Below, piece after piece: positions 1 to 49,910 of a DNA stretch of 49,910 nt (the first letter of the stretch is position 1; every line of letters begins with the position of its first letter). A program made the translations under genes and the position numbers. The stretch is from NCBI GenBank assembly GCA_963834265.1, contig CAWIAU010000002.1, positions 141,929-191,838 of the forward strand. Direction: 5' to 3'. The notes under the pieces are model-generated. The model saw nothing but the letters and a program-made list of their open reading frames with translations, did no database searches and was not told the DNA's origin. Source of the stretch: an uncultured bacterium (GTDB lineage Bacteria; Patescibacteriota; Saccharimonadia; Saccharimonadales; 2-12-FULL-41-12).

Positions 1-685
1 TGTATTGGCTCATACCGGTCAACAATTTGTCGATAAAAGAGTCGTAATATCCGGATCCGGGAATGTCGCGGTATTTGCTGCTCAGAAAGCCATTCAATCA
101 GGAGCCAAAGTACTGACTATGAGTGACTCTGATGGTTTTATTTATGATCCGAATGGCATCAATGTTGACAGGCTGAATTTCATACAGGAACTTAAAGAAG
201 TGCGGCGTGGACGTATCAAAGAATATACAGATAATTTTGAGGGCACTACTTATCATGCCGGTCAGGCACCCTGGTCAGTCGCATCTGATATCTATCTGCC
301 CTGTGCCACTCAGAACGAAATTGACGAAAAGCAGGCAGCAATTATTATTTCCCATAAACCTCTGCTTATTGCAGAGGGAGCTAATATGCCGACATCACCG
401 GCCGCAATTAAGCTTATCCGGAATGCCGGTATTTTATTTGTCCCGGGCAAAGCCGGTAATGCCGGTGGTGTTGCCGTTTCAGCACTGGAAATGAGTCAGA
501 ATGTTACGAAATTATCATTATCGCCTGATGATATTGATACCCGGCTACAACAGATCATGCATGATATCCACGGGAAATGTGTACAGTACGGTGCTGAGCA
601 GGAGCAGGTTGATTATCTGCGCGGAGCCAATACCGCGGGATTCGTACGAGTTGCTAATGCTATGATTGAACAAGGGGTAGTATAA
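1..685 (+). CDS. gdhA: NAD(P)-specific glutamate dehydrogenase, C-terminal part (5' end outside window)
   Basis: SGSGNVA nucleotide-binding motif, PCATQNEI, EGANMP, PGKAGNAGGVAVSALEMSQN, GANTAGFVRVANAMIEQGVV end. Confidence 0.93.
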   Translation, partial: VLAHTGQQFVDKRVVISGSGNVAVFAAQKAIQSGAKVLTMSDSDGFIYDPNGINVDRLNFIQELKEVRRGRIKEYTDNFEGTTYHAGQAPWSVASDIYLPCATQNEIDEKQAAIIISHKPLLIAEGANMPTSPAAIKLIRNAGILFVPGKAGNAGGVAVSALEMSQNVTKLSLSPDDIDTRLQQIMHDIHGKCVQYGAEQEQVDYLRGANTAGFVRVANAMIEQGVV

Positions 686-697
686 AATAACTCTTTC

Positions 698-1672
698 ATG
701 GTAACCACTTTATTAGTTATTACATTAGTTTTTCTGGCAGCAGTCTGTTCGGGACTTAATATTGCCTTGATGTCTCTCCGTCCGGCTGAACTCAGGCGCA
801 AGGTAAAGCTGGGCAACCGCGACGCCAAACGGGTTTATCCGTTTCGCAAAAATGCTCATCTAACTCTATCCGCTATATTGCTGTCGAATGTCGCTTTTGC
901 CTCAGCCACAGCATTGGTACTCGGCAGTGCATTCAATGGCTTTATTGCCGGTGCGCTTAGCACGCTGTTACTGGTTGTGTTCAGCGAACTTGCACCCCAG
1001 TCACTCTTTGCCAAACATGCCCTCAGGTCTACCTCGCTACTGGCTCCTCTGCTCAGACTAATGGTAATTGTCACCTATCCTGTCTCTAAACCTCTGCAGC
1101 TGTTGATGGACAGACTCTTCGGCACACATGACGGCTCGGGCCTGCATAGTCGCCGCGAGCTGGGACTTATGATTAGTGAACATCTGGGTCAGATAGATAG
1201 TGAACTCGACGAAGATGAGGTAGAGATTATAAAAGGTGCGTTGCTATTGAGCGAGAAGCAGGTCACCGATATAATGACTCCTATTGAACGCGTGTACTGG
1301 ATTCAGCACGATACTATCATTGATGGCGACAAGATAGATGAAATCAAAGCAGCCGGACGCAGTCGTATCCCGATATTTAATGCTAACCTAACCAAATGTT
1401 ATGGCATTCTGCTAATGAAGGATCTGATCGATATTGACTTTGATGAACAGAATCTCCGCTTAGATCAGTTACGGCTGCACGCAACAAAGCTGGTTGGAGC
1501 CCGAACAGCACTTGATACGATGTTCCGGCGTTTTATTGCTGCCCGCACTCACCTGATCCCGGTAGAAAAAAATGATCAGATAGCCGGCATTATAACGATC
1601 GAAGACTTACTGGAAGAAATTATAGGCCACGAAATTATTGACGAGTCCGATTTCGACAACAAGCGAACTTAA
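698..1672 (+). CDS. CNNM/DUF21 + CBS domain membrane protein (CorC/hemolysin-like Mg2+ transport-associated)
   Basis: N-terminal hydrophobic DUF21 (CSGLNIAL, FSELAPQS), CBS pair (VTDIMTP, SRIPIF, GIITIEDLLEEIIGHEIIDE). Confidence 0.9.
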   Translation: MVTTLLVITLVFLAAVCSGLNIALMSLRPAELRRKVKLGNRDAKRVYPFRKNAHLTLSAILLSNVAFASATALVLGSAFNGFIAGALSTLLLVVFSELAPQSLFAKHALRSTSLLAPLLRLMVIVTYPVSKPLQLLMDRLFGTHDGSGLHSRRELGLMISEHLGQIDSELDEDEVEIIKGALLLSEKQVTDIMTPIERVYWIQHDTIIDGDKIDEIKAAGRSRIPIFNANLTKCYGILLMKDLIDIDFDEQNLRLDQLRLHATKLVGARTALDTMFRRFIAARTHLIPVEKNDQIAGIITIEDLLEEIIGHEIIDESDFDNKRT

Positions 1673-1687
1673 GAGTTTGTTCATGAT

Positions 1688-2335
1688 CTAACATTGTTTT
1701 TGCTGACTCTTTCGCCAACGTTCAATTTCACCGTGATTGCCGCTTAGCAACACCTCTGGTACTTTAATGTTGCGGTAAACATCCGGCCTGGTATACTGCG
1801 GGAACTCCAGCAACGAACCGTCACTGAAGCTTTCGATCTCAGCGCTTGACGCACCGCCTAATACTCCCGGTAATAATCGCACTACGCTATCTATAACTAC
1901 CATAGCTGGCAGTTCTCCGCCGGTCAGTATGTAATCACCAATGGATATTTGTTCATCGACAAATTCTGTTACCCGCTCATCATAGCCTTCGTAGCGGGCG
2001 CAAACAAAGATCAGATCCTGTCCTGCAGTCGCTAACTCCCGTGCCTTAGCCTGGTCGAAGCGTTTTCCGCGGGGAGTCATCAAAATTACTTTTGAATTTT
2101 TGGTTACATTTCTGGCTGCTTCGATGGCCGTACTTAACGGTTCCACTTGCAACAACATGCCGTCCCCGCCGCCATACGGAGTATCGTCAACTGTTTTACG
2201 CCGGCCCTTGCCGAAATCTCTCAGATTAATATATTCAAACTCAACAATTCTCCTGTCTTTTGCCTTCCAAAGCATGCTGGTCTCCAGAACACCAGGGAAC
2301 ATTTCAGGAAATAAGCTTATGGTCTGAATTTTCAT
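1688..2335 (-). CDS. trmD: tRNA (guanine37-N1)-methyltransferase
   Basis: VDDTPYGGGDGM, RYEGYDERV, SIGDYILTGGE, VPEVLLSGNH. Confidence 0.98.
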   Translation of the reverse strand: MKIQTISLFPEMFPGVLETSMLWKAKDRRIVEFEYINLRDFGKGRRKTVDDTPYGGGDGMLLQVEPLSTAIEAARNVTKNSKVILMTPRGKRFDQAKARELATAGQDLIFVCARYEGYDERVTEFVDEQISIGDYILTGGELPAMVVIDSVVRLLPGVLGGASSAEIESFSDGSLLEFPQYTRPDVYRNIKVPEVLLSGNHGEIERWRKSQQKQC

Positions 2336-2437
2336 CCCGTTAGAAACCTCTTAAATTTCTATTATTCGGTGACCGTCTGCGCTTACAAACCTTTACGCCC
2401 ACACGAATACCAGAAACTTTCTGTTTTCTAACGGGAT

Positions 2438-2863
2438 TCATGCGGTTGTTGCCTTGGCATAGATAAGAATTGACAATCCGATGAGTACAAAAACCAGACC
2501 AAAGCCTTCGATCAAAGCAATTTTTTCTTTGAAGATAAAATAGCTTAGCACACCCGTAAGCAAAATTGCGCCGCCATAAACAACGGGTACTACCAACGCC
2601 ACTTTGTTTTCACTAAAGCTTTTACTTAGTGCCATAACATATAAACCTACAGCTAAACCGCATAATACCGACATTATTATGCCAAACTTCTGATTACCGG
2701 AATTTTGTTTTATATTTGTAGTCAGAATATACATTAAGGGCACAAAGCCACCTACAAGACTGGTTACGATCGCCACTATCGCAGGATGAGCATGTCGTGC
2801 TGCGACAGTGTTGAGCATAATAGTAATTGTAAAGAATACTAAAGTTAATAATATATAAATCAT
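2438..2863 (-). CDS. EamA/DMT-family small membrane transporter
   Basis: About 5 TM helices, VVPV, 'LSYFIFKEKI...GLVFVLIG' DMT-like end. Confidence 0.75.
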   Translation of the reverse strand: MIYILLTLVFFTITIMLNTVAARHAHPAIVAIVTSLVGGFVPLMYILTTNIKQNSGNQKFGIIMSVLCGLAVGLYVMALSKSFSENKVALVVPVVYGGAILLTGVLSYFIFKEKIALIEGFGLVFVLIGLSILIYAKATTA

Positions 2864-2928
2864 TTATTGTTTTCTAACATTATTTCGGGATAGGTTCTAA
2901 TAATAACAGATCATGGAGCTCTTAAAAT

Positions 2929-2959
2929 AAAAAATCCCGGGATTATCCGGGATTTTTTT
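2929..2959. terminator. Intrinsic terminator (bidirectional-looking) downstream of khpA
   Basis: AAAAAATCCCGG-gattat-CCGGGATTTTTT inverted repeat with A/T tails. Confidence 0.8.
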
Positions 2960-3039
2960 ATCACATAAGGCTCCAATTCGTTTTTGACGCGAACCGCTCG
3001 CATGAGCCTGATAGTTTTTGTTTTGTGTAACAGCTATTA

Positions 3040-3522
3040 CTATACATCAAGATCATCGAGATCTGCAAGCTCCTGCCTGGTGCGGGCTGCACTGTCACTT
3101 GATTTGCGCTCTTCGGGCTTTGCTTCTTCCGGTGGTTCGGGTTCAGCCACAGGCTCATTCTGAGGTTGAGTTTTTTCGCTGGGATCACTAGGTGCGCTGC
3201 TGACAGAATCATTATTGTTACCTTCTTCTTCACCGCCCCATGACCCTCCACCGGAAGGCGGTGCGGCACTACGCTCCGGCCCGTTATCTATAATCTTCAG
3301 ATTGTAGCGGGCATCATTTTTGGTACCAAGTGCCCGCAGCAATGTGCGCACACTTTGTGCTGTAGCCCCACGCTTGCCGATAACGCGGCCCAAATCCTCC
3401 GGATCGACAGTTAACTCCAGTAAAACCCCTTTTTCGTCGACACTTCGCTCTACCTGAACGGCATCCGGATTGCTTACTAATGACTTTATAACGAACTCTA
3501 CGAATTGTTGGTCAATACTCAC
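3040..3522 (-). CDS. khpA: KH-domain RNA-binding protein KhpA with acidic low-complexity C-tail
   Basis: LELTVDPEDLGRVIGKRGATAQSVRTLL (GxxG loop), upstream of trmD. Confidence 0.92.
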   Translation of the reverse strand: MSIDQQFVEFVIKSLVSNPDAVQVERSVDEKGVLLELTVDPEDLGRVIGKRGATAQSVRTLLRALGTKNDARYNLKIIDNGPERSAAPPSGGGSWGGEEEGNNNDSVSSAPSDPSEKTQPQNEPVAEPEPPEEAKPEERKSSDSAARTRQELADLDDLDV

Positions 3523-3656
3523 AGGTTTCCTCTCGGATTAGTAGTTTAACAATAATCATTATAACATGTCGGTTATGGCAAATATTTGCCGGAAATATCT
3601 GTCCCCCGACGAGGCTTGTGTCCTCACTCTTTTGAAAAAAGTTAAAACGCTCAAGG

Positions 3657-3685
3657 TTGACTTCTCTCACTGTGGACAGTAGGAT
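3657..3685 (+). promoter_or_regulatory. sigma70-type promoter, probably leaderless, for the CHAP gene
   Basis: TTGACT-17 nt-TAGGAT, ATG 6 nt downstream. Confidence 0.6.
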
Positions 3686-3691
3686 GGTATT

Positions 3692-4303
3692 ATGTTATTA
3701 AAATTTTTTCCGGATAACGGGTCGCTCATCAGGGAAACTTTCAGAGATCCCGGCATGAAGTCACTAGTGCTAAAAATGGGAATTTATTACGGAGTAATTC
3801 TTTGTATAACCATGAGTATGTTCGGATTCGTGTCTGCGCAGAATAACGGATTACAGGTAAACAATCTGGCTGCTCAGGATACATATACACCCCCTGTCAC
3901 CCTACTATTGCCCGATCCGCCCAAAGCACCACCACCTGTTCAGTCTCCGGCCACTATAGCCAGCGCTACTTCTACTCCACCGCCGATTCCCGCGCCAGCT
4001 GGTCGGACTGCTGGTAATCCATACGCTGCTGGTAATTGTACGTGGTATGCCAAAAGTCGCCGTCCCGACATCCCCAGCAATCTTGGCAATGCCAATACCT
4101 GGGTATCCCGCTCAAGAGCGCAGGGTATTCCTACCGGAACAATTCCAAAAGTCGGTGCAATCGGCCAGCGTCATATGCATGTTGTATATATCGAAAGCGT
4201 AAATGCCGATGGTACGGTAACTCTGAGTGAGATGAACTACAGTGGCCTTGGTGTTGTCAGTAAGCGGACCGTTCCTGCCAATCATTTCCAATACATATAT
4301 TAG
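3692..4303 (+). CDS. Secreted CHAP-domain peptidoglycan hydrolase with Pro-rich linker
   Basis: NPYAAGNCTWYA...LGNANTW...HVVYIESVNADGTVTLSEMNY (Cys/His CHAP motif); hydrophobic N-terminal segment. Confidence 0.9.
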   Translation: MLLKFFPDNGSLIRETFRDPGMKSLVLKMGIYYGVILCITMSMFGFVSAQNNGLQVNNLAAQDTYTPPVTLLLPDPPKAPPPVQSPATIASATSTPPPIPAPAGRTAGNPYAAGNCTWYAKSRRPDIPSNLGNANTWVSRSRAQGIPTGTIPKVGAIGQRHMHVVYIESVNADGTVTLSEMNYSGLGVVSKRTVPANHFQYIY

Positions 4304-4336
4304 GTTTATAGAAACAAACTTTTTTATACTATCGAT

Positions 4337-4801
4337 ATGAGCATACATGAAGAAGTTGTAGCCGCAGTAATCCCCGGAATTTACGCGGATACAGAAGCAA
4401 TACTGCGCGGGGAGAGAGGTGTTGGACTGTATACTGATCCTTCCCATAGTAAAAAATGCGGTATGATGACTCTCGAATTACTCAAGGAGCTTCGGGCCCG
4501 ACATTTACCCGCCAGGCGGGAGCTACACGAATCTTGGTTAGGCTCGCATTTTATTATTGTTCATACAATGGAAGGCGAAGAACCGTCTCCGGACGATATC
4601 GTAACCGAGCTCAATCCATGGCAGCACGGACCAACCAATCGTACTGGTTATCTCCACGGCAACCGGACGCAGGTAAATCAAATTATAGCCCGATCCGGTG
4701 CCCCAATGGTATTGAGGAGCCTCAACACCATTACCATTTCCCACACCACATCTCCGACAGCAACACTTGCTCACGCAGAATTTATACCGCTAAATAGCTA
4801 A
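4337..4801 (+). CDS. Hypothetical protein, possible papain/transglutaminase-like Cys-His-acid fold
   Basis: 154-aa ORF, TATACT 6 nt before ATG; KKCG..., SHFII, ELNPWQ spacing. Confidence 0.55.
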   Translation: MSIHEEVVAAVIPGIYADTEAILRGERGVGLYTDPSHSKKCGMMTLELLKELRARHLPARRELHESWLGSHFIIVHTMEGEEPSPDDIVTELNPWQHGPTNRTGYLHGNRTQVNQIIARSGAPMVLRSLNTITISHTTSPTATLAHAEFIPLNS

Positions 4802-4922
4802 AAAAAACGGCTTCATAAATTATAAAGCAGTATTTGGTTTAGAAATATGAGCGTTTAGCAGAGTATATTACCCTGATCCATTATCTACCTAATAGGCAAA
4901 AACCGAATCAATATCTTATACA

Positions 4923-4951
4923 TTGCTTTATTAATGTTTTTGTGTTACAAT
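4923..4951 (+). promoter_or_regulatory. sigma70-type promoter
   Basis: TTGCTT-17 nt-TACAAT, ATG 8 nt downstream. Confidence 0.55.
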
Positions 4952-4959
4952 AATATGAT

Positions 4960-6042
4960 ATGTCTGTCGAAATAGACCCACCCGCAAAGCAAGCTACTGA
5001 TGGAAGAGCAGCCTATATGAAATGCCCGGGCTTTATCCTGTTTACTCATGTGGGCGATACACTGCTTGATTATATGGGCGAAGAGGCAGGTTTACCATTT
5101 GCCGAAAAGAATTATTCAACGCTCCTTGATGACAGCCGGGGTTTATTCAACTCTAATGTTGGCTTGAGCCTTATCATAGCTAAACAGATGAATCAGGTTC
5201 CCCATAGAGGCCACGATTCGGAGATAGGGAAAAAACTTTCTAATCAAAGATGTCACTTCTATGGTTTGACCGAAGACGAGAAAGCAGAAGCTGCAAAACA
5301 CACTTATGACTTTGGCCTCGATGATCTGGAATTTCCGTGGCATTTTTCTGCGGGGCTCGCTACCGCTGCTATACACAGTTTCACAGGACTCGGAATGATC
5401 AGTAAAGATGAAGCAGCAAACTTATCAATTAGTGATTGGGCGAATATTATTGATAGTAACTGGTTCAGCGAATTAACTCACGATCTTGCACTGACGGGAT
5501 TTGGGGTTTACAGATCGTTTGGCAAAGAATTAGCTGATTATAAGTATGGTGCACTCATGGCTTACGTCGAAGAAGCATGTCATAGGTATACTCTGATCCA
5601 GCCCGAGATGAATATTCTTAAGGCGTACGAGAAAGAAGACCCTGAAAAAAGTTTGTTTTATCTGGCTACCAGGCTTGATCCTGCTTATAAGCCTCTCCTG
5701 AGAACAATCAGGCAAAAGAGCTCCCACCTAAACCCCAAAATAAGAGGCAAATCTATAGGCTGCCCCGTAGCACGAACCGCAGCCATATTACCCGCAGATT
5801 ATGAAACATCAATGCCCCGCGCGCAACGTCTTATCGAGCTGGGCCATTTATCGGTGTCGGAGACCGGCAATGGTGATGGTACGGTTTTAGCTACGCAGGA
5901 AGAATCGGTTATAGACAGGACTTTGGGATTTATCGCAAAGCAACTGCGCGAATACGACCGGGAGTACGGCACTCCGATACTGACAGATACCCGCGTAAAG
6001 CACGCCAGATTGCCTGTGAGCAAAGTACTAATTCGTGCCTGA
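4960..6042 (+). CDS. Hypothetical protein (360 aa)
   Basis: Long ORF with own promoter; no recognised family; CP motifs KCPG and IGCPV. Confidence 0.7.
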   Translation: MSVEIDPPAKQATDGRAAYMKCPGFILFTHVGDTLLDYMGEEAGLPFAEKNYSTLLDDSRGLFNSNVGLSLIIAKQMNQVPHRGHDSEIGKKLSNQRCHFYGLTEDEKAEAAKHTYDFGLDDLEFPWHFSAGLATAAIHSFTGLGMISKDEAANLSISDWANIIDSNWFSELTHDLALTGFGVYRSFGKELADYKYGALMAYVEEACHRYTLIQPEMNILKAYEKEDPEKSLFYLATRLDPAYKPLLRTIRQKSSHLNPKIRGKSIGCPVARTAAILPADYETSMPRAQRLIELGHLSVSETGNGDGTVLATQEESVIDRTLGFIAKQLREYDREYGTPILTDTRVKHARLPVSKVLIRA

Positions 6043-6139
6043 ACTTATATTATCCGGCTTTTATTTGCCTGGTAAATAGTCGGGATATTTAATTGTGCTT
6101 ATTCTTGCATACATCCTATGAGCTGTGTATTGTTCTGGC

Positions 6140-6769
6140 ATGGCCAGCGAAAGAGAAATATCATATACAATCAGCCAGCCTGTTAGCGGACCGGACATTA
6201 CTGATGCATGTAATGAGCTCGCTGAATTAACGGCTGATCAGGAGGGGGTCACACTTCATCATCCGGAAGCCACTGACGGTTCCGGATTACGCTTATTATT
6301 TTTAGCAGCTCGTGAGTCAAGATCCCGGCTCGGGTTAGGACCTATGGCATACGAAGTATTTATGCAGGACCCTGGAACTCATGCTGCAGTATTAGAACGA
6401 TTTGACACAACAAGTACTTCCAGACTTATGGCCACGGGGACCATAGTGGATACATATTCGTCGTCGTCATTTGCCCGGGGTATTTATCTTGATTTACTAC
6501 CCAAAGATCAGAGAGCTGTAATTACGCAGCGAAAAAGGATTTGTAGCGGTATATCAGTCGCTAGTGTCGTTTCCGGCATCCGCCAATCCAAACCAAACTG
6601 GGGCACACATAGTAATGCCCGTATTAAACTTGCTACAATAGCCCGCGAGACAGTCGATGAAGAAACGGCATGGAAGTGGACAGAAGATCTCGATAAATAT
6701 TTTTCCACCGCGGTATTTCTCGGACATTTAAACCTGGCCGGTCGTCAGCCCGATTCGGGTCGCTTATAA
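6140..6769 (+). CDS. Hypothetical protein
   Basis: Long ORF (track start GTG 6125; ATG 6140 preferred); no recognised motifs. Confidence 0.6.
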   Translation: MASEREISYTISQPVSGPDITDACNELAELTADQEGVTLHHPEATDGSGLRLLFLAARESRSRLGLGPMAYEVFMQDPGTHAAVLERFDTTSTSRLMATGTIVDTYSSSSFARGIYLDLLPKDQRAVITQRKRICSGISVASVVSGIRQSKPNWGTHSNARIKLATIARETVDEETAWKWTEDLDKYFSTAVFLGHLNLAGRQPDSGRL

Positions 6770-6826
6770 ACAAATATATTATTCCGATACGTCAATCATT
6801 ACAACTATTTATAATTAATATACTAA

Positions 6827-7243
6827 TTAAGTTGGCTTCAGCGTTTTTACCAGCTCGTCGAGGACTTCGGCTCTGGTTAGTTTATTTTTGATGGTGCATT
6901 CCCAGATTATTAATACTTTCCAGCCTTGAGATTGAAGTTTTGCTATATTTCTTTTATCACGTTCGGCATTTCTCTTTAGTTTCTCTGACCAGAATTCAAT
7001 ATTGCTTTTGGGCATAATGGAATTGGCACAGCCATGACAGTGCCAGAAACAACCATGGACAAAGATTGCAACTTTGTATCCCGGGAACACTATATCCGGT
7101 CGGCCCGGAAGCTTCGCATGGACTCTATATCGCAGGCCCTGACTGAACAGATAGCGCCGCACAAATAGTTCCGACTTGGTATTTTTGCCCTTTATAGCAG
7201 CCATATTTTTGGATCGGATCAGAGGAGTATGAACGTCAGCCAT
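6827..7243 (-). CDS. vsr: Very short patch repair endonuclease
   Basis: RSKNMAAIKGKNTKSE, LPGRPDIV, FVHGCFWHCH, GWKVLIIWEC. Confidence 0.96.
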   Translation of the reverse strand: MADVHTPLIRSKNMAAIKGKNTKSELFVRRYLFSQGLRYRVHAKLPGRPDIVFPGYKVAIFVHGCFWHCHGCANSIMPKSNIEFWSEKLKRNAERDKRNIAKLQSQGWKVLIIWECTIKNKLTRAEVLDELVKTLKPT

Positions 7244-7258
7244 ACAAAGAATACCAGG

Positions 7259-8257
7259 CTAAATTTTGGCAAAAACTTTTGGTTGCAAGGTCGACTCTAT
7301 GGGGACAAACTCTTTCAGATCATTTTGAGCAGGCGAAAACTGACTATCAAGATATGGCGCCAGTTGTTGTGCAACTGATCGTATAGCAGGCACAGCAACG
7401 GCATTACCGAATTGTCTGTATGCCTGCGTATCACTAACAGGTATTTTGAAGTTCTCCGGAAATCCCTGTAATCTCGCGGCCTCTCTGGGCGTAAGCTTGC
7501 GGGGATTATTTCCCTTTTGTTCTATCAGAATTTCGGATCCGTCTTTGTAGTACCGCGCAGAAATAGTGCTGGTATAGGCTGAATTTTTATTGAATAGCGA
7601 ATAGCCGAATCCATTGCCTTTGGCAGCATGGTCTGCTTTGCGCCGCTGATGGCTGGTCCATAATTTATCAGAAAGCGTATACTTATCATCGACATTTTTC
7701 TCAAGGATATCACCCAGCTTCACAGGAATCTCAGGTGGATCAGCGAAAGCAAAATCATAGTCATCGCGGAGCGCAATAATAAATATTCTTTCCCTGTTCT
7801 GAGGTACACCGAAATCTTTGGCGTTATGAATTTTGTACCAGACTTTATAGCCCAGATCTTCTTCCAAAGTCTTTTTGATAGTCTCAAAAGTCCGGCCTTT
7901 GTCATGACCCAGAAGACCTTTTACGTTTTCTAAAAATAAGGCCTTGGGTTTGTGGTGCTCAACAATCTTAGCAATACTGAAGAACAGAGTGCCTCTGGTA
8001 TCTTCAAAGCCTTTTTTTAACCCGGCATGAGAGAAAGGCTGGCATGGAAAGCCGGCTAACAGAATATCAAAGGCCGGAATATCAGAAGGTTTAACCAGAG
8101 TTATATCGCCGGCAGGCATCTCGCCGAAATTTGCCTTATATGTAATCTGAGCAAATTTATCCCACTCTGAAGTAAAGACACAGGTACCACCTATTTCATC
8201 AAACGGGATGCGTATGCCGCCTATACCTGCGAACAGATCAATAAATCTAAACCCCAT
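7259..8257 (-). CDS. DNA (cytosine-5)-methyltransferase, M.NlaX/M.SsoII-like (probably CCNGG)
   Basis: FIDLFAGIGG, GFPCQPFS, ENVKGL, QNRERIF, TISARYYKDGSEILIEQ, GNAVAVP; ATG 8257 follows TATAAT and AAGGTG (track start 8275). Confidence 0.95.
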   Translation of the reverse strand: MGFRFIDLFAGIGGIRIPFDEIGGTCVFTSEWDKFAQITYKANFGEMPAGDITLVKPSDIPAFDILLAGFPCQPFSHAGLKKGFEDTRGTLFFSIAKIVEHHKPKALFLENVKGLLGHDKGRTFETIKKTLEEDLGYKVWYKIHNAKDFGVPQNRERIFIIALRDDYDFAFADPPEIPVKLGDILEKNVDDKYTLSDKLWTSHQRRKADHAAKGNGFGYSLFNKNSAYTSTISARYYKDGSEILIEQKGNNPRKLTPREAARLQGFPENFKIPVSDTQAYRQFGNAVAVPAIRSVAQQLAPYLDSQFSPAQNDLKEFVPIESTLQPKVFAKI

Positions 8258-8306
8258 GGACACCTTTCTTAACAATACGATACATAAGTATTATACCGTT
8301 TAATAC

Positions 8307-9197
8307 TTAGCGGTTCCAATATTCTATAACGTGGGGCATTTCATAAGTAAAGAAATTTTCAAATGACTGAACATTTTGCTGATCCGGAAATTTGGCATCT
8401 TTGATCCGGCCATAGATTATAAGAGTAATGTTATATCTGTTTATTGTGTTCGTGACATTCTGCGTAATGTCTTCGTCTACTGTGAGCAGATAAATATGCG
8501 GTACATTCGTCCGGCTGATCTCCTCTGCTACTTCCTGCCAACGTTCCCGTAGGGTTGTTTTGGCAGTGACCACCGCGCTTTTTGAGCGGTTTTGGATATA
8601 TTTCTCTGCACCCGGCACCAACAGATCGACTTTTTTACCAAGTCCGTGCTTGGTAAAGAATTCTGTGCCTACAGAAGATTGGGTATCATACGGATATTCA
8701 AATACGTCCATGAGAGATTCGATCAGCCTTTCAAATGTCTGGCCTGCACGTGTCCTCCGTGATTGCGTGGTACTTAGACTCAGATCATAAATATAGGGCA
8801 TAACTCTGCCCGCATATTCGCCAATAAGCTCTGATATCCTTTTATTGAACTCGTCCGAAGATAACTGCGGGTTTAAATTACTGAATTCGCCCGCCCGGAG
8901 TAGCTGAATAAGGATGTCCCGGGGTAGTTCCCGGGTTTTGAATAAGTACGTGAGTACGGCTGCATGAAACTTCGCCTCATCAATGAGATAAAGCTGCCAT
9001 ACTTCTTCCCGCGTTGAAGAGATAACTTCATCCAGATTATGGGCAATATTTTCTTTGGTGAGCCCTTTTGCGTCAATAATTTCTTTGGCATAAAATTTGG
9101 GCTCCTTAACATGCTCACCGCGAAATTTTTTAATCACGTCCCGCCACCATGCTTTTTCGGCTTCGGGCAGATAAACAATAAAATTATCCGGATTCAT
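8307..9197 (-). CDS. Type II restriction endonuclease, SsoII/EcoRII-C family
   Basis: QSRRTRAGQTFE, KVDLLVP, KTTLRERWQEV; start placed at ATG 9197 (296 aa) because the track extension to 9446 overlaps a divergent gene. Confidence 0.9.
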   Translation of the reverse strand: MNPDNFIVYLPEAEKAWWRDVIKKFRGEHVKEPKFYAKEIIDAKGLTKENIAHNLDEVISSTREEVWQLYLIDEAKFHAAVLTYLFKTRELPRDILIQLLRAGEFSNLNPQLSSDEFNKRISELIGEYAGRVMPYIYDLSLSTTQSRRTRAGQTFERLIESLMDVFEYPYDTQSSVGTEFFTKHGLGKKVDLLVPGAEKYIQNRSKSAVVTAKTTLRERWQEVAEEISRTNVPHIYLLTVDEDITQNVTNTINRYNITLIIYGRIKDAKFPDQQNVQSFENFFTYEMPHVIEYWNR

Positions 9198-9282
9198 ATT
9201 TAATGCTATGTTAGCATTTTCAGAGCTGTTTATATAATTTCGACTCTTTATCTGGTCTGAATATTGTGTTATAACTTGTTTT

Positions 9283-9813
9283 ATGACCGGATCAGAAAGT
9301 TTGGAAATACTGAGGGACGTCTGCATAAATGTCGAAAGCGCCAGTGTAGAATTAATAGTTGATGGTTCTCTCTTTACGGAAGAGCTCACTGCGTTTCCTG
9401 AGGACGCATTTGCAGTAGATCGATCTGAAGACAAGCTTGTAGTCAATCAGGCAGCTGATATATGGAATGCCGGTGCCGAAGAACCTGTTGTGAGACTGCG
9501 GCTTCCGGTTGATTCCATTCTTTCCCGGATAACTATTCGCACGGAACACGGCGAGGTATACATCGACTGCCAGCATCCTGACAAAGAAAATGATTATGGA
9601 TTACTGACAGGTAAATTATCAGTATCCGTTACTGATATAGGTGGAATTGCAGTTTGGGGCATAGATGTTGCGGGGGACGCGCGCCTTGAACCAAGATCTG
9701 GAGACGTAACCGTAGAAAACAGTCGGGCAAATATGTGGAGCATTCCGCGACAAGCAGACAGAATAACCGATGATGCAAATATAAAAGGCGAGGTTGCATA
9801 CTTAGTCACTTAG
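9283..9813 (+). CDS. Hypothetical protein with DUF4097-like beta-repeat segments
   Basis: 176-aa ORF divergent from the REase; 'TEHGEVYI', 'PRSGDVTV' repeats. Confidence 0.5.
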   Translation: MTGSESLEILRDVCINVESASVELIVDGSLFTEELTAFPEDAFAVDRSEDKLVVNQAADIWNAGAEEPVVRLRLPVDSILSRITIRTEHGEVYIDCQHPDKENDYGLLTGKLSVSVTDIGGIAVWGIDVAGDARLEPRSGDVTVENSRANMWSIPRQADRITDDANIKGEVAYLVT

Positions 9814-9821
9814 TCCGCTTA

Positions 9822-10349
9822 TTACGTATTTAGAAATTTTTTCCAAAAAACACGCCACCCTTCAGCATCCACTGCCGATGCCAGTTATTGGCTGGTCACC
9901 GTAATCTGCGCTTTGCCTTCAGCTTTTTGCATTGTACTAACTATAACTTTGCTACCGTCCGATAGATTAACGCGCCAATGACGCCACTTATCAGTTTTAC
10001 TAACTTTCGGTTCTTGCGCAAATGTAACTACGGAAAATTCTTTGAGCCCCGAAACTCTTTCCAGCCACCAATCAAGAGCATCATCCGGATTCCCGTCCAG
10101 AGTTTTGGTCACTGATACTTCATAACTGCCGTCACTGCGCTGGCCGGGCACACGTCGGCCAATATGCTGCTCATATGCAACGGTTACATTCTGTGCCCAC
10201 CATCCCGGTGTCCCGGTATCAAAAACCTTCTCCGCAATTTCATAATGAGTTAAATCTCTGGCACCAATACTATCAAAAAATTCCCGCTACTCCGTCCAGG
10301 ATTTGCCGGTAGCTTTTTCAACCGACTTAATATTCACAGGCTTCGTCAT
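9822..10349 (-). pseudogene. DUF4287-like/SRPBCC-associated protein gene with two in-frame stops
   Basis: MTKPVNIKSVEKATGKSWTE*REFFDSIGA...GWWAQNVTVAYEQHIGRRVPGQ...VTSQ*LASAVDAEGWRVFWKKFLNT*; TAG at 10287-10289, TAA at 9885-9887, one frame throughout. Confidence 0.8.
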
Positions 10350-10384
10350 AACAGAGACAGAATACCACTATTAGTAATCATTTT

Positions 10385-11157
10385 CTATTGTCCGGGATAT
10401 TGATGGGTAAGATTATATGCTGCGGTGTGCTGAGTTATTACCCGCTTAATGATGTCGGGATAGACAGGATTCCCAAGACATCTAATCTTTTCATCGCTAT
10501 CATCCCATGCGTTTTCAATAATTGTTGCCAGAATACTTTGAGCAAGGTCCGGTTTCAACGCTTCTCCGGTACGTCTATCCGTAATCTTTCGCTGCATTTG
10601 ATCAAGTAATGCAAGCGCCCCAAATCCCTGACCAAACCTCATGGCAAAATTATTGAGCGTTGCGGCTACTTCCGGATTTTCGTCTGTCGGGCCTAAATCG
10701 TGGTCAATCCCTCTTTTGTAAAATTCAGTTGCAACCTCAACTTTACGTTCGACCGAGGCATCATAACCAATTAAACTTACGGCAAATAGTAACTATGGGC
10801 TATGAGCATTTGATGCCTAAGAGCCAATCCAATAATATCTTCATGGTCTACACTTGTTTCTTTATCTGCTATTGCACTCTGAAATAATTCAGCATAAGAA
10901 GTTACTTTATCAGTAAAAATTGATACATCGCCACTATTTTGAGAATCTTTCAGTCGCGAGAATTCACCTTCTTTATACCTGTCAACGTTAACAGCAGTAA
11001 TAAGACCGCCCATTTCAATGTCAGACTGAAATGCATCAAGTGCATGACCGGTACACCCGAATTTAACTAAATAAAACACAGTTTGCTGATATGCATCATC
11101 AAACCCCCGCAACAGAGCTTCCTCGCTGAATGGTTCAAAGCCTCTGATATCAGTCAT
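10385..11157 (-). pseudogene. Hypothetical gene probably split by a frameshift (track ORFs 10777-11157 and 10385-10642)
   Basis: The downstream frame stays open about 50 codons upstream of its ATG (LLFAVSLIGYDASVERKVEV...) and overlaps the end of the upstream ORF near 10780-10794. Confidence 0.5.
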
Positions 11158-11211
11158 ATATTTGCATTCCTGCGTTTAATTTACATAAAGTAACCATATA
11201 TATGTAGGTCT

Positions 11212-11670
11212 TTACCGGGAAACCGCAGCCATTTCATCTCCGGAGATTTGATTATTAATTTCAATCAGATCTGACAGCATGGCACCCGCAGCTTTTATGT
11301 CTGAATGATGTTGGCTGTGGGCCTGATTAGCTGCCGCGTAGGCACCCCAGATTTCTTCATCTTGAAACGCAACATTATACCCTGCAGCCTGACTACCAAG
11401 TTGTCTGTTTCTGATATCGCGGGCTACTACTGCTAAATCAGCGATATGTCTGTCGTAATTCATCCTGTCAATAGTGCTAACCGAGGCTTTGCGTTTATGA
11501 AGTAATATTTCGGCGCATGTTGCTGTGTATGCTGCTCTGTCGCCTAAACCCAGGAATTTTATTGATCCGGCTGGCTCGCCCTCCAAAAATGCTTCTAATA
11601 GCTGGCGGGGCGTTGGTTTATCGTCGCTTTCGTGACCATTCGCTCTTGTATCTGCTGGAGTTTCTGACAT
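11212..11670 (-). CDS. Hypothetical helical protein
   Basis: About 152-aa ORF (track start 11688); TACGAT 8 nt before ATG 11670. Confidence 0.55.
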   Translation of the reverse strand: MSETPADTRANGHESDDKPTPRQLLEAFLEGEPAGSIKFLGLGDRAAYTATCAEILLHKRKASVSTIDRMNYDRHIADLAVVARDIRNRQLGSQAAGYNVAFQDEEIWGAYAAANQAHSQHHSDIKAAGAMLSDLIEINNQISGDEMAAVSR

Positions 11671-11795
11671 GAGTGCATATCGTAACATATTATTAAATAT
11701 ATATCAACAGTCCGAATTAACTTCTGTAAGATCAGCTTCATCTCTTGAAATTAATAATGCTTGAGTATCGCGGTAATTGTTATACACTTGAAATA

Positions 11796-12731
11796 ATGAA
11801 TATTATCTTCGGCAATGCCTTAAGTGATTTATTCCCGGACAAGAATACATCTCAGGATATAGTATTTATCAAGCTGGTTTTCGGCCTGATCATTGCCCTG
11901 ATGCTGGCGTATCTGATCAACAAAGGGCTGAACTTTGTTATTAATCTGACCGCTAACCTGATTGCTGAGAAAAATCACGGAGAATCTCCACATGAGCGCC
12001 TGATACAGACCAAACGCGCAGAAACACTGCTGAGTATATCCGGAGGAATAGCCAGGGCACTGGTTATAGGTTTCTGTGTATACATCATGTGGAGGATAGT
12101 TAACCCCACGAGTGCGCCTGTAGCCATAATCGGTGCCAGTACATTCTTTATTGTTTTAGGCGCGGCTACAATCGGTCCGATGTTACGGGATATTACCAGC
12201 GGAATCGTCATGATTACAGAAAAATGGTATAACGTCGGAGATCATGTGGTAGTAGATCCGTTCTGGGAAATGAGCGGTATTGTCGAAAAGGTAAATCTAC
12301 GCTCAACAAAAATACGTAGTCTGAACGGGGAGGTAGTCTGGATACACAACCAGAATATTCATGCCGTGAGAGTAACGCCCAAAGGACTACGCACTCTGTC
12401 TGTTGATACTTTTGTGCATAATCTGGAGGAGGGACGCAAATTAATTCTTGACGTTATTAAGACAATGCCGGTTGGTCCTACAATGATCGCAACATCGTTA
12501 AAAATTGACGAAGAAGAGCAACTGGGTAATGTATGGCGAATAACGATAGAGGGACAAACTACACCCGGACGGGAATGGCTGATCGAAGATTTTGCGGTCA
12601 AGGCGCTGTTGAAGGCCGATGAAGAAAATAAAAAAGATCCGATAATAGCTCATGGCCCGATCGTACGATATACCGATACTACCGCAGAAAAAAGATTTGA
12701 AACTTCTATGCGAACGAGAAACGACCGCTAG
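11796..12731 (+). CDS. mscS: Small-conductance mechanosensitive channel (MscS family)
   Basis: 3 TM helices, LRDITSGIVMITEKWYNVGDHV, GIVEKVNLRSTKIRSLNGEVVWIHN. Confidence 0.88.
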   Translation: MNIIFGNALSDLFPDKNTSQDIVFIKLVFGLIIALMLAYLINKGLNFVINLTANLIAEKNHGESPHERLIQTKRAETLLSISGGIARALVIGFCVYIMWRIVNPTSAPVAIIGASTFFIVLGAATIGPMLRDITSGIVMITEKWYNVGDHVVVDPFWEMSGIVEKVNLRSTKIRSLNGEVVWIHNQNIHAVRVTPKGLRTLSVDTFVHNLEEGRKLILDVIKTMPVGPTMIATSLKIDEEEQLGNVWRITIEGQTTPGREWLIEDFAVKALLKADEENKKDPIIAHGPIVRYTDTTAEKRFETSMRTRNDR

Positions 12732-12836
12732 CAGCACGGTACAGCTACATCATTGTTCGTTTCAACAGAATTAGTACGTATGAAATGCGACGTACTTTGG
12801 AAATAACATCTATACACGGTATGATAGTCGTTATAT

Positions 12837-13973
12837 ATGAGTGCGAAGAAAAGTTCTGTTAAGGTTGCTATTGCCGGAGTTGGCAACTGTTGTTCGTCTT
12901 TATATCAGGGGATGGCATATTATAAAAACAGCAAGGGCGATGAAATTCCGGGCATTATGTTTGCTGATATCGGTGGCTATCGCCCTGCTGATATAGAAAT
13001 TGTCGCAGCTTTTGATGTGGACCCGCGCAAAGTCGGTAAACCTCTGGGCAAAGCAATATTCGCCCAGCCCAACTGTGCACGCGTATTCGAGGCCAAGGTA
13101 CCGGCAGGTCCTATAGTTCAAATGGGGCCTGTCATGGACGGTGTCTCAGACTATATGCTGGAACAACCGGAAGACCAGGGCTTTCGTATTTCTGACAAAA
13201 CACCGGTGGATGTAGCTAAAGTCCTGAAAGATAGCGGTGCAGATATACTGATCAATTACCTTCCCGTTGGTTCCCAGTCAGCTAGCGAGTTCTATGCGCA
13301 GGCTGCTATAGACGCAGGTGTAGCATTCCTGAATTGCATCCCGGTATTTATTGCCAGTGACGACAAATGGGAAAAGAAATTTATCAAGGCCGGCCTGCCA
13401 ATCATCGGCGATGACATGCGTAGTGCGTTCGGTGCCAGTGTATTGTCACAGGTACTACAGGAACTTGCTTTTGACCGGGGTTTTATCGTCGACTTCCATC
13501 AGCAGATCAATATAGGTGGCAACACCGACTTCAATAACATGATGGTCCAGTCCCGGCTGGCATCCAAAAAAAAGTCAAAAGAGAATGTCATACGCGCTCA
13601 GAACGAAATTCGTGGCATTCCGGTAGCAGAACACAGCCTGTTCGCCGGTCCCAGCACTTACCTGCCGTATCTCGAAGACAATAAAGTTGCCTACTTCAAT
13701 TTGCGTCTGCGTGGCTTCGGAGATGCGCCGGTAAATCTTGATATCAAATTGTCTGTGCAGGATTCTGAGAACAGCTCCGGCGTAGTTATAGACGCTATTC
13801 GTTATCTCAAAGTCGCACGCGAACTCGGCGTAGTCGGAGCCTTACGCGGACCAAGCGCCTGGACACAGAAGACACCTCCACTGCAAATGATGTATCACGA
13901 TGCCAAAGCCGAATGCGAAGCCTTTGCCGTTAGGGATGTGACGACAATAGTCCAAAAACAAATCAAAAAATAA
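12837..13973 (+). CDS. ino1: myo-inositol-1(3)-phosphate synthase
   Basis: AIAGVGNCCSSL, NYLPVGS, NCIPVFIAS, IIGDD, GGNTDF, SKKKSK, DSENSSGVVIDAIRYLK. Confidence 0.93.
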   Translation: MSAKKSSVKVAIAGVGNCCSSLYQGMAYYKNSKGDEIPGIMFADIGGYRPADIEIVAAFDVDPRKVGKPLGKAIFAQPNCARVFEAKVPAGPIVQMGPVMDGVSDYMLEQPEDQGFRISDKTPVDVAKVLKDSGADILINYLPVGSQSASEFYAQAAIDAGVAFLNCIPVFIASDDKWEKKFIKAGLPIIGDDMRSAFGASVLSQVLQELAFDRGFIVDFHQQINIGGNTDFNNMMVQSRLASKKKSKENVIRAQNEIRGIPVAEHSLFAGPSTYLPYLEDNKVAYFNLRLRGFGDAPVNLDIKLSVQDSENSSGVVIDAIRYLKVARELGVVGALRGPSAWTQKTPPLQMMYHDAKAECEAFAVRDVTTIVQKQIKK

Positions 13974-13988
13974 TAAATTTTTACTAAA

Positions 13989-14609
13989 TCAGGCTTTTTC
14001 TTTGGTGTTTTCAGAGTCGTCTTTTGAAACTTCTTTGGATTCTGGTTCGGTGACTTCTTCTACAGGCTTTTCTGCGGAGCTTGTATCTTCGGGGAATTCG
14101 TCTGATCCGGGAGCCGGGGCTTCATCTGGTTCGTCGGCGTCATCTTTTGTCTCAGGTGCTTCAGTTTCCGTGCTGGATTCTGTTTCTGCAGGAGCTTCTG
14201 ACTCAGTGGTAACAGGTTCGCTCGTTGCAGTATCTTCGGCGCCGGCGACTGCGGCTTCAGTAGCTTCTGCTGCTGGTGCTTCAGTTTTTTCTTCCGGCGG
14301 TCGGTTACGACGAAGTTTGTCGGTATGTCTGATGTCACGCGTATGCATGACAGGCTGTCTAACCCACTTAGGCAAGTTAATTCCTTCTGTAATAAATAGT
14401 TTAACCACACGGTCTGACGGCTGAGCACCGTTATCGAGGAATAGCTGGGCTTTGTCCTTAACCAGACTGTTCTTTTTGGTGTGCGGATCGTAACTGCCGA
14501 GCATTGCAACAACTTTGCCGCTGGTCGGTGTCTGACGACTATCCTGTACGACTACACGATATGTCGGGTGGCCTTTGCGGCCGAGGCGCTGCATTCTGAT
14601 AGCTAACAT
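13989..14609 (-). CDS. rpsP: 30S ribosomal protein S16 with long acidic C-terminal extension
   Basis: MLAIRMQRLGRKGHPTYRVVVQDSR, LGSYDP, GAQPSDRV. Confidence 0.97.
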   Translation of the reverse strand: MLAIRMQRLGRKGHPTYRVVVQDSRQTPTSGKVVAMLGSYDPHTKKNSLVKDKAQLFLDNGAQPSDRVVKLFITEGINLPKWVRQPVMHTRDIRHTDKLRRNRPPEEKTEAPAAEATEAAVAGAEDTATSEPVTTESEAPAETESSTETEAPETKDDADEPDEAPAPGSDEFPEDTSSAEKPVEEVTEPESKEVSKDDSENTKEKA

Positions 14610-14713
14610 TTAAATTCAGAAATCTCCGTTAAACTTTTACGCAAACAATTTAACTAATTCTACAGTAGTGGGACAGATAAGTCAAACTGTTTACGCAACA
14701 AATTTTATTAAAT

Positions 14714-15412
14714 TTACTTTTTGTAATGCTCCAGGGCTTGTTCGGCGGCCTGCTGTTGTCCGGCTTGTTTGCTGGGACCATTTCCCTGACCGCGTAGTTT
14801 GCCGGCAACATAGACACCGACGGTAAAGATCTTTTCGTGGTCAGGGCCATCTTCTTCAATTACCTTATATACAGGTGTTGAGCCTTCGGTGCTTTGAGCA
14901 AGCTCCTGGAGATAGCTCTTCGGATCCATCCAGGATCCGGACTCGAGAATGGCTGGTAGAGTTGATAATAAGCTTTGTTCAATAAACTTAGCCGCTGCCT
15001 CGTAACCCTGGTCAAGATATATAGCACCCACAACGGCCTCGTAGCAATTCGCAAGAATCTGCGCCCGTGCCCGTGTTGTGCCACGTTTTTCACCGCGGCT
15101 AAGCCTGAGATGCGGTTCAAATCCGTTGAGGGCGGCGGCGGCACCAATACTCTCGGTGCGAACCAGGGCGCTGCGCCAATTTGTCAGGACTCCTTCCGGC
15201 TCGTCGTATGTATTGTACAGATATTCTGTAACAGCCAGCTCCAAAACGGCATCACCAAGGAATTCCATGCGCTCATTGTGTGATTTAACTGACTTCTTGT
15301 GCTCATTGACATATGAACGGTGAGTAAAGGCATTGACCAGAAGTGAAATGTCTTTGAATTCTACCCTCAGCGTGTTTTTCGCAAAGTCTATATAGGTACT
15401 ATAGTCCTGCAT
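14714..15412 (-). CDS. rnc: Ribonuclease III
   Basis: AFTHRSY, NERMEFLGDAVLEL, EAVVGAIYLDQG, dsRBD DPKSYLQE/GPDHEK. Confidence 0.97.
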   Translation of the reverse strand: MQDYSTYIDFAKNTLRVEFKDISLLVNAFTHRSYVNEHKKSVKSHNERMEFLGDAVLELAVTEYLYNTYDEPEGVLTNWRSALVRTESIGAAAALNGFEPHLRLSRGEKRGTTRARAQILANCYEAVVGAIYLDQGYEAAAKFIEQSLLSTLPAILESGSWMDPKSYLQELAQSTEGSTPVYKVIEEDGPDHEKIFTVGVYVAGKLRGQGNGPSKQAGQQQAAEQALEHYKK

Positions 15413-15899
15413 GCCTGATTTTTTTGAGTCCCAGAAGTATTATTTTACCGATATCTTCATATTCTATCTTTTCCAGTGCCTCATTGGCAGTGAACCATTG
15501 TATACCGTTCATCCAGTCTTCCGGCTGCAACTTATCTGTGTCGCCCTTTGCCTGCACGAGAAATATTTCGGTGGTCATAAGTACAAGACTCGTAACGCGA
15601 CGATAGCGGAAATTGATCTTACCCAGCCAGTTCAGGACATTCATTTCCTGCAACCCGGTTTCTTCCCGTATCTCACGCTCGGCAGTCTCTTTGGCGGTTT
15701 CGCCTTCTTCGATGTGACCTTTGGGTATAGTCCAGCGGTCTTTGGCATCCTGTATCAAAAGGATTTCGATGTCATTAGTTTTTGCGTTGCGACGAAATAC
15801 CATACCACCGCTTGTAGGCTCACGTACTACCTCATTGATAGCAGGTTTACGGTGTGGCAGATACTTTCTGAAGTTCTTGATTGGTTTAGGTCGTTTCAT
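15399..15899 (-). CDS. NUDIX hydrolase
   Basis: Nudix box PKGHIEEGETAKETAEREIREETG. Confidence 0.93.
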   Translation of the reverse strand: MKRPKPIKNFRKYLPHRKPAINEVVREPTSGGMVFRRNAKTNDIEILLIQDAKDRWTIPKGHIEEGETAKETAEREIREETGLQEMNVLNWLGKINFRYRRVTSLVLMTTEIFLVQAKGDTDKLQPEDWMNGIQWFTANEALEKIEYEDIGKIILLGLKKIRHAGL

Positions 15900-16381
15900 A
15901 CTGACTGTATATTCTCGCTAACTGTTGTTTTAGGTTCCGGTTTCTTGTCGCTATCGGGGTCAATCTCACGAAGCAGGCTACCCAGAACACCATTGATAAA
16001 TTTGGATGAATTTTCACCTCCGAATCCCTTGGCCAGTTCTACCGCTTCATTTATAACTACTTTAGGTGGTACTTCTTTGTTGTTGAGTAACTCATAAGCA
16101 CCCATTCTCAGAACAATATGATCGATACGGGCTATCTGATCCAGCGGCCAATCCGGTGCCAGAGGTTGGAGTTTCCTGTCCAGTAATTCAGCCTGTTTAT
16201 CAGTCCCTGTTGTTAACTGCCTTATGAAGGTTTTGTCACCCGCAACAGCCCGGTGGCTGGTAATATTGCGCGCCAAAACTTCTTCTATCTTAACAGTTTT
16301 GTCACCACACTCGGTGCGGAAGACTATCTCATAGAGGGTTTGCAGGACGATTATACGCCCCAGGTGACGATTTGATGCCAT
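15896..16381 (-). CDS. nusB: Transcription antitermination factor NusB
   Basis: RHLGRIIVLQTLYE, IDHIVLRMG, VVINEAVELAKGFG, KFINGVLG. Confidence 0.96.
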   Translation of the reverse strand: MASNRHLGRIIVLQTLYEIVFRTECGDKTVKIEEVLARNITSHRAVAGDKTFIRQLTTGTDKQAELLDRKLQPLAPDWPLDQIARIDHIVLRMGAYELLNNKEVPPKVVINEAVELAKGFGGENSSKFINGVLGSLLREIDPDSDKKPEPKTTVSENIQSV

Positions 16382-16427
16382 ATTGTTAAAAGACCAGTGG
16401 CCTGTTCTCCCTGCCGACTATTATACC

Positions 16428-16598
16428 TTACTCTTTTGCACCAGGAACGACTTGTCTGACTTTTTTGCCCGACTCGCGGGTAGTGGTTCGGGCTTTGACC
16501 GGACTTTTGGCGTTGACGGCCCGGGCCAGTTTAAGCACCAGGTGGCTTCTTCTTGTGCCGGTACGCCGGTGACTGGTTCGCTTTTTAGGTTTTCCCAT
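16428..16598 (-). CDS. rpmF: 50S ribosomal protein L32 (56 aa, not in ORF track)
   Basis: Manual translation MGKPKKRTSHRRTGTRRSHLVLKLARAVNAKSPVKARTTTRESGKKVRQVVPGAKE; PKKRTS..R...RRSH motif; upstream of nusB. Confidence 0.88.
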   Translation of the reverse strand: MGKPKKRTSHRRTGTRRSHLVLKLARAVNAKSPVKARTTTRESGKKVRQVVPGAKE

Positions 16599-16701
16599 TA
16601 ACTTTTATGTTCTCCTCTCTGAGAGTAATACTTTTGATTAGATGATTATTATAGTTCGAAATAGACAAAAGTACAACTATTAAAACTATTAAATAACTTA
16701 G

Positions 16702-16730
16702 TTGACATAAAATTATATTAATGCTATTAT
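16702..16730 (+). promoter_or_regulatory. sigma70-type promoter, probably leaderless
   Basis: TTGACA-17 nt-TATTAT, ATG 7 nt downstream. Confidence 0.65.
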
Positions 16731-16737
16731 TCATTAC

Positions 16738-17535
16738 ATGAGTACAGAACACGATATAACACGCAGAGAATTGTTGAAATCTTTTCCGCAAAACCGTGGA
16801 AACATATCTGATAAATCTGTTGCGAAAACTGCACCCGAAAAATCTTATATAGTAAAAAGTGCTACCCGGGCATATAGCGAAAGAGCTCTTGAACTTGTTT
16901 CGAGGCGAACAAAAACTGCCAGGGAAAGAATAGCTGAATCAGCCAGAACAACCGGTTCTGCTGCGCTGACAGCTGCCTCCCGTTCTCTGGGATCAACATC
17001 TCCACATGCAAATGAAAAAGTATTTATAAAGCCCCGACGCATTGCTGACTATAAATTTGATGGTACAGACATACCTGCAGGTTCCGGCTTGGAAATATAC
17101 GTTCCTTCACCAGGAGCAGCAGGGGCCAGATTATTAGGCCTTTTTGACAAAGCTATATCAACAAAACCCCGACGCTACCTTCTGGGCGCATTAGCTGCAG
17201 TTGCGGCTATTTCTCCGTTCGCGTATAAAGAAGCTGCTTATGGTGATTCTGTAGCAACCGCCAATACCGTTGGCGGCGGAGCAAAAATTTGTACTGATAC
17301 AGAACGAACTCCGATTGGTCCTGATGGTTCACTAAAAACCGTGCTTGGACAAGCCAGAGTAAGTAACGGACAACTTGCACATGTACAAGTTGAAAGACAT
17401 AGTGCTGACATATTTCCCGGACAACCAGACAGAGTATTAGAAACCGTACCGGCAGCAGAAATTATAGCCACTGGACAAGCTACACGTCTTCAGCCAAGCG
17501 ACGTAGTAATCGACACGATGAACCGCACCTGCTAG
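16738..17535 (+). CDS. Hypothetical single-pass membrane protein
   Basis: 265 aa; basic N-region, internal hydrophobic stretch YLLGALAAVAAISPFA, C-terminal domain with two Cys. Confidence 0.65.
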   Translation: MSTEHDITRRELLKSFPQNRGNISDKSVAKTAPEKSYIVKSATRAYSERALELVSRRTKTARERIAESARTTGSAALTAASRSLGSTSPHANEKVFIKPRRIADYKFDGTDIPAGSGLEIYVPSPGAAGARLLGLFDKAISTKPRRYLLGALAAVAAISPFAYKEAAYGDSVATANTVGGGAKICTDTERTPIGPDGSLKTVLGQARVSNGQLAHVQVERHSADIFPGQPDRVLETVPAAEIIATGQATRLQPSDVVIDTMNRTC

Positions 17536-17550
17536 AGATAAAATCTCTGC

Positions 17551-20007
17551 CTAAACTACAAAATTGACAAGTTTTTGAGGTACATAGATTGTTTTGCGTA
17601 TCTTTTTATCATGTAAGTAATCTGCAAGTTTGGGATTGGCTTTCGCTTTTTCTGTTATTTGATCTTCACCGGCATCCGCAGCGACGATGATATTGGCACG
17701 AACTTTGCCATTAACCTGAACCACGATAGTCAGCTGATCACTGATAAGGTATTCCTCGTCATGTTCGGGCCAATGACCGATATGTACACTGTCCGAATGA
17801 CCAAGATCATGCCACAACTCATCGGCAATATGCGGAGCAAATGGCGCAACAGACATTACGAGAGCTTCCAGTGTTTGTTGCCAGACTAAATTTTTTGCAA
17901 GACTGGTGACTTTCATCTTATACAGGTCATTGAGTGCCCCCATGGCAGTGGCGATTGCCGTGTTATAGTGGCTTCTCTCTATATCATTGGTAACTTTTTT
18001 GACCATAGCATGGCTTGTCCGCAAAATTTCCTGCTTTTGCTGATCAGGAGTTTCTGATGGCTCAGCAACCAGATATTCCTGCACCAGATTCCATACTCTT
18101 GATAGAAACCGGTGCGTGGCAGGTACCCCTTGCGGGTCCCAGCGCGTACTCAGTTCCAGTGGTGCGGCAAACATCAGGTAAGTCCGCAGTGCATCGGCGC
18201 CGTATCCGCTTTCGATAATCTCGAGCGGATCAACTCCATTGCCTTTGGACTTCGAAAACCCCCTGCCATCACTAGCCGTTACCTTGCCATTAAACAGGAA
18301 TTGCCGGAATGGTTCAGGCTCATTAATCAGACCTGATTTATAAAAGAATCGTGCAATAAATCTTGCATACAACAGATGGGCGGTTGCGTGGTCGGCACCG
18401 TTATAAAAATCAATCGGTTCCCATTTTCTGACAGTTTCACTATCAAATATTTTCTGCTGGTTAAATGGGTCGAAATAACGATACATGTACCAGCTGCTAT
18501 CGATGTATGTATCGAGCGTGTCAGTTTCACGCTCAGCCGGACCACCACACTCCGGACACGCAACATTCAGCCAGTCTTTGGCACGTGCCAGTGCGCTCCG
18601 GCCATCACCACTGGGCTGGAAATCATTCAGCTCCGGTAGTATAACCGGCAGATCCTCGTCGGCTACCAGCACTGTGCCGCATTCGGGACAGTTAATAACC
18701 GGAATCGGCGCTCCCCAATAGCGCTGTCGGCTAACGCTCCAATCGCGCATTTTATAATTAACTTTCTCTTTGCCAACATCCAGTTCAATTAATTTTTCCA
18801 GTATTTTTGTCCGACCTTCTTTAAAGTTCAGCCCGTCAAATTCTCCTGAGTTGGCCAGTGTAAACTTTTCGGGAGCATCCTTGATGTTAGTATATTCAAC
18901 AAACTCCTGCTGAGAGGTTGTATAGATAATATCCAGGTTATATTTTTGCGCAAATTCATAGTCACGCTCATCTTCGCCGGGCACACCCATAACTGCTCCC
19001 GTGCCGTAACCGGCTAAAACGTAGTCTGCAATCCAGATAGGAACTTCTTTGTTATTAAGTGGATTAATGGCATACGCGCCGGTAAAAACACCCGTCTTTG
19101 TCTTTTCAGCCTGACGCTCAATCTCTGATTTTTTCTGTGCTGCCTGAGCGTAAGCTTCAACCTCTGACTTTTGGATATCTGTCGTAATGGCTTCTACTAG
19201 TCCATGCTCCGGTGCCAGTACCATAAATGTCGTACCGAACATGGTATCATGCGCAACTGTAAAGACTGTGATTGTTGCATCAGAGTTTTTGATTTTATAA
19301 CTGACTTCAGCTCCGTTGCTTTTCCCGATCCAGTTTTTCTGAGCTATTTTGACACTTGGCGTCCAGTCCAGCTTATCGGTTGCCTCTAACAATTCATCAG
19401 CATACTCTGTGATCTTAAAAAACCATTGTCTGACTTCTTTTTTCCGGACCAAAGGGTCATCCGGCCCGTCGTGTCGCCAGCACTTGCCTTCGATTACCTG
19501 TTCGTTGGCCAGGACCGTCTGGCACTTTTCGCACCACCATTGCATACGCGCATCCTGATAGGCCAGACCGTTTTTGTACATTTGCGAAAATACCCACTGG
19601 GTCCATTTGTAATACTCGGGCAAATGAGTGGAAATCTCTTTCTCCCAATCATTGCTCCAGCCCATAGCCTTGTACTGCTTACGATAGCTTGGAATGATGG
19701 TCGCCATGCTTTCCTGCGGTGAAACTCCGGCTTTAATAGCATAATTCTCGGCTGGCAGCCCAAAGGCATCCCATCCAACAGGATGATAACTCTCATAACC
19801 CTGCTGGCGCTTGAATCGTGCCTTGACATCACTGATTGTGTAATTCATAGCATGGCCGATATGTATCCCGGCACCACTCGGGTAATTGAACATGCTCATG
19901 GCGATGTATTTAGGCTTCTTGCTTTGCAGATCGGCCGTATACACACCCGTTTCGTCCCAAATCTTTTGCCATTTGGGTTCTATCTCTTTTGGATTATATC
20001 TCTTCAT
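17551..20007 (-). CDS. leuS: Leucine--tRNA ligase
   Basis: MFNYPSGAGIHIGH (HIGH), GWDAFGLPAEN, GYGTGAVMGVP, DWSVSRQRYWGAPIP, FSKSKGN, VVQVNGKVR. Confidence 0.98.
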   Translation of the reverse strand: MKRYNPKEIEPKWQKIWDETGVYTADLQSKKPKYIAMSMFNYPSGAGIHIGHAMNYTISDVKARFKRQQGYESYHPVGWDAFGLPAENYAIKAGVSPQESMATIIPSYRKQYKAMGWSNDWEKEISTHLPEYYKWTQWVFSQMYKNGLAYQDARMQWWCEKCQTVLANEQVIEGKCWRHDGPDDPLVRKKEVRQWFFKITEYADELLEATDKLDWTPSVKIAQKNWIGKSNGAEVSYKIKNSDATITVFTVAHDTMFGTTFMVLAPEHGLVEAITTDIQKSEVEAYAQAAQKKSEIERQAEKTKTGVFTGAYAINPLNNKEVPIWIADYVLAGYGTGAVMGVPGEDERDYEFAQKYNLDIIYTTSQQEFVEYTNIKDAPEKFTLANSGEFDGLNFKEGRTKILEKLIELDVGKEKVNYKMRDWSVSRQRYWGAPIPVINCPECGTVLVADEDLPVILPELNDFQPSGDGRSALARAKDWLNVACPECGGPAERETDTLDTYIDSSWYMYRYFDPFNQQKIFDSETVRKWEPIDFYNGADHATAHLLYARFIARFFYKSGLINEPEPFRQFLFNGKVTASDGRGFSKSKGNGVDPLEIIESGYGADALRTYLMFAAPLELSTRWDPQGVPATHRFLSRVWNLVQEYLVAEPSETPDQQKQEILRTSHAMVKKVTNDIERSHYNTAIATAMGALNDLYKMKVTSLAKNLVWQQTLEALVMSVAPFAPHIADELWHDLGHSDSVHIGHWPEHDEEYLISDQLTIVVQVNGKVRANIIVAADAGEDQITEKAKANPKLADYLHDKKIRKTIYVPQKLVNFVV

Positions 20008-20018
20008 TAGTTTAGGTA

Positions 20019-20963
20019 TTATACCTTAACCTCGGTCAACCAGTGAGATGAATCGGAAGTGTTTCCATGCCGTGCAGAAGAATAGGCTTCTATAAATTTC
20101 CTTGTAAGCGGGCCGGTAGTGCCGTCACCAACGGAACGTTTATCGATTGATAAAATCGGTGTAATATTTGCTGAAGAACCACAAAAGAATGCTTCATTGG
20201 CTGCAAAGAGCTCATCCTTTTTCATCGGCCGTTCAATACATGGAATTTTGGCATGTTTCGCAAGTTGTAAAATACTGTCCCGGGTGATACCGATCAAAAT
20301 GTCGCTGGACGAGTCCGGCGTAATCAGTTCGCCATCTTTTACAATGAAAATATTGGCGACAGTTCCTTCGCTTACCTGTCCGCGGTCATTCAGGGCGATT
20401 GCGTCATCGTAACCATCCATGAGAGCCGCATTTTTCATCAGGCTGGCATTGACGTAGCTGCCATTGGCCTTGAGATTGGAAGGAATAGCTTTGTCAGAGT
20501 TGCGCTGCCACCCGGAAATACAGATATGAACACCGGATTGTGCCATAATCTCGCCGAAAGGATAGACATACATGCTGAGGGCATTTGCAAGCCCGTGCAT
20601 TCGTGTTCCGGCGGCTAATTCATCGACGAATACTGTGGCACGAATCAAAACATCTTCGCTAATATTATTTCGTTTTAGTAAGCTCTGTGCCGTATCAGCA
20701 AATCGTTCAAAGTTCCATTTTTGCTCAAAATCCGACAAATCCATTACTTTGGCGGAATTTATAAGTCGCTGATAATGATCCTGCAGGCGAAAAATCTGTA
20801 AGCAGTTGTTTGTTGCGTCACGCGTCGCACCGAAGACTGTATAAACTGATAATCCATAGAGGACTGATGAGCTCGCCACACTGAGATTCGCCTGAGAAAA
20901 TGATACGAACTTATTTCTCAAAAATACTTCTGTTTTCTCAAGCTGTAATGTCCCGCCACTCAT
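20019..20963 (-). CDS. PLP-dependent aminotransferase class IV (IlvE/DAT-like)
   Basis: FRLQDHYQRL, KANGSY catalytic Lys, SEGTVANIF, ILIGITR, EAFFCGS; ATG 20963 avoids overlap with ddl. Confidence 0.88.
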   Translation of the reverse strand: MSGGTLQLEKTEVFLRNKFVSFSQANLSVASSSVLYGLSVYTVFGATRDATNNCLQIFRLQDHYQRLINSAKVMDLSDFEQKWNFERFADTAQSLLKRNNISEDVLIRATVFVDELAAGTRMHGLANALSMYVYPFGEIMAQSGVHICISGWQRNSDKAIPSNLKANGSYVNASLMKNAALMDGYDDAIALNDRGQVSEGTVANIFIVKDGELITPDSSSDILIGITRDSILQLAKHAKIPCIERPMKKDELFAANEAFFCGSSANITPILSIDKRSVGDGTTGPLTRKFIEAYSSARHGNTSDSSHWLTEVKV

Positions 20964-20970
20964 AACTGAC

Positions 20971-22146
20971 TCAAAATTGCTGCAGATAGTTAGTACTGAA
21001 AGAGGTGGTAAGGGCCTGTCGCTGAGTATGGCGTTCTTTGGCAAAACCGATCAGTTTTTGGACCAGTTCCACGCCGGATACGCCTACGCTCCGCCAGTTG
21101 TGAGCATACAAACCGCCGGGCATAGGATTAACTTCGTTGAAGAAAACATTGCCCGTTTGAGAATCGATAAGCATATCCACCCGGGCGATGCCACTGCAAC
21201 CCAGTGCTTTGTAAACGCTCATCCCGACAGCCTCTGTTCTGGCATACAAAGGTTCGGGCAAATCAGCCGGAATCTGACTGTAACCTTGTGCACCTTTGGC
21301 TCCTCCCTTACCGCCGTTCTTACCTTTTTTGCCACCTTGCATATATTTGGTATCGAAATCAAAGAAGTCTTCAGGTCGCGTCAGGGGTTTCTCCAGCATA
21401 GCCGGCTGAGGATGATCAGCGTTGCCCATAACCGGCAGAGTTATTTCGAGCAGATTCTGCACTGCTTCCTCGACAATGACCTTGTCGTCGTAATGAGCGG
21501 CAACCTCCAGCGCATTACGTAGTTCGATATCATTGCTGACACGACTGATACCAATACTCGAGCCCAGCCTGGCCGGCTTTACGAAAATCGGATAACTCAA
21601 AGCTGATATGACAGATTTTACGGCACTACCGGGCTCACGCTCCAGCTCAGATTTCGTAAATGCAATGAATTTGGTGACCGGAATATTATTTGCTGCGGCC
21701 AGCTGCTTGGCCAGAACTTTATCCATTGTTACGGCAGCCGCACTGACACCGCAACCAACATACGGTATACCAGCCATATCCAATAGCCCCATCAATGCCC
21801 CGTCTTCTCCGTATGTGCCGTGCATGGCCGGAAATGCAATGTCTATTTTGCGTGACTGTTTACGACCAGCGATGCCACTGGCTTTGACTAGTGTCATACC
21901 CCCGTCGAACTGCACACTTGCCGGCTGAGTGCGATGCAGATAATCCTGAATGTTGCCTGAGGTAAATAACTTTATATCTTTTAGCTTTTCGTCCCAGTAC
22001 CACGCACCGTCTTTTGCAATATAAATTGCTTCAACGCGATACTTTTTGGTTAGCTCCAGAGGTTTGATAATACTTGCGAGAGCGGTGACAATTGACACAT
22101 CGTGTTCAGCGGATCGCCCCCCGAATAGTACCGCTACAGTTTCCAT
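20971..22146 (-). CDS. ddl: D-alanine--D-alanine ligase
   Basis: LFGGRSAEHDVS, HGTYGEDG, VKPARLGSSIGI, FFDFDTKY, ARVD, NEVNPMPG. Confidence 0.96.
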   Translation of the reverse strand: METVAVLFGGRSAEHDVSIVTALASIIKPLELTKKYRVEAIYIAKDGAWYWDEKLKDIKLFTSGNIQDYLHRTQPASVQFDGGMTLVKASGIAGRKQSRKIDIAFPAMHGTYGEDGALMGLLDMAGIPYVGCGVSAAAVTMDKVLAKQLAAANNIPVTKFIAFTKSELEREPGSAVKSVISALSYPIFVKPARLGSSIGISRVSNDIELRNALEVAAHYDDKVIVEEAVQNLLEITLPVMGNADHPQPAMLEKPLTRPEDFFDFDTKYMQGGKKGKNGGKGGAKGAQGYSQIPADLPEPLYARTEAVGMSVYKALGCSGIARVDMLIDSQTGNVFFNEVNPMPGGLYAHNWRSVGVSGVELVQKLIGFAKERHTQRQALTTSFSTNYLQQF

Positions 22147-22209
22147 AATCTGAAGTGTAGCATAAAGTATAATACATTTCAATTATACAATTAATATGTA
22201 CAATTAAAA

Positions 22210-22238
22210 TTGACATCACTGCTCCTCTGTCATAAAGT
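22210..22238 (+). promoter_or_regulatory. sigma70-type promoter for the dipeptidase gene
   Basis: TTGACA-17 nt-TAAAGT. Confidence 0.55.
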
Positions 22239-22262
22239 GGGATATCAAAGTTAAGGATAATT

Positions 22263-23195
22263 ATGGCAACAGAAGTTTTATACATGGAGGAGCTGGCAAG
22301 GGAGCCGATACCAGAACTACCTTCTGTCGATGGCTGGAAAGATATCCGTATACGCGAAAACGGGGAGCCACTGGTTACACTGGGCAGCCTGGGCATTGCA
22401 TCGGCCTCCTTTTATGCCGGTATCCATAACTTTTCACCATATTATAAAGATTCACTAAAAGGATCTTTACAGAAAGTTTATGTGCGGGAGGGCCTGGGCG
22501 AAGCCCTGCAGCAAGCACAAACTTTTTTGCCTGACGATATGTGCCTGATAGGGCTGGACGGTTTCCGTCCCGATTCTGTTCAAAAGTCTTTGTACAATTC
22601 TTTTCTTAACCGCCTAACGATGCTTCGGCCGGATTGGTCAGAAGAAGCACGGGAACTATATACTCAAAAATATGTTTCAAAACCTTCGACAAAGCCAGCC
22701 ACACCTGCTCCGCACGCTACTGGTGGTAGTATAGACCAGTGGCTTGTACGTCTGAACCATGATCATAGCAGACATGATATTCCTAAAAAAAGTTTCTCAA
22801 AACACGTATTAAAAAATAGTGTCTGGTTACCGGCCGGTGCGCCATTCGATCATGGTGGTGAAAGTTCAGCACTACGATATTATGAAGAAAATGATGATAC
22901 ACAGGAAGCAATAGAATTCCGCCAGAACCGCCGCATACTTTACTGGATACTGAAATCAGCCGGAATCGAAGTTTATCCTGAAGAATTCTGGCATGGCAAT
23001 CTTGGCAATCAGATGGCTGCAAAAACAACCGGAGTGAAAAAAGCTGTTTACGGAAAGGCTGCTTTATCCGATGCGCAGAAGAAAATCGAGAAAAGGTTAA
23101 GGTCAAAACCCCTTAAAGTTGGCAAAAAGATGTACACTGCCGGGTACCCTGAAGGCGAAATAATACAACCGGACGAATCCAGCCTTCCTGACTAA
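22263..23195 (+). CDS. M15D D-Ala-D-Ala dipeptidase (VanX/DdpX-like)
   Basis: LDGFRP..VQ, APHATGGSID (HxxGxxxD), PFD, EEFWH zinc-ligand motifs. Confidence 0.85.
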   Translation: MATEVLYMEELAREPIPELPSVDGWKDIRIRENGEPLVTLGSLGIASASFYAGIHNFSPYYKDSLKGSLQKVYVREGLGEALQQAQTFLPDDMCLIGLDGFRPDSVQKSLYNSFLNRLTMLRPDWSEEARELYTQKYVSKPSTKPATPAPHATGGSIDQWLVRLNHDHSRHDIPKKSFSKHVLKNSVWLPAGAPFDHGGESSALRYYEENDDTQEAIEFRQNRRILYWILKSAGIEVYPEEFWHGNLGNQMAAKTTGVKKAVYGKAALSDAQKKIEKRLRSKPLKVGKKMYTAGYPEGEIIQPDESSLPD

Positions 23196-23354
23196 TGACA
23201 CTACGCTCTTAAATGTCGCTAAAGCCGGCTGATGATTACTGAGCTCAAACAGTTTTTAGTAATTGAGGAGTATCGCCGGATACGGCGGGGGCATAACAAT
23301 TTTTTAGAACCAGAGGGCGCTGTCAGACCGGGTCGGATCAGAGTGTTTTGGCTT

Positions 23355-24779
23355 TTAAGTGTAATTATCGGTCAGGTCATTCTGCATCAGGACCAGGTCA
23401 CCGGCAGCCAGCAAATGCTCAAGATTAGTATAAAACTCCAGCGGATTAGTTTCTATAACCAGTTCACCCCTGAATCCGGCCTTTGTCATGCCTTGTTTGA
23501 TAATATCTGTAACTGAATTTTGCATCAGTACAACCCGATCCGGTACGGCTTCAGCAATCAGACGGCCAATTTCTAAATGAGCATTTGTAGTTTCTTCGCC
23601 CTGATCCACGAGACCGGGGGTTACATATATTTTGCGTTTGGCGGATAATTCTTTCAGCAATTCTAACCCGGCACGCATACCTTCCAGATTGCCGTTGTAT
23701 GTGTCGTCGATGATCCAGGCGCCGTGCATTTGCCTCGCACTCATGCGATGTTCAAAAGGCTTTGTGTCGGCGACACCGTGCCGGATTTGGTCTGCCGATA
23801 ATCCGAATTCACTTGCGAGTGCTATACAGACTGCCAGTGGTCCGAGAAGATGGTACCCTATCAGCGCCGTTTCGAAGTCCAGCGTTGGTCCGCCATTTAT
23901 ACTAGCCTGAAATTTCATACCCGTAATGGATATTTTTACATTATGGATAACGACACCCTCTGCCCCGTCACGATCATACTGATGAAAAGGACGTGTACCT
24001 ATATTGCCTAATGCAAGTAAATCTGATGATTCAGCATTCAGGTAGATGTTTTCTGCTTTGATATAATCGGCCAGAGACATCAGGTCATCGGCGACAGCTT
24101 GCAAGGTTTTGTAATGATCCAGATGATTGGGTGCAAGGCCTGTAATAACTCCTTTATCAGGACGTGTGGTTCTGGCAAATCGTCCTATATCTCCCGGTGC
24201 ACCTTCCCCGTATTCTATGATCAGAATTTCTTCATCACCGTCCAGCCGGCTTATCCACTGCGCATGGCTGAGTCCTACATTCTTGTTACCCGGAGTGGCT
24301 GCAACCTTTTTGCTTCGATTTAAAATGGTGTTCAGCAGTTCTTTAACAGTTGTTTTGCCGTAGCTGCCGGCAATAGCAATTTTGATTGCAGGATGATGTT
24401 CGAACAATACAGCTGATTGCTTGGTCAGACGCCGGCGGCGCGGTGCTTCGATAAACAGCCATGCCAGTAAAATAACCATGTAAAGCGCGATAATCATTAT
24501 TAATGGCAGAAGCAGAAGCACCGGCAGCACAAAGTACTGTTTTATGGTGATGAGCACTATCATACTGATAATACTGAGAGCTCCTGCGCCGTAAACAAAA
24601 AGTATAAGCAGCCGGGCTTTACTGGTCAGCACGAGCTGTTGACGATGCATGACCTGGCTGTAGCGGGGCAATCTTGCAACCCAGCGGATAAAAGCATCAG
24701 GATCGTATTCAACCTGTTGCATCATATATACCAGAAACACAGGCAGTTTAGGATGGTACAAGCTCAGAATACGCTTCAT
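23355..24779 (-). CDS. murF: UDP-MurNAc-tripeptide--D-Ala-D-Ala ligase with N-terminal membrane anchor
   Basis: IAGSYGKTTVKE, HLD, IIDDTYNGN, TPGLVDQG, NDLTDNY end. Confidence 0.9.
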   Translation of the reverse strand: MKRILSLYHPKLPVFLVYMMQQVEYDPDAFIRWVARLPRYSQVMHRQQLVLTSKARLLILFVYGAGALSIISMIVLITIKQYFVLPVLLLLPLIMIIALYMVILLAWLFIEAPRRRRLTKQSAVLFEHHPAIKIAIAGSYGKTTVKELLNTILNRSKKVAATPGNKNVGLSHAQWISRLDGDEEILIIEYGEGAPGDIGRFARTTRPDKGVITGLAPNHLDHYKTLQAVADDLMSLADYIKAENIYLNAESSDLLALGNIGTRPFHQYDRDGAEGVVIHNVKISITGMKFQASINGGPTLDFETALIGYHLLGPLAVCIALASEFGLSADQIRHGVADTKPFEHRMSARQMHGAWIIDDTYNGNLEGMRAGLELLKELSAKRKIYVTPGLVDQGEETTNAHLEIGRLIAEAVPDRVVLMQNSVTDIIKQGMTKAGFRGELVIETNPLEFYTNLEHLLAAGDLVLMQNDLTDNYT

Positions 24780-25528
24780 TTCAAAAATTCCCTGATCAAA
24801 CCGGCAACTTTGTATACCTGTTCACGGTGGATGTGGTGGCCGGTGCTTTCAATAACATGCAGTCTGGATTCAGGTATAGCCTCTTCAAACATTTTTCCGT
24901 ACCGGATGGGAGTTGAGGTATCTTCCCCGCCGTAAATCAGTATGGTCGGCAATCGTAACATCCTGGCGTCATCCAATACATCGGTAGCTACAATATTCCG
25001 GAAGGTTTCCTGCATATGTTCGGCAATCATATAGTCAGAACCGATTGAGCTGTAGAACTTTTGCCTGATCTTTTTTTGGGTGGATCCGGGTGTTGCTTTG
25101 AGTATCAGCTTCGCCGGCCCGGCCAGCAAAGACAGGCTTTTGTTTCGGATAGATTTCGGATTTCTAATTCCTGCCGATGCCAGCAAAATTAGTTTTTCAC
25201 TCGTAAAATGCTTGTTTGCTAAGCCCACAACTGCAATAGCACCACCATTAGAGTGAGCAATCACAGCATACGGAGTTATCCTGAGTTTATCTATAAAACT
25301 GCTTACAAATCCGGCATAGTCATCCAGTTGCCATGCTGTCTTTGGTGCTTCGCTGGCACCAAACCCGGGTAAGTCCGGTGAAATAATCTGATAGTCCGGG
25401 GCAAATTGTTTAGCCAGACTTTCAAATGTCTTCCCGTTATCCGCCCAGCCGTGGAGACAAAGAATGACTCTGGCCCCATTACCAATAGTGTGGTAACTGG
25501 TTAACAGGCCATTAACAACTAGTTTCAT
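24776..25528 (-). CDS. Alpha/beta hydrolase
   Basis: LHGW, PDLPGFG, AHSNGG nucleophile elbow, GGED, TGHH. Confidence 0.92.
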   Translation of the reverse strand: MKLVVNGLLTSYHTIGNGARVILCLHGWADNGKTFESLAKQFAPDYQIISPDLPGFGASEAPKTAWQLDDYAGFVSSFIDKLRITPYAVIAHSNGGAIAVVGLANKHFTSEKLILLASAGIRNPKSIRNKSLSLLAGPAKLILKATPGSTQKKIRQKFYSSIGSDYMIAEHMQETFRNIVATDVLDDARMLRLPTILIYGGEDTSTPIRYGKMFEEAIPESRLHVIESTGHHIHREQVYKVAGLIREFLK

Positions 25529-25570
25529 ACTGCGCTATATTGTAGCTTGCCTGAACTGTACAAACCTAAT

Positions 25571-27136
25571 CTATTCCTCGCCAAACAATGCCTTACACTC
25601 AGGTGGCAACGCATTTTCAGGAGCTGAGATACAACGATTAATCAATTGCTGATCCGGCACAGGACCAGCGGGTCCGGCCGGGCTAACACCGCCGAGAGCT
25701 CCGCCCAGTAATGCGCCATATACTTCCAGCAATGATTTAGCACCCTCCGGCTTCCTGAACTCTACTTTATCATTACCCGGCTCTCCGTTAGCATTAAGCG
25801 TGAATTTGAATGGGGCACCATCACTCTTGCCGTCAACATTGGCTGTAATCGCATATTTGTCAGTCTTGGTATTGAGTGTAACTTTGAGCTCACCTTTACC
25901 TTCGCCTGCCCCGTCTTTCGTCTGGCCACGGATAACAAACGGGAACTCGTCACCTCCGGTGTAAAGCAAACCTATATCCAAATAATTGTCTTTCTTGTCT
26001 TTTTCTGCAATCCGTACGATATGAATCAGTTTGGTTTTAAGATCTACATAAACATCAAATGTATCGGACTCATTGATACTGTCTATGTCTTTGGTGTCAT
26101 AGCATTCTTTACTTATATCTTCTGAAGACCGGCCCATGGAAAGAGTTTTGTAAAGCTTGTTGCCCAGAATTTTATCACAAACAGCCTTGTTGTAGGCCTT
26201 TAGATTAGCTTTGTTGAACCCGACTTTGTAATGATAGACATCCCGGCCATCCATCGATTCTTTACCTACATTTTCTTTGCGCACCAGTACGGCTTTGGAC
26301 GGATCATCAGTCAGAACATATTCTTTGGTAACCTCACCTATGTCTTTAGCCAGTGCGATTACATCTTCTGCTTTTATTTCGGTAGTAGTGTCCTGAGCAG
26401 CAGATTTTTCCATCTGATCAAAAATTGTATGATCGATAACAAACCACTGGTTGTCATATGCCGCCAGACTTTCTCCTATACCACCGGCTTCGGCAGGAAA
26501 TACTTTATCAAGACCCTTCAGACCACTCACTTTTGCATAAATATCCGGATACCTGGTATTGGCCGGAACATTTGTCAGTAAATTAAGTTCAAATCGTGCC
26601 CCGGATGCTCCCAGAGTTATTTTACTATCAGATGTTTTCTCATCATACTTGGATTCGATCGTGCCGTCGGCGACCATTCCGCCTGCATCGATTTTATAAT
26701 CACCGGTGAGCTTACCGCCTTTTGTGTCTTTTTTCTTATCGGCATATTCTACTAATTTATCGTAGCCTTTTCCGGTATTTTCAAGGGATTTCTTCCAGAC
26801 ATTTTCCGGCTTATTGGGTACGACTGAGCCAAAGTACGCAGCTGCGCTGCCGCCAAGTAATATGATAACTGCAGCAGTGATACCGACAAGCAGTTTCTTT
26901 TTGTTGCCACTCCCGTACTCGGGCGTGCTGTTACCTGATCCTGTGCCTGTTGCAGATACCGGTGGTTGTGATTGGTATGATTGCTCACCGGGAACAGATG
27001 CACCGGCCGGAGATACCTGAGTCGGCTCAACTGCCGGGTTATCAGAAGTTGACGGAGTATTTGCATCAGGCCCGGAGTTGACGCTTTGTCGGGACTCATT
27101 CTCTGTCCCGGTGTTCGGATTATCTTGTGGTTTCAT
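25571..27136 (-). CDS. Membrane-anchored beta-rich hypothetical protein
   Basis: Disordered N-terminus, KKK + TM helix, then a large domain with 'KESMDGRDVYHYKV' and 'VYVDLKTKLIHIV'. Confidence 0.8.
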   Translation of the reverse strand: MKPQDNPNTGTENESRQSVNSGPDANTPSTSDNPAVEPTQVSPAGASVPGEQSYQSQPPVSATGTGSGNSTPEYGSGNKKKLLVGITAAVIILLGGSAAAYFGSVVPNKPENVWKKSLENTGKGYDKLVEYADKKKDTKGGKLTGDYKIDAGGMVADGTIESKYDEKTSDSKITLGASGARFELNLLTNVPANTRYPDIYAKVSGLKGLDKVFPAEAGGIGESLAAYDNQWFVIDHTIFDQMEKSAAQDTTTEIKAEDVIALAKDIGEVTKEYVLTDDPSKAVLVRKENVGKESMDGRDVYHYKVGFNKANLKAYNKAVCDKILGNKLYKTLSMGRSSEDISKECYDTKDIDSINESDTFDVYVDLKTKLIHIVRIAEKDKKDNYLDIGLLYTGGDEFPFVIRGQTKDGAGEGKGELKVTLNTKTDKYAITANVDGKSDGAPFKFTLNANGEPGNDKVEFRKPEGAKSLLEVYGALLGGALGGVSPAGPAGPVPDQQLINRCISAPENALPPECKALFGEE

Positions 27137-27225
27137 GCTTGATTACCTCCCTATATAGTCATTTATGCTATTGCTTCTCTGTTACGAATGTATACAAATC
27201 ATAGATTGTTAATGCAAAATAATTA

Positions 27226-28203
27226 TTAATTCTGACCTGACTGTTGCAGACCTTCCACGCGTTTTTGCAATTCCGAAAAATCAATACTTTGTGGAGGCAG
27301 AGGTACTCCTGTACGGAGACCATGAGATTGATATTTTTCGACTTTACCAGAGTCAGCATATCTCAGACTCACGAGATCACGACTCAGTATATCAATAGTC
27401 ATCTGAACTTTCAGAGGAGGTGCATCAGCATATGCTTTGGGGTCAAGCTGTGCCTGCTCACCCAGGCCGCTAAGCCGGGCATATGCAGCCAGTGCTTCGA
27501 CCAATCCCTGTGTCGCTATACTCATGTCATAAACCATTACCTGCCGGCCGTTCTGATTCTTTTTTTCAGCTTTAGAGTAACTATAAACATTCTTATCTTT
27601 CATTATATTCAGAATCGCCTGGCGATCAGCTTTTTTCAGGTTGCCGTATGGTACAAGGAATGGTGATCGTACGAATAAGGCTTCATTCAGAAAAATCGGA
27701 TCCTGACCGGTTGAATCAAGTTTACTCCATACATTGACTATATTCCCCAGAGCATTACGATCCAAACCTGTAGCCGGCGATTCTATGGACTGGTAGCGGG
27801 CATAGTCTTCTCTATTCGTTCCTATAGTCTCGGTAGTTACTTTGTTAATACCGGACTGATCTCTTTGTGCTACGGTTGTAACCGTCTGTGCAGTTGGAGT
27901 GGGGGATAAGTGGAGTCGAACGGACTGGTCAAGAAAGTTAGTCTGATCTTCCTCCACAATATTGCGGGTAACACTGCCGGTTTGCAGACTGCGTGTAAGC
28001 ATGCCTGCCAGAATTCTGTCGGGATCAGTAAAGATTGATTGCCACCAGAACCAGCCACTTACACCCAGCATTCCAATGCTAAGTACCAGAACAGCGCTGA
28101 TGATTTGCCTGAAAGAAAGTCCCGGTATCCCGCGTTGTAAACGCTTATTAGAAACTTTTGCTTTGGTTACTGCCTTTGCGGATTTTGGTGATGATTTAGC
28201 CAT
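27226..28203 (-). CDS. Membrane-anchored hypothetical protein (LolA/LppX-like pattern)
   Basis: Basic N-terminus + TM helix, 'NGRQVMVYDM', 'MTIDILSRDLVSL', 'VPLP' end. Confidence 0.75.
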   Translation of the reverse strand: MAKSSPKSAKAVTKAKVSNKRLQRGIPGLSFRQIISAVLVLSIGMLGVSGWFWWQSIFTDPDRILAGMLTRSLQTGSVTRNIVEEDQTNFLDQSVRLHLSPTPTAQTVTTVAQRDQSGINKVTTETIGTNREDYARYQSIESPATGLDRNALGNIVNVWSKLDSTGQDPIFLNEALFVRSPFLVPYGNLKKADRQAILNIMKDKNVYSYSKAEKKNQNGRQVMVYDMSIATQGLVEALAAYARLSGLGEQAQLDPKAYADAPPLKVQMTIDILSRDLVSLRYADSGKVEKYQSHGLRTGVPLPPQSIDFSELQKRVEGLQQSGQN

Positions 28204-28227
28204 AGCTTTTAGTGTACCTCAAATTAA

Positions 28228-28304
28228 TGGTGGAGCATATCGGATTCGAACCGATGACCTCTTCAATGCCATTGAAGCGCGCTAGCCAACTGCGCCAATG
28301 CCCC
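28228..28304 (-). tRNA. tRNA-Ala(GGC)
   Basis: GGGGCAT...CTTCA-ATGGCAT-TGAAG...GGTTCGAATCC...CTCCACCA. Confidence 0.96.
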
Positions 28305-28331
28305 GTATGCTGATGCTTAGGATTGTAGCAT

Positions 28332-28357
28332 AAAAATACCCCCACAATGTAGGGGTA
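28332..28357 (-). terminator. Intrinsic terminator between ligA/candidate sRNA and tRNA-Ala
   Basis: TACCCCTACA-t-TGTGGGGGTA followed by TTTTT on the minus strand. Confidence 0.7.
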
Positions 28358-28359
28358 AC

Positions 28360-28436
28360 TCGTGCGCGCCCACCAGCGGCTACTACTTTTTATTTTGGAC
28401 ATTTTTATTTCAGGTCAGCGCCGCATGCGCACGATC
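28360..28436 (-). ncRNA. Candidate small structured RNA
   Basis: Closing stem TCGTGCGC/GCGCACGA, inner GCGGC/GCCGC, two AAATAAAAA tracts, followed by a terminator. Confidence 0.35.
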
Positions 28437-28470
28437 TTAAGATTAAGCATAATCACAAACAGGCTTATAG

Positions 28471-31436
<2,966 letters not shown>

Positions 31437-31454
31437 CAGGCCGCTTTTTGCATC

Positions 31455-32321
31455 CTATTCACGCGTGCCCATTTCACGAAGAATGCGGATACGCTCTTCG
31501 GCCGGCGGATGTGTACTGAACAAACCGCTGAATTTACCCTTGAGTGGATTAGCAAAAAACAGATGTGCCGTCGATGCATTGCTGTTAGCGGTAGCGCTGC
31601 CTTGTTGAGATATCTTTTCAAGTGCACTGGCCAGACCCTCCGGATAGCGTGTCGTCAAAGCTCCGGTAGCGTCAGCCAGATATTCGCGTCTGCGGGAGAT
31701 AGCGAGCTGAATCATGCTGGCTGCAATTGGTGCGATAACGATTGCAAATATTGCCAGAAAGAATTCCAGCGGATGGCGGCTGTCCCTGTCACTAAAGAAT
31801 GTGAAGTGCAGGATAACATCGGCGATAATCGACACGACCGCCACCAGCGCAAAAGCAAGCATCGATACGCGTATATCATAATTCTTGATATGCCCCAGCT
31901 CATGAGCCATGACACCTTCCAGTTCATTGTCATCCAGCGCCGCCAGCAACCCGCTTGTAGCGCAGACAGCGGCATGCTTCGGATCACGGCCGGTGGCAAA
32001 GGCGTTGAGCGCCGGATCATCCATAATATATACTTTCGGCATCGGCAGACCTTCGGTGATTGCCAGATTTTCAACGATACGATACAGACGCGGATCATCA
32101 CGTTTCTGAATCTCGCGTGCCTTATTAACGGCCAGCGCCATTTTGGAACCACTCCAATACATAATCAATGCGTATATCATCGCTCCGATCAGAATATACG
32201 GTGTCAGAACAGGGTGCCCGAGGTAATTTGCAACTACCCAGCCCAGAGCCCCGATCAGGACGATAAAAAATAAGAAGATGTAAATCGTCTTTCGTTTATT
32301 AGCCGCAATGTTCGAATACAT
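31455..32321 (-). CDS. htpX: Zinc metalloprotease HtpX (M48)
   Basis: NAFATGR, AHELGH (HExxH), SRRREYLAD, FSTHPP. Confidence 0.96.
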   Translation of the reverse strand: MYSNIAANKRKTIYIFLFFIVLIGALGWVVANYLGHPVLTPYILIGAMIYALIMYWSGSKMALAVNKAREIQKRDDPRLYRIVENLAITEGLPMPKVYIMDDPALNAFATGRDPKHAAVCATSGLLAALDDNELEGVMAHELGHIKNYDIRVSMLAFALVAVVSIIADVILHFTFFSDRDSRHPLEFFLAIFAIVIAPIAASMIQLAISRRREYLADATGALTTRYPEGLASALEKISQQGSATANSNASTAHLFFANPLKGKFSGLFSTHPPAEERIRILREMGTRE

Positions 32322-32350
32322 AGGATCGTTCTCAACCCTTAATTATTATT

Positions 32351-32911
32351 TTAGAATTTTACGTCGACAGGCTTGTTAACCTCGACCGATTCAGCCTCGT
32401 CAACTTCGAAGAATTCGCGCTCTTTAAATCCAAGAGGACCGGCAAAGATAATGTTCGGAAAAGTCTTGATCTTAATGTTCAGGTCGCGGGCAGAACCGTT
32501 GTAGAAGCGTCGTGCAGCCTGGATTTTGTCCTCAGTATCTACCAGTTCGTCCTGCAGAGCTTTAAAATTCTGATCAGCCTTCAGGTCAGGATAATCTTCT
32601 GATACGGCAAATAGGCTTTTCAACGCACCGGTAATCATATTCTCAGCCTGAGCCTTCTCTTTGGGGCTCTGAGCATTCAGTGCATTGCTGCGAGCTTCGG
32701 TAACATTTTGGAAAACGGTTTTTTCATGCGAGGCATAGCCTTTGACGGTTTCTATCAGATTAGGAATCAGATCATAGCGTCGCTTCAACTGGACAGTGAT
32801 ATCGCTCCATGCTTCATCTACACGAACTTTACTCTGAACCAAACCGTTGTATATGACGATGGCACTGATAACCAAGACGCCCAAAACACCCAATATAATC
32901 CATGTGGTCAT
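32351..32911 (-). CDS. lemA: LemA family protein
   Basis: AWSDITVQLKRRYDLIPNL, YPDLKA, RRFYN, FPN. Confidence 0.96.
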   Translation of the reverse strand: MTTWIILGVLGVLVISAIVIYNGLVQSKVRVDEAWSDITVQLKRRYDLIPNLIETVKGYASHEKTVFQNVTEARSNALNAQSPKEKAQAENMITGALKSLFAVSEDYPDLKADQNFKALQDELVDTEDKIQAARRFYNGSARDLNIKIKTFPNIIFAGPLGFKEREFFEVDEAESVEVNKPVDVKF

Positions 32912-32974
32912 TTGTTTATAACTCCCGTTATTTATGTACTTTTTATTATAGCACCCAAACCAGAGCAGCTACAA

Positions 32975-33060
32975 TGGTGCGCGGGGCGGGACTTGAACCC
33001 GCAAGCCTTGTGGGCACAGCATTTTAAGTGCTGCGTGTATACCAATTCCACCACCCGCGC
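32975..33060 (-). tRNA. tRNA-Leu(TAA)
   Basis: GCGCGGG...CAGCA-CTTAAAA-TGCTG, long variable arm, GGTTCAAGTCC, CCA. Confidence 0.96.
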
Positions 33061-33061
33061 A

Positions 33062-33556
33062 TTATTTTATCCGATTGCGTAAGGCTACTTTCTTATTTTT
33101 ACCACGATGAGTGGGTTGAAGGCTATGGCAATTTGGACAAAGTACACGTAAATTTTCCAATCGATTATCCTGTCTTTCCCCGTTAATGTGATCAAGTTCC
33201 AGCGGAATCCGTCCGTCAATTGATTTCTCACACCACCCACATAACTCACATTCAGGAGCTTTGAGACCAGTAGCAAAAAGTTTAATTTTCAACTTATAAC
33301 TTTGCACCCTACTGCCTGTAATCAATAACTCTTCGATAGGAAGAGCAAGTACGACTGGTCTGGTGCTATCTTTGCGCCAACCTTTTCCGGTAAAATGCTC
33401 GGTTGATATGCCTAAATTAATTATTCTATACCTAATCTGAACATAATTCCCGCCTGCGGGTACAAGATTGAGCTTAATCAATACTGCGCGATAACTTTTT
33501 GAGTTTTTTACAGCTTCTTTGAGTTCAGCATCTGTCCATGAACATTTTCGAGGCAT
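33062..33556 (-). CDS. HNH endonuclease (putative free-standing homing endonuclease) inside a tRNA pair
   Basis: CELCGW...LELDHING..DNRLENLRVLCPNCHS (Zn-binding HNH). Confidence 0.92.
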   Translation of the reverse strand: MPRKCSWTDAELKEAVKNSKSYRAVLIKLNLVPAGGNYVQIRYRIINLGISTEHFTGKGWRKDSTRPVVLALPIEELLITGSRVQSYKLKIKLFATGLKAPECELCGWCEKSIDGRIPLELDHINGERQDNRLENLRVLCPNCHSLQPTHRGKNKKVALRNRIK

Positions 33557-33596
33557 ACATAAACGTTAGCACAATTCTTATGTATACCCTATTGTT

Positions 33597-33670
33597 TGGA
33601 GGCGCGTACGGGTAACGCTCCCGTCTACTGGGTTTTGCAGACCCATGCCTAACTTCTCGGCCAACGCGCC
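33597..33670 (-). tRNA. tRNA-Cys(GCA), non-canonical T-loop
   Basis: GGCGCGT...TGGGT-CTGCAAA-ACCCA...ACGGG-AGCGTTA-CCCGT-ACGCGCC-TCCA (U73 discriminator). Confidence 0.92.
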
Positions 33671-33781
33671 CTATGTGGTAGACGAGAATAATTATAACTT
33701 ACAAAGAATAAAAGAAGTACTGAGGACTTCCGGGAAAAAATACTTGCTTTTACATACTGTTTATGCTACAATAGGCCACCT

Positions 33782-34654
33782 ATGCACGACCGGTTTCATT
33801 TAATACCTGTACCCAATCGTATTGCAGCTGCTGCTGGTATTCTGGGAATATTGCTTAGCCCGTCTATTGCTAATGCTCAGGAACCAACCGGCGGCACACC
33901 TGCCGGTATAGATCCTGGTGTACCTGAGCGTACTCCGGATCCTGTCACACCGACACCAGCTGTGCCATCACAACCTGACTCTATACCTCCAATGACAGAC
34001 CCGGCTGCGCCGGCAAAACAGCGGGGTCCCTGCATACCCACAGAACAAATAAAATCTACTAAAGATATTTCGGACAGATGTGAAAGATTTATATTGCGCA
34101 CCCTTAGACGTTCAGTATACGATGATCTACGCGACGATTTAGCATTGGCTACATGGAAAAAAGAATATAACCGGGGAACTAATACTTCCAAGGTAAAAGT
34201 TAACGGCCTGCTGGACGTACCTACTGCAAAAGGAATTCTGAAAGGTAAAGCAATGAATCCGAAATCGCCTGACCCTAATTCAAAGGGCCATGAGATATTT
34301 GTACGCGTAAGCAACCAGACAGCCTCTGTTCTTGATAACGGTAGAATAAATCATATGTTATCCGTTTCTACTGGCGCTCCGGGTAATGAAACACGTACTC
34401 CAAGAGGCTCATGGCGCATAAATGAGAGGGTGATGGGTTCCGGATATACGAATCCGAGTGGTGGAATTATGTACTACGCTCTCTTCTTTTATAGGGGGTA
34501 CGCTGCTCACGCAGGTATAGTACACCCGAAGATACAGCCAGAAAGTCATGGCTGTACAAGATTTGACTTCAAAACTATGAGGTATATTATTCGAGGTGAG
34601 AAAACCGGTACTCACGCATTTACAACAGGCGATAAAATCAAGGTTGTTGACTAG
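33782..34654 (+). CDS. Secreted L,D-transpeptidase (YkuD family) with Pro-rich linker
   Basis: Signal peptide (ANA), VSTGAPG..TPRGSW, YAAHAG...SHGCTR; promoter TTGCTT-17-TACAAT at 33744-33772. Confidence 0.88.
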   Translation: MHDRFHLIPVPNRIAAAAGILGILLSPSIANAQEPTGGTPAGIDPGVPERTPDPVTPTPAVPSQPDSIPPMTDPAAPAKQRGPCIPTEQIKSTKDISDRCERFILRTLRRSVYDDLRDDLALATWKKEYNRGTNTSKVKVNGLLDVPTAKGILKGKAMNPKSPDPNSKGHEIFVRVSNQTASVLDNGRINHMLSVSTGAPGNETRTPRGSWRINERVMGSGYTNPSGGIMYYALFFYRGYAAHAGIVHPKIQPESHGCTRFDFKTMRYIIRGEKTGTHAFTTGDKIKVVD

Positions 34655-34698
34655 TTGTAAATAGTTCGCACTTTCCTAACTTCACTTCGACCTATGTG

Positions 34699-35310
34699 TT
34701 AATTTCTGGTTGTGGGATTGGCTTTTTTGTACTGATCTATAGCCTTTGAGACTTGTCCGTCGTTCTTTAAGTTTTCCCAGAAAGTAATGTTCTTACGTTC
34801 AATGTACATAACATCTTCAGGTCCATGAAGCTCGTTGCCCAGCTTAGTCAGGCTTACTTCACCACCGGCTAATGGATTACCGGCTTTATCGACATTGCCG
34901 GTTTTGAGATAATATATATCTTCGAGTTTCAACGTATCTTTTGTAATTTCAGTAATCTGCCCGAAGTATACCTGCCCGCCATTCAGAAAAACCCCCTGAT
35001 ACTGGTTTTTTACGATTTGTTTCTCGGTATATTTATCTGCCTCTTCGATTACTTTCAGGCGCTTTTCAATATCTTCGGTCTTTGTTGCCTGATCAGCCCT
35101 ATTTGCTTTGGTGCCAACCATTATCAAACTGGCAGATGCCAGTCCTATAGCGAGTAGCATCAGTATGCTTATGAATAAGGCAAATATTTTACGCTTACCT
35201 GAACTGGGGGATGGTCGTCCTGCCTGGCGTATCTGGTTCGGTAACTGGTTATATACTACCGGTTGCGGAGAGTCGGGCTTGATGGGCTGCTGATTATAAT
35301 TCTGATCCAT
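34699..35310 (-). CDS. Membrane-anchored hypothetical protein
   Basis: TM helix, YQGVFLNGGQVYFGQI...L.DIYYL...LTKLGNELHGPED...FWENLKNDGQV, a pattern I associate with CPR genomes. Confidence 0.8.
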   Translation of the reverse strand: MDQNYNQQPIKPDSPQPVVYNQLPNQIRQAGRPSPSSGKRKIFALFISILMLLAIGLASASLIMVGTKANRADQATKTEDIEKRLKVIEEADKYTEKQIVKNQYQGVFLNGGQVYFGQITEITKDTLKLEDIYYLKTGNVDKAGNPLAGGEVSLTKLGNELHGPEDVMYIERKNITFWENLKNDGQVSKAIDQYKKANPTTRN

Positions 35311-35491
35311 GATAATCTTTCTTGTTTACCATGAAGTATAGGTTATGGTTGTTTATGATCAAAGCAAAATTTTATTACGACCCTGCGGACGGAGACCCGA
35401 ATATGCCAACAGCGGGTTCTATCCAGATCAGTATCATTGTTACCGCGAACACGATTCTGAGGGAGCTGTATTGAATGCTTCGGTACCGAAG

Positions 35492-35680
35492 CTAAGATTT
35501 GTCGCTCAAATACTTACCGGCAACGCTCAATGCGAATGAAGGCAGGATAATAAAAACAGTAAGCGTCAGAAGTTTTGTAAGTATTCCCTCGTCTTCAGAT
35601 CCGGTCAGAACAATCAAAATTCCTAAGATCCCAAATGCGACTGATGCACAGATGAATATTTTTGTAGCTGGTTTTTGCAT
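35492..35680 (-). CDS. Small two-TM membrane protein
   Basis: MQKPATKIFICASVAFGILGILIVL...LLTLTVFIILPSFALSVAGKYL. Confidence 0.7.
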   Translation of the reverse strand: MQKPATKIFICASVAFGILGILIVLTGSEDEGILTKLLTLTVFIILPSFALSVAGKYLSDKS

Positions 35681-35681
35681 A

Positions 35682-35898
35682 TTATTTTTTTTGCTGGTTA
35701 CTCTTATATTCAAGTATATCTCCGGGCTGGCATTCCAGAGCCTTGCAGATAGCCTCCAGACGTTGATAGCCGGACGGCTTTGGCTTTGCCGTTTTTCAGT
35801 ATCGAAAGATTGGCCATTGTTATGCCAACCTTTTCGCTTAGTTCTGTAACGCTCATTTTGCGCCTCGCCAGCATCACATCGATATTAATAATAATCAT
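35682..35898 (-). pseudogene. YozG-like Cro/C1 HTH regulator with a +1 frameshift
   Basis: MIIINIDVMLARRKMSVTELSEKVGITMANLSILKNGKAKAVRLST; removing one T at about 35760 restores LEAICKALECQPGDILEYKSNQQKK*. Confidence 0.88.
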
Positions 35899-35907
35899 AG
35901 CTTACCT

Positions 35908-36366
35908 TTAGACCGTGAGGTCGTTCTCCGATTTTATATCCACGGCATTTTGGACTAATTTCTGTAATACACCCGCAGATGTAGCAATTACGAATGACGC
36001 ACCAACCAGAATTAAGCCAAGCGCAAAAAAGCCCGGAGCATCGTCCTTTTCTGCTGCCTGGAATATGAAGGGCAACAATATGGTATAAATTCCACTAATA
36101 ATCAACGCGCAGTACTTTATTTTCTTCAAGGTATCAACGGTATCAACAGAAAATGCCTGGTTTTTATCAACATTGTTCAGTAACCTTAACGTTTGGTAAA
36201 GCGCATAGAAAAAAGGAATAGCAGCCAAATATGCCCCCGGCAAAAGATGGCCAATTCCGGGCACTCCGTCAAATACAGCCGGAACCGTCAAAACACACAG
36301 CAACAATACAACCCCGCCCATTGCTACAACTGCTAGCCGTAATAATATCGTTGATCCTCGTTTCAT
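35908..36366 (-). CDS. DUF2975 (YoaS-like) membrane protein
   Basis: MKRGSTILLR, AIPFFYALYQ, AFS, DDAPG, AVDIKSENDLTV; known pairing with a YozG-type HTH. Confidence 0.9.
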   Translation of the reverse strand: MKRGSTILLRLAVVAMGGVVLLLCVLTVPAVFDGVPGIGHLLPGAYLAAIPFFYALYQTLRLLNNVDKNQAFSVDTVDTLKKIKYCALIISGIYTILLPFIFQAAEKDDAPGFFALGLILVGASFVIATSAGVLQKLVQNAVDIKSENDLTV

Positions 36367-36462
36367 ATGCTTTCCTTGTTTATTCATGAATAAGAGTATA
36401 GCACACTATTTATCGTAATTCAATATATTTTTGTTGTTACTATTTCATAGATACGCTTAATT

Positions 36463-37068
36463 TTAAGAGAACGAGCCGGTTTTGACATTTCCCGCCCGTT
36501 CATACGAAGCGATGATTACTCCGCTTGGGGAGGTTTTGGACTCAACTAATCTGAAGGCTGCGGGGATGGTACCTTCTGAGAGTAGACGTTTCCCCGCACC
36601 TAGGGTAATTGGGAATATCTTTAGCCATAGTTCATCTACTAGGTCGTTCTTCAACAGTGTTTGTATGAGGTTGCCGCTGCCGTGCACTTGCAGCATCGGT
36701 CCGACTTCTTGCTTCAGCTCATTTAGCTTCTCAATCACATTTTCCTGAATCAATATCGATTTATCCCAGGTTAAATCAACGCCTTTTGATGAAACTACGT
36801 ACTTTTTAGCTTTATCAAACGGGTCGCCTGCCAGTCCTTCTTTGTGCTTCGGCCAATAGGCCGCGAAAATATCATAGGTTTTTCTGCCGAGCAGCAAGTC
36901 AAACGGCATACCCATCTGTTCGCCCATTATATTGCCTGAAAATTTATCAAAATAAGGAACAGTCCACCCACCATAATCAAATCCGCCGGATGTATCTTCC
37001 TCCGGCCCGCCCGGAGCCTGCATTACACCGTCGAGACTGATAAAGCTCAAAACAACAAGTTTCCTCAT
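36463..37068 (-). CDS. Dihydrofolate reductase-like / RibD C-terminal domain protein
   Basis: MRKLVVLSFISLDGVMQAPGGPEED, LLLGRKTY, VHGSGNL, LVDEL.L.IFP..LGAGKRL. Confidence 0.92.
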   Translation of the reverse strand: MRKLVVLSFISLDGVMQAPGGPEEDTSGGFDYGGWTVPYFDKFSGNIMGEQMGMPFDLLLGRKTYDIFAAYWPKHKEGLAGDPFDKAKKYVVSSKGVDLTWDKSILIQENVIEKLNELKQEVGPMLQVHGSGNLIQTLLKNDLVDELWLKIFPITLGAGKRLLSEGTIPAAFRLVESKTSPSGVIIASYERAGNVKTGSFS

Positions 37069-37107
37069 AACAAAATTATAACAAAGTAGATTTCAACAAT
37101 TCTTCGT

Positions 37108-37298
37108 TTCTAGAGGCCGATAATCCCGGCTACACCATGACGGGCATAAACTAATTGCGGTGCGGCTTCAAAGGGAGAAGTATTTCCACAAGCCGGACCT
37201 TCTACAAGTCTATAGGGTGGAGCAGTTTCCTCGCGTTTTTTGGCGCTTACAGTCTCGAGAAACGTATCTACACTTATTCAGGTTGGTCGCGTTTTCAA
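37108..37298 (-). pseudogene. Decayed DUF1801-like gene remnant
   Basis: Fragments LKTRPT*ISVDTFLETVSAKKREE and PVM../GIIGL resemble DUF1801 'LKTKPT..SV..FL' and 'PVMWGPSIIGFG'. Confidence 0.45.
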
Positions 37299-37301
37299 CT
37301 G

Positions 37302-37688
37302 CTACTTCAACTTTAGCAATCCGCGATTTTTAATTATGTTTTTATAATCCCACTGAATATTTATAGCTTTTTTTAAATACCGTTTTAACTGGTCAGGATC
37401 TATTTGGCTTTCGATTGTGTAGATAAGCTCAGCTGCCTTAAAGCTACCGCTTGATATTAGTTCAGGCTCGTCGAAAGACTGGCCGCTCCAGAACATTAAT
37501 CTGACATTACTCTTAAGCTTGCTATATCCCACTATCGGATTGCCGTCTATAAACCAAACCGGATGAGCATGCCAAACCTTACTTTCTGCAAGGGGTAAAT
37601 TATTGCTGATAATTTCGTACAACCGATTACAAATCAATTTGTCTTCTGGCGCCTGTTTATTGTGATAAGATTGAATATCTTTATTCAT
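37302..37688 (-). CDS. DUF1801 domain protein
   Basis: AESKVWHAHPVWFIDGNPIVGYSKLK..VRLMFWSGQSFDEP, QWDYKNI. Confidence 0.88.
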   Translation of the reverse strand: MNKDIQSYHNKQAPEDKLICNRLYEIISNNLPLAESKVWHAHPVWFIDGNPIVGYSKLKSNVRLMFWSGQSFDEPELISSGSFKAAELIYTIESQIDPDQLKRYLKKAINIQWDYKNIIKNRGLLKLK

Positions 37689-37749
37689 GACTTAATCATA
37701 CCAAACTTATATATTCTCGCTTCTAGCCATGCCGCCCCCTATGAAGTGA

Positions 37750-38118
37750 TCATTTCCACTTGACTCCGTTTTCACGGTATTCGCAAGCCCGGAAAAGCAC
37801 TATTTTCTTAATCAATTCCGCTGGCAATGGCTTATCGTAGGCTAACTTTACCGATCCTTTGCCCGTCTCATAGTCCGAGAGCTCATTTTCAAAAGCTTGT
37901 TTGGTGCTTGGTGTAGCAACAAGATTCATATGATTCTTATGGCCGGAAAAGACTACTAAGATCATGCCATTTTTATCGATTGTTGCCGGAGCGCCCCATT
38001 TCAGTGCTTCATTCGTATCGGGTAAAGCTGTCCTGATTATTTTTCGTATTTTTGCCAGTATGGTCTTCTGACCTTCGGGGAAATTATCAATGTATTCGTC
38101 TACTGTCTTTGGCTTCAT
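37750..38118 (-). CDS. DUF1801 / YdhG-like protein
   Basis: KTVDEYI, LKWGAP, KNHM, YETGKGSVKLAYDKPLPAELI. Confidence 0.88.
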   Translation of the reverse strand: MKPKTVDEYIDNFPEGQKTILAKIRKIIRTALPDTNEALKWGAPATIDKNGMILVVFSGHKNHMNLVATPSTKQAFENELSDYETGKGSVKLAYDKPLPAELIKKIVLFRACEYRENGVKWK

Positions 38119-38119
38119 A

Positions 38120-38452
38120 TTATTTACTTTTAACTTTCTTATATGCCATCTCCAGGTGTTCTCGCCACGTTTTACCTTTGTCTTCGGATGCTTCAGCTAT
38201 AGTGTGCAAGCCATTGGCATTGACTGTAAGAGTCATTAGCTGATAAAAATCTTTATCATTACTTGAGCAAACTAATTTTTTCCCGTCAAAAGTTACATTA
38301 AAGATGCTGGATACACCCCGTTGGTCGTAATAAAAAATCTCGTACTTTTCCTGAGGGTCGCTGTAGCCGATTACCCATATATCGTCCGGCTTTTTGTCGG
38401 TTTTCGTATCGCTCAGAACTAAAAAAGAATCGTCCAATGCTATATTTTTCAT
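38120..38452 (-). CDS. Beta-barrel hypothetical protein (DUF1579-like, possibly N-truncated)
   Basis: YYDQRGVS..F, SEDKGKTW..LEM.Y pattern. Confidence 0.55.
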   Translation of the reverse strand: MKNIALDDSFLVLSDTKTDKKPDDIWVIGYSDPQEKYEIFYYDQRGVSSIFNVTFDGKKLVCSSNDKDFYQLMTLTVNANGLHTIAEASEDKGKTWREHLEMAYKKVKSK

Positions 38453-38511
38453 ACAATTATGATATCAACAAAAACCACCGTTAGAATTTTTTGTTCATCT
38501 CATTGGTCTAT

Positions 38512-38856
38512 TTATTTTTTGTCTATTCCCAATTTCTTAGCCACATCGATCAATTCATGCTTAGAAACCAACCCGATAATTCGCTCGACTTCTTTGCCTT
38601 CTAGAAATAGGGGCATGTTCGGAATGCTGCGAACACCATACTCAACGGCAAGCGCATTGTTTTCCTCAGTACCTTCAATATCGACTTTGACTATATCAAT
38701 AATCTCATTGTGTTCTTTTGCAACATCATGTAGGGCAGGTGCCATCGCCAGACAAGGCGCACACCATGCCGCCCAAAAATCGACGAGCACAAGCTTGTTG
38801 CTTTTTAGCACGTATTCTTCAAATTCTTTTTTATTGGTTATGTTATACAGTGCCAT
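38512..38856 (-). CDS. trxA: Thioredoxin
   Basis: VLVDFWAAWCAPC, YGVRSIP, GKEV.R..G. Confidence 0.93.
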   Translation of the reverse strand: MALYNITNKKEFEEYVLKSNKLVLVDFWAAWCAPCLAMAPALHDVAKEHNEIIDIVKVDIEGTEENNALAVEYGVRSIPNMPLFLEGKEVERIIGLVSKHELIDVAKKLGIDKK

Positions 38857-38910
38857 AAGCTTAGTCCTATGATTATAGTATATTAACTTTCACATAGTTT
38901 TCCTAAACTC

Positions 38911-38961
38911 AACCCGGAAAGGGTTATTTGATGGTGAAGCAAATTTATATGAAAGTATAGC
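38911..38961. repeat. Cassette junction site (hairpin + TGGTG...GAAAGT)
   Basis: AACCC-ggaaa-GGGTT, TGGTG at 38932, GAAAGTATAGC at 38951. Confidence 0.5.
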
Positions 38962-38967
38962 TACTAC

Positions 38968-39348
38968 TTAGCCTTCAACAGCCACTTCGAATCCACCGTA
39001 TGCCATCTTTTTCATGTCGTTAGGCATTTCAAAGTCAGTCTGTTCGCTATATGCATCATCCATCTCAGCAATAACTTTTTTATTTACTTCATCGCGGTGC
39101 TCTTTTGATTCAAAAACAATGAATGAAAACCAGACATTTTCCTCATCGTTTGCGCCAGCCATCTCTTTAAAAGCTCTTGATTTTAGGTCACCCATTTCCT
39201 GCTGCTTGAGATCATCACCCTTGCATTCAAAGTACTGAAGTGCACCATGCTTCATCCAGGAATCCCGCCCTTCTTCTGCCATTTTCTGATATTCAGCTTC
39301 TTTGCCTTTAGGAACTACCAGAACAAATCCATCCACGTATTTAGCCAT
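38968..39348 (-). CDS. DUF1428 (YbaA-like) protein
   Basis: YVDGFVLVVP, W..HGALQYFEC.GDD, VWFSFI.FESKEHRD.VN, KKMAYGGF. Confidence 0.92.
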   Translation of the reverse strand: MAKYVDGFVLVVPKGKEAEYQKMAEEGRDSWMKHGALQYFECKGDDLKQQEMGDLKSRAFKEMAGANDEENVWFSFIVFESKEHRDEVNKKVIAEMDDAYSEQTDFEMPNDMKKMAYGGFEVAVEG

Positions 39349-39404
39349 TTTATCTACTCCTCTTTTAAAATTGTATTTTAATAATTTTAGCAGTTACGGT
39401 AAAC

Positions 39405-39467
39405 AAAAAGGACACCTAAGCGTCCTCTCATTAACATTTGGTGCGCTTTATGCTACGAAAGTAAAAC
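39405..39467. repeat. Cassette junction site (terminator + TGGTGCG...GAAAGT)
   Basis: AAAAAGGAC-acctaagc-GTCCT, TGGTGCG at 39439 (7/7 to the tRNA-Gly 3' end), GAAAGTAAAAC at 39457. Confidence 0.55.
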
Positions 39468-39510
39468 GTTACTTCTTAGAGTTTTAATAAACACAGCGAG
39501 ATACTGAAAC

Positions 39511-39930
39511 TCAACGTACAAGTTTAGCGTGGCTGTTATTATAGATTTTTCCTGGTTTTGGTCTGGTAAATTTTAAAGCAGTCCATACATCGTCAATTCG
39601 TATGTTATTACTTTCTACCAGCCCATTGGAGTAACCAATTTTTATGACTGCATCTAACGAAAGGTCAGTATTAAGCTGTCGCGCTTTCGGCCACGACGCC
39701 CAAAGTTTACCGTTTTTTGCCAAACACTCCTTGTAATCAGCAAAGTCTTGCAACATTTCATAACGTCTGACATAGAAAATATGAATAAAGTCATACGCGG
39801 TCTCATCTTTTATGTGAGTATCTATGAGTTTTGCATTTTTTTGAATTGCTTCGGTATAATCTTCGGGGGCATTAATTAGTAAAATTTTAGTGCTGTCATC
39901 AACTTGTATCATTTTTGGTAAACCACTCAT
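39511..39930 (-). CDS. DUF3052-like hypothetical protein
   Basis: INAPE, DFIHIF, GKLWASWPK, TDL, GLVE...IDDVWTALKF. Confidence 0.75.
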   Translation of the reverse strand: MSGLPKMIQVDDSTKILLINAPEDYTEAIQKNAKLIDTHIKDETAYDFIHIFYVRRYEMLQDFADYKECLAKNGKLWASWPKARQLNTDLSLDAVIKIGYSNGLVESNNIRIDDVWTALKFTRPKPGKIYNNSHAKLVR

Positions 39931-39944
39931 AGAATAATCATATC

Positions 39945-40012
39945 AAAAAGAGACGGGTTTAATCGTCTCTATAGGTTTCAGCGTGGTGCCGGATTGTAAG
40001 CGTATTTCTAAC
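39945..40012. repeat. Cassette junction site (terminator + TGGTGC...)
   Basis: AAAAAGAGACGG-gtttaa-TCGTCTCT-like hairpin, TGGTGC at 39984, GTATTTCTAAC at offset 18. Confidence 0.5.
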
Positions 40013-40096
40013 TTTAAATAATAACGAGATTGACACTTACAAATTGGGGAATCTGGTGGAACAATTCAATTTATCCAGTCAATTACTGGAATAGTT

Positions 40097-40873
40097 TTAG
40101 TTTTTGTAAAAGTTATCTAAAACTGGCGCTATAACATCAGCTTTTACGTCGTGAGTTTGCCCATCTAATGAATTAAGTTCTGCGTTCGGCAAGGATACTG
40201 CTAGGTCTTTTGCTGTTTTAGCCATAAAGCTAGAACTATTGGCGCCATAGATAACCAGTGTATCTGTATTAATACTCTGGATATTTAATGTTAGGTACTG
40301 TTCCATAAGTTCAATCGTGTCGTAAGAAAGAGTATGCGCCATACCTGTTAAGCCTTTCCACATTGGCAGACGTTCCATTGCGGCTATTTGCTTATCTGAA
40401 ACACCAACTGTTTTTATAAATAGCGCTACTGCATCTCCGCGTTTGTCTTCCGAAATTAAACCTGCAAGCTTTTTCCTATATGCAATGGATCCCTCTTGCG
40501 CTGATGAATCTGAATTATAAGGTAACTCATACAATGCTAACTTCTTTACTTTTTCGCTCAGTTTTTGAGCGGCCATCAAGGATAGTATGCAGCCTGAAGA
40601 ATGACCATACAGATATGCACTACCACCCAACTCGTCAATTAGTACTTCAATATCATCAACTTCTTTATCGGTGGAGTATGGCAACGTGTCTGTGCTGTCA
40701 CCCTTACCACGACGGTCGTAACAAACAACCGTAAATCTGTTGGATAAAAGTTCACTTATTTTTTTACCTTGACTTCGCCTGTTCAGCGCGCCTAAGACTA
40801 AAATTAAAACAGGCCCTTGGCCTTTTTTGTCATAAGCAATGGTTGTACCATCTTTTGAAATTACTTTAGGCAT
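40097..40873 (-). CDS. Alpha/beta hydrolase
   Basis: SKDGTTIAY, YDRRGKGDS, GHSSG nucleophile, LDGQTH. Confidence 0.92.
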   Translation of the reverse strand: MPKVISKDGTTIAYDKKGQGPVLILVLGALNRRSQGKKISELLSNRFTVVCYDRRGKGDSTDTLPYSTDKEVDDIEVLIDELGGSAYLYGHSSGCILSLMAAQKLSEKVKKLALYELPYNSDSSAQEGSIAYRKKLAGLISEDKRGDAVALFIKTVGVSDKQIAAMERLPMWKGLTGMAHTLSYDTIELMEQYLTLNIQSINTDTLVIYGANSSSFMAKTAKDLAVSLPNAELNSLDGQTHDVKADVIAPVLDNFYKN

Positions 40874-40952
40874 GACAGCATTGTAACAATAAATTAATAT
40901 AATGGCCTTTATATCGATAGTTACCCCTTATAACTTCGTTGCAAGTCTGACT

Positions 40953-41114
40953 TTATTCCGACAATACTTTATCTATATTTCGTAGAGTTTGTTCTGGTCC
41001 GCGTTTAGAGCGTTCGATCATTTCACCACCTGCACGCCAGCCAAACTCAGTAATAATAACTTTTGTTTTGTCATTGCATAAATCTTGAAACTCTACTCGC
41101 TGTTTTTTATTCAT
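40953..41114 (-). pseudogene. SRPBCC/Aha1-like C-terminal remnant (53 aa, not in ORF track)
   Basis: MNKKQRVEFQDLCNDKTKVIITEFGWRAGGEMIERSKRGPEQTLRNIDKVLSE resembles the final strands and helix of SRPBCC domains. Confidence 0.55.
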
Positions 41115-41284
41115 TGGTGTTTCTCTTTTGCCATATTGCTATCATAACAGTTAGTGACTTAATCTATTTGAGCCAGGTTAAAACCCCGCTACTCACGTGC
41201 ATATAACACTGTGAAAGTTATTAATAGTCTGCCTTTTGTGTCTCGTCTCACATGCCCAAGGATTAGAGACGTTAAAACCCAGAA

Positions 41285-41330
41285 TTAACAGATAAAAAAG
41301 TGCCTTTTCGGGCTCAAAGTTGCGAATGGT
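41285..41330. repeat. 46-bp imperfect direct repeat of the tRNA-Gly ACCA end plus terminator (partner 41766-41811)
   Basis: TTAACAGATAAAAA-N11-GGGCTCAAAGTTGC-N-AATGGT in both copies; followed by GAAAGT at 41345. Confidence 0.85.
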
Positions 41331-41412
41331 ATGCTGTTAACATTGAAAGTGCAGCGATGCTCATTAGGAGGGCCACAAAAAATTACTTTAAATCTATTTA
41401 CTATTATTGCTG

Positions 41413-41718
41413 TTATTCAGCAAACTGCAGCTTGTGTTCGTTTTTAACCGCTTTTTGCTGGTGAGCCCTGGCTCCAACTGGCTCGGAAAATCTAGTATTG
41501 AGCCCGTCTAGAATGTGCTTGTCATTACCCTTTAGCAATGTACCGTCATCGAGCACGACGACTGGTATCTTGTTTTGTCCGCTAACCTGGATTAGCTCAT
41601 CTCGCTCTTTTGGTACAGCTGAAACTGGAATGGCTAAGAATTGTAGGCCAAGTTCCGTCATGCGCTGTCTGATCTTATGTGAGTGAGGACACCACTCCGC
41701 CTGGTAAACTTTTATCAT
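41413..41718 (-). CDS. Monothiol glutaredoxin / GST-N-like protein
   Basis: VYQAEWCPHSHKIRQRMTELG, SGQNKIPVVV..DG; track start 41757. Confidence 0.85.
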   Translation of the reverse strand: MIKVYQAEWCPHSHKIRQRMTELGLQFLAIPVSAVPKERDELIQVSGQNKIPVVVLDDGTLLKGNDKHILDGLNTRFSEPVGARAHQQKAVKNEHKLQFAE

Positions 41719-41807
41719 CGTTGCTTTCAGGTTTATTTTACTTATTTGATTATACACCCTCCAAGTTAACAGATAAAAAGAGCGCTATTAGGGCTCAAAG
41801 TTGCTAA

Positions 41808-41884
41808 TGGTGCGGGTGAAGAGACTCTAACTCTCGACCTCTTCCTTGGCAAGGAAGCGCTCTAAACAACTGAGCTACACCCGC
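41808..41884 (-). tRNA. tRNA-Gly(GCC)
   Basis: GCGGGTG...CTTCC-TTGCCAA-GGAAG...GAGAG-TTAGAGT-CTCTT...CGCACCA. Confidence 0.93.
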
Positions 41885-41971
41885 ATGTATGAAACTTTAC
41901 CGTAAACGATCTGCCGAAACTTTGTGAGCGCCTCCTTGTCCTGGCAAGTAGGGTTTAGACCCATATTATTC

Positions 41972-42150
41972 TGGTGGCTCCTCCCAGACAGCGGACTTCG
42001 TCCTTTTCCACTTAATCTTTCTCGAAGCAAGCTTCTGCGAGAGATTTCGCTTCACCGAACTGATGGTTCACTGCGTTCACGCATCCAGTTCAAGCTTGGA
42101 ACGACCGCAATAATCCATTGCAGCCCACTCAAAAGGTGGGCAACACTGGA
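41972..42150. mobile_element. tRNA-Phe 3'-associated palindromic mini-element
   Basis: 18-bp exact copy of the tRNA 3' end (41972-41989 = 42151-42168), several hairpins, inverted T-arm TCCAGTTCAAGCTTGGA at 42084-42100. Confidence 0.6.
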
Positions 42151-42226
42151 TGGTGGCTCCTCCCAGACTCGAACTGGGGACACAAGGCTCTTCAAGCCTC
42201 TGCTCTACCAACTGAGCTAAAGAGCC
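42151..42226 (-). tRNA. tRNA-Phe(GAA)
   Basis: GGCTCTT...GAGGC-TTGAAGA-GCCTT...AGTTCGAGTCT...GCCACCA. Confidence 0.96.
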
Positions 42227-42358
42227 ACAATATATAGGTGGCGTAGATTATGCGAATTGTTAATGAGCCTTGTGTCCCGGTGGGACAATTGATTATTTCT
42301 GGGCTGAAGCCCGGCATCTTCAAGCCTCTGCGTTTGGCAACTGAGCTAAAGAGCCACA
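42227..42358. mobile_element. tRNA-Phe 5'-associated palindromic mini-element
   Basis: Degenerate copy of the tRNA 5' half (42317-42355), GGGCTGAAGCCC and TGTCCCGGTGGGACA hairpins, inverted 14-nt tRNA fragment at 42265-42278. Confidence 0.6.
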
Positions 42359-42405
42359 TTAACTCTGTTATTCTAGTGTAATTCAACCTTTTATTCAATA
42401 TCAGA

Positions 42406-43146
42406 TTACTTACGGGTAAGGCCTCGGAGGGCATCTACAAGTTCTACAGGAAACAGCATCATTGTCTTTTGTGATGGCTCGGTGGAAATGCGCTCTATCG
42501 TATTGAGAGTACGCAGATTAATCGCTCCGGGAGTAGAAGACAGAATTTTTGCAGCGTCCGCCAGAGTCTGAGCCGCTAACTTTTCGCCGTCAGAATTTAT
42601 CACATTTGCCCGCTTTTCCCTCTCGGCTTCAGCCTGCTTGGCCATGGCACGTTTCATGTCCTGAGGCAATTCAATATTCTGAATTTTAACATTCTCTACA
42701 TCAATTCCCCATGCTTCTGTTTGTTTATCGACAATCACTTTGATCTGCTGGCTAACCTGATCTCTTTTACCCAGCAGGTCATCCAGCTCGATACTCCCGG
42801 TCACGTCGCGCAGAGCTGCCTGGGCAAACTGGCTGGTGGCATAGATATAATTTGTCGTCTCCAGCACTGCTTTCGCAGAGTCCACAACCCGCAGATACAC
42901 GACCGCGTCTACGCTCGCCGTCACATTATCTTTGGTAATGACTTCTTGTTTGGTGACATCTATCGGTGTCGAGCGAACATCGATCTTTCGCATGACCTGA
43001 ATTACCGGAATTATAATATTGAGACCGGGTTTACGCGTGCCGGTATATTTGCCGAGTGTCAGTATCACTCCGCGTTCGTACTGGTTGACAATTCGTATCC
43101 CCAGTATCAGGATTGTCAGGACTATAATAAAAATGAACCAACCCAT
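42406..43146 (-). CDS. SPFH/band-7 (slipin/stomatin-like) protein
   Basis: YERGV..TLGK, PGL, QEVITKDNV, AQAALR, MAKQAEAEREKRA, LRTLNT. Confidence 0.95.
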   Translation of the reverse strand: MGWFIFIIVLTILILGIRIVNQYERGVILTLGKYTGTRKPGLNIIIPVIQVMRKIDVRSTPIDVTKQEVITKDNVTASVDAVVYLRVVDSAKAVLETTNYIYATSQFAQAALRDVTGSIELDDLLGKRDQVSQQIKVIVDKQTEAWGIDVENVKIQNIELPQDMKRAMAKQAEAEREKRANVINSDGEKLAAQTLADAAKILSSTPGAINLRTLNTIERISTEPSQKTMMLFPVELVDALRGLTRK

Positions 43147-43190
43147 TGCACCTCCTTGTTAGTGCTTTCATGATAGCACGGAGCGCAAAA

Positions 43191-43294
43191 GACGAGGGAC
43201 TCGCCTTATCCCAAATATGCCACTGGCGATCCCGTTCAAGTCCTCTCAGAACGCCATGCAATAAAAAAGACCATACAAGATGGTCATTTATTAT
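43191..43294. mobile_element. tRNA-Val 3'-associated palindromic mini-element (degenerate)
   Basis: GACGAGGGACTCG (12/13 to the tRNA 3' part), TGCCACTGGC hairpin, inverted T-arm GTTCAAGTCCTCTCA, terminator-like GACCAT/ATGGTC. Confidence 0.5.
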
Positions 43295-43371
43295 TGGTGG
43301 GTGATGAGGGACTCGAACCCCCGACCCTCTCGGTGTAAACGAGATGCTCTAGCCAACTGAGCTAATCACCC
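43295..43371 (-). tRNA. tRNA-Val(TAC)
   Basis: GGGTGAT...TCTCG-TTTACAC-CGAGA...GGTTCGAGTCC...CCCACCA. Confidence 0.96.
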
Positions 43372-43547
43372 AGGCTTGTAAATTATATCAGGTGAACGGG
43401 TCGGGGTATTCCCCGCCAACCTCCGGCTGGCCCGAAACTTCATTTTTGAAAACAAGTTTTCAAAAGAAGATTTCCTTGCGAACTGCCACAGGTAGTTCTC
43501 ACCTCTCGGTGTAAACGAGATGCTCTAGCCAACTGAGCTAATCACCC
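43372..43547. mobile_element. tRNA-Val 5'-associated palindromic mini-element
   Basis: 46-nt exact copy of the tRNA 5' half (43502-43547), GAACTGCCACAGGTAGTTC and TTTTGAAAACAAGTTTTCAAAA hairpins, inverted GGGTCGGGG fragment. Confidence 0.65.
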
Positions 43548-43664
43548 GATTAATAACAGATTAGACTATACCAGATATAACTACTTTATTAAACAGACTT
43601 TGTTCAACAAACTCTCTGCTCTATGCGATTTACTAAAGCTAATTTCTAAAAAATGTCAAATCTA

Positions 43665-43738
43665 TGGTGCGGTATATGATCTGAACTTCAATTCTCCTGG
43701 TGTAAACGAGAGACTACCGTCAACCGAGCTAATCACTC
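43665..43738 (-). pseudogene. Chimeric pseudo-tRNA (Val-like 5' half, Leu-like 3' end)
   Basis: GGTGTAAACGAGA...CAACCGAGCTAATCAC matches tRNA-Val; TGGTGCGG plus flank matches the tRNA-Leu(GAG) locus; stems broken. Confidence 0.75.
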
Positions 43739-43800
43739 TGTAACAGGCCGATCGAGAGTTACTCATACACCTACGTTATTTTTATCTGTAGAGATAAAGT

Positions 43801-44904
43801 TTAACTGGCTAGCGCATATAACTCATCGGCAGCTTCCCGTGCTGTTTGGCGCTTAGTAGCATCACTATCTAACAATCGCAGGGTAAACTTCGATAAATCA
43901 GAAGCTATACTGTCTCTATCTCTGGCTACTACTTCAGGTCGGGGTGGAACAGGGTGCCTGAGAAGATTACGTGTATATGTTCCCATCTTGCCCTCGGTCT
44001 TGCTCTCAGTAGGCCAAGGCAATCTTCCTCCTGTGAGTAAGCAGTATATTGTTGCGCCCACCGCAGACATGTCGCTCGAGGGACGTAGCGTAGATACACC
44101 ACCCAGTACTCTCTCGCGGGCCATATAACCAGGTGTGCCTATCGTTGCTCCTGTTTGTGTTATCTCATTAAAAACTGCTAGTTCATTTTCAAAGTGGGCA
44201 CGTAGAAGATCCGGAGCTTCTTCTTCACCAGATACGCCTACTGCACCAAAATCACTTAGATAACCCACGCCATTTATATCAAGAAGACCATTGCCCGGCT
44301 TAATATCCCTGTGAACAAGTCCTTTTTTATGTAACTCATCCAGCGCCAAAAGAATCGGATGGAATGCCCTGGCCAGAGTTTCTACGCGTTCTATTCTGCC
44401 ACCTGCATTATTAACAGCTAGTTTTGCTAAGGTTCCGTGCTGGAAAGGCATAGTAAAATAAGGGAGTTCTCCCGCACGGGTCTGAACTGTACCATGATCA
44501 TGCAAGTCCACTACTCCGGCATGATGTCCCATAGTACGATGTACACTTATCTCCCTGTAGGCGCGGTAAGGCTGCTCGTCCTCAGGGTGGAGCAATTTTA
44601 AAGCAACAAATCTGCCTGTAGAATCTATGGCTCCGTGTACATCAGACTGAGCTGTACTGGCTATTCGCCCCAACACGTCTAAATCAGTAGGTCCATGCTG
44701 GTCATCTGAATCTGCTGTAGTGTGTCCGTTAACCAAATGAAGCCTGGGTCTTGGTTTTTCAGCATCTATGAGACTAGGAATATTTTGCCTGGCAATCTCC
44801 ACTGCACTAATTTCTGGTCCCTGGGCCATTAGCACACTCTCCCCCAGGGCCTCTGTATCAGGGCTAGGAAAATGTGGCACAACATTTGGACTCGTATAGG
44901 CCAT
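43801..44904 (-). CDS. Hanks-type Ser/Thr protein kinase, soluble
   Basis: VALK, RE, HRDIKPGN, DFG, IGTPGYMARE, SDMSAVG; no TM or sensor domain. Confidence 0.9.
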   Translation of the reverse strand: MAYTSPNVVPHFPSPDTEALGESVLMAQGPEISAVEIARQNIPSLIDAEKPRPRLHLVNGHTTADSDDQHGPTDLDVLGRIASTAQSDVHGAIDSTGRFVALKLLHPEDEQPYRAYREISVHRTMGHHAGVVDLHDHGTVQTRAGELPYFTMPFQHGTLAKLAVNNAGGRIERVETLARAFHPILLALDELHKKGLVHRDIKPGNGLLDINGVGYLSDFGAVGVSGEEEAPDLLRAHFENELAVFNEITQTGATIGTPGYMARERVLGGVSTLRPSSDMSAVGATIYCLLTGGRLPWPTESKTEGKMGTYTRNLLRHPVPPRPEVVARDRDSIASDLSKFTLRLLDSDATKRQTAREAADELYALAS

Positions 44905-45034
44905 GTTTATTTTTTTACTTAATCTAACTCCTGCATTCGACTATACGACCGAAGATATTACATATCAAGAATATATACACTTTTCACCAAGTAATAAGCA
45001 TAAGAGTCTGTAATAATTCTCACAAATGATATAT

Positions 45035-45085
45035 TATGCGATTTTTTAAAGCTAATTTTCGAATATCGTCAAATCTATGGTGCGG
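45035..45085. repeat. 51-bp imperfect direct repeat (partner 43622-43672) bounding the kinase
   Basis: TATGCGATTT..TAAAGCTAATTT......GTCAAATCTATGGTGCGG, 43/51 identical by manual alignment. Confidence 0.85.
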
Positions 45086-45163
45086 ATGAGAGGACTTGAA
45101 CCTCCACAGGATTGCTCCCACTGGCCCCTCAAGCCAGCGCGTCTACCATTCCGCCACATCCGC
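45078..45163 (-). tRNA. tRNA-Leu(GAG)
   Basis: GCGGATG...CTGGC-TTGAGGG-GCCAG, long variable arm, GGTTCAAGTCC, CCA. Confidence 0.96.
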
Positions 45164-45197
45164 ATGAGTCATCTGAATAACAGATTAAAGAATACAG

Positions 45198-45241
45198 TAA
45201 ATACGCTTATCCCTCAAGCTAAATACGCTTATCCCTCAAGC
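45198..45241. repeat. Perfect 22-bp tandem duplication
   Basis: TAAATACGCTTATCCCTCAAGC x2. Confidence 0.9.
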
Positions 45242-45257
45242 TCGCGGATAATTAAGA

Positions 45258-46895
45258 TTACGTGCGGGGCATGTGGTCATAGAGATGATCCATCGAATAC
45301 TCGTGACGCAGCAAAGGCTTGATATCCTCCAGTGTTACATCCATCTTTACGCCGGGATTCAGGATTCCGTGAGGATCAAAGATCTTCTTGAGCTTCTGAA
45401 ACAGCGCATAGGCTTCATCACCGTAGAGCTTCCGGAGATAAGGTGCTCTCAATCGCCCGTCGCCGTGTTCGCCACTGGTACTCCCGCCGAGTTCAATCAC
45501 CATATTGTAATATTCATCAATCAGGCGAAAAACTTTCTGCCGGTCACCGATTTGATTCAAATCCAGAAACGGCTGCATGTGCAGGTTGGCATTACCGGCG
45601 TGCCCCCATATTGCGACTTTGAGCTTGTGCCTGTCAAACAATGCGTACACCTTAGTCAGATAGTCATCAAACCGCTCAATGGGCACAATACCGTCCTCGA
45701 TAATCGGCAGAGCTTTGGCTCGTCCTTCGCTATATGCAATCACAGCGGCAGCACTATGACGTATCTTCCATAGCTCATCCTTACTTGACTCTTCGGTTTC
45801 CTGTCGATACTTAATATTTAGCTTTTGCAAGAGTCTCGTCGTCTTTTTGGCGCTGTGGTTCCGTTGACGCGACGACTGATCATCAAATTCGATTAGCATG
45901 ACCAGTTTAGGGAATGGCGGTGACAAAATGCCCTTAAGTTGATTCGGATTGTGTTCCTGCAAAAAGTTCAGTAGATTTTCATCTACAATTTCCATTGCAC
46001 TGGGAGGATGTTTCATGTTGCGGAGTTCCAGAATTATCGATTCTGTCTGCTTGATATCGTTGCAGTATGCAGCAATCAGTGTTGTAGCCGGATCATGAGG
46101 CTCGGTGGCTACTGTAATTTCCGTAATAATACCCAACGTTCCCTGCGACCCGACCAATAACGGAGTCAGGTCGAAGCTATCGCCTTTGTCTTTGACGCTA
46201 CCGATATCGTAACCAGCAGAGTTTTTGGTAACATCCAGTTTCAGATTTTTGATTATATCCTGATTTTCTTCGATAAGAGCGTCCAGAGACCTATAAATTT
46301 CACCTTCAAACGTAGAAAGACCCATTTTTTTGCTGACTTCACGCTTGTTAAGACGTTTTGTTTCGATAACTTCGCCATTAGCCAGCACTACTCTGAGGCC
46401 CTCAGTATAAGTCCGGGTATTGCCGTACTTTACAGTCTTTTCGCCGCTGGCATTATTTGCCACCGCGCCCCCGACAGTGGAATATTCCTGTGAGGCAGGG
46501 AAAGGCGGCAGAAAACGGCCATGGGTATGGAGTGCCTGTTGTAACTTCGCGTAATTCAGACCCGGTTCCAGTGTGACCGAACCCGATTTAGCGTCCAGTT
46601 CCAAAATGCGGTTCATGTGTGCCGGAAATACCAGAATCACACCCTTACCAATAGCTGCACCGCTTTGATCCGTGCCGGAACCCCGTGCAGTAATCGGCAT
46701 GACTCTGCCACGCTCTGCTAACTGCCACGTGAAGCGGGCGGTTTTGCGTACATCATTTTCGTTACGGGGATAGACAATAATAACAGGCATGACCTCAAAA
46801 ATGCTGCTATCGGTTGAGAAATACCTGCAGGCATCGGAACTTGTCATGACCTCGCCAATCAAATGTTCCTGCAGATAATGTGCTACTTTATTCAT
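45258..46895 (-). CDS. FAD-binding oxidoreductase (GlcD/D-lactate dehydrogenase-like, FAD_binding_4 + FAD-oxidase_C)
   Basis: ARGSGTDQSG, STVGGAVANNASG, GSQGTLGIITE, GHAGNANLH, SGEHGDG, FDPHGILNPG. Confidence 0.9.
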   Translation of the reverse strand: MNKVAHYLQEHLIGEVMTSSDACRYFSTDSSIFEVMPVIIVYPRNENDVRKTARFTWQLAERGRVMPITARGSGTDQSGAAIGKGVILVFPAHMNRILELDAKSGSVTLEPGLNYAKLQQALHTHGRFLPPFPASQEYSTVGGAVANNASGEKTVKYGNTRTYTEGLRVVLANGEVIETKRLNKREVSKKMGLSTFEGEIYRSLDALIEENQDIIKNLKLDVTKNSAGYDIGSVKDKGDSFDLTPLLVGSQGTLGIITEITVATEPHDPATTLIAAYCNDIKQTESIILELRNMKHPPSAMEIVDENLLNFLQEHNPNQLKGILSPPFPKLVMLIEFDDQSSRQRNHSAKKTTRLLQKLNIKYRQETEESSKDELWKIRHSAAAVIAYSEGRAKALPIIEDGIVPIERFDDYLTKVYALFDRHKLKVAIWGHAGNANLHMQPFLDLNQIGDRQKVFRLIDEYYNMVIELGGSTSGEHGDGRLRAPYLRKLYGDEAYALFQKLKKIFDPHGILNPGVKMDVTLEDIKPLLRHEYSMDHLYDHMPRT

Positions 46896-47005
46896 TTGTG
46901 CGTACAACCCTCATCGTAACCAAGCGTTAGTAGATTCAACAGATATAATAGCACAAAATGATCTCTGCTACAGATATAGCAGTCGTCATATTTTTATTTA
47001 TCCGG

Positions 47006-47033
47006 GCTGTCCCGACTTTTTTGTCGGGACAGC
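47006..47033. terminator. Strong hairpin / probable terminator
   Basis: GCTGTCCCGAC-tttttt-GTCGGGACAGC, perfect 11-bp stem downstream of the 47047 gene. Confidence 0.6.
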
Positions 47034-47046
47034 AGCTCATTACGTA

Positions 47047-47574
47047 CTAACCCGCAGACCCCGGCGTGTTCCCGGGTGTAAGCGCTACCATTTGGCGGAT
47101 GCTCTCTACCACCAGCGCAGTATCAAGAGGAACTTCGGCTACATATCTCTCGATAGCGCCTACAGTTTGATCTACGGTAACCAGAACTGTCGGGGGCACT
47201 GTATCCCGTACACCAGCCTGATCAGCTGTTTCAACGGACAGTAGCGCAGCCAGTCCCTGTGCCATCCGGTAGTGCTTGCCTGAAGCAGTACGATACATCA
47301 GACGTTCATTTGACTCTTTACATCTTTCCCTGGGTGGATTTAAAACCCGAATTACTGATTTTGCTACACCACTAAGGTGATAGACGGTACGTTCACCGCG
47401 TTTAAGCGCAATTCCTGCAGAATAGTTTTTATTATTCTTTCTCATTGCGATCAGTTCTTCCTGAGTAGGTTCTGAACCGGATGCTGAATAGTTAGCTGCA
47501 GCACCGTATAGTATGTCATTTTCATATTGCAGCCTTCTTCTTTCAGAATTGGGCATATTATCTAAATTATTCAT
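47047..47574 (-). CDS. Hypothetical protein
   Basis: About 175-aa ORF (track start 47586); no recognised motif. Confidence 0.55.
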   Translation of the reverse strand: MNNLDNMPNSERRRLQYENDILYGAAANYSASGSEPTQEELIAMRKNNKNYSAGIALKRGERTVYHLSGVAKSVIRVLNPPRERCKESNERLMYRTASGKHYRMAQGLAALLSVETADQAGVRDTVPPTVLVTVDQTVGAIERYVAEVPLDTALVVESIRQMVALTPGNTPGSAG

Positions 47575-47782
47575 TTCAATTCTCACTTTCTAAAACATTC
47601 AAAAAATTATTATTTAACACAAATAAATAGCCCGGGAGTGATTCCCGGGCGATTAACGGACAAAATTTGAACGTGTTAAATCAGCCTGGAAATACTACCG
47701 GGCTGCATAAATGAAATGAGTGATTCGCATTATTATATTTCACAACTTTATTATTTTATAATAGCTCATTAAACTTGTCAAT

Positions 47783-47949
47783 TGGTGCGGATGAGAGGAC
47801 TTGCCCCACAATGCATTTTATTGAGCTGAAGCTCTCAAAAAATGGCCAGGCGGTGAAAACGTAACTTGCCACAGGCAACTTACGCCTATCGGTTCAAGTC
47901 TGTCAATCATGACAGAAAAATCGATAACCAGATGCTATCCGTTTTTCTG
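47783..47949. mobile_element. tRNA-Leu(CAG) 3'-associated palindromic mini-element
   Basis: 21-bp exact copy of the tRNA 3' end (47783-47803 = 47950-47970), GAGCTGAAGCTC and CGTAACTTGCCACAGGCAACTTACG hairpins, inverted GGTTCAAGTC at 47891-47900. Confidence 0.65.
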
Positions 47950-48036
47950 TGGTGCGGATGAGAGGACTTGAACCTCCACGAGCTTGCGCCCACTACGTCC
48001 TGAACGTAGCGCGTCTACCAATTCCGCCACATCCGC
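47950..48036 (-). tRNA. tRNA-Leu(CAG)
   Basis: GCGGATG...CTACG-TTCAGGA-CGTAG, long variable arm, GGTTCAAGTCC, CCA. Confidence 0.96.
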
Positions 48037-48078
48037 ATATCTGAACTATTATATATTATACTTTGCTATGTCTAAGGC

Positions 48079-49887
48079 TTACAAACGATCCCTGAGATCC
48101 GGGGTATACGTAGCTTTCGATTCTCGTATCGTCCAGTTTTCTACGTGAGCATATCTATCTGTTGCTATAACTACTGAACGTACATCGAATCCGTGCAGCG
48201 GAGTGCGTACAACATACAGAAATCGTGGCTGGTAAAGTGCCAGTGCCGGAGCGTCCGTCCGCCATACTTCCAGGAACGGCTGGTATTTAACTTTTCGTAC
48301 TGCCCTGTCTGATCGGGTTCTGCCCGCTTCCAGAGCCTTATCGGCTACCGGCGAGTTATACTCACTAAAATTCAATCTGGTTGCAGAACGAATATCGGCC
48401 TGGGAACTATGCCAGTAAGCAAATACGTCGGGATCAGGTCCTAATGATATAGCATCAATCAGGGCATCATAGCTATGAGTCGAAACAGTACTTTTCAGAT
48501 CCTGTTCGGATTGTTGCACTATTTGTACATCGACACCAACTGCTCGCCATTGTTTCTGCAAAGCATCTGTTACACTGGCGTATTCGCTCTTGGCCTGAGC
48601 ATACAGACGGAAAGTTAACGGCGCCCCGTCTTTGCTCCGGATACCGTTATTGGGGTCTTTTATCCAACCGGCCTGATCTAACAGTTGATTTGCCTTGTTT
48701 CGGTCACCCGTAATCTGAACGAGCATAGCATCATAACTGGTATGGGAATGCAGTACGGGTCCGTTGGTTGCAATGAGAGAATACGGCACCTGGGCAAATG
48801 TTTCTTTTTTATCAGCAGCAAGCACCAGTGCCTGCCGGACATTCGGATCTTTCAGAACCCCCTGCGTCGTTTTGAAAAACACCATGACCTGTGCCATAAC
48901 GGGAATACCAAACTGTATTGTTGTGTCATCTGCAGCAAACTCTTCCGGTATAGTCGTAAGTCCTGTCATTGCGTTAATCTGCTTAGCGGCATAGCTATCT
49001 GTCATCTGTTTTTCGTTGCGAAAAGTCTTGACTACAAATCTATCGAGCCGGGGAGCACCGTTATGATAGCGATTAAAAGGCGCCAGAGCAATTTGTTCCT
49101 GCCGATTTGCCGCGTTATCACCACTAACATCAACTGCCTCAAAACGAAATGGCCCTGCGCCTACCGCACCGATGGTATTGAAGTCCGATGACCGAAGTTG
49201 ACTGGCTGGTACCGGTCCGAGGATATGCTCCGGAATAATTCCTGTCGTCAGAGAATGGGAGAAAGCACTGAGCTGACTGGGCAGTTTGAAGATTATAGTA
49301 CGATCATCTTTGGCTGAAATCTCAATGCCCTGCCAGCTGGCCTGCAGATATGATTTCGCATCCGGATTCTGAATAGTTTTATAGGTGAATACTACGTCCT
49401 TGGCGGTTAAAGGCTGGCCGTCCTGCCATACAAGTTCCGGACGAAGCGTTACCGTATAAATTTTTTCGGTTTCGTCTACTGACCATTTTTCAGCCAGATC
49501 ACCGACCAGCTGATGATTATCATCGTATTTTAAAAGTGATGCAAAAATCAACCTGGAAACAGAACCGTCGACAGAACCAACCGCATAAAGCGGATTAGAA
49601 TTTGTATAGGAACCGAGTATACCCTCACTGTATATTCCCCCCGATGCTGCTACCGATACCTGAAAGTGCTTCCGAAGCGCTGAAGTCTGCATTGCTACAG
49701 CCACTATCAGTAAAATCATCAGTCCCAGCCATCCGAGCACGAAACGTCGCACAGCCATAAGACGGACAAGTCGACGAATGAAATGTCGATCCAGCTGCTC
49801 ATCGGCCGTAGCACCGATATCTTCGACCTGTTTTCTGCGTTTTCTAACCGATCGCCGGAGCTGTAAACGTGTAGAGCGCTGTATCAT
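48079..49887 (-). CDS. Peptide ABC transporter substrate-binding protein (family 5, OppA/DppA-like) with N-terminal TM anchor
   Basis: LVGDLAEKW, WQDGQPLTAKDVVFT, VGAGPF, VRQAL, A.QLLDQAGW. Confidence 0.92.
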   Translation of the reverse strand: MIQRSTRLQLRRSVRKRRKQVEDIGATADEQLDRHFIRRLVRLMAVRRFVLGWLGLMILLIVAVAMQTSALRKHFQVSVAASGGIYSEGILGSYTNSNPLYAVGSVDGSVSRLIFASLLKYDDNHQLVGDLAEKWSVDETEKIYTVTLRPELVWQDGQPLTAKDVVFTYKTIQNPDAKSYLQASWQGIEISAKDDRTIIFKLPSQLSAFSHSLTTGIIPEHILGPVPASQLRSSDFNTIGAVGAGPFRFEAVDVSGDNAANRQEQIALAPFNRYHNGAPRLDRFVVKTFRNEKQMTDSYAAKQINAMTGLTTIPEEFAADDTTIQFGIPVMAQVMVFFKTTQGVLKDPNVRQALVLAADKKETFAQVPYSLIATNGPVLHSHTSYDAMLVQITGDRNKANQLLDQAGWIKDPNNGIRSKDGAPLTFRLYAQAKSEYASVTDALQKQWRAVGVDVQIVQQSEQDLKSTVSTHSYDALIDAISLGPDPDVFAYWHSSQADIRSATRLNFSEYNSPVADKALEAGRTRSDRAVRKVKYQPFLEVWRTDAPALALYQPRFLYVVRTPLHGFDVRSVVIATDRYAHVENWTIRESKATYTPDLRDRL

Positions 49888-49910
49888 CCGGATTGCTTAC
49901 GCAAGGATAC

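Follow-up and report, generated by a model that had tools for sequence, protein, structure and literature searches.

The section at 38.9–41.9 kb of the 49,910-nucleotide window, which is the whole stretch of DNA analyzed in the present study, was probably built by serial integration of elements encoding large serine recombinases (LSRs) at the CCA end of a tRNA-Gly gene, followed by deletion that left one or two cargo genes per unit, and we put the probability of this reading at about 78%. The evidence for it consists of homology breakpoints at ACCA, tRNA trailers displaced from the tRNA, arms that match LSR tails, and a series of homologous loci that runs from full to absent LSR genes. The host genome is Saccharibacteria-like and about 1.08 Mb in size. 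The tRNA-Gly(GCC) gene (41808..41884, minus strand; anticodon gcc by ARAGORN, Rfam 70 bits) is the anchor of the array and the left half of attB, with the crossover within its terminal ..GCACCA. As the first-pass annotation had noticed, the small genes downstream of the tRNA are co-oriented with one another, all 14 from 41757 down to 34699 (53–258 aa) lying on the same strand, and its TGGT positions (41327, 39984, 39439 and 38932) and the intervals between the noted sites (481, 132, 1211, 545 and 507 bp) were reproduced. With an intact tRNA at one end, gene content beside the tRNA-Gly that varies among relatives, and three serially displaced trailers, the locus has the features of a tRNA-anchored island formed by tandem integration.

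The motif ACTTTC-N14/15-ACCA has three matches in the window where 0.11 would be expected, and none of 100 shuffles reached three. Genome-wide, ACTTTC-N13-16-ACCA has 14 matches, three of which fall within this 2.4 kb on a single strand. In a trailer test, the 40 nt following each of 8,978 genomic ACCA sites were compared with 115 metagenome tRNA-Gly trailers, a library that contains non-Saccharibacteria. The real tRNA-Gly trailer ranked second, and the sites at 41330, 39987 and 39442 ranked third, fifth and seventh of the 8,978, with scores of 27, 21 and 19 against a 99.9th percentile of 14; scores of 19–21 are not unique to tRNA-Gly flanks because an unrelated tRNA-Arg trailer of the same genome scores 20–22. 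Relatives place the breakpoints at the same tetranucleotide, since identity to them is 69–85% downstream of ACCA versus 44–54% upstream (null mean 46%, 99.9th percentile 63%). The proposal that recombination at the CCA end of tRNA-Gly produced these junctions, with older material pushed off the tRNA by serial insertion, is thus supported both by homology that begins at ACCA and by the displaced trailers. The core common to junction and target ranges from ACCA to CGCACCA, 4–7 nt at all four junctions, as had been anticipated from the very short overlap that serine recombinases need, and the far junction of a 9.3-kb LSR element in the homologous locus L105 has just the 7-nt CGCACCA in common with its tRNA.

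Next to the tRNA lies the terminator-like trailer A' (41766..41807, minus strand), the plus strand of which reads ..LTDKKSAIRAQSC-stop-WCG-stop; together, the tRNA and this trailer share 92% nucleotide identity with locus L097. Trailer A with a further relic (41241..41326, minus strand), the third-ranked site, is displaced from the tRNA; over 40 nt, it shares 83–85% identity with L114, L097 and the tRNA trailer of this same genome, as opposed to 44–48% upstream of ACCA, and its region matches L114 at 81.5% over 92 nt. Judged from their translations, trailer A' is the C-terminal coding end of a family-2 LSR in a decayed state, and trailer A a similarly decayed LSR end. The two form a 46-nt direct repeat (trailer A' versus 41285–41330) of 83% identity, a resemblance not expected from simple attP × attB integration. 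Junction 1, composed of arm 1 (ACTTTC-N14) and ACCA (41327..41371, minus strand; motif and translation), is attP-like in that its plus strand runs on from trailer A as ..RAQSCEWYAVNIES... The fifth-ranked trailer B (39931..39983, minus strand), a displaced tRNA-Gly flank with a terminator hairpin, agrees at 24 of 26 nt with the tRNA-Gly trailer of the relative G023, and its flank is 69–74% identical downstream versus 49–54% upstream of ACCA. Trailer C, an older tRNA-Gly flank that includes the promoter region of the DUF1428 gene (39349..39438, minus strand; rank 7), is 72% identical to the trailer of L106 versus 44% upstream, where L106 is the closest locus in a comparison that includes no genome of the same genus and has a flank of only 2 kb with a different gene set. 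The ACCA-hairpin-promoter module before DUF1428 is kept in L030, L153 and L237, joined to unrelated arms, four in all.

The remaining sites of the first-pass annotation fared less well. Junction 4 (arm 4, ACTTTC-N15, plus ACCA; 38932..38967, minus strand) retains the motif and has an arm 62% identical to arm 3, a borderline value just below the 99.9th percentile of 63%, but its trailer is unmatched (rank 1277). The supposed far-edge copy at 35346 failed on both counts, ranking 1277 with an arm at the null level. The degenerate copy claimed at 41195, about 45 nt past the 92-nt stretch homologous to L114 (41241–41330), reads ACGT rather than TGGT, for which reason it lies outside the scored ACCA set, and nothing marking a junction was found there. 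The pattern therefore holds for 38.9–41.9 kb and is unsupported below 38.9 kb. Nine more small genes scanned against Pfam (Trx, unk110, two DUF1801, RibD_C, DUF2975, HTH_26, mem73 and p203) occupy 34699..38856 on the minus strand, and the trailer ranking detected no junction scars at 34.7–38.9 kb, the site 3' of Trx at 38507 being weak (rank 14, score 13). RibD_C, DUF1801 and DUF2975 are found downstream of tRNA-Gly in relatives too.

The suggestion that the arms are what remains of the tail of a recombinase ORF running through the att site is supported. Junction 2, comprising TGGT and arm 2 (39984..40091, plus strand), contains a 36-codon match to the tail of a family-1 LSR, with 43% identity to residues 496–530 of P0007 (BLASTP, E 7e-8) and 49% to P0022 (E 2e-8), and this segment is the genome-wide best match for three long LSR tails; at the nucleotide level, arm 2 shares 66–71% identity with arms of L125 and L135. 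Junction 3, TGGT with arm 3 (WCALCYESKT..; 39439..39504, plus strand), resembles a family-2 tail, sharing 7 of 10 residues with that of P0092; matches to tails of this family are short, with an E value of 0.002 against a small database. Over 40 nt, arm 3 also shares 90% nucleotide identity with an L097 arm that has different cargo and a different downstream flank, and it is 60% identical to arm 1. The segments at 39984–40091 (43–49% identity) and 39439 thus have the element-side arm expected from a recombinase's own attP, and the arms of the window are relics of an LSR tail encoded across attP.

Homologous loci contain the recombinases themselves. An LSR gene converges on the tRNA-Gly 3' end at 15 of the 120 loci taken from metagenomes and 11 of the 119 taken from genomes, among them L105 and L075, whose proteins carry the Resolvase, Recombinase and Zn_ribbon_recom domains of Pfam. 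Its reading frame crosses the att site and ends within the tRNA as WCG-stop; the LSRs in the database take two forms, one ending in this way and one with a longer tail. Among 239 loci, the ORF in the WCG-stop frame through the tRNA end reaches 300 aa or more in 9, measures 100–299 aa in 13 and stays below 100 aa in 217, and the LSRs are present as full elements of 7–9 kb, as 5'-truncated remnants, or are absent. The L116 remnant corresponds to residues 345–501 of the L075 LSR with 87% identity, and that of L097 is 91–93% identical to full LSRs. Serial arm-type junctions likewise recur elsewhere, at least one in 26 and at least two in 6 of the 239 loci.

Taken together, these observations suggest the following history. 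LSR-bearing elements would have entered successively at the CCA end of tRNA-Gly(GCC), making 38.9–41.9 kb an accretion zone, by a crossover inside ..GCACCA. The LSR gene of each element would converge on the tRNA, with its frame spanning attP, so that after integration the frame would end in ..W-C-G-stop on a stop codon supplied within the tRNA, while the last ~13–35 LSR codons would stay behind as the arm, at the element's far end. Every new insertion would displace the prior tRNA trailer inwards, and an internal junction should therefore consist of a newer arm, (GC)ACCA and an older trailer. Later deletions would have stripped out the LSR genes together with the bulk of the cargo, leaving in each unit one or two expressed genes with their own terminator. 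The order of these events and catalysis by LSRs belong to this reconstruction, and we infer rather than see the deletion of the LSR genes in this genome because the window retains, at 33–43 kb, no LSR and no stretch of one exceeding about 14 codons.

The cargo would accordingly comprise, from the newest unit inwards, glutaredoxin, a truncated SRPBCC gene with a hydrolase, and a DUF3052-like gene, all before an older DUF1428 neighbor. The identities given in the first-pass annotation are clear for glutaredoxin (41413..41757; PF00462, E 7e-12), the alpha/beta hydrolase (40097..40873; PF00561, E 6e-13) and DUF1428 (38968..39348; Pfam E 2e-26), whereas they are weak for the DUF3052-like unk139 (39511..39930; E 0.066) and the SRPBCC remnant orf53 (40953..41114; E 0.033), all on the minus strand. 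The latter is a C-terminal fragment that covers positions 80–124 of the 125 in AHSA1 and has in-frame stops immediately upstream; it is a truncated gene and marks a deletion scar. Homologs of DUF1428 (75–89%) lie downstream of tRNA-Gly in L030, L058, L117, L153, L205, L237 and L245, in L058 as the first gene past the tRNA; DUF1428 and RibD_C are recurrent tRNA-Gly neighbors in relatives rather than recent cassettes. No homologs of glutaredoxin, the hydrolase or unk139 were found in the 259 fetched loci (20 + 120 + 119).

The first-pass annotation had favored single-gene circles inserted as in an integron, with no integrase of their own. Such circles were probably not the mechanism, given the full, truncated and absent LSRs, the truncation of orf53, a unit of mixed families, and the recurrence of DUF1428 and RibD_C; its alternative, in which larger elements arrived in succession and left the genes as relics of their cargo, agrees better with the 7–9 kb LSR elements in homologous loci. 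A version in which recombinase-less cassettes of trailer, gene and arm circulate as small circles, with an LSR acting in trans to insert and excise them at the CCA end, as in an integron or in ccr-less SCC elements, appears unlikely, even though co-oriented one-gene units of 0.4–1.4 kb recur in the window, L060, L116 and L075, two full LSRs are encoded elsewhere in the genome, and one arm is joined to different cargo here and in L097. The internal junctions also look attP-like (arm plus trailer), that at 41327 reading as a continuous LSR 3' end, and the similarity of A' to the displaced A means that the tRNA junction may still be a target. However, no identical trailer-gene-arm block was found twice, the glutaredoxin, hydrolase and unk139 genes have no counterpart in the fetched loci, and DUF1428 retains its upstream module while the arms change. 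Truncated LSRs and a truncated cargo gene show decay, one unit has a trailer of family 2 but an arm of family 1 and is therefore a deletion composite, and the resident LSRs, located at other tRNAs, share about 20–26% identity with the tRNA-Gly families. It is quite unlikely that the stack is a working serine-recombinase cassette platform with functional attP-like internal junctions and, as the resemblance of A' to A would allow, an attB-like tRNA junction; if it were, a visiting or resident LSR could excise and reinsert units or blocks without a directionality factor, and the array would be a tRNA-anchored serine-recombinase counterpart of the integron.

Import or remodeling of the array by homologous recombination after DNA uptake, with the tRNA and trailers as anchors and no site-specific event in this lineage, is very unlikely: the repeat around glutaredoxin offers such homology and the genes adjoining the tRNA and trailer differ from those of L097, but the origin of the arm-ACCA-trailer junctions and of the LSR-tail relics would stay unexplained, the site-specific events merely being moved to the donor. 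That the junctions arose by chance or are ordinary intergenic features, a terminator plus a promoter with no common history, is extremely improbable. ACCA by itself is not enriched in the spacers, a scan found 8 terminators against 7.3 expected, and the sites at 41195 and 35346 are unsupported, but the motif excess, the top trailer ranks, the homology break at ACCA and the 36-codon LSR-tail match already contradict it.

Serial LSR integration followed by decay has parallels in known systems. In the description of Prochlorococcus tycheposons, new elements enter the same tRNA, older ones are pushed into the island, and remnants, fragmented integrases, partial tRNAs and cargo genes are left behind, with LSRs used by a minority (27 of 937) (10.1101/2020.12.28.424599). 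Repeated integration and decay at one tRNA are common to both, whereas the scar described there is a partial tRNA of ~40 nt and only 4–7 nt are common to the tRNA here; the present locus further differs in using LSRs throughout, with a frame that spans attP, in units cut to one or two genes, and in its small Saccharibacteria-like host. The integron, with its IntI integrase, attI site and attC cassettes, is alike in that small, unrelated genes are stacked in a single direction and orientation, the newest next to the insertion point. Its attC sites, however, are imperfect inverted repeats with R''/R' cores that follow each cassette, and one Pc promoter is common to all, whereas here every gene comes with a terminator, and presumably a promoter, of its own among LSR att relics. 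On sequence grounds, the junctions would be explained as LSR arm plus tRNA trailer instead of attC. No integron-type tyrosine integrase (PF00589) was detected on the contig of the window or among the scanned window ORFs, the PF00589 matches of the genome being on contig C1 only, at 227 kb and, broken, at 487 kb. The Ccr enzymes of staphylococcal SCC elements are LSRs, and a short direct repeat lies at each SCC junction. SCC composite islands are described as mosaics of several elements, inserted at the 3' end of a single conserved gene, in which the ccr-less psi-SCC units have no recombinase of their own (10.1101/336396, PMC13739063), features that recur here, but SCC membership is defined by Ccr-mediated integration at rlmH in staphylococci, and with tRNA-Gly as target, another recombinase family and another host, the likeness is one of analogy only. 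Islander-type tRNA/tmRNA islands, as reported, similarly have an intact tRNA and a displaced fragment marking their two ends, but involve tyrosine integrases and longer displaced fragments than here (PMC4383910). In the integration-dependent switch of mycobacteriophage BPs, integration is reported to shorten a C-terminus by 33 residues because attP lies within a coding gene (PMC4557955), comparable to the ~13–35 codons lost here, although that gene encodes the repressor and a tyrosine recombinase carries out the integration, while here the gene would be that of the LSR itself. The array at tRNA-Gly(GCC) would thus represent a known route of island building, in an unusually clean and compact form, in a bacterium with a small genome.

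In the window (C2:141929-191838 of the source genome), the tRNA-Gly(gcc) gene (41808-41884, minus strand) is followed by 14 genes for proteins of 53-258 aa, which extend on one shared strand from 41757 down to 34699. From the tRNA side, the gene order with Pfam assignments is glutaredoxin, a 53-aa ORF (orf53), alpha/beta hydrolase, a 139-aa protein (unk139), DUF1428, thioredoxin, a 110-aa protein, two DUF1801 proteins, RibD_C, DUF2975, HTH_26, a 73-aa membrane protein, and a 203-aa protein. With relaxed Pfam thresholds, unk139 gave a weak DUF3052 match and orf53, immediately upstream of which lie in-frame stop codons, matched AHSA1/SRPBCC over the last 45 positions only. The gene calls and interval sizes of the first-pass annotation proved correct when re-checked in the window.

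The junctions at 41327, 39439, and 38932 contain, in the tRNA sense, the motif ACTTTC-N14/15-ACCA, and these three occurrences in the window compare with 0.11 expected, a number that 0 of 100 shuffles reached. The whole 1.08 Mb genome has 14 copies of ACTTTC-N13-16-ACCA, three of them within these 2.4 kb on one strand. In addition, a 46-nt direct repeat with 83% identity (41285-41330 and 41766-41811), consisting of ACCA and the tRNA trailer, i.e., the flank after the ACCA of tRNA-Gly, brackets the glutaredoxin gene. ACCA alone was not clearly enriched in the spacers, a promoter and terminator scan found no excess, and Rfam returned only tRNAs, both for the window at the gathering threshold and for 38.8-42.45 kb at an E-value threshold. 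The sites were ruled out as tRNA pseudogenes or tRNA-like 3' UTR elements because ARAGORN and Rfam are empty there and because the arms, the element-side att relics that precede ACCA, match the tails of large serine recombinases (LSRs); they were also ruled out as promoters because the motif sits between stop codon and terminator.

Trailers were compared with those of other genomes by scanning metagenome contigs with the 20-nt 3' end of the window tRNA-Gly, which gave at least 120 loci. The 40 nt after ACCA from these loci comprised 120 unique trailers, and removal of five that run straight into another tRNA left a taxonomically mixed library of 115, against which each genomic ACCA (8,978 sites, both strands) was scored by the 40 nt that follow it, the 99.9th percentile being 14. 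The true tRNA-Gly trailer scored 28 (rank 2), followed by site 41330 of junction 41327 (27, rank 3), site 39987 of junction 39984 (21, rank 5), site 39442 of junction 39439 (19, rank 7), and site 38507, 3' of the thioredoxin gene (13, rank 14), while sites 38935 and 35349 both scored 5 (rank 1277); these values should be read with the caveats that an unrelated tRNA-Arg trailer scores 20-22 in the same test and that the top score genome-wide belongs to a contig start (C1:1-215), after a tRNA-like 3' end at C1:175. ARAGORN makes no call for that end, and the C1:1-215 trailer resembles trailers behind tRNA-Gly-type ends in other contigs.

Identity on the two sides of ACCA was also compared, with a null for random 40-mers of 46% on average and 63% at the 99.9th percentile. 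Junction 41327 showed 44-48% upstream and 83-85% downstream against its own tRNA trailer and loci L114 and L097, junction 39984 showed 49-54% and 69-74% against the trailer of genome G023 and locus L135, and junction 39439 showed 44% and 72% against L106, the closest relative among the loci listed (Band7, 96% aa identity). By this sequence comparison, the homology breakpoints sit at ACCA for all three junctions. The stack of units with recurring junctions described in the first-pass annotation is, judging from the motif excess, the trailer ranks, and the ACCA breakpoints, largely real for 38.9-41.9 kb, but its proposed far edge was not supported, given the rank of site 35349. A block of ACCA, hairpin, promoter, and DUF1428 is kept in the window, L030, L153, and L237 with an unrelated arm in each, and in L058 no other gene separates DUF1428 from the tRNA. 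At the tRNA-Gly locus of the related genera G001 and G021, the small co-oriented genes are different ones and nearly all of the island genes of the window are absent, the exceptions in G001 being only DUF2975, HTH_26, and a weak DUF1801 match. An HNH endonuclease gene between tRNA-Leu(taa) and tRNA-Cys (33062-33556) is 60% conserved at the equivalent position in G021.

The database relatives of the LSRs form two groups, ~498-aa forms that end in WCG and longer forms that run past WC. Family 1 (P0007, which is a cluster of 184 members, P0013, and P0022) has a tail of ~33 residues after WC, and family 2 (P0092) has a short one. The plus-strand stretch at 39984-40091 is an open frame of 36 residues whose translation matches the P0007 tail at 43% identity (E 7e-8) and P0022 at 49%; it is the genome-wide best tblastn match for all three family-1 tails, and at the DNA level it resembles arms in L125 and L135 (66-71% identity). 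The start peptide of arm 39439 matches the P0092 tail at 7/10 residues, and over 40 nt the arm agrees at 90% with an arm of L097, which is linked to other cargo, a DAO oxidoreductase, and to another downstream flank. Arms with ACTTTC-N14-ACCA also occur in L192, L220, and L262, and arms 41327 and 38932 are 60-62% alike to arm 39439, which is borderline. The displaced trailer A (41241-41326) and trailer A' beside the tRNA (41766-41807) can be read as a decayed family-2 C terminus, and the frame is unbroken across junction 41327, as in an attP. The arms of the window thus read as LSR tails, the family-2 matches being short. No LSR fragment was found in the window, where tblastn of LSRs gave noise, save one 14-residue tail match.

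LSR genes convergent on the tRNA-Gly end were found in 15 of the 120 metagenome loci listed and in 11/119 genome loci, and the named genome records are mostly Candidatus Saccharibacteria or Saccharimonadales. In L105, a 9.3 kb element is bounded by the tRNA and by a displaced site that has only CGCACCA in common with the tRNA, and the tRNA-proximal gene of the element encodes a 593-aa LSR (Resolvase, Recombinase, Zn_ribbon_recom). This element (L105:2812-12089) also carries a diversity-generating-retroelement-like pair (reverse transcriptase and bAvd), a pilin-like protein, Replic_Relax, and a PLD nuclease. On the strand opposite to the tRNA, the frame TGG TGC GGG TGA (W-C-G-stop) leads from the tRNA end into an ORF; of the 239 loci listed, 9 have it with 300 aa or more, 13 with 100-299 aa, and 217 with <100 aa. 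Pfam identifies the L075 ORF as an LSR; L116 and L133 have ORFs of 171 aa that correspond to residues 345-501 of this LSR with 87-89% identity and are therefore 5'-truncated remnants, and a 116-aa remnant in L097 is 91-93% identical to the C terminus of full LSRs (534-544 aa). By these ORF lengths and remnants, the recombinase at one and the same locus can be complete, truncated, or missing. The related-locus search with the L075 LSR alone found no relatives in viral contigs, and an alignment of eight sequences retrieved relatives of 23-27% only.

The best explanation is that LSR elements would have integrated serially at the CCA end of tRNA-Gly and then undergone reductive decay. That the units are cassettes rather than decayed elements seems unlikely, even though arm-type junction arrays recur (within flanks of up to ~13 kb, 26 of the 239 loci listed have at least one junction and 6 have at least two) and units of 0.4-1.4 kb exist in L060, L116, and L075, because orf53 is a gene fragment, truncated LSRs are found in other loci, and in the orf53-hydrolase unit the trailer is of family 2 but the arm of family 1, so that this unit must be a deletion composite. 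Moreover, the window, L030, and L245 have DUF1428 and RibD_C in the same order behind tRNA-Gly, no whole unit was seen twice as a block among the loci listed, and glutaredoxin, hydrolase, and unk139 have no homolog among the 259 loci listed (20 + 120 + 119). Simple attP x attB recombination, on the other hand, does not account for why trailers A and A' are so similar (83%), and a cassette-like or homologous-recombination route therefore keeps some probability. The integron-like mechanism suggested at first is improbable in view of the signs of decay, and the stack differs from an integron because its contig has no tyrosine integrase.

Other tRNA-linked features were observed nearby. The 3' end of tRNA-Phe (42151-42226) recurs as an exact 18-nt copy (41972-41989) 179 nt downstream of this tRNA, and a copy of the 5' half (42318-42361; 24 nt at 96%, ~40 nt by eye) lies ~130 nt upstream, so partial tRNA copies flank the intact tRNA. 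Upstream of tRNA-Val, 43372-43736 (minus) holds a degenerate tRNA-Val-like copy (about 43665-43736, minus, ending ..CCGCACCA), a copy of the tRNA-Val 5' half (43501-43547, minus), and a hairpin-rich stretch of ~110 nt, the core of which is common to modules after tRNA-Gly in other genomes and to C1:1-178 of the source genome. At many Saccharibacteria loci (L040:9288-9399 and 10 others, alignment A2), a module of 110-190 nt behind the tRNA-Gly terminator closes with the tRNA 3' 20-mer, repeated exactly; such a copy is present in 16 of the 239 loci listed. RNAalifold predicts a three-way junction for this module, with double compensatory changes in 7/19 pairs, and it has no Rfam match; the module may be an RNA gene, a recombination site that folds, or the remnant of an old att site. 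Beyond the window, at tRNA-Glu(ctc), lies a 7.3 kb element (C1:483606-490986) that appears to be intact. The ORF of its 553-aa LSR overlaps the last 38 nt of the tRNA, whose 3' end recurs as a degenerate repeat of ~25 nt at 490962-490986, and the element contains a tyrosine recombinase that is broken. More serine recombinase genes lie near tRNA-Lys, tRNA-Asn, and tRNA-Gln (C3:29039-30760, C1:571239-571679, and C2:102688-103102, the last one broken).

The Ccr enzymes of SCC are LSRs. SCC composite islands are the closest described case having recombinase-less units (10.1101/336396, PMC13739063), and the closest concept is that of tRNA-anchored islands made by successive integrations and decay, reported for tycheposons (10.1101/2020.12.28.424599). 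In BPs, attP is reported to lie in the repressor gene, so that integration shortens the product (PMC4557955), whereas here attP would lie in the recombinase's own gene. No account of such tRNA-Gly LSR arrays in Saccharibacteria was found in the literature searched. The two LSR families would gain a defined natural target, the CCA end of tRNA-Gly, and, because the LSR gene spans its own attachment site, integration would alter the C terminus of the enzyme, which could serve as a built-in switch. Since the scars are short (4-7 nt), such islands are probably missed by tools that seek partial tRNA repeats. The island shows how accessory genes, such as those for redox proteins and hydrolases, are acquired and retained in Saccharibacteria-type genomes, which are very small and host-dependent: serine-recombinase elements would land at a single tRNA end and later be pared to useful cargo.

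Follow-up and report, generated by a model that had tools for sequence, protein, structure and literature searches.

MITEs and REP/REPIN sequences are short, non-coding, hairpin-forming and multi-copy elements whose number varies between relatives, and REP/REPIN sequences are associated with RAYT (HUH Y1) transposases. The elements analysed here, which lie beside tRNA genes of an uncultured bacterium, resemble them in a conserved short motif 5' of a hairpin, a variable copy number and non-coding hairpins. However, the module at their core lacks a target-site duplication, has termini that match at 4 of 6 positions and is strict in its linkage and orientation to tRNA genes; RAYT-like genes occurred in 8 of 30 genomes, none of them in the host, and their palindromes were unrelated where read. 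Integron attC sites and IS200/IS605 ends are conserved in fold rather than in sequence and act as single-stranded DNA. The module shares with them a one-strand covarying fold, orientation-specific insertion and the absence of target duplication, whereas no IntI or TnpA and no R-box-like consensus were found here, and the target is tRNA-derived. Fold-back or template-switch inverted duplication (quasipalindrome mutagenesis, DUP-TRP/INV-DUP) consists of sporadic events. Its likeness to our units lies in a tRNA 3' part that is triplicated in the order direct, inverted, direct and turns round at hairpins, and in microhomology and small losses at junctions, but the layout here is stereotyped across tRNAs and genomes and comes with a conserved module.

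Two further systems involve tRNA genes themselves. Partial tRNA copies (attL/attR) are the classic mark of tRNA-gene integration, with intervals of 9-120 kb (PMC9897764). Prophage, ICE and island integration shares with our locus a direct partial copy beside an intact gene, a copy that usually ends at the tRNA terminus, and the use of tRNA genes as hot spots; the differences are that the intervals here are 110-180 bp, hold no integrase and occur with copies of both 5' and 3' ends, and that an inverted copy in register with the terminator and a covarying three-hairpin module in the T-loop of the spare copy are present. In Thermoproteales, tRNA introns underwent large-scale transposition, with related short inserts in many tRNAs; archaeal tRNA introns lie in functional genes, are cut at bulge-helix-bulge motifs by EndA and include non-canonical sites at 20/21, 25/26, 45/46, 53/54 and 56/57 (PMC4090602). 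Our module occupies similar positions (D-arm, 25/26, anticodon arm, variable region and T-loop), but it belongs to a bacterium whose genome gave no EndA or RtcB match, and the modules read sit in partial copies.

Host genome and comparison sets

The window is the whole stretch of DNA that was analysed (49,910 nt); coordinates refer to its plus strand, and the tRNA genes at 41972-48036 are on the minus strand. The host genome, a MAG of three contigs, belongs to a tiny Saccharibacteria-type bacterium, is 95.8% complete and has 42 tRNA genes. It was compared with 30 genomes of the host's family and with a second, wider set of other MAGs, mostly Saccharibacteria, in which 81 loci were chosen by motif scan and then searched with a covariance model, giving 99 matches, nearly all in Saccharibacteria MAGs. 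In the host genome, BLAST found same-sense partial copies of at least 14 nt no more than 2.5 kb away from 13 of the 42 tRNA genes, and three further cases of degenerate partial copies were seen by eye.

Five units beside three tRNA genes

The first-pass annotation had described five elements of one design beside the Phe, Val(TAC) and Leu(CAG) tRNAs, each with a direct copy of one tRNA end, an inverted copy of a neighbouring tRNA segment and shared hairpins. All five could be located, with the following features:

41972-41989, minus: Phe-3' direct copy of tRNA-Phe positions 59-76, ending at CCA; 18/18 identical to 42151-42168, spacing 179
41990-42062, minus: variant module ('module C') without hairpin 1, lodged within the spare Phe 3' copy's T-loop
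42085-42099, minus: degenerate inverted tRNA-Phe T-arm (by eye); same layout in G011
42123-42141, minus: hairpin directly after tRNA-Phe (read from the sequence); layout alike in G011
42151-42226, minus: tRNA-Phe(GAA), intact (ARAGORN; Rfam 65.3 bits); gene 100% identical in G018 and G020
42260-42312, plus: Phe-5' unit interior, inverted tRNA-Phe copy and two hairpins
42317-42357, minus: Phe-5' direct copy of tRNA-Phe positions 1-38 (BLAST, 39 nt, 89.7%)
43191-43285, minus: Val-3' unit (terminator, inverted Leu-type part, hairpin-1 tip, decayed direct copy)
43191-43202, minus: Val-3' decayed direct copy of tRNA-Val positions 58-69 (11/12)
43219-43227, minus: Val-3' tip of hairpin 1
43234-43256, minus: Val-3' inverted tRNA-Leu-type 3' part, beginning TGG
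43263-43285, minus: Val-3' terminator
43295-43371, minus: tRNA-Val(TAC), intact (ARAGORN and Rfam); flanks empty in G018 and G020
43415-43504, minus: full three-hairpin module, family A, model R1 (98.8 bits, E 1e-20)
43502-43547, minus: Val-5' direct copy of tRNA-Val positions 1-46; 46/46 identical to 43326-43371, spacing 176
43622-43738, minus: chimeric pseudo-tRNA, Val 5' part fused to Leu T-arm and 3' end
47783-47803, minus: Leu(CAG)-3' direct copy of the final 21 nt of the tRNA; 21/21 identical to 47950-47970, spacing 167
47804-47949, minus: Leu(CAG)-3' unit interior (divergent module, inverted T-arm piece, terminator-like hairpin)
47950-48036, minus: tRNA-Leu(CAG), intact (ARAGORN and Rfam)

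The repeat spacings of 179 (Phe-3'), 129 (Phe-5'), 176 (Val-5') and 167 (Leu(CAG)-3') were recovered, and direct end copies were confirmed in these four units, that of Val-3' being weak (11 of 12 nt). The five are not equal elements: by the covariance model, Val-5' alone has a full module, and the other four are variants or remnants. An inverted copy of the unit's own tRNA was strong in Phe-5', whereas the Val-3' piece matches the tRNA-Leu T-arm and not tRNA-Val; inverted pieces are present in Phe-3', Leu-3' and Val-5', but by eye they are short or degenerate.

In Phe-3', module C runs from a T-stem 5' piece through GGTGAAG and a long hairpin to a short one with GAA as its loop. Its orthologue in the relative G011 has the same end junction and covarying stems, and its core motif was also matched beside Trp, Pro(TGG), Met and Ala/Ile tRNAs of the host genome. 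Two mechanically called ORFs, 98 and 80 aa long, overlap the tRNA-Phe gene. The inverted copy of Phe-5' corresponds to tRNA-Phe positions 37-50 (42265-42278, 14/14 exact; 89% over 19 nt) and continues into a hairpin at 42273-42287, followed by a second one at 42301-42312; a 24-nt core of the direct copy is 96% identical to the gene at a spacing of 129. Upstream of this copy lies a promoter-like site (42398-42370), and by eye the intact gene seems to keep its native promoter, the copy-bearing segment resembling an insertion further upstream.

In Val-3', 43234-43248 matches the inverted T-arm of both tRNA-Leu genes (15/15). In Val-5', a GG(T) site joins the full module to the partial copy (tRNA-Val positions 1-46), the Rfam tRNA match at 43489-43547 stays below threshold (28.2 bits against a cut-off of 29), a promoter-like site stands upstream of the copy (43592-43565), and the inverted piece amounts to 8 nt within 43399-43417 (by eye). 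The neighbouring chimera combines a degenerate Val 5' part (43693-43738, a third copy at 76% identity), a degenerate Leu T-arm and 3' end (43665-43697) and a tail (43622-43672) that copies the flank downstream of tRNA-Leu(GAG), with 84% identity over 51 nt. The divergent module of Leu(CAG)-3' shows hairpin 1 at 47861-47883 and another hairpin at 47823-47834, and its 3' end abuts the copy at the T-loop; the partial R1 match at 47858-47887, which covers hairpin 1 only (E 0.23), is the next best after the Val-5' module. The unit further contains an inverted piece of the T-arm at 47891-47904 and, at 47912-47950, a symmetric hairpin that resembles a terminator.

Among the shared hairpins, the CC-ACN-GG caps form the tip of hairpin 1 in one module family; they are co-oriented in Val-3', Val-5' and Leu-3' and read GCC-NGT-GGC on the tRNA-sense strand, and the Phe-5' hairpin is found on the opposite strand. 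This motif occurs 77 times genome-wide, 10 times within 300 nt of a tRNA gene against about 1.8 expected (2.3% of the genome), and 9 of these 10 are co-oriented with the tRNA. The CAAG-capped long stems were recognised as hairpin 2 of the module (Val-5') and of the variant (Phe-3'), whereas the trailing CGAACTG of Phe-3' belongs to the tRNA-Phe T-arm, which makes this element of the likeness coincidental. Both GCTGAAGC hairpins are present (42301-42312 in Phe-5', 47823-47834 in Leu(CAG)-3').

A hairpin module with a conserved fold

The module is a discrete stretch of 87-90 nt that starts with GGTGA(G/A), forms three hairpins and ends with GTGAC(C), and these termini were invariant in 72 module copies. 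As inverted repeats, GGTGAG and GTGACC are imperfect (4 of 6 positions match). No target-site duplication was found at module junctions, where 0-3 nt of GG(T) are shared, and the 3' junction often lacks 1-6 target bases (range 0-6). To our knowledge, such a loss is the mark of no known transposase.

Among the eight copies in the host genome, 17 of 30 predicted pairs were compensatory; these copies are diverged (mean column identity 74-78%), and no sign of module activity was seen in this genome. Other MAGs contributed 97 distinct sequences, in which paired cells made up 95.3% compared with 69.9% in shuffles, 33 of 35 pairs changed on both sides, and slid controls reached no more than 48%. G-T/T-G cells numbered 170 and A-C/C-A cells 32 among 3280 cells, which places the fold on the tRNA-sense strand; the folded species would be RNA or single-stranded sense DNA.

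A shared covariance model emerged, with the module in 24 of the 30 family genomes and in many other Saccharibacteria MAGs. The number of modules per family genome ranged from 0 to 35, even within one genus (g5), and five genomes of 95-98% completeness have no module. A tree of 38 modules was without resolution. The earlier claim that the units form a recurrent family, non-coding, linked to tRNA genes and alike in architecture, was upheld. The annotation had named no described family, and none could be named here: cmscan against Rfam (40000-49910, E up to 1) returned only tRNA matches and one spurious lncRNA match, and our literature search met no description of the family. The module fits no described family or enzyme.

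Linkage to tRNA genes and architecture of the units

Linkage to tRNA genes proved near-strict: 34 of 36 matches (30 loci) adjoined an intact tRNA gene, all 34 in the same orientation. Of 88 matches in the wider set, 68 were co-oriented, 2 were opposite and 18 had no tRNA within 300 nt, and three module copies at tRNA-Phe were inverted relative to the tRNA. The module is flanked by tRNA sequence on both sides. Its sites are GG(T) in partial tRNA copies, mostly in the T-loop (positions 54/55) and otherwise in the D-loop, at about position 25/26, in the anticodon stem-loop or in the variable region; a module can also sit within another one, at the GGT where hairpin 3 of the latter has its foot. 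Certain pairings of tRNA and side, for example Leu(TAG) 3', Met 3' and Ser(GGA) 5', are found again in different genera. No complete tRNA interrupted by the module was found among 149 distinct full copies; after removal of the module, ARAGORN made 7 calls in these 149, all truncated after the T-stem and adjoining an intact gene. The module was not seen in the inverted arm, which is not predicted by purely sequence-directed DNA insertion.

The order in 3' units is tRNA, a symmetric terminator of about 34 nt, the inverted 3' part, positions ~45-54, the module and positions 58-CCA. A TGG stands 31-38 nt after CCA in 37 of 52 units, and for 32 of those 37 the stretch from CCA to TGG forms a dyad with 69% identity or more; inverted copies with 12 or more aligned nt were found in 36 of 49 units. 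Beginning at this TGG, the inverted tRNA 3' part is in register with the terminator dyad. The inverted segment that had been described continues the terminator's dyad. The direct copy extends to CCA in 32 of 49 3' units; among 33 5' units, 27 have a copy that begins at position 1. Flank identity reached at least 13 of 25 letters in 8 of 32 3' units and 3 of 27 5' units, indicating that duplication sometimes runs beyond the tRNA end, and was below 13 of 25 in 24 of 32 and 24 of 27, respectively.

Some units have a fully identical terminator or promoter, 5'-side units occur with their own TATAAT box, and tandem arrays of promoter, tRNA positions 1-54 and module exist. Several units combine a copy that matches the tRNA at 100% with an unrelated flank (for example, Val-5', 46/46); plain duplication and decay are insufficient for this combination, and gene conversion or gene-restoring integration is needed. 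At tRNA-Pro(GGG), both outer halves share the acceptor stem of relatives' alleles, and the inner intact gene differs with compensation, which points to the import of a whole new tRNA gene. At tRNA-Ile, an outer copy holds, within its anticodon loop, the intact gene with inverted leader and trailer around it.

Gain, loss and nesting of modules

Occupied and empty loci could be compared directly: tRNA-Phe and tRNA-Val of G018 and G020 have neither copies nor modules, and the Phe-to-Gly spacer measures 38 nt in G018 versus 266 nt in the host genome. The genome richest in modules (G010, 35 modules) contains a subfamily of 93-97% identity whose members occupy one and the same site within three resident modules that are otherwise unlike each other and adjoin Leu(TAG), Lys(CTT) and Lys(TTT); this nested site is occupied in another MAG too. 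Fully identical module copies in G010 were found only as tandem repeats. The empty sites in relatives and the nested young copies argue for mobility. Mobilisation in trans, one of the readings offered by the first-pass annotation, is plausible in view of the 0-35 copies among relatives, the empty orthologous sites and the nested copies of 93-97% identity. The module appears to move, and host functions may move it.

Candidate enzymes

The suggested link to REP/RAYT or HUH transposases was not borne out, as Y1_Tnp was found in 8 of 30 genomes and was absent from the host genome; all seven intact Y1 ORFs read, which came from 7 of 8 fetched loci among 14 matches listed, had palindromes around them that do not resemble the module. 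Regarding an autonomous relative with a transposase, no Y1_Tnp, TnpB domain or IS110 transposase was found in the host genome; Cas1 (PF01867), EndA (PF01974) and RtcB (PF01139) likewise gave 0 matches there. No enzyme emerged as a candidate. Reverse transcriptase (RVT_1) occurred in 5 of 30 genomes, with 0 in the host and 0 in G010, the presence of resolvase did not track module number, and the Xer-like recombinase is single in each genome, module-free ones included.

The host genome has four serine-recombinase loci, each 0.9-2.2 kb from a tRNA gene, and one broken tyrosine integrase. No integrase or remnant was found in the 110-180 bp intervals between repeats, recombinase matches lying elsewhere. 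Distant tRNA-end copies, 2.5-40 kb from any tRNA, were chance-level matches of 14-16 nt only, with two exceptions that are known units: the Leu(CAG)-3' copy (21 nt) and the Val-3' inverted Leu-type piece (15 nt). Of two cassettes between repeats, one of about 1 kb lies where contig C1 begins, beside a copy of the tRNA-Met 3' end (the gene itself being off the contig), and one of about 1.4 kb at tRNA-Leu(GAG).

Possible origins of the units

Our preferred, still tentative reading, with a probability of roughly 45%, is that the locus holds one intact and four variant or decayed examples of Saccharibacteria-specific, tRNA-linked insertions of an 87-90 nt non-autonomous mobile module. The module would land at GG(T) sites in tRNA-derived sequence, chiefly at T-loop 54/55. 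Insertion into a single-copy tRNA gene would be lethal, and modules would therefore survive only in spare partial copies beside an intact gene. Such copies may arise by local duplication of a tRNA end together with the terminator (3' side) or promoter (5' side), and the 3' layout would be a direct-inverted-direct concertina, as produced by fold-back or template-switch synthesis; the order of duplication and insertion is one that we infer. This reading is based on the recurrence of the units, the conserved module, its sense-strand fold and distribution, the tRNA linkage, gain and loss, nested modules, the regular 3' architecture and duplication past the tRNA end. Against it stand the absence of target-site duplication and of a candidate enzyme, imperfect termini, missing target bases, the diverged host copies, the restriction of identical G010 copies to tandem repeats, the module tree without resolution, identical copies with unrelated flanks, the tRNA-Pro(GGG) stems and the module-free inverted arm.

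An unlikely alternative is that the mobile entity is the whole unit of about 180 nt (module, short tRNA piece, promoter or terminator, and the tRNA part that rebuilds the gene), sometimes a whole tRNA gene cassette, which recombines via shared tRNA sequence and leaves the displaced resident end as the direct copy, driven either by the homologous recombination of the host following DNA uptake or by an unknown enzyme that is site-specific. Copies that mostly stop at mature ends (32/49 and 27/33) with mostly unlike flanks, as in Val-5' (46/46 with unrelated flanks), would suit such restoration, and so would the outer halves of tRNA-Pro(GGG) with relatives' acceptor stem around a compensated inner gene, the intact tRNA-Ile gene nested in the outer copy's anticodon loop, the tandem arrays of promoter, tRNA 1-54 and module, and the TATAAT boxes of 5' units. 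However, it leaves unexplained how the matching part of a new tRNA species is acquired, homology would span only 17-54 nt, the intact gene at Phe-5' seems by eye to retain its native promoter, and modules nested in modules need mobility of the module alone. It is quite unlikely that there is no mobility at all, and that tRNA loci carry the module as a conserved functional RNA (with a role, for instance, in processing, in transcription control or as a protein-binding site), with genome differences due to loss and with partial and inverted copies as by-products of replication template switching at tRNA or terminator hairpins. Strong covariation, sense-strand wobble pairs, near-strict co-orientation, the same tRNA and side combinations in different genera, promoter-like sites upstream of 5' copies and the regular architecture all agree with a functional RNA, but 0-35 copies within g5, five genomes of 95-98% completeness without the module, at least four tRNA sublocations plus modules inside modules, the position of 3' units behind a terminator and the many truncated or decayed copies (four of five in the window) do not.

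Improbable, too, is that the units are attachment-site scars, left when islands or prophages had integrated, duplicated a tRNA end (attL/attR) and been almost wholly deleted, the shared hairpins then being island-end sequences. Partial tRNA copies are the classic integration mark (PMC9897764), and direct repeats of the tRNA 3' part are indeed present (18, 21 and 12 nt), as are four serine-recombinase loci near tRNAs, a broken tyrosine integrase and the cassettes of about 1 kb and 1.4 kb between repeats at the tRNA-Met copy and tRNA-Leu(GAG). But remnants of an integrase are missing from the 110-180 bp intervals, the 5' side has copies just as the 3' side does, a search out to 40 kb gave no distant tRNA-end copies beyond chance and the known units, tRNA sequence borders the module left and right within the T-loop, the module's covarying fold is unlike integrase arm sites, and recombinase content does not track module number. 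An intron-like element acting at the RNA level, which would enter exposed tRNA loops as RNA and be copied back, or a relic of spliced introns, is improbable as well. The sense-strand fold, co-orientation and copies ending at mature termini would suit it, and by our own mapping the sublocations match the archaeal non-canonical intron sites given in PMC4090602; yet 0 of 149 distinct full copies lie in a complete tRNA, the host genome has no detected EndA, RtcB or RT (RT in 5 of 30 genomes), and three module copies at tRNA-Phe are inverted. As for an assembly artefact, a MAG in three contigs with repeats is prone to misassembly, but the same architecture at more than 100 loci of independent assemblies makes the chance negligible.

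Possible implications for tRNA genes

A broader interpretation, which we hold to be unlikely, is that these units represent a bacterial version of the 'tRNA intron transposition' known from archaea, or else a selfish system that replaces tRNA genes. A structured element of 87 nt, as RNA or single-stranded sense DNA and with no enzyme of its own, would enter exposed loops of tRNA genes and would persist because that event itself, or a cassette coming in, places a new intact tRNA gene beside the broken one. If this were true, tRNA genes would be overwritten repeatedly, and their wrecks would accumulate as direct and inverted copies.

Units in the window and their content

The window (C2:141929-191838) comes from a genome of 1.08 Mb in three contigs, 95.8% complete. 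Five tRNA genes, all on the minus strand, are located at 41808-48036 of the window. The first-pass annotation had described direct copies of tRNA ends at five places in this region, and the repeat finder recovered all of them, with the Val-3' copy weak. The inverted tRNA pieces that had been described with them are also present and are unequal in quality: that of Phe-5' matches tRNA-Phe at 14/14 positions, that of Val-3' matches the T-arm of tRNA-Leu genes (15/15) and not tRNA-Val, and those of Phe-3', Val-5' and Leu(CAG)-3' are short or degenerate. In the table below, module denotes an 87-90 nt insert of three hairpins, family A its main type and R1 the covariance model of family A.

Direct copy of the tRNA end (identity; spacing in nt; repeat finder) and content of the five units
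Phe-3': 18/18 identical, spacing 179; hairpin 1 missing, GGTGA start, long hairpin and short GAA-loop hairpin kept, located in the T-loop of the spare copy
Phe-5': 24-nt core at 96%, spacing 129 (39 nt at 89.7% by BLAST); inverted tRNA piece continuing into an opposite-strand hairpin
Val-3': merely 11/12 positions; hairpin 1 tip alone, flanked by the inverted Leu-type piece and the decayed copy
Val-5': 46/46, spacing 176, with an additional third copy (76% identity) 191 nt beyond; full module, R1 score 98.8 bits
Leu(CAG)-3': 21/21, spacing 167; hairpin 1 and 3' end retained, middle part diverged

On reading of the sequence, the Phe-3' variant (module C) appears to resemble family A; the R1 search did not detect it. 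Its orthologue in one relative (G011) has an identical junction, and matches of module C beyond the Phe orthologues were weak. An Rfam covariance scan with E values up to 1 returned tRNAs and one spurious lncRNA match only, the tRNAs including a near-threshold match on the Val-5' copy. A look for public sequencing runs covering 41700-48100 gave none. Several other features were observed near tRNA genes of this genome (window positions unless a contig is named):

41927-41949, upstream of tRNA-Gly(GCC): resembles the tRNA-Gly anticodon arm, direct orientation; the relative G020 has a partial 5' copy of tRNA-Gly between Phe and Gly
43622-45085: 1.4-kb cassette encoding one Ser/Thr protein kinase (43801-44904; Pkinase E 6e-25); the direct repeats at its two ends are 51 nt long and 84% identical, and combine the final 8 nt of tRNA-Leu(GAG) with the sequence downstream of that gene
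43665-43738, far end of the cassette: chimeric pseudo-tRNA, Val 5' part joined to Leu 3' part
45198-45241: perfect 22-nt tandem duplication immediately upstream of tRNA-Leu(GAG)
47781-47753, minus strand: best promoter-like site of the region (11/12), beginning directly after the Leu(CAG) 3' copy and pointing toward the next gene
Contig C1, 1-1241: two tRNA-Met 3' parts 1.1 kb apart, each with a T-loop module, small ORFs between them; the tRNA-Met gene lies beyond the contig end

Distribution and fold of the module

Of the 42 tRNA genes of this genome, 13 have a same-sense partial copy (14 nt or longer) no further than 2.5 kb away, and reading the flanks of all tRNA genes added three degenerate cases, Pro(GGG), Pro(TGG) and Ala(TGC). 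The copies begin at tRNA position 1 or finish at CCA, and related hairpin sequences fill the space between copy and gene. The first-pass annotation had proposed a covariance model of the five units; R1 was built from the eight family A copies of this genome. With R1, modules were detected in 24 of the 30 family genomes, where copy number ranges from 0 to 35, and in a wider range of metagenome-assembled genomes (MAGs). A motif scan of GTDB contigs gave at least 120 matches, and those listed belong almost exclusively to Saccharibacteria MAGs. Over 81 loci (80 of the motif matches listed plus the viral locus), R1 confirmed 99 matches; the sole viral motif match and the motif matches on six genome contigs labelled as other phyla (L071, L089, L098, L102, L143 and L146) had no R1 confirmation. 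A 2.4-kb contig labelled Calothrix (L093) has an R1 match at 101 bits and may be mis-binned.

Family A folds as three hairpins; among the eight copies of this genome, compensatory changes affect 17 of the 30 pairs. Covariation, a check also proposed earlier, extends over 97 distinct sequences: 95.3% of paired cells are complementary vs 69.9% in shuffles and at most 48% in slid controls, and in 33 of the 35 pairs both partners vary, figures that favour structure somewhat since the alignment was fitted to the model. Because wobble G-T cells outnumber A-C cells (170 vs 32), the fold is selected on the tRNA-sense strand, and the folded species could be either RNA or single-stranded sense DNA. The termini are almost invariant in 72 copies, with 5' (A/G)GGTGA(G/A) and 3' GTGACC.

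Linkage to tRNA genes and unit architecture

In 30 loci from relatives, 34 of 36 matches adjoin an intact tRNA, each in the same orientation as that tRNA. The 88 matches listed in the wider sample comprise 68 that point the same way as a nearby tRNA (46 lie downstream of it and 22 upstream), 2 that point the other way, and 18 with no tRNA within 300 nt, 11 of these near a locus end. At tRNA-Phe of three genomes (L064, L094 and L131) the module is inverted in the variable region of the downstream spare copy, again preceded by GG on its own strand; one of these loci (L131) has a 63-nt repeat, 100% identical, of tRNA positions 50-76 plus terminator. GC skew is weak, with a minimum near 140 kb and a maximum near 460 kb on contig C1. 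By that skew tRNA-Ile would be head-on and tRNA-Pro(GGG) co-directional, and modules are co-oriented with the tRNA at both, a weak hint that their orientation follows the tRNA and not the replication fork.

Flank mapping placed the module between stretches of tRNA sequence, chiefly in the T-loop between positions 54 and 55, and also in the D-loop, at about position 25/26, in the anticodon stem-loop and in the variable region. With the module removed in silico, 7 of the 149 distinct copies were recognized as tRNAs by ARAGORN. All seven calls end soon after the T-stem and adjoin an intact gene with the same anticodon; therefore, every module read lies within a spare, partial tRNA copy.

In downstream units, TGG occurs 31-38 nt past CCA in 37 of 52 cases, and in 32 of these 37 the intervening stretch is a dyad (terminator) with at least 69% identity. 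The following 20 nt correspond, above the chance level, to an inverted copy of the tRNA 3' end, and this inverted 3' part is in register with the terminator dyad. All these figures are somewhat generous as the offset was picked for maximum score. A downstream unit therefore runs from the tRNA through a symmetric terminator, the inverted 3' part, positions ~45-54 and the module to positions 58 to CCA, in total ~180 nt, which is the unit size reported at first reading. Upstream T-loop units consist of copy 1-54, module, T-stem 3' strand, inverted T-loop, TATAAT box and tRNA. Counting units with 13 or more of 25 flank letters in common, the repeat extends past the tRNA in 8 of the 32 downstream units and in 3 of the 27 upstream ones; the terminator or promoter is entirely identical in certain units.

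Signs of gain, loss and possible movement

Comparison of occupied and empty tRNA loci, as had been suggested, showed that two relatives (G018 and G020) keep the gene order with tRNA-Phe and tRNA-Val bare and the Phe gene 100% identical; between Phe and Gly, G018 has 38 nt and this genome 266 nt. Another relative, G010, has modules at no fewer than 17 tRNA genes, and fully identical copies occur there solely as tandem repeats. Copies of one G010 subfamily (93-97% identity) are nested in resident modules next to Leu(TAG), Lys(CTT) and Lys(TTT). The three resident modules are otherwise unlike each other, and the insertion point is always the GGT at the base of hairpin 3, a site likewise occupied in another MAG. 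These nested copies are the best sign that the module by itself is the moving unit. In a tree of 38 modules there was no clustering by tRNA or genome, save loosely for Met-3' and Ser(GGA)-5'.

Search for a partner enzyme

Among the families searched in the 30 family genomes and/or this genome, no enzyme fits the module distribution. RVT_1 was found in 5 of 30 genomes and in neither this genome nor G010, and reverse transcriptase is unrelated to module number. Serine recombinases (resolvase) do not follow the modules either, G009 having 16 modules and no match, and G020 no modules and six matches. One Xer-like recombinase is present in every genome. TnpB domain, Cas1, IS110, RtcB and EndA were not found in this genome. 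The suggested link to HUH/RAYT transposases was not supported. Y1_Tnp occurs in 8 of 30 genomes and is absent here, and the RAYT-like Y1 genes (~205 aa) of five relatives (L062, L063 and L065-L069 in G010, G009, G001, G013 and G004) have their own palindrome on each side in a REP/RAYT-like arrangement, unrelated to the module. Mean module number is 12.0 with Y1 (96 over 8 genomes) vs 3.0 without (65 over 22), in genomes that are related to one another, and serves as a lead only.

It should be noted that all four serine-recombinase loci of this genome (C1:484828, C1:571239, C2:102688 and C3:30281) lie 0.9-2.2 kb from a tRNA gene; the tRNAs are Glu(CTC), Asn, Gln(CTG) and Lys(TTT).

Possible explanations

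We tentatively favor, at a probability of about 0.45, small, non-autonomous, structured insertion modules that are specific to Saccharibacteria and moved by host functions at tRNA-derived sequence. The module would insert at GG(T) within such sequence and persist only in spare copies of tRNA ends, these copies being produced by local direct and fold-back duplication, and host functions would do the insertion work. Junctions have GG(T) in common, with small losses and no duplication, and their sequence resembles the outcome of template switching or microhomology joining more closely than that of transposase chemistry. Our confidence stays below one half because of this junction type and because no enzyme was found.

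Whole units might instead integrate and restore the tRNA gene, which we consider unlikely. Two loci point to import of entire tRNA genes: at Pro(GGG) the acceptor stem common to the outer halves is like that of relatives and the inner gene differs, with compensation; at Ile the anticodon loop of an outer copy encloses the intact gene, whose leader and trailer are complementary. The nested G010 modules speak for movement of the module alone. A non-mobile functional RNA, to which the selected fold could belong, is improbable next to those same copies. Integrase scars are quite improbable, and extra tyrosine integrases are unrelated to module number. By result, the attL/attR tRNA fragments treated in PMC9897764 are the nearest known system. 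Very improbable is an RNA-level, intron-like element; by behavior, the nearest system is the transposing tRNA introns of Thermoproteales, whose positions, as listed in PMC4090602, resemble the module sublocations. By form, the nearest are MITEs and REPs. The attL/attR fragments, tRNA introns, MITEs and REPs each have defining features that the modules, when tested, did not show, and no published description of such modules was found in the main texts of openly accessible papers.

Implications

According to PMC4090602, the way in which archaeal tRNA introns spread is still not known. The modules add a bacterial example to this problem of short inserts spreading from one tRNA gene to another. 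They also matter for annotation, as partial copies score near real tRNAs (the Val-5' copy reaches 28.2 bits vs a cut-off of 29) and ARAGORN took seven spliced artefacts as tRNAs, and the module is a clean lineage marker. Saccharibacteria genomes are ~1 Mb in size with scant spare DNA. Despite such compactness, one third of this genome's tRNA genes, and as many as 35 sites in one relative, are accompanied by modules and tRNA remnants. A conserved, covarying fold of 87-90 nt whose spread involves no recognizable enzyme would point to a novel means of moving small DNA, to a novel recombination route at tRNA genes that depends on the host, or to an undescribed RNA function linked to tRNA loci.
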